From: Alphaproteobacteria bacterium
Lineage (GTDB): Bacteria; Pseudomonadota; Alphaproteobacteria; CAAHEQ01; UBA3637
DNA length: 19,539 nt
Reading direction: 5' to 3'
Assembly: GCA_045605805.1 (NCBI GenBank)
Contig: JAZUQR010000001.1
Coordinates: 1-19,539 of the forward strand
Shown: positions 1-19,539 of the stretch, piece by piece
Position numbering within the stretch: the first letter of the stretch is position 1
Layout: each line of letters opens with the position of its first letter
Notes under the pieces: model-generated
The model's input: the letters and a program-made list of their open reading frames with translations, nothing else
Database searches by the model: none
Told to the model about the DNA's origin: nothing
Position numbers and translations under genes: made by a program

Positions 1-290
1 GATGGAGGCAAAGCGGGGCGCGCCGAGATATTACGCTTAAACGTGTCAATCCAGTCCTTATCGCCCAGAGAGTTGACGCAACGCACGTAGACATTCCCAT
101 CCGAAGACGCGGACCACGAGGCACAAGTTAGATCACCTTCAGAAGTACGATTATCTTCGTCAGTCACCAAACCACCCAATATGACTGTCAGATCCGTTGG
201 CGCAACCTTCGTACCATAACGTTCCATTACATCCAGGGCATCATCGCCCCATATCTGATCTTCCCTCAAAAACGAAAAATTTAAAGCCAT
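1..290 (-). CDS. Partial CDS (3' end off window): DUF6273-like / C-type-lectin-fold protein, candidate DGR target
   Basis: Hand-translated and absent from the ORF track because it is truncated. ATG at 290 preceded by AAGGAGG, open frame to window edge: MALNFSFLREDQIWGDDALDVMERYGTKVAPTDLTVILGGLVTDEDNRTSEGDLTCASWSASSDGNVYVRCVNSLGDKDWIDTFKRNISARPALPP. The W-S-x-S...V-x-x-V...G...RPAL pattern resembles CLec-type DGR variable domains. The CDS is well supported; the family call is inference. Confidence 0.8.
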   Translation of the reverse strand, partial: MALNFSFLREDQIWGDDALDVMERYGTKVAPTDLTVILGGLVTDEDNRTSEGDLTCASWSASSDGNVYVRCVNSLGDKDWIDTFKRNISARPALPP

Positions 291-413
291 TATAAACCTC
301 CTTGTTTAGTTATTCATGGTCTCATTTAACCATAAAATTATGATTAAAGCAAGTCTTTTGTTTGGGCTTTTTAGTTCCCATTATGCACAGAATTGCCCGC
401 CAATTATTTTATC

Positions 414-440
414 AAGCACCGTTGGGGTGCTTTTTTCTTT
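414..440 (+). terminator. Putative intrinsic terminator with no obvious + strand gene upstream
   Basis: AAGCACC (414-420) / GGTGCTT (426-432) stem, 5-nt loop, followed by TTTTCTTT. Confidence 0.5.
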
Positions 441-464
441 CCCTTTATGTTGGATGAAAATCCC

Positions 465-493
465 TTGACTAAAAAGTTAATTTTTGGTAAAAT
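465..493 (+). promoter_or_regulatory. Sigma70-type promoter of the LRR gene
   Basis: TTGACT (465-470), 17 bp spacer, TAAAAT (488-493) with extended -10 TG. It overlaps the TTG at 484, which argues for ATG 517 as the real start. Confidence 0.75.
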
Positions 494-516
494 TACTTCC
501 CAGAAAAGGCCAGTAT

Positions 517-2799
517 ATGTCAACAATTTATGATAAAATCAAAAAACAAAACGGTGAAACTTTTGCTCGGGCCATTCGCAATTATAACGATGCGATTTTT
601 GAAATACCGGACATTGTGAACATTCTCAAACATGCCGGCCGAGAGGCTGGACCGATTCTGCCTTTTTTGAATAAACTGACAACAAAAACCAATCCTTTTA
701 ATCAAGTGCAATCTGATAAAGACCCTTTTACATTATTAAATGAAGCGGGCTATGATGCTTTTTATGCCGATACAGAGGCAAAGAAAAATGCCATTAAAAA
801 GTATTTTGCTGCCGGAGAAGAACTTTGTACTTTTGATGATTCTCAGCGGCATAATTTATGGCATATTATTCATGCGGTTAGGAAGGATGTTGACACCTTT
901 TGTCGTGAACACTTTCGGGGAAAAGAAAAACGAGATGATGCTTATGGTACTTCTGTTTTATCCATTCAAGTTTTGAAAACGGGGGGACATATTTCCATTA
1001 AAAACAGGTATAACCATACGGTTGCCAATTGTGATTGCACACTGGGTTCAAATCCCGATAATATCATATTGGGTCTTTCTGATTCCATTCGCAAGCACTT
1101 TTGTGTTGAGTTTACCCCGCCTGATGCTGATTTATCCAACGATTTTATTTTGGTTGGAAAAAAAATTGTTGCTTTTAATTTAGAAGTGAACAACATTCAT
1201 TTTGGTGACAAGTATTATGTAAAAAACGGTCAACTGCACGAGATAGATTCTGACAAACAGATTTTAATGGACAACTTTCTTTTTGATATTAAAAACAAAA
1301 AAATAATTGATGTGGCCAACTCCAAAGATCCTTTTGTTGAAGTTTTTTCAAAAGAGATTGCCGACAAAACGATTCAAATTACAAAACAGAAAAACGGCAA
1401 TCACATTTTTGCCAATGGGGTTGATATTGCAACCGTTCAAAATGGGCAAATTACAGCATTGAATCTTACTTCAGCCACTGAGCTAAAAGACAATTTTTTG
1501 TTTTATAACAGAAGTTTAGAAAAGTTTTCCGCCCCTCAGCTGGTAAAAATGGGAAATAAATGTTTTTCATACTGCGATTCTTTGTATGACTTTCAAACAC
1601 CCTGTCTTAAAGAGATGGGGGATAATTGTCTACGAAGAACTTTTAATTTGAAACAGGTTTTTTTGCCAAAACTTGTGAAAATGGGAACAGAATGTTTATG
1701 GATGGCAGAGGCATTAGAAAGATTTGATGCCCCACAATTGAGTACCATGAAAAGCGGATGTCTAGAATATGCTAAATCTTTGACTTATTTTAATGTCCCT
1801 CAACTTAAAAAAATGGGGATTCAATGTTTAAGGGATGTCTCATCTTTATCTGTTTTTAACGCCCCCTGTTTAACACGATTGGAAAATTGGAACTTAGAAC
1901 ATGCCAATTCGTTAAAAGCGTTTCATGCCCCTCAATTGGAATCAATGGGTTCTTGTTGTTTGTCGTATGTGGATTCGTTGTCTGAATTTAATGTCCCTAA
2001 ACTTATCGATATGGATGGCAAGTGTTTGACTTATGCAAAATCCTTGAAAAACTTTTCTGCGCCTTTTCTTGTGAAAATGGGCGAAAGCTGTTTGACTTAT
2101 GTGAATACATTACAAAATATCCATGTTCCAAACCTTGAGGAAATGGATTTTCAATGTTTGAACCATGTACATAATTTGACAAAATTATATGCCCCAAGGC
2201 TTGTCAGAATTGAAAATAATTGTTTGGAAGATACCAATCATTTAACCGTCTTTCATGCCCCCAATCTGATTAGAGTTGGTGCAAGAGCTTTACAGCATTC
2301 TCCCTCATTGATTTTTTTTCATGCCCCAAAATTGACGCATCTGCCAGATTGGGCATTGGCTAATGTTGCTTCTTTACAAAATTTTGATGCCCCCTATTTG
2401 CTTTCAATGGGGTATAGCTGTTTGGAGGATGCCCATTCTTTAAGGAATTTTAACGCTCCAACATTAAAAACCATGGGGGCAGTTTGTTTAAGAAATGTTC
2501 CTTCCTTGATGCATTTTCATGCACCCGACTTACACAGTATGGACGATTGTTGTTTGGCAAACGCCTCTTCTTTGAAATCATTCCATGCCCCTTCTCTGAT
2601 ACGAATGGGCAATGGCTGTTTTTTATTTAACACGAGTTTGATAAAATTAGATGCACCGCTGTTAGAAACTATTGGCGAGGGATGCTTACAATCCAATTCT
2701 CGTTATCAAACAAATGCCCCTGCTTTGATGCGCAGACTTTCTTTGCAAGAATCTTTATTAAAACCTGATTCATATAGCCAATCAAGAGATTCTAGATAA
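517..2799 (+). CDS. Leucine-rich repeat protein (BspA/TpLRR-like repeats) with uncharacterised ~310-aa N-terminal domain, 760 aa
   Basis: ORF 484..2799 with start moved to ATG 517 (MSTIYDKIKK). The C-terminal half has 22-aa repeats LxxFxAPxLxxMGxxCLxxxxS. No signal peptide or TM segment visible. Confidence 0.9.
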   Translation: MSTIYDKIKKQNGETFARAIRNYNDAIFEIPDIVNILKHAGREAGPILPFLNKLTTKTNPFNQVQSDKDPFTLLNEAGYDAFYADTEAKKNAIKKYFAAGEELCTFDDSQRHNLWHIIHAVRKDVDTFCREHFRGKEKRDDAYGTSVLSIQVLKTGGHISIKNRYNHTVANCDCTLGSNPDNIILGLSDSIRKHFCVEFTPPDADLSNDFILVGKKIVAFNLEVNNIHFGDKYYVKNGQLHEIDSDKQILMDNFLFDIKNKKIIDVANSKDPFVEVFSKEIADKTIQITKQKNGNHIFANGVDIATVQNGQITALNLTSATELKDNFLFYNRSLEKFSAPQLVKMGNKCFSYCDSLYDFQTPCLKEMGDNCLRRTFNLKQVFLPKLVKMGTECLWMAEALERFDAPQLSTMKSGCLEYAKSLTYFNVPQLKKMGIQCLRDVSSLSVFNAPCLTRLENWNLEHANSLKAFHAPQLESMGSCCLSYVDSLSEFNVPKLIDMDGKCLTYAKSLKNFSAPFLVKMGESCLTYVNTLQNIHVPNLEEMDFQCLNHVHNLTKLYAPRLVRIENNCLEDTNHLTVFHAPNLIRVGARALQHSPSLIFFHAPKLTHLPDWALANVASLQNFDAPYLLSMGYSCLEDAHSLRNFNAPTLKTMGAVCLRNVPSLMHFHAPDLHSMDDCCLANASSLKSFHAPSLIRMGNGCFLFNTSLIKLDAPLLETIGEGCLQSNSRYQTNAPALMRRLSLQESLLKPDSYSQSRDSR
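1450..2703 (+). repeat. 19 tandem 66-bp / 22-aa LRR units
   Basis: Exact 22-aa periodicity from ITALNLTSATEL... to LIKLDAPLLETIGEGCLQSNSR (19 x 66 = 1254 bp). Units are diverged at the DNA level. Confidence 0.9.
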
Positions 2800-2800
2800 C

Positions 2801-2834
2801 AAAAAAAGCCAGAAGCCGTTTCTTGCCTCTGGCT
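2801..2834 (-). terminator. Intrinsic terminator of the autotransporter gene (possibly bidirectional)
   Basis: Minus strand AGCCAGAGGC-AAGAAACG-GCTTCTGGCT (10-bp stem with one G-U) followed by a T run. It lies between the convergent LRR and autotransporter stops. Confidence 0.75.
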
Positions 2835-2843
2835 GGTTCTTGT

Positions 2844-5417
2844 TTAGAAATTATACATTGCTTTCAGGTTCACTGTATGTGAATTATGTTCAGAACGCAA
2901 TTCTGTGACATAACTGGCCTTTAACGCCCAGTCCTTCAATGTTGCAGTTAATGACATACCTGCTTCAACAGCGGCACGACTTAAGCGTTCCCCTGTGATG
3001 GTGTAGCTTGTGGTACTGCCCACAACGCCAACGACTGCCGATGAGGCATCAGATTTGATATCATATGAACCTTGGACCCACAACTCTGGTGTCCACACTC
3101 CTTTATTGTCACAATTAAAGTCTTTGCTAAACTTTGTTCCCAAAAGCAATGTTGCAAGGTGCGTATCATCAGGCTTGACGGTGGTTAAACCATTGGTATA
3201 ATCGTCTGTTTTTACCAAGGTATATCTGGCACCAGCGATGGTGTCAAACAGCCCTTTTTGATATCCCCCCACTACCTGTGTGCTGTATGCATTGGCATCA
3301 TATTCAGAAGATAACAAAGATTCATCTTGATATGTTGTTCGGCTGTAATTAAACACAATGCTGGCATGCCATTCATTGGGTTGATATTGTCCATACAAGA
3401 ATACATTGTCACTGTCGGCTTGAATTTTCCGCTGAGTGTTTTTAACATCAGAACTTGCATAGCCATAGCCGAGACCAACAGTCCATTCTTTATTTAAGAC
3501 TGCATCAACGCCGGCCGCAAATCCTTTTGTGCTTGCGTCAAATCCCACTCCTTGTGAGTTATTTGTCTTGTTATACAAGCCTTGTATCCAAGGGGTCAAC
3601 TTCATATTTTTTAATGTTTCGCCGCCACTTAAACCTGCACGAGGCTTGTCAGAACTCAATACGGACAACCGATTTCCAACAGCCTTCATAACGGCTGTAT
3701 TGGTGGCAACGGTTTGTTGCACAGGGGCTTGTGTCGGATTGATTTTATCCGCAATATCAGCCGCTGCTTTTGTATCGCCTTGTTGCAGGGCTTGATGCAG
3801 CATTTGTTTTACTTGCTTGGCCTGATGTGTTGTGGGGGTAGATTGCTCTACAACCGCCACCGTTGTTGCGGCTTGGGTTGCATTCATATCACTGTTGGAA
3901 ACAACAGCTTGAATTGCCCCCTCTTTGGATTCAACATTCAATTTGCCGTTATCTAGCAAAGAGATGTTATACAACAAATTTTGGCTTAATGTGACATTTT
4001 CTTTGTTTATTATCGTGTTTGCTGTAATAAAATCATATTCTTTTGCTTCCATATCTTCCACAAGCACTGTTAAAGTGTTGTTCTGACCAAAGGTCACACT
4101 GTTGGCTTGAATTGTGGTTGCCATTGTTGGATTCAGAACGGTTTGTATTGTGGTATTGTCACCAAAGGTGATATTTGCTGTACCACGAATACCGGCATTT
4201 TTTATATCAATGGCAGCATTCTTTCCAACCGTTAAATTGTTGTTAAAGAGAACCGAACCTTGCCCATCCAATGTCAAGGTGGCATTATCACCCATTAGCA
4301 AGTTGTTCAGTTGGGTTTTGTTGTCGCCAGTTGCATTTAATGTGACGGTTCCTTGTGGGATTTCCACATCTTTGGCTGTGACATCTGTCAATGTTAAATG
4401 CGTTTTGACTGGTTTTGTATCAGCTTTGGATAAAAAGGGATAAAGGTTATATCTGTTCTGTTCAGATGGTGTTTTGCCATAGGCCCCATTATAGCCATAA
4501 AAATTTTGTATTGTAGCATTTTTTATTTCAGCATTGGACACCGATACAGTACTGAGCCCCTCCCCTCTTTGGCCACCTCCGGCATAGATATCCGAATTGA
4601 CCGTTAAGTTGCCGGAAGAACCATCCAATGTTAAATTACTTGTCGTCACAAACGAGGAGAGTTCTCTGCCTTCTGCTGTGGGGGCATGATTTATAGCCAT
4701 ATTTGCCAAACCGCCCATAAAGATACCTTCGTTAAATGTACCACCTGTAATTTTCATATTAGCTGTTTTAACAGAGGTGGTATGTTTATATCCTTTGACA
4801 TCTAAGGTACCATCGCTTCCATCGTATTCATCAACACCAGATCCGGCAAATACCGGCGCATCAAACTGACCCCCGTGGATGGTTAGGTTTGCTGTGGTGA
4901 TTTGAGAGTTTGTTTGCGCGTTTTCGGATGGTGCGGGCTTGGAACTGCCTTTTCCATATTTTGTGTAAGAACCAGCAAAGACACCATCAGAAAAATAACC
5001 ACCCGCATTGCCTAGAGTGCCTGTTAAACCACCGGATTGCACATTATTGATGGTGACATTTGTTGTATCTATACTGTACTTCCCAGTTTTATTATTCACA
5101 TAGTTGCCACCCACTATCCATTCTTGTGCTTCTCCACCATTGATGGTTAAATTTGTGGTGCCAACAGGCACATCACTGTCCACTGCAATATAATATGCCC
5201 CAATCAGTTTATCGTGCGTGCCATCTGTGTGCGTATAACTAAAATCTTTTTTTGCGGGGTTGGCTGTCGTTAGTTTTGTACTGCCTCCGTCACCATAGAC
5301 ATCGGCATAAGCTGGCACAGATACGAAACCGGCCAACACTAATCCATTCAGAATCATACATTTGATTAAAATAGATTTGTATTTAGACGATAATTCACGC
5401 AGTGTTGTTTTTGTCAT
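2844..5417 (-). CDS. Type Va autotransporter (outer-membrane beta-barrel plus beta-helical passenger), 857 aa
   Basis: ATG 5417 with AAAAGGAG SD. Long signal peptide MTKTTLRELSSKYKSILIKCMILNGLVLAGFVSVPAYA. G/T/N-rich passenger with IVGG/VFAGS/IFMGG/IYAGG repeats, linker GLSGGE. C-terminal ~250 aa of amphipathic strands (WIQGLYN, GFAAGVD, VGLGYGY) ending in F (MYNF). Confidence 0.92.
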   Translation of the reverse strand: MTKTTLRELSSKYKSILIKCMILNGLVLAGFVSVPAYADVYGDGGSTKLTTANPAKKDFSYTHTDGTHDKLIGAYYIAVDSDVPVGTTNLTINGGEAQEWIVGGNYVNNKTGKYSIDTTNVTINNVQSGGLTGTLGNAGGYFSDGVFAGSYTKYGKGSSKPAPSENAQTNSQITTANLTIHGGQFDAPVFAGSGVDEYDGSDGTLDVKGYKHTTSVKTANMKITGGTFNEGIFMGGLANMAINHAPTAEGRELSSFVTTSNLTLDGSSGNLTVNSDIYAGGGQRGEGLSTVSVSNAEIKNATIQNFYGYNGAYGKTPSEQNRYNLYPFLSKADTKPVKTHLTLTDVTAKDVEIPQGTVTLNATGDNKTQLNNLLMGDNATLTLDGQGSVLFNNNLTVGKNAAIDIKNAGIRGTANITFGDNTTIQTVLNPTMATTIQANSVTFGQNNTLTVLVEDMEAKEYDFITANTIINKENVTLSQNLLYNISLLDNGKLNVESKEGAIQAVVSNSDMNATQAATTVAVVEQSTPTTHQAKQVKQMLHQALQQGDTKAAADIADKINPTQAPVQQTVATNTAVMKAVGNRLSVLSSDKPRAGLSGGETLKNMKLTPWIQGLYNKTNNSQGVGFDASTKGFAAGVDAVLNKEWTVGLGYGYASSDVKNTQRKIQADSDNVFLYGQYQPNEWHASIVFNYSRTTYQDESLLSSEYDANAYSTQVVGGYQKGLFDTIAGARYTLVKTDDYTNGLTTVKPDDTHLATLLLGTKFSKDFNCDNKGVWTPELWVQGSYDIKSDASSAVVGVVGSTTSYTITGERLSRAAVEAGMSLTATLKDWALKASYVTELRSEHNSHTVNLKAMYNF

Positions 5418-5419
5418 TT

Positions 5420-5611
5420 TTATTTCTCCTTTTTTGTTATAAAAAACACCGGCCGATGGCATAATACCATCCGGTCGGTGTTCTTATGGTTTATCAAACA
5501 GCGGGCTGCGCCCCCTGTTATAAAGAATTGGCAATACCCCCCCCCCTGAACAATTTTTTCGTTATTTTTCAATGGGTTATCTTGGTTTAAGACCTGTAAT
5601 AAATGGGGCAT
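5420..5611 (-). CDS. Putative 63-aa leader peptide containing a G10 tract (regulatory uORF of the autotransporter)
   Basis: AAAGGAGG (5623-5616) 4 nt before ATG 5611. Reads MPHLLQVLNQDNPLKNNEKIVQGGGYCQF...FFITKKEK and stops at TAA 5422-5420, 2 nt before the autotransporter ATG. Confidence 0.6.
   Translation of the reverse strand: MPHLLQVLNQDNPLKNNEKIVQGGGYCQFFITGGAARCLINHKNTDRMVLCHRPVFFITKKEK
5441..5485 (-). terminator. Terminator-like hairpin (putative attenuator) in the autotransporter 5' leader
   Basis: Minus strand AACACCGACCGGATGG-TATTATG-CCATCGGCCGGTGTT, with one bulge and one mismatch, running into T6. It ends about 10 nt before the autotransporter SD, leaving no room for a promoter downstream of it. 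Confidence 0.7.
5537..5546 (-). repeat. Homopolymeric G10 tract (C10 on + strand), candidate slipped-strand contingency locus
   Basis: Directly read: gcaata-CCCCCCCCCC-tgaac. It is the longest G/C run I saw in this AT-rich window. Confidence 0.9.
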
Positions 5612-5631
5612 TTGCCCTCCTTTCACAAGTT

Positions 5632-5661
5632 AGGATAAACATATTTTAATGTATGTGTCAA
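5632..5661 (-). promoter_or_regulatory. Putative sigma70 promoter for leader plus autotransporter
   Basis: TTGACA (5661-5656, overlapping the yceD stop), 18 bp spacer, TATCCT (5637-5632). Predicted start near 5625, just upstream of the leader SD. Confidence 0.55.
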
Positions 5662-6167
5662 TCTTTTTTTAACATTTTTTTCAAGTTTGCAAATGGTTTT
5701 TGTTGGTTTTCTTCGTCTTCCACATAATCGCCCGACACATTGGGCTTTTTGGGGAATGGGTTCAAAAGCAGGCCAACTTGTTCCGATACGATATCAAAGA
5801 TATCCAAGCGTCCCCTGTCAATCGGTTCAATATCATCTTCCATTTCCCCTTCTTTTATCAAGGTGGCATTTTCGCAAAACAGGGCTTCAAAATCTTCGTC
5901 TATTTTATCTTCAAACAAATCCAATGAGACAACACACATCCGTTCCATTGTAGCCCACAGGTGACCGCTGACACGCACCAAGTCACCATCCATTTCTGCT
6001 TTGACCAGAGCCGTCACTTCTTTGACTTGCGGAATATCAAACCGATGGGCAATTTTTTCACACTGAGCCGGACTTGCCACCAATTTATCTTGCCACGGGT
6101 GAGCGCTTATTTCCCCCAAAAAGACGATTTTATTCAAGCCTTTTTCATTCTTTTTCATTTTTTCCAT
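5658..6167 (-). CDS. yceD: YceD / DUF177 family protein
   Basis: V-x-G-x-L-x-A...RMCVVSLD, acidic middle, LDIFDIVSEQVGLLLNPFPKKP and C-terminal KPFANLKKML. Divergent from bamE, as in alphaproteobacteria. Confidence 0.88.
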   Translation of the reverse strand: MEKMKKNEKGLNKIVFLGEISAHPWQDKLVASPAQCEKIAHRFDIPQVKEVTALVKAEMDGDLVRVSGHLWATMERMCVVSLDLFEDKIDEDFEALFCENATLIKEGEMEDDIEPIDRGRLDIFDIVSEQVGLLLNPFPKKPNVSGDYVEDEENQQKPFANLKKMLKKD

Positions 6168-6195
6168 TGACGAATGCCTTTCTTTTCTATATCAT
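6167..6195 (+). promoter_or_regulatory. Sigma70-type promoter for bamE-parE-cmk
   Basis: TTGACG (6167-6172), 17 bp spacer, TATCAT (6190-6195). Confidence 0.6.
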
Positions 6196-6222
6196 AACAG
6201 TATTATAACAAAAGGGTTTGAA

Positions 6223-6675
6223 ATGTTCAAGACACTAATTTACGCTTTATGTTTTTTATGTTTATCCGGCTGTGGCCTTGAAAAATATAAAACAAGTGAT
6301 TTACCGGCAGAAGCTCGCCTTCAATCTGTTCAAGTGGGCGATTCAAAAGAAAAGGTTTTACGGGTGCTGGGGACTCCGAACTATGAAAGTACTGGAGCCG
6401 AAGGTGTGGGCGATTTGGTTTTTTATGCCGAAGCACACAAGGAAAGTCGCCTGTTCTTTGAACCAAAATTAGTCAGCCGTGAGGTTCATCTTTATGTTTT
6501 CAAAGATAACAAGGTGGCCGAGATAAAACACCTTACTTTGGCGGATGCACAAACTGTTCCGTTTGAAAAAGACACAACTCATGTGGGGGGAAAAGAATTA
6601 TCTGTCTTAAAGCAATTGGCCGAAAACTTTGGCCGATACAATGCCGGCGGAAATGACAGCACAACACGGAGATAG
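6223..6675 (+). CDS. bamE: Outer membrane protein assembly lipoprotein BamE (SmpA/OmlA)
   Basis: Lipobox LSGC; VQVGDSKEKVLRVLGTP motif; alpha-type C-terminal extension T-x-x-x-GKELSVLKQLAENFGR. Confidence 0.88.
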   Translation: MFKTLIYALCFLCLSGCGLEKYKTSDLPAEARLQSVQVGDSKEKVLRVLGTPNYESTGAEGVGDLVFYAEAHKESRLFFEPKLVSREVHLYVFKDNKVAEIKHLTLADAQTVPFEKDTTHVGGKELSVLKQLAENFGRYNAGGNDSTTRR

Positions 6676-6678
6676 CTT

Positions 6679-8667
6679 ATGAGTGATTTATTTGAAGCGA
6701 CAGATACAAAAAACACCTACTCGGCCAAAGATATTGAAGTTTTGGAAGGCTTGGAACCTGTGCGCAAACGCCCAGGGATGTATATTGGCGGCATTGATGA
6801 GCGAGCCTATCATCACTTGGTGGCCGAAATCATTGATAATGCAATGGATGAAGCTGTGGCCGGTTATGCCACAAACATTGAGGTGAGTTTGGATGCAGAA
6901 AACTATGTGACTGTGCGGGACAACGGTCGGGGGATTCCTGTGGACCCACACCCAAAGTTTCCAGACAAATCGGCTTTGGAGGTGATTACAACAACTTTGC
7001 ACTCTGGCGGTAAGTTTGGCGGAGGGGCTTATAATGTGTCCGGTGGGTTGCATGGTGTTGGGCTTTCAGCTGTGAATGCTTTATCCAGCCACATGGTTAT
7101 TGAAGTGGCCAAAGACAAAAAACTTTATCGCCAAGAATACAGCAAAGGCAAGCCAACAACTGCTTTGGAATGTGTGGGGGCTGTGGCCAATCGCCGTGGT
7201 ACGAGTGTACGCTTTTTACCCGACACAGAAATCTTTGGCGAAACCATTCGCTTTAAGCCATCCACTTTGTTCCGTATGGCTCGACAAAAGGCCTTTTTAT
7301 TCCGTGGGGTGGAGGTGCGATGGAACTGTGCACCTGAGTTGATTCAAGGCGAAGACAAAACGCCAACCGAACAGATTTTGAAGTTTCCAAACGGTATTGC
7401 TGATTATTTAGACTTTTTGATGAAAGACCGTTCTTTGGTGACAAAACCCTTTACCGGTCGGGTGGAGTTCCCAGACAATCAAGGGGCGGTGGAATGGGCG
7501 ATTTGTTGGCCAAACGATTTTGGTGATGCCTTTGAACAATCATATTGCAACACTGTGTCAACCCCATTGGGCGGTACGCATATCACCGGTATGAAAACCT
7601 GTTTGACAAAAGGTTTGAAGGCTTTTGCCGATATGATTGGCAACAAGCGGGCTTCGGATGTGACGACAGATGACATTTTAAGCACTGCTGGTGTGATGCT
7701 TTCTGTGTTTATTCGTGATCCACAATTTCAAGGGCAAACAAAAGAACGCTTGGTGACAACCAGTGCCATGAAGTTGGTTGAAAATGCCATGAAAGATCCG
7801 TTTGACCTTTGGCTGAGTCGGGACACCAAATCCGCCAGTGCTTTGTTGGAATGGATTATTGAACGCTTAGAAGAAAGAAAACGCCACAAAAAAGCCGTTG
7901 AAACACAGCGAGCCAGTGCGACAAAAAAATTGCGCCTTCCTGGGAAATTGGCTGATTGTTCTCACAAATCGGTTGAAGGAACAGAATTGTTTTTAGTGGA
8001 AGGAGATTCGGCTGGTGGCTCGGCCAAACAGGCTCGCAATCGGATGCAACAAGCTATTTTACCTTTGCGGGGGAAAATCTTAAATGTTATTTCCGCCAGT
8101 CAAGATAAAATTCGGGCCAATGAAGAAATCAATGATATTATTGAAGCGTTGGGCTGTGGTCATCGGGACAAATATGATGAAAGCAAATTGCGTTATGACA
8201 AGGTGATTGTGATGACAGATGCTGATGTGGACGGGGCGCATATTGCCAGTTTGTTGATGAGTTTCTTTTACCAAGAAATGCCCAAACTGATTGAAAACGG
8301 TCATTTGTTTTTGGCCTTGCCTCCACTGTATCGCCTGACACAAGGTGGTAAATCAGTTTATGCACAAGATGATGCCGAAAAAGACAGACTTTTATCCACA
8401 ACTTTCAAAGGCAAAAATGTGGAGGTTTCCCGATTTAAGGGCTTGGGCGAAATGCCCCCTCATCAATTAAAAGAAACAACGATGGATCCACAAAAACGCA
8501 CTCTTTTGAAGGTGATGATTCCAAATAAAGACAGTTCCTCAGAGGAAGAACAAGAGGAATCGCTGTACACGAAGGAAATTGTTGCCAAGTTGATGGGGAC
8601 TAAGCCCGAATATCGTTTTCAATTTATTCAAGAACATGCTAAGTTTGTTGAAAATCTGGATATTTAG
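6679..8667 (+). CDS. parE: DNA topoisomerase IV subunit B
   Basis: GHKL motifs (EIIDNAMDE, DNGRGIP, SGGLHGVG), TOPRIM motifs (LFLVEGDSAGGSAKQAR, PLRGKILN, MTDADVDG) and RFKGLGEM. At 662 aa it lacks the proteobacterial GyrB insertion; LEGLEPVRKRPGMYIGG and QLKETTMDP are ParE-like. Confidence 0.92.
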   Translation: MSDLFEATDTKNTYSAKDIEVLEGLEPVRKRPGMYIGGIDERAYHHLVAEIIDNAMDEAVAGYATNIEVSLDAENYVTVRDNGRGIPVDPHPKFPDKSALEVITTTLHSGGKFGGGAYNVSGGLHGVGLSAVNALSSHMVIEVAKDKKLYRQEYSKGKPTTALECVGAVANRRGTSVRFLPDTEIFGETIRFKPSTLFRMARQKAFLFRGVEVRWNCAPELIQGEDKTPTEQILKFPNGIADYLDFLMKDRSLVTKPFTGRVEFPDNQGAVEWAICWPNDFGDAFEQSYCNTVSTPLGGTHITGMKTCLTKGLKAFADMIGNKRASDVTTDDILSTAGVMLSVFIRDPQFQGQTKERLVTTSAMKLVENAMKDPFDLWLSRDTKSASALLEWIIERLEERKRHKKAVETQRASATKKLRLPGKLADCSHKSVEGTELFLVEGDSAGGSAKQARNRMQQAILPLRGKILNVISASQDKIRANEEINDIIEALGCGHRDKYDESKLRYDKVIVMTDADVDGAHIASLLMSFFYQEMPKLIENGHLFLALPPLYRLTQGGKSVYAQDDAEKDRLLSTTFKGKNVEVSRFKGLGEMPPHQLKETTMDPQKRTLLKVMIPNKDSSSEEEQEESLYTKEIVAKLMGTKPEYRFQFIQEHAKFVENLDI

Positions 8668-8675
8668 GAGGAACG

Positions 8676-9221
8676 ATGGCACAAACTATTACTCTTTCGG
8701 GTTCGGTTGGAAGCGGTAAATCTACCGTGGCAAAGATGTTGGCCAAAAAGTTGGGATGGGAATACTATTCCACAGGTATGGCTCAGCGCAAAATTGCCGA
8801 AGAAATGGGCCTTACCACTTTGGAATTAAACCGTTTAACCATTCAAGATAAATCCATTGACGAGCGCATTGATGCAGTTTTTAAGAACCCGCCTTGGGAG
8901 GGAAAAAACTGCGTGGTGGATTCTCGCCTTGCCTTTCACTTTGTGCCAAAATCTTTTAAGGTTTGTTTGGTGGTTAAGGATGAAGTGGCCGGCGCACGCA
9001 TTTTTTCCGATACAAACCGTTCGGGTGAGAAGGCTTATGCAACGGTTGAAGAAGCCACTTTGGCGGCCGTCAAGCGTCACGAATTGGAATTGGAACACTT
9101 TATGAAAAATTACCAATTGGATATTGATGACAAAAGTAATTTTGATTTGATTATTGACACAACTCATTTAACACCGGAACAAGTGTGTCAAGCCATTTTG
9201 GTCACCTTAAAAAGTGTGTAG
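8676..9221 (+). CDS. cmk: Cytidylate kinase, short archaeal-type family
   Basis: AGGAGG SD; ITLSGSVGSGKSTVAKMLAKKLG P-loop; STGxxxRxIAEEMG, IDERID, VVDSRLA and FDLIIDT; 181 aa. Confidence 0.8.
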   Translation: MAQTITLSGSVGSGKSTVAKMLAKKLGWEYYSTGMAQRKIAEEMGLTTLELNRLTIQDKSIDERIDAVFKNPPWEGKNCVVDSRLAFHFVPKSFKVCLVVKDEVAGARIFSDTNRSGEKAYATVEEATLAAVKRHELELEHFMKNYQLDIDDKSNFDLIIDTTHLTPEQVCQAILVTLKSV

Positions 9222-9222
9222 G

Positions 9223-9993
9223 CTATCTTGATTTTTTTTTGAATCTGGCTCGGGTCATTTGCTGGATGGCATGAGCCATTTGTTCCCTTTGCATATGTTG
9301 TTGAAACAACCGTGCGTTCGCTGTTTGGTTTTGTTCGGTTAAAGTACGATGGGTTTCGTACAAAAGGGCCCGAAAGTTTTTCAACAAATCTTTATCACGG
9401 GGTGTTTTACCAAAAGATTTCAAAAAGCCTTCCAGATTCTTTGGATTTTCCAAAATGCTGAGCAACATACTTTTTTCCGAACTGTCCAACACTTGAAATA
9501 AATTACAAAGCAAGGTTTTAGTGACACCGTCCAGCGGGCTGTCACCGCCAATTACTTCCAACAACTTGATAAACTCTTGAACCTCGGCCGATTCTTCCCG
9601 CCTGCGCATGGCCAATTTGGCTCGTTGGGCGAGACGCATCAAACTGAACGGGGTGATTTTATCCATTTTTTCCGAAAAAAGTTGCGCCCCTGTTTGTTCC
9701 AAGATAGATACAAACATTTTTTGCGAGGATAAATCCATTTCCAAAAAAGCCTGTTTCATTTGATTGATAAGCCCCTGTGGCAACATTTGCCCTTCCAACA
9801 AGGCCAACCCTTCCTCCACCACATCCTGTTTTTTCCCTTGACAGGCGGCACATTTTAACACCTTTTTTGCCCCATCCATTCCCAAAAATGTGGCATATTT
9901 TTCACAAAAAAACGGCATGGTTTTGGGTAAAAAAGCTCTGTACCCCAGAAAGGGACAATTTATCGGACAAAGTTTTTCTTTTTGATTCATCAT
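9223..9993 (-). CDS. Hypothetical protein with N-terminal Cys cluster and helical body, 256 aa
   Basis: Long ORF filling the gap between cmk and radC. CPINC...FCEKY...CAAC N-terminus; Q-rich basic C-terminus. Family not recognised. Confidence 0.8.
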   Translation of the reverse strand: MMNQKEKLCPINCPFLGYRAFLPKTMPFFCEKYATFLGMDGAKKVLKCAACQGKKQDVVEEGLALLEGQMLPQGLINQMKQAFLEMDLSSQKMFVSILEQTGAQLFSEKMDKITPFSLMRLAQRAKLAMRRREESAEVQEFIKLLEVIGGDSPLDGVTKTLLCNLFQVLDSSEKSMLLSILENPKNLEGFLKSFGKTPRDKDLLKNFRALLYETHRTLTEQNQTANARLFQQHMQREQMAHAIQQMTRARFKKKSR

Positions 9994-9999
9994 AATTTG

Positions 10000-10028
10000 A
10001 GACTAGCACCCTTTCAATGAAAAAACAA
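10000..10028 (-). promoter_or_regulatory. Promoter predicting a leaderless transcript of 9223..9993
   Basis: TTGTTT (10028-10023), 17 bp spacer, TGc-TAGTCT (10005-10000), 6 nt, ATG 9993. No SD between the -10 and the ATG. Confidence 0.55.
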
Positions 10029-10039
10029 GAGAAAATTTA

Positions 10040-10759
10040 TCAATCTGTTAAAATCCCTTGCGCCCGCATAGAGGATACTTTTCTGTTTTGCCCCACAATT
10101 AAATGTTCGGCAAGTCGTATCCCTGTTGGTTTTAAGATTTGGGCAATGGCAGAGGTTGTTTTGATATCATCGCCTGATGGTTCTACTTCGCCAGAGGGAT
10201 GATTGTGAACCAATATCACCTGTGAAGCATTCAGATTGAGGGCCTCTTTCAAAATCTCTCTGGGACTTACCGCCACATGGCTTGCCTCTCCTGTTTTTTC
10301 TTTTTGAGATTGAATCAACCTTGATTTTGAATCCAAATAAAAAACATACAGAATCTCTCGTTTTTCACCAACATATAAGGCTGTGACATAATCCAACAAT
10401 CTTTCCCAATTAGACAGAAGGGGCTTTTCTTCCATACGCCCCAATGCCACCGTTTGTGCGACACAGCGTATAATTTCCAAGAAGTGTGCTGTTTTATCTT
10501 TGATACCTGATATTTTCATCAATAATGCTTTTGGGGCATACAAGACCCCTTGAATTGTTTTGAACTCTTTTAACAAGTCTTTCACAATTGGTTTTACATC
10601 TTTGCGAGGAATAGCTCGCATAAGCAGTGCTTCCAACAATTCCTCTTCTGTTAAGGATTCCACTCCCTTGGCGACAAGTTTCTTATCCATACGCTGACGA
10701 TGACCGGTGTACCATGGCTGTTCTTTTTTTGTTCCCAATGTCTCAGTTTTCGCAGACAT
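10040..10759 (-). CDS. radC: RadC / JAB-MPN domain protein (UPF0758)
   Basis: AAGGAG SD; GHRQRM, EELLEALL..IPRKDVKPIVK, HhH-like ISGIKD, and JAB motif E...HNHPSGEVEPSGDD...HLIVG. Confidence 0.93.
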   Translation of the reverse strand: MSAKTETLGTKKEQPWYTGHRQRMDKKLVAKGVESLTEEELLEALLMRAIPRKDVKPIVKDLLKEFKTIQGVLYAPKALLMKISGIKDKTAHFLEIIRCVAQTVALGRMEEKPLLSNWERLLDYVTALYVGEKREILYVFYLDSKSRLIQSQKEKTGEASHVAVSPREILKEALNLNASQVILVHNHPSGEVEPSGDDIKTTSAIAQILKPTGIRLAEHLIVGQNRKVSSMRAQGILTD

Positions 10760-10782
10760 ATTTTCTCCTTAGTTGTATTCAA

Positions 10783-10811
10783 ATGATACATAATTTTTTT
10801 GTAAAAATCAA
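10783..10811 (-). promoter_or_regulatory. Sigma70-type promoter of radC
   Basis: TTGATT (10811-10806), 17 bp spacer, TATCAT (10788-10783). Confidence 0.55.
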
Positions 10812-10885
10812 TTCTATTTTTTTCTTGCTCTTTTGCGTTTTTTTTGTTATCTATTAGAATACTGGGTGTTATCAAAGGGGATTTT

Positions 10886-11800
10886 ATGAAAATTATACAT
10901 TTTGTCTTTTTGTCTTTATCGGCTTATTTATTTTGTACTTCTGTGCGGGCGCAAAGTCCACAGGATTTGAATGATTGTCATCCGCTTATTCAAAATGCTG
11001 AAACAACTTTTGATGCCAATGTTTATCCACAATGTTTTTTTGACGATCTGCCAACGGCTGTTTCCTATTGGGGCCCCATTGCCACCAAAAACAAATGGGC
11101 CAATGCTTTATTTGAGGTTTACAAACGACATAAAGGCTATTACAAAACACAAGATTTTTTACACAAAGCGGCCGAATTATCGCATGCACAGGCCTGTTTA
11201 GAAATGGGTGATTTGATGTTTGAACAAGGCAAAATACCCGAAGCTATGCGTTATTACAATGTGGCCAGTCGGGGTAATCTAACCGATGAAGAACAGGGAA
11301 AAATCACAGGGCGATTGGCGGTTTTATTTGCCAACCCCAACAGTTCTTATTACGATATCCAAAAAGCCCTTCCCTTATTACAGAAGTCTGCTTTACAAAG
11401 GCAGGCTTTACCCAACAACATTTTGGGCACACTTACTTTATTCGGACAAGGCGGTCTTAAACAGGATGCCCAAGAAGCCTTTAAGTATTTTTGGCGAGCC
11501 GTTTTATTGGATTGTCCGGCTGCTCAGGAAAATCTGGGATTCTTTTTAATGGCCAAAGAGAAAAAAATCACAACTCAGGAACTGTTTAACGAGATTTTAC
11601 CCCGCACTTATTCGTGCCAATCCGTTGAACAAAACACTACACAATATCCGCCTTTTCGCTTATCCTTTACACCGCAACAATGTGCTGATATCAATTATTA
11701 TGCGCAAAAATTGTTGGATCCGTCTTTGGATTTTTATGGCAAATCTGAGTGTGGATTCAGTGCGGATATGGCAGACTTGGCTGACTTTTTAACCCAATAA
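10886..11800 (+). CDS. Exported Sel1-like (SLR/TPR) repeat protein, 304 aa
   Basis: Start moved to ATG 10886. Signal peptide MKIIHFVFLSLSAYLFCTSVRA. Sel1-like segments KAAELSHAQACLEMG, DIQKALPLLQKSA and GQGGLKQDAQEAFKYFWRAVLLDCPAAQENLG. Confidence 0.8.
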   Translation: MKIIHFVFLSLSAYLFCTSVRAQSPQDLNDCHPLIQNAETTFDANVYPQCFFDDLPTAVSYWGPIATKNKWANALFEVYKRHKGYYKTQDFLHKAAELSHAQACLEMGDLMFEQGKIPEAMRYYNVASRGNLTDEEQGKITGRLAVLFANPNSSYYDIQKALPLLQKSALQRQALPNNILGTLTLFGQGGLKQDAQEAFKYFWRAVLLDCPAAQENLGFFLMAKEKKITTQELFNEILPRTYSCQSVEQNTTQYPPFRLSFTPQQCADINYYAQKLLDPSLDFYGKSECGFSADMADLADFLTQ

Positions 11801-11808
11801 AAAAGTGC

Positions 11809-11837
11809 TTGCTTTTTGTTGAAAAATATGATATAAT
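11809..11837 (+). promoter_or_regulatory. Sigma70 promoter of rpsF-rpsR-rplI
   Basis: TTGCTT (11809-11814), 17 bp spacer, TGa-TATAAT (11832-11837). Confidence 0.8.
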
Positions 11838-11842
11838 CTCGC

Positions 11843-11959
11843 CATTCCGGTAATCCTTGCCCGTATCCGGAATGCGGGCTATGTTTCAGGCGCTTGCTAT
11901 CATAAGGATACAAACGCATAAACCGAAACGAGAAAAACCATAAGGAGAGGTAAAAAAAT
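11843..11959 (+). promoter_or_regulatory. Structured 5' leader of rpsF, candidate S6:S18 autoregulatory RNA
   Basis: ATCCTTGCCC motif. Hairpin GCCCGTAT (11859-11866)/ATGCGGGC (11872-11879). ATCCTT can pair with AAGGAT (11904-11909) or with the SD-proximal AAGGA. The position matches the known S6:S18 leader class. Confidence 0.5.
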
Positions 11960-12340
11960 ATGCCCTTTTATGAAAATGTATTTATCGCCCGTCAAGACTT
12001 GACACCTGCAAAGGTTAAAGAATTGGCCGATAAGTTTTCTGCCGTTATCAAAGAAAACGGTGGTAATGTTGCAAAAACCGAAGATTGGGGTTTGCGTGAT
12101 TTAGCTTATAAAATTCAAAAAAACCGCAAAGGTTATTACACTTTGTTGGCCATTGATGCGCCTGCAACTGCTGTGATGGAAGTTGAACGCTTGATGCGTT
12201 TAGACGAAAACATTTTGCGTTTCTTAACAGTGAAAGTGGATGCTTTGCAAGAAGGTCCTTCCGCTATGTTGGAAGTGCGCCACAAACGTGCTGCCAAAGA
12301 AGACAAGTTTGAAGTAGAAATTGAGAAAGCTGAGGTGTAA
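11960..12340 (+). CDS. rpsF: 30S ribosomal protein S6
   Basis: [14 protein letters not shown]...[20 protein letters not shown]...[20 protein letters not shown]. Confidence 0.97.
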
Positions 12341-12341
12341 T

Positions 12342-12563
12342 ATGGAAAAATCTTTTGGATCTCACAGTTGTCCTTTTTGTAAAGACGCCGCAAGAGAAAT
12401 TGATTACAAAGACTTGCGTTTAATTACTCGTTATATTGCAGAACGTGGCAGAATGACACCGGCTCGTGTTTCTGGTTTGTGCGCCAAACATCAACGTGAA
12501 GTGGCCAAAGCAATTAAACGGGCTCGTTTCTTGGCTTTCTTGCCTTTTGTAAGCGAAGAATAA
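12342..12563 (+). CDS. rpsR: 30S ribosomal protein S18 (Zn-ribbon C+ form), 73 aa
   Basis: ATG 12342 after GAGGTG; CPFC...IDYKD...[36 protein letters not shown]. Confidence 0.97.
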
Positions 12564-12573
12564 GGAGGTTTTT

Positions 12574-13125
12574 ATGGAAATTATCTTATTAGAACGCATT
12601 GCAAAACTCGGCCAAATGGGCGATGTTGTGAACGTGAAAAACGGTTATGCTCGGAACTATTTGTTCCCGAAGAAAAAGGCTTTACGCAAAACAAATGACA
12701 ACTTGAAAATGTTTGAAGCAAAACGGGCTGAATATGAAGCTATCAATGCTAAATTAAAAGCCGATGCTGAACAATTGGCAAAAGAATTGAACGGTTTGTC
12801 CGTGACAATCATTCGCCAAGCGGCCGAAACAGGACAATTATACGGTTCTGTGACAGCTCGTGATATTTGCGATGCCATCAATGAAAAAGGCGTGAAAGTG
12901 GAACGTCGCCATGTGGAATTGAATATGCCTTTCAAAGTAATGGGCGTGTTTGATGTGGCCTTAAAGTTGCACCCAGATGTTGAACAAACTGTGCGTGTGA
13001 ACATTGCTCGTTCCGAAGCCGAAGCTCAAAAAGCTGCCCATAAAGCTGATAAAGCTGCTAAGGCCGAAAAGGAAGCCGCAGCTGTTGAAGCCGTTGAAGT
13101 GGTGGAAGAAGCCAAAGCCGAATAA
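12574..13125 (+). CDS. rplI: 50S ribosomal protein L9
   Basis: MEIILLERIAKLGQMGDVVNVKNGYARNYLFP, GQLYGSV, LHPDV; AAGGAGG SD. Confidence 0.97.
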   Translation: MEIILLERIAKLGQMGDVVNVKNGYARNYLFPKKKALRKTNDNLKMFEAKRAEYEAINAKLKADAEQLAKELNGLSVTIIRQAAETGQLYGSVTARDICDAINEKGVKVERRHVELNMPFKVMGVFDVALKLHPDVEQTVRVNIARSEAEAQKAAHKADKAAKAEKEAAAVEAVEVVEEAKAE

Positions 13126-13147
13126 GCAACGCTTTTCAATGCGAATG

Positions 13148-13181
13148 AAAAACGGGAACCGAATTGGCTCCCGTTTTTTTT
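13148..13181 (+). terminator. Intrinsic terminator after rplI (probably bidirectional)
   Basis: AAAAACGGGAACC-GAATT-GGCTCCCGTTTTTTTT, between convergent genes. Confidence 0.8.
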
Positions 13182-13224
13182 AGGTAAAACTTATTTCAAA
13201 ACATATCCATCATAACAGCAACGA

Positions 13225-13950
13225 TTAAGCCACCTTTTTGGTTTGTTCTTTTTTGACTTGATAATTTCTCAAAACCAATTTTTGATACCAGATTGGCCAT
13301 TTTTTCCTTCTATGTTCTGTTTGTTGATTTCTTTGAGGATGCCGATTTAAGTTTTTTTCTGAACTGAAATTTTTGAAAACAGAGCGCAAATCTTTGTGGA
13401 AGCTGTGCGTCAACGACAATCCTCCGCCAGGCTTCCCTCCCTTTCTAATTTCCCTTAAAATACCATTAGATAAGCGAAGAGTCTTTTCCTTTGTTTTATC
13501 AAATAGAGTAGAAGCTGTTTCTTGTACGCCTCCTGCGGTACATAAAATACTGATAATTCCAAAAGCCATTTGCACAGATACACCCGGAATCAGCGTTGGA
13601 AGTGCTGCAAGCGCTGGAACCATAGCAACTCCTCCTGCAAGCAAACCACAAAGACAAAACCCAACTGACCATAGCCCTTTTCTCAAAAGTTCTCGATTAC
13701 CATATTTCTCAGCCGCCAGATGCATGGCATCCACACCTCGGTCAGATTTCCAAAACTCAAATACAGGATCCGTATAATCAAATTCTGCCCCAGCAGAAAC
13801 GGCCTTCAACAAACTGATGGCCGCCTGTTCATTTGTTTCATCGCTTGCGTCACCCATGCGAACCATATACAGTTGTTTCATAGCCGCTTCTTTTAATTTA
13901 TCTATTTTTTTCTTCTTCTTTTGGTACCACCAATTCTTTAATTTTGACAT
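13225..13950 (-). CDS. Hypothetical membrane protein, 241 aa
   Basis: ATG 13950 after AGGGGG. Central hydrophobic hairpin (GLWSVGFCLCGLLAGGVAMVPALAALPTLIPGVSVQMAFGIISILCTAG) with very basic N- and C-termini. Family not recognised. Confidence 0.75.
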   Translation of the reverse strand: MSKLKNWWYQKKKKKIDKLKEAAMKQLYMVRMGDASDETNEQAAISLLKAVSAGAEFDYTDPVFEFWKSDRGVDAMHLAAEKYGNRELLRKGLWSVGFCLCGLLAGGVAMVPALAALPTLIPGVSVQMAFGIISILCTAGGVQETASTLFDKTKEKTLRLSNGILREIRKGGKPGGGLSLTHSFHKDLRSVFKNFSSEKNLNRHPQRNQQTEHRRKKWPIWYQKLVLRNYQVKKEQTKKVA

Positions 13951-14031
13951 CAAACCCCCTAAGATACTCCGTTTTAGTTTAGCACCTTTTCAAATCTTGT
14001 CAATTATAATTTTTAAGAACTGTGCAATTTT

Positions 14032-14223
14032 TTATTGTTCTTCTTGGTCTGAATTTTTTAATACTTCATCCTCAGGTGTTTCGTTTGTATGGACAACATA
14101 AGTTCCTTTTAACCAACGCCCCAAATCAATATCGGCACATTTTTTGCTGCAAAACGGTTGATATTCCAGCGTGGCTTGATTACCACAAATCGGGCATTTT
14201 TTATTTAAGACTGGTGTTGTCAT
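14032..14223 (-). CDS. yacG: DNA gyrase inhibitor YacG, 63 aa
   Basis: CPICG...YQPFCSKKCADIDLGRWLKGTY plus acidic tail. The true start is ATG 14223, 1 nt after the dksA stop; the longer track ORF overlaps dksA. Confidence 0.93.
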   Translation of the reverse strand: MTTPVLNKKCPICGNQATLEYQPFCSKKCADIDLGRWLKGTYVVHTNETPEDEVLKNSDQEEQ

Positions 14224-14224
14224 T

Positions 14225-14644
14225 TTAATCCCTTGGAGCTTGGGTGCGTTCTCTGCGTTCCCTGCGTTCTTGCGCCTCAATACACAGCGTGGCCGTTGGG
14301 CGGGCTTCCAAGCGCAACACACCGATTGGATCGCCTGTTTCCAAGCAATAGCCATAGGTACCGTTATCAATTCTGTCCAAAGCGGCATTGATTTTTTCAA
14401 TCAACTTTCTATCCCGATCACGGGCTTTCATAGCCAACGCCTGTTCAATTTCTTTTGTAGCACGATCATTGATATCCGCTTCTTGCAAATCACTTTCTTG
14501 CAAATCAGTTAAAGCCCGAGCCATACCCCGCAACAAGTTTCTGCGCCAATCAATCAACTTTTGCTTAAAGTATTCCAGTTGGCGTTCACACATATACTCT
14601 TCTTGTTCGGAAGGTCTGTAATTCTTTGGTATTTTCACAGTCAT
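14225..14644 (-). CDS. dksA: RNA polymerase-binding transcription factor DksA (alphaproteobacterial two-Cys type), 139 aa
   Basis: AAGGAGG then ATG 14644; YRPSEQEEYM, coiled-coil tip ADINDRA, RDRDRKLIEKINAAL, YGYCLETGDPIG..RLEARPTATLCIEAQER. Confidence 0.95.
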   Translation of the reverse strand: MTVKIPKNYRPSEQEEYMCERQLEYFKQKLIDWRRNLLRGMARALTDLQESDLQEADINDRATKEIEQALAMKARDRDRKLIEKINAALDRIDNGTYGYCLETGDPIGVLRLEARPTATLCIEAQERRERRERTQAPRD

Positions 14645-14678
14645 TTGGGCCTCCTTTGCTTTTTGGTTATCTTCCTTT

Positions 14679-14707
14679 TTAATACCCGAAAAAACGAATA
14701 AAGTCAA
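14679..14707 (-). promoter_or_regulatory. Putative promoter of dksA-yacG
   Basis: TTGACT (14707-14702), 17 bp spacer, TATTAA (14684-14679). Confidence 0.5.
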
Positions 14708-14715
14708 GTTTTATT

Positions 14716-15051
14716 TTATTTTTCAAGAAAAGCTATATAAGATTCCCACGAACCGTTTGCAACAGCTCTGAGTGCTTTACGGCAATCTTCCTTCGCAATT
14801 TTATTTGCCCTAGTGTGATGACATTTTGTACATTGATGAATAATATATTCTTTACCGCCACGCAATTCAAACGCAACCGGCTTCATCATTCCCAGACAAG
14901 TGGCCGCCCTGTCCCCAGGGTTGATATCCACATGTTTGCTGGCCAAACAGTGGGGGCAATGGTTTGTATAGCCATTACCTGTGACTTTTGCGCCACAAAC
15001 TTCGCAGATAAAATCTTCTTTCGTGCGGGTAAATGTTGCCTGTTTTAACAT
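14716..15051 (-). CDS. RNHCP domain-containing protein (Zn-binding), 111 aa
   Basis: F-x-C-x2-CG...YTNHCPHCLASKHVDINPGDRAATCLGMMKP...HQCTKC...NKIAKED. Start set to ATG 15051 based on promoter position. Confidence 0.88.
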   Translation of the reverse strand: MLKQATFTRTKEDFICEVCGAKVTGNGYTNHCPHCLASKHVDINPGDRAATCLGMMKPVAFELRGGKEYIIHQCTKCHHTRANKIAKEDCRKALRAVANGSWESYIAFLEK

Positions 15052-15057
15052 AGACAA

Positions 15058-15086
15058 AGTATAGCACACTTACTTGCTTGACACAA
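15058..15086 (-). promoter_or_regulatory. Promoter predicting a leaderless transcript of the RNHCP gene
   Basis: TTGTGT (15086-15081, inside the glgX 3' end), 17 bp spacer, TGc-TATACT (15063-15058), 6 nt, ATG 15051. No SD. Confidence 0.65.
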
Positions 15087-17121
15087 GTTTTTTCTTTTCT
15101 TTGAACACAACCACAGACCATGCCGGCACTTTTAAGGTATTTCCCTTACAACACACATGTTCTGTGGACAAGGCCACCTGCCATTCCATATTGGCCGAAG
15201 GAGAGGGTAAAATCCAATTCAAATCGCCCTCATAACCATTAAAGATAAAAAACAAATTGCCTGATTTTTGTTTGATGCGACAAGAAAGTGCCCGCACAAA
15301 GGCTTGAAAATCTTTGTTATACATATGTCCACCATCGGGCTTGAACCAAGCACATTGTTCCGAAGACAGAAAGTTATCTTGATGCATCACTTCGTTCTCG
15401 TTTCTAAAACGCATCAACTCTTTGACAAGTTTTAACATTTTTTTACCGTCTGGGGATACATCTTTCCAATCTGTCCATGACAAGGCATTATCTTGGGCAT
15501 ACAGGTTGTTATTGCCACTGTTAGATTGCAACACTTCGTCACCGGAACGAATCATTTGTGTGCCCATAGACAGCAAGAGTGAGGCCATCAACCCTTTGGC
15601 TCGGGCAAAGCGGTTTTTAAGGATTTCAGGATTTGTTGTTGGCCCTTCTTCGCCCCCATTCCACGAGGCATTATAATCCCGCCCATCCCTGTTATCTTCT
15701 TGATTGGCTTCGTTATGCTTTTGATTATAGCTGACTAAATCGGCCAGCGAAAAACCATCATGCGCTGTGATAAAATTGATGGATTCCCACGATTTTCGCC
15801 CATTTTTATCATATAAATCAGGCGATCCCAAAAAACGGGTTTTGAACGCTTCCGCCTGACCCATTTCTCCTTTCCAGAAGCGACGCATTGTATCCCGAAA
15901 CTGATCATTCCATTCGGCCCACCCAGGGCGGAAAGTGCCAACTTGATAGCCGTCATTCCCCAAATCCCACGGTTCGGCAATGAGTTTTAGGCGTTGCAGC
16001 ACAGGATCTTGCTGAACAACAGACAAAAAATCGTTATTCCGTGTAAATGTATTTTCTTCATCTCGGGCCAATGTGGTAGCCAAATCAAAACGGAAGCCAT
16101 CAATTTGCATGGCGTTTGCCCAATAACGCAACGAATCCATCACCAATTGCAATACACGGGGGTGTTCCAAATTAAAACTTGCCCCACATCCGGTTGTATC
16201 TTCATAAAAACGTGGTTCGTCTTTTTTGACACGATAGTAAACCGTATTGTCAATGCCCCGATAGCACAATGTTGGCCCCATCTGATTCCCTTCGGCTGTA
16301 TGGTTATAGACCACATCCAAAATCACTTCTATCCCTGCTTCATGTAAAGTACGCACAGCCCATTTTATTTCCGAGGTTGCCCCTGTTGCCAAATAAGGCG
16401 TATGAGGTGCCATAAACAAAATGGGATCATATCCCCAATAGTTGGTCAAACCTTTTGCCTTTAACACGCCATCTGTTCGAAAGCTGGCAATCGGTAACAA
16501 TTCTACTGCTGTAATCCCTAACGATTTTAAATATTGAATCACTTTTTTGGTCGAAATTCCATCAAAAGTTCCTCTCAACGCCTTATCAACCTCTGGATTT
16601 AGCGCAGTAAAACCTTTGACATGTGTTTCATAGATAACCTCCTCACTCCAAGGAGTTTTGGGTTTATCAACACCCTTCCAATCAAAATAATTTTCATCCA
16701 CCACAATACATTTAGGCATCACATCAGCACTGTTCACACGGGAAAAGGACAAATCTTGCTTCTCGCTGGTTGCGATATATCCTAAATGGGCATTATTGGC
16801 TTGGACAGGGGCTGTCAATTTTTTACAGTAAGGATCCAGCACCAATTTATTGGGGTTAAAACGCATTCCCTTTTCCGGCTCATAAGGGCCATACACCCGA
16901 TAGCCATAGCGTTGCCCCCATTTGATACCTTTGATGTATCCATGAAACACTTCGTCCGTATAGTTGGGCAAAACAATGCGTTCTTCATGTTTGCCTTCAT
17001 GGTCAAAAAGGCACAGTTCCACTTTGGTGGCATGCTTTGAAAACAGGGCAAAATTGACACCGTTTGCATCAACTGTGGCCCCCAAGGGGTAAGGCAATCC
17101 TGCAAAAACTTTGTATGTCAT
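15070..17121 (-). CDS. glgX: Glycogen debranching enzyme (GH13, isoamylase type)
   Basis: PYPLGAT..GVNFALFS, NYWGYD, DVVYNHTAEG; catalytic regions GFRFDLA, IAEPWD and FITAHDGF; NNNLYAQDN. ATGA overlap with glgB. Confidence 0.96.
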   Translation of the reverse strand: MTYKVFAGLPYPLGATVDANGVNFALFSKHATKVELCLFDHEGKHEERIVLPNYTDEVFHGYIKGIKWGQRYGYRVYGPYEPEKGMRFNPNKLVLDPYCKKLTAPVQANNAHLGYIATSEKQDLSFSRVNSADVMPKCIVVDENYFDWKGVDKPKTPWSEEVIYETHVKGFTALNPEVDKALRGTFDGISTKKVIQYLKSLGITAVELLPIASFRTDGVLKAKGLTNYWGYDPILFMAPHTPYLATGATSEIKWAVRTLHEAGIEVILDVVYNHTAEGNQMGPTLCYRGIDNTVYYRVKKDEPRFYEDTTGCGASFNLEHPRVLQLVMDSLRYWANAMQIDGFRFDLATTLARDEENTFTRNNDFLSVVQQDPVLQRLKLIAEPWDLGNDGYQVGTFRPGWAEWNDQFRDTMRRFWKGEMGQAEAFKTRFLGSPDLYDKNGRKSWESINFITAHDGFSLADLVSYNQKHNEANQEDNRDGRDYNASWNGGEEGPTTNPEILKNRFARAKGLMASLLLSMGTQMIRSGDEVLQSNSGNNNLYAQDNALSWTDWKDVSPDGKKMLKLVKELMRFRNENEVMHQDNFLSSEQCAWFKPDGGHMYNKDFQAFVRALSCRIKQKSGNLFFIFNGYEGDLNWILPSPSANMEWQVALSTEHVCCKGNTLKVPAWSVVVFKEKKKLVSSK

Positions 17122-19313
17122 CGTTTGATACTTTCCCCTTTTTCTTTCAATTCAAACACCACAACAGCCAAGGGGGGCAAAACCGCCTGAATAGCATACG
17201 GCTTAAAGTTCCACCCTGGTTCTTCGGTTGTGATTTGTCCCACATTTGTCACACCGGACCCTTGATACTTTTTGTCATCCGAATTGAACACTTCTTCATA
17301 AATACCCGATTCGGCAACGCCTATTCTGTAATTATATCGTGGGACAGGGGTGAAATTACAAGCCACAATCAAAGTTTTACCGCTTTTATCTTTGCGCATA
17401 AATGTGAAACAGGAATTATCACAATCCGCCCCATCAATCCATTCAAAGCCATCGGCTTCTGTATCTTGACTGTATAATTGCGGATGTGTTTTATAAAAAG
17501 TATTTAAGTCTTTCACAACTTCTTGCACCCCTTGATGGAAAGGAAAGTTCAACAAGTTCCATTGTAATTCGGCTTGATAATCCCATTCTTTGGTGGCTCC
17601 AAACTCATCCCCCATAAACAACAGCTTTTTTCCGGGACTCATAAACATATACGCATAATAGGCACGCAGGTTGGCAAAGCGTTGCCACTCATCGCCTGTC
17701 ATACGGGTTAAAATGGTTCCTTTTCCATGCACTACTTCATCATGTGACAGCGGTAAGACAAAGTTTTCCGTAAAAGCATACAAAAAACCAAAAGTCAATT
17801 TATCGTGATGATATTTTCGGTTCAACGAATCTTCTTTCATATAGTTCAATGTATCGTGCATCCAACCCATATTCCATTTGAACCCAAAGCCCAAACCGCC
17901 CAAATATGTGGGGCGTGAAACCATTGGCCATGCGGTTGATTCTTCGGCAAAGGTGGTTGCGCCTGAGTTTTCGGCAAAAACCAATTCATTCAATCGCCGC
18001 AAAAAGGCAATTGCTTCCAAATTTTCACGCCCGCCATATTTGTTTGGAATCCATTCACCTTCTTTGCGAGAATAGTCCAAATAAAGCATACTGGCCACCG
18101 CATCCACACGCAGGGCATCTATATGATACTCCCGAATCCAAAACAGGGCATTCGCCAGCAAAAAGTTAGCCACTTCGTTTCGGCCATAGTTATAGATTTT
18201 TGTTCCCCAATCTTTGTGTTCACCCAATTTGGGATTGGCGTGTTCATAAAGAGCTGTGCCATCAAAATTGACCAAGCCAAACGCATCTTTTGGAAAATGG
18301 GCCGGCACCCAATCCATAATCACACCGATATCCGCTTCGTGCAATTTATCAATCAGATATCTGAAATCTCCTGGTGTGCCATAGCGACTTGTGGGAGCAT
18401 AAAGACCTGTTTCTTGATAACCCCAACTGCCATCAAAAGGATACTCCGCCAAGGGCAAAAACTCCACATGTGTGAACCCCATTTCTTTGATATATTTTGG
18501 CAATGCATCGGCCATTTCCAGATAAGTCAGCCAACGGCCATCTTTTTGTTTCCACGAACCGGCATGGACTTCATAGATGGAAATGGGGGCAGTTCTATCG
18601 TTCTTTTCGGCCCGTTTTTTCATCCATACTTCGTCATGCCAAGTATAGTTGTTGATATCATAAACCAAACTGCCGGCTTTGGGGCGCACTTCGGACACAA
18701 AAGCAAAAGGATCTGCCTTTAAGGGTAGCAACCGCCCCTCTTTATCCGTCAATTCATATTTATAGATATCCCATTCGGCAAGGTGCGGGATAAAGATTTC
18801 CCAGATTCCGCTTGCGCCACGGGGGCGCATCATATGACGACGACCGTCCCAATTATTAAAATTACCCACCACACTGACTCGGGAGGCGTTGGGTGCCCAA
18901 ACAGCAAAGGATACGCCTTGCACACCTTGATGTTGAATCAGATGTGCCCCCAGCTTTTTGTATATTTCAAAGTGATTTCCTTCGTTATACAGGTATAAAT
19001 CCGTTTCTCCCAGAACAGGTAAAAAACTGTATGGGTCGGGGGTGATTTGAATGCTGTCATCCCACCAAATGATTTTTAAGCGATAGGGGGTATAGTCTTT
19101 TTTGTGCAAATTCAATTCAAAATATCCGTCATTCAGCTGACGGACCATTTCGCCTAAATCCGTTCCGTCAAGACTTTGAATAAACACCGCTTTTGCCCCA
19201 GGCTGAATGGTGCGAATGACCCATCCGTTCTCGGTTTGATGTTCCCCTAAAAAAGAAAACGGATCCCCTTTGAAAGTGCCGGATAAAATTGCGTGTGCTT
19301 GACTTAAAGACAT
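17118..19313 (-). CDS. glgB: 1,4-alpha-glucan branching enzyme (GH13), 731 aa
   Basis: DPFSFLG, FAVWAPNA, IYEVHAGSW, DWVPAHFP, LRVDAVASM, AEESTAW and PLSHDEVVHGK. ATG 19313 follows AGAGGGA. Confidence 0.97.
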   Translation of the reverse strand: MSLSQAHAILSGTFKGDPFSFLGEHQTENGWVIRTIQPGAKAVFIQSLDGTDLGEMVRQLNDGYFELNLHKKDYTPYRLKIIWWDDSIQITPDPYSFLPVLGETDLYLYNEGNHFEIYKKLGAHLIQHQGVQGVSFAVWAPNASRVSVVGNFNNWDGRRHMMRPRGASGIWEIFIPHLAEWDIYKYELTDKEGRLLPLKADPFAFVSEVRPKAGSLVYDINNYTWHDEVWMKKRAEKNDRTAPISIYEVHAGSWKQKDGRWLTYLEMADALPKYIKEMGFTHVEFLPLAEYPFDGSWGYQETGLYAPTSRYGTPGDFRYLIDKLHEADIGVIMDWVPAHFPKDAFGLVNFDGTALYEHANPKLGEHKDWGTKIYNYGRNEVANFLLANALFWIREYHIDALRVDAVASMLYLDYSRKEGEWIPNKYGGRENLEAIAFLRRLNELVFAENSGATTFAEESTAWPMVSRPTYLGGLGFGFKWNMGWMHDTLNYMKEDSLNRKYHHDKLTFGFLYAFTENFVLPLSHDEVVHGKGTILTRMTGDEWQRFANLRAYYAYMFMSPGKKLLFMGDEFGATKEWDYQAELQWNLLNFPFHQGVQEVVKDLNTFYKTHPQLYSQDTEADGFEWIDGADCDNSCFTFMRKDKSGKTLIVACNFTPVPRYNYRIGVAESGIYEEVFNSDDKKYQGSGVTNVGQITTEEPGWNFKPYAIQAVLPPLAVVVFELKEKGESIKR

Positions 19314-19333
19314 AGTTCCCCTTTTTTTTATTA

Positions 19334-19362
19334 CAGATAGCACACTTTTGCCCAAAACACAA
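19334..19362 (-). promoter_or_regulatory. Putative promoter of glgBX
   Basis: TTGTGT (19362-19357), 17 bp spacer, TGc-TATCTG (19339-19334), lying just downstream of a terminator. Confidence 0.5.
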
Positions 19363-19378
19363 GAACTTTTTATGCTTG

Positions 19379-19407
19379 AAAAAATCCCCCGCTTTTGGGT
19401 CGGGGGA
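19379..19407 (-). terminator. Intrinsic terminator of the upstream minus-strand gene
   Basis: TCCCCCG / CGGGGGA 7-bp stem (19385-19391 with 19401-19407), followed by T6 on the minus strand. Confidence 0.8.
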
Positions 19408-19430
19408 AGTTTTTACCAAGGAAACCGGAC

Positions 19431-19539
19431 TTAGCGGTCACTTCTGCCTTTTGTTGGCAAGCGACGGCTTGTTCCCGTTGCAATGGCCGACAATTTGGCT
19501 CTGAATCCCGTACGCACCTTTGTTGTGTCATTCGGTTCT
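19431..19539 (-). CDS. 3' end of an unidentified gene (partial)
   Basis: Open frame ...EPNDTTKVRTGFRAKLSAIATGTSRRLPTKGRSDR-TAA (19433-19431), followed by the terminator. Only 35 codons are visible, so the frame is not certain. Confidence 0.55.
   Translation of the reverse strand, partial: EPNDTTKVRTGFRAKLSAIATGTSRRLPTKGRSDR

Follow-up and report, generated by a model that had tools for sequence, protein, structure and literature searches.

A poly-G leader reading frame upstream of an autotransporter gene belongs to a repeated cassette that may act as a phase-variable attenuator of surface genes

Simple-sequence contingency loci of the classical kind, known from Neisseria, Haemophilus, Campylobacter and Helicobacter, carry their tract within a coding sequence or in the spacer of a promoter. 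The locus studied here raises the question of what a G10 homopolymer could do for a gene from neither of these positions, as it is placed 120 nt 5′ of the start codon and 86 nt 3′ of the −10 element. It is found on the minus strand of the window, i.e., the whole stretch of 19,539 nucleotides that was analysed, upstream of a gene for a protein of 857 amino acids (positions 2844 to 5417, ATG at 5417). Residues 610 to 836 of this protein match the beta-domain PF03797 (E = 1.3e-28, 100.9 bits versus a cut-off of 26), and the protein thus has the C-terminal beta-barrel translocator domain of a type Va autotransporter. The autotransporter and a BamE-like neighbour gene indicate a host with an outer membrane, and a nearby gene for a subunit of topoisomerase IV points to the Pseudomonadota, no finer than that. 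An earlier note on this DNA had proposed that a leader open reading frame (ORF) containing the tract decides whether ribosomes cross a terminator ahead of the autotransporter gene; each part of the leader that it named, from the promoter to the autotransporter ATG, was found where it had been placed.

The promoter-like site (5632 to 5661, minus strand, like all features below) consists of TTGACA (5661-5656), an 18-nt spacer and TATCCT (5637-5632) and has 10 of 12 matches. Its −35 element shares bases with the stop codon of the preceding gene, a member of the YceD family (5658 to 6167; PF02620, E = 1.1e-8) that lies outside the cassette and from which read-through could also supply the leader. 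The leader ORF (5420 to 5611) starts with ATG 5611 behind the Shine-Dalgarno sequence AAAGGAGG (5616 to 5623), as read from the sequence, and, with the G10 tract as it stands, is 63 codons long, not counting the stop; a Pfam search assigned its peptide to no family. An 18-nt conserved core immediately 5′ of the tract (5555 to 5572) carries stops in both non-leader frames, so that only one frame enters the tract. The G10 homopolymer itself, the proposed slippage site, occupies positions 5537 to 5546 and is immediately followed by TATTGC (5531 to 5536), whose conservation emerged from a motif search of the genomes of the order. Folding and comparison of copies revealed a small GC-rich hairpin at about 5499 to 5517; it is shared by this genome's copies and by two relatives, and not every cassette has it. 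Further downstream lies a predicted intrinsic terminator (5441 to 5480) composed of a hairpin (5480-5447, −17.9 kcal/mol) and T6 (5446-5441). The leader ORF in its present frame crosses this element and ends with TAA 5422-5420, 2 nt ahead of the autotransporter ATG, which is preceded by the Shine-Dalgarno sequence AGGAG (5426 to 5430). Only 24 nt separate the T-run from the autotransporter ATG, leaving no space for a separate promoter.

When the whole leader was folded, the predicted terminator hairpin formed in the minimum-free-energy as well as in the centroid structure, and the fold had a z-score of −4.37, with none of 200 shuffled sequences being as stable. A simple terminator scan did not pick up hairpin 5480-5447, and no alternative antiterminator hairpin was evident in the leader fold. 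An assignment of the leader stretch to a known RNA family was rejected, as an Rfam search of positions 5200 to 5900 gave nothing above the gathering score and its three matches, at about 20 to 22 bits, stayed far below the required 39 to 60.

The order of these parts resembles that of the pilus operons pil1 and pil3 of Streptococcus gallolyticus, for which leader-peptide phase variation combined with transcription attenuation was shown experimentally, in this one species and for these two operons (Danne et al. 2014, PMC3894217). There, the leader repeat comprises 13 to 23 GCAGA units, a leader stop at least 28 nt from the hairpin leads to low expression, and the leader of the highly piliated strain 2475 ends immediately before the terminator (PMC3894217). 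Both systems place a promoter, a short repeat-bearing leader, an intrinsic terminator and surface-structure genes in the same order. In S. gallolyticus the repeat number fixes the position of the leader stop relative to the hairpin, a stop far upstream corresponding to low and one at or beyond the hairpin to high expression, and the same would hold here. At the present locus, promoter and gene are separated by a leader ORF that has a Shine-Dalgarno sequence and a start codon, the repeat inside it (G10 at 5546-5537) is a homopolymer and not a pentanucleotide, an intrinsic terminator is predicted between repeat and gene, and a change in repeat number takes the stop from well ahead of the hairpin into or past it, an arrangement that shuffled sequences reach with P of about 0.46. 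In contrast to the GCAGA repeat and the two pilus operons of S. gallolyticus, the tracts here are homopolymers of G8 to G11, and at least 13 cassettes with varied cargo are present per genome; the host has an outer membrane instead of a Gram-positive wall. There is no sequence relation between pil1/pil3 and the cassette described here, which is known from its sequence alone.

Scripted changes of the tract length by one G confirmed the three frame outcomes that had been claimed for this leader, with stops at +58, −40 and −6 nt as counted from the hairpin's 5′ arm. The G10 frame runs through, G9 and G12 place the stop 40 nt 5′ of the arm, and G8 and G11 place it 6 nt 5′ of the arm. For the G11/G8 frame, which the earlier note had taken to be OFF or intermediate with G11, an ON-like state is more likely than OFF by analogy, because the leader of S. 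gallolyticus strain 2475 ends immediately before the terminator and that strain is highly piliated. The spacing of 2 nt between leader stop and autotransporter ATG, which had been taken to allow translational coupling, is present at this locus but is not a conserved feature. The distance from the through-frame stop to the next ATG ranged from −22 to +45 nt in 25 cassettes, and translational coupling was therefore rejected as a general property.

Whether other genes are preceded by the same kind of leader was a check suggested in the earlier note, and its outcome was strongly positive. The 1.21-Mb genome contains the cassette at least 13 times, this leader included, and diverged cassettes are present in eight sister species. 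Thirteen 5′ halves were located (contigs C1, C3, C5, C6, C9, C11, C13, C14, C18, C21, C24, C30 and C31) along with two orphan 3′ halves (C20 and C25); eleven contig ends lie inside a cassette, and C13, C18 and C30 end within the G-run itself. The cassette accounts for assembly breaks at these sites in this lineage. The copies of this genome are 86 to 89% identical and are located at contig ends, and the 18-nt core matches the genome at 14 places when one mismatch is allowed. TTGACA is kept at the same position in nine other copies of the genome and in the cassettes of relatives, and the leader ATG of other copies is preceded by GGGAGG or AGGAGG. Most copies of this genome have a poor −10 element, TAAAAA or TAGAAA. 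As promoter-like matches are abundant in the AT-rich region around the leader (13 found versus 3.4 expected), the promoter call rests mainly on the conservation of TTGACA across copies.

Tract lengths in the other copies of the genome range from G8 to G11; C3 carries G10 and C9 carries G11 within near-identical flanks (one mismatch per 120 nt). Eight G/C runs of at least 10 were seen in the genome compared to about 0.24 expected at 40.7% GC, and all eight fall in cassettes. The cargo genes encode the autotransporter, pilin-like proteins, a leucine-rich repeat (LRR) protein and orphan secreted proteins. Two pilin-like, Cys-rich cargo proteins have 475 to 489 amino acids, and a third copy is cut off after three codons; the call as pilin-like is based on an N-terminal motif read by eye. 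Other cassettes precede an LRR_6 protein and a protein with a signal peptide, and one copy is followed by an ORF of just 15 codons. When 20 downstream proteins were searched against Pfam, LRR_6 alone was significant, N_methyl reaching 16.9 bits versus a cut-off of 21.2.

The layout of frames and terminators was then compared across cassettes of this genome and its relatives. Each of the 26 cassettes compared has exactly one frame, with an ATG 64 to 104 nt upstream, that is open into the tract, the other two being closed within 45 nt 5′ of it. On the exit side, 24 of 25 cassettes have exactly one frame that ends within or past the hairpin and two that end ahead of its 5′ arm, and the through frame clears the whole hairpin and the T-run in 20 of 25. 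A predicted hairpin followed by at least six T is present in all 25 cassettes, with differing stem sequences. In 19 of 20 cases the early-stop frames end 25 to 120 nt ahead of the arm, which is similar to the 28 nt or more that went with low expression in S. gallolyticus (PMC3894217). The through frame is currently in place in 3 of the 23 cassettes with a complete leader, which agrees with an OFF default and proves nothing. An own promoter of the downstream genes is unlikely, as the distance from T-run to downstream ATG is 20 to 48 nt and no conserved −35 was found there. Under a composition-preserving shuffle null, the arrangement "one through, two before" had a P of about 0.46 per cassette of this length, and the copies are related to one another; in single-linkage clustering at 70%, most relatives fell into one cluster. 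The frame layout as read from these sequences is consistent with an attenuator and is, taken alone, not significant.

Cassettes of the same layout and diverged sequence occur in eight sister species (genomes G004, G005, G008, G012, G013, G018, G019 and G020), with leader tracts of G8 to G11. Of 80 genomes of the order, 14 contained a motif of at least seven G followed by TATTGC; a reversed control pattern matched twice in total. In several relatives the leader ATG lies just 6 to 7 nt past the −10 element, so that translation there would need to be leaderless. Two further relatives, G014 and G022, carry the same tract with about 60 nt of flanks in opposite orientation within the 5′ coding region of pilin-like genes (C12 and C10 in the two copies of G014), where it can act solely as a frame switch. 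The conservation of the tract flanks in both orientations is not accounted for by the attenuation model. At the yceD locus of seven relatives the autotransporter and the cassette are missing, a gene named by eye from its ORF as likely rnpA being next, which indicates that they form an inserted island. A scan of metagenome contigs with a 20-nt core motif returned 46 loci, none of which contained the cassette; the collection scanned may have lacked records close to this genome.

The reading that we favour, albeit with reserve, is that the cassette is a phase-variable attenuator controlled by its leader ORF; in this reading slippage, leader translation, termination and the ON/OFF effect are inferred. 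The promoter would drive a short, well-initiated leader frame holding the slippage-prone G-run, followed by the intrinsic terminator and then by the ribosome binding site and start codon of a promoterless gene for a surface or secreted protein. Gain or loss of one G at replication would set the frame in which ribosomes leave the tract. In the through frame, a ribosome translating into or across the hairpin would block its formation and RNA polymerase would continue into the gene (ON). At least one other frame would make the ribosome stop 25 to 51 nt earlier, so that the hairpin could form and most transcripts would end (OFF or low). For the autotransporter locus, G10 would be the read-through state, G9/G12 are predicted to be OFF and G8/G11 to be ON-like or intermediate. 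As a portable unit, the cassette stands ahead of at least 13 genes here and of other genes in sister species, and the set of surface proteins would then probably be varied independently, gene by gene.

Tract length differs among paralogous copies (G8 to G11) and among species, and overall lengths of 8 to 13 were found over dozens of loci in ten genomes; these values were taken from draft assemblies of 10 to 140 contigs, which are error-prone at long G-runs. All 24 sequencing runs are stored as contigs, which break inside the cassette. Among the four runs compared (X1, X2, X4 and X19), the tract was longer by one G in X1, X2 and X4 and shorter by two in X4, on pieces of 45 to 88 nt that are indistinguishable from paralogous copies. 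One RNA run covered positions 4900 to 5084 and 5730 to 5977, which are parts of the two flanking genes. The draft state of the genomes and the three contigs that end within the G-run would suit an explanation in which the length differences are artefacts of assembly or sequencing and the real tract is fixed. We consider this very improbable in view of the spread of lengths over so many loci and genomes, of single-base differences beside the tract that also change the frame between copies, and of the conservation of the whole cassette, which artefacts do not explain. Just as little credence is given to the leader being a free-standing gene that has a terminator of its own and encodes a small protein (57 to 65 amino acids in the long frame), with separate expression of the gene behind it. 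The good Shine-Dalgarno sequence and ATG, the conserved pre-tract peptide and a conserved Tyr-Cys after the Gly run in the long frame speak for such a protein. However, the long frame is found in just 3 of 23 copies, the peptide past Tyr-Cys is not conserved between species, the leader lacks a Pfam family, and the 20 to 48 nt between T-run and ATG are too short for the promoter that separate expression would need.

Two other explanations deserve somewhat more weight, although both appear unlikely to us. The cassette could be a duplicated module of promoter and 5′ untranslated region that moves along with island genes, whose hairpin is a constitutive leaky terminator or an RNA-stability element and whose G-run is a hypermutable passenger devoid of regulatory effect. 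In favour of such a module are the high identity of the copies and their position at contig ends like any dispersed repeat, frame statistics compatible with chance per cassette, few through frames (3 of 23) and absence, as an inserted island, from the yceD locus of seven relatives. The restriction of G runs of at least 10 to cassettes (8 of 8) argues against a passenger, as does the fact that ATG, tract, hairpin, T-run and Shine-Dalgarno sequence keep their arrangement while the stems change. Long homopolymers decay when unselected, and the tracts of G8 to G11 in species with diverged surroundings therefore argue for selection on the tract. The other explanation is that the G-run functions as a variable element of the 5′ untranslated RNA without leader translation, as the target of a C/U-rich small RNA or through an RNA structure whose stability varies with tract length. 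The small RNA RepG reportedly targets the G-repeat of tlpB in Helicobacter pylori. Regulation via a G-repeat in a leader has been described (PMC8295292). The tract does sit in an mRNA leader, in the present copy the G-run pairs with a CCCC 3′ of the leader ATG within a fold of z-score −4.37, and the flanks conserved as DNA in both orientations hint at a function independent of frame. In most copies, however, the CCCC after the ATG is missing, relatives have no C-run up- or downstream, and a function in untranslated RNA leaves unexplained the strong Shine-Dalgarno sequence and ATG, the one open entry frame of all 26 cassettes and the arrangement of stop codons.

The attenuator reading also invites comparison with other regulatory systems. 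With classical contingency loci it shares a reversible poly-G/C switch on surface genes and many independent loci in a small genome, and G014 and G022 even use the same tract within genes; it differs in that the tract lies in a separate upstream ORF and a terminator stands between tract and gene. In the trp and his attenuators of Escherichia coli, the position of the ribosome on a leader ORF governs terminator formation, and the same would hold here. Unlike these attenuators, the leader lacks a stretch of regulatory codons, an antiterminator hairpin is not evident in it, and the input would be a heritable frameshift instead of the supply of charged tRNA. As with RepG and tlpB, a variable G-repeat of an mRNA leader would tune the downstream gene, but a translated leader ORF and a terminator are predicted in place of a trans-acting small RNA that acts on translation.

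A search of full-text literature returned no printed example of this logic beyond S. gallolyticus and none with a homopolymer. The data fit a pil1-like logic that is built with a homopolymer and serves repeatedly, as a cassette, in a Gram-negative gut bacterium. The cassette probably switches many surface genes of this small gut bacterium on and off at random, as judged from the sequence features. More tentatively, and perhaps with slightly less than an even chance, a portable poly-G module of about 60 nt may be the common currency of surface variation in this lineage of small-genome gut bacteria, serving either as a leader attenuator or, inverted, as an in-gene frame switch. In that case, its 13 or more loci, each switching independently within 1.2 Mb, would be among the densest sets of phase-variable genes known. 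If the attenuator reading is true, expression of the cargo genes could not be read from their own sequence or promoter, and genome annotation and metagenomic strain analysis should score the leader tract. The cassette would then make a small stochastic switch, independent of the host and readily tested with reporters.

As the earlier note had described, each element of a leader region preceding an autotransporter gene was found on the minus strand of the window. A promoter-like site (TTGACA, 5661-5656; TATCCT, 5637-5632; spacer of 18 nt; 10 of 12 matches in a consensus scan) is followed by the Shine-Dalgarno sequence AAAGGAGG (5623-5616), the start codon ATG of a leader ORF (5611), a G10 tract (5546-5537), a small GC-rich hairpin (about 5517-5499), a predicted hairpin (5480-5447, -17.9 kcal/mol) with a T6 run (5446-5441), and the AGGAG Shine-Dalgarno sequence (5430-5426) and ATG (5417) of the gene for the 857-aa autotransporter, whose residues 610-836 represent a PF03797 beta-domain (E 1.3e-28). 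When the entire leader was folded, the MFE and centroid structures alike contained the terminator hairpin (z -4.37). The ORF starting at 5611 comprises 63 codons and ends with TAA at 5422-5420, 2 nt short of the autotransporter ATG. A tract longer or shorter by one G was computed to place the stop 40 nt or 6 nt upstream of the 5′ arm of the hairpin, and this recalculation reproduced the stop positions proposed previously.

The upstream neighbour of this cassette is yceD, the gene for a YceD-family protein; its stop codon and the -35 element overlap. In seven relatives (L010-L015, L017) the yceD locus carries, instead of the autotransporter gene, an ORF that is likely rnpA, named by eye from its translation; the cassette and the autotransporter gene (2844-5662) therefore form a lineage-specific insertion downstream of yceD. 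A yidD-like ORF, also identified by eye after translation, likewise follows yceD in the seven sister species. Convergent to the autotransporter gene, a plus-strand gene (484-2799) specifies a protein of 771 aa whose leucine-rich repeats are of the BspA type (PF13306, E 1e-29), likely another surface protein of the same island. A topoisomerase IV subunit encoded nearby points to Pseudomonadota as the phylum of the host.

The earlier note had proposed checking for the leader elsewhere in the genome (1,212,651 bases in 31 contigs, 40.7% GC). Strong matches with 86-99% identity were obtained on a dozen contigs, and alignment combined with motif searches located 13 5′ halves of the cassette, consisting of promoter, Shine-Dalgarno sequence, ATG, and core (contigs C1, which holds the window copy, C3, C5, C6, C9, C11, C13, C14, C18, C21, C24, C30, and C31), and two orphan 3′ halves at the starts of C20 and C25. 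C24 and C25 overlap by 89 nt with no mismatch and probably represent one locus. In this variant (C24 36695-36738, C25 6716-6673) an A8 run abuts the G10 tract and the core has one extra A, so that two homopolymers adjoin, either of which could shift the frame. Of the 62 contig ends, eleven interrupt a cassette (C5, C6, C9, C13, C18, C20, C21, C24, C25, C30, C31), and at three of these the break falls within the G-run; the cassette repeat is a main cause of the fragmentation of this assembly.

The genes following the cassettes differ. Besides the autotransporter of C1, they encode two Cys-rich proteins that begin with a pilin-type N-terminus (475 and 489 aa; C3 and C20), a third copy with the same start (C9), an LRR_6 protein (C11, E 8e-20), and a signal-peptide protein (C14). 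On C25 there is a 15-codon ORF (about 6553-6506, minus strand) containing a short C-run; this gene may be disrupted or may possess a second frameshift site.

According to the draft assemblies, from which all tract lengths were read, the tract is G10 in C1, C3, C14, C20, C21, and C24/C25, G11 in C9, and G8 in C11. C3 and C9 differ in one of 120 flanking bases and in tract length. G/C runs of at least 10 occur eight times in this genome versus about 0.24 expected, all eight in cassettes, and no run of at least 9 was found outside them. The 24 public runs considered are all archived as contigs. Aligned to 4900-6200, contigs of three DNA runs covered both flanking genes and broke inside the cassette; tract variants of +1 (X1, X2, X4) and -2 (X4) were present on pieces of 45-88 nt that are not assignable to the window locus. 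Within the same interval, an RNA run covered only 4900-5084 and 5730-5977. A scan of metagenome contigs for cassettes gave none in 46 loci.

Diverged cassettes were found in the related genomes G004, G005, G008, G012, G013, G018, G019, and G020, with the order TTGACA promoter, ATG, conserved core, G8-G11, TATTGC, hairpin, T-run, Shine-Dalgarno sequence, and ATG. Of 80 genomes of the order, which comprises one family, 14 contained at least seven G followed by TATTGC (10/21 in the own genus, own genome counted, 3/21 in a second, and 1/10 in a third), and a reversed control of the pattern yielded two hits in total. The downstream genes in the relatives encode mostly orphan proteins (signal-peptide Cys-rich, pilin-like, or lacking a signal peptide); among 20 cargo proteins, a Pfam scan gave no significant family except LRR_6 for the C11 protein of the own genome. 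At L029, L031, L032, and L039 (G008, G005, G020) and at L018, L035, L041, L042, and L044 (G004, G019) the leader ATG lies 6-7 nt past the -10 element and lacks a Shine-Dalgarno sequence, and therefore translation of the leader there would have to start on a leaderless mRNA. Between tract and terminator, L032 (G020:C42) has an additional ~85 nt that include a separate inverted repeat, which moves the early stops to 110-120 nt upstream of the terminator, and L023 (G013) has a different GC-rich palindromic insert.

A single open frame enters the tract in all 26 cassettes, its ATG being located 64-104 nt upstream, and the conserved core closes the two other frames within 45 nt of the tract. A hairpin with at least six T, a predicted terminator, is present in all 25 cassettes examined, with differing stem sequences. 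In 24 of them just one exit frame gets as far as the hairpin, stopping inside or beyond it, and the other two end ahead of the 5′ arm; in the exception, two stop inside the hairpin. The through frame, i.e., the one reaching or passing the hairpin, clears the entire hairpin and T-run in 20 cassettes and ends in the loop in five. Where leader start and terminator share a contig, the assembled tract sets the through frame in 3 of 23 cassettes, including the window copy, and an early stop in 20, in 19 of these at 25-120 nt upstream of the arm. This layout fits the model without proving it: composition-preserving shuffling gives one through and two early frames with P of about 0.46 per cassette, and the copies are related. 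The 2-nt gap between leader stop and autotransporter ATG, taken earlier as a basis for translational coupling, did not generalize, the gap ranging from -22 to +45 nt.

Danne et al. 2014 (PMC3894217) showed that GCAGA repeats in a leader ORF position the leader stop relative to a terminator upstream of pil1 and pil3. Stops at least 28 nt upstream of the hairpin gave mostly low expression, stops immediately before or past it gave high expression, and deletion of the ATG or the terminator abolished switching. The cassette shows at the sequence level every feature of the pil1/pil3 design, but its repeat is a homopolymer, its host has an outer membrane, and its copies are many and their cargo varied. 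Full-text literature searching returned no published leader ORF that carries a homopolymer ahead of a terminator. The G11/G8 frame, whose G11 state the earlier note expected to be OFF or intermediate, stops 6 nt before the arm; by analogy with PMC3894217, an ON-like state is more probable for this frame at the window locus than an OFF state.

One arrangement departs from this scheme. In G014 (L020, G014:C34 about 230-300; L036, G014:C73) and G022 (L049, L067), the tract with ~60-nt flanks is inverted and located in the 5′ coding part of a gene, after its Shine-Dalgarno-ATG and before the portion for a pilin-type N-terminus. A full protein would therefore result from only one tract length in three; the two G014 copies, whose tracts are runs of C (C12 and C10), are both assembled out of frame. 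G013 has this arrangement (L023, G013:C24) in addition to a leader-terminator cassette. The tract flanks are conserved in both orientations, for which leader attenuation offers no reason. The phase-variable attenuator suggested in the earlier note stands in its anatomy and gains support from the cassette family. We infer its further steps: slippage in vivo would change tract length, the leader ORF would be translated, transcription would end at the hairpin, and the tract frame would alter cargo-gene expression. Control by a poly-G tract through phase-variable leader-ORF attenuation is rather probable as the mechanism of the cassette and is the best available reading. The inverted copies show that the lineage also uses the tract of the cassette as a frame switch in the classical, in-gene way.
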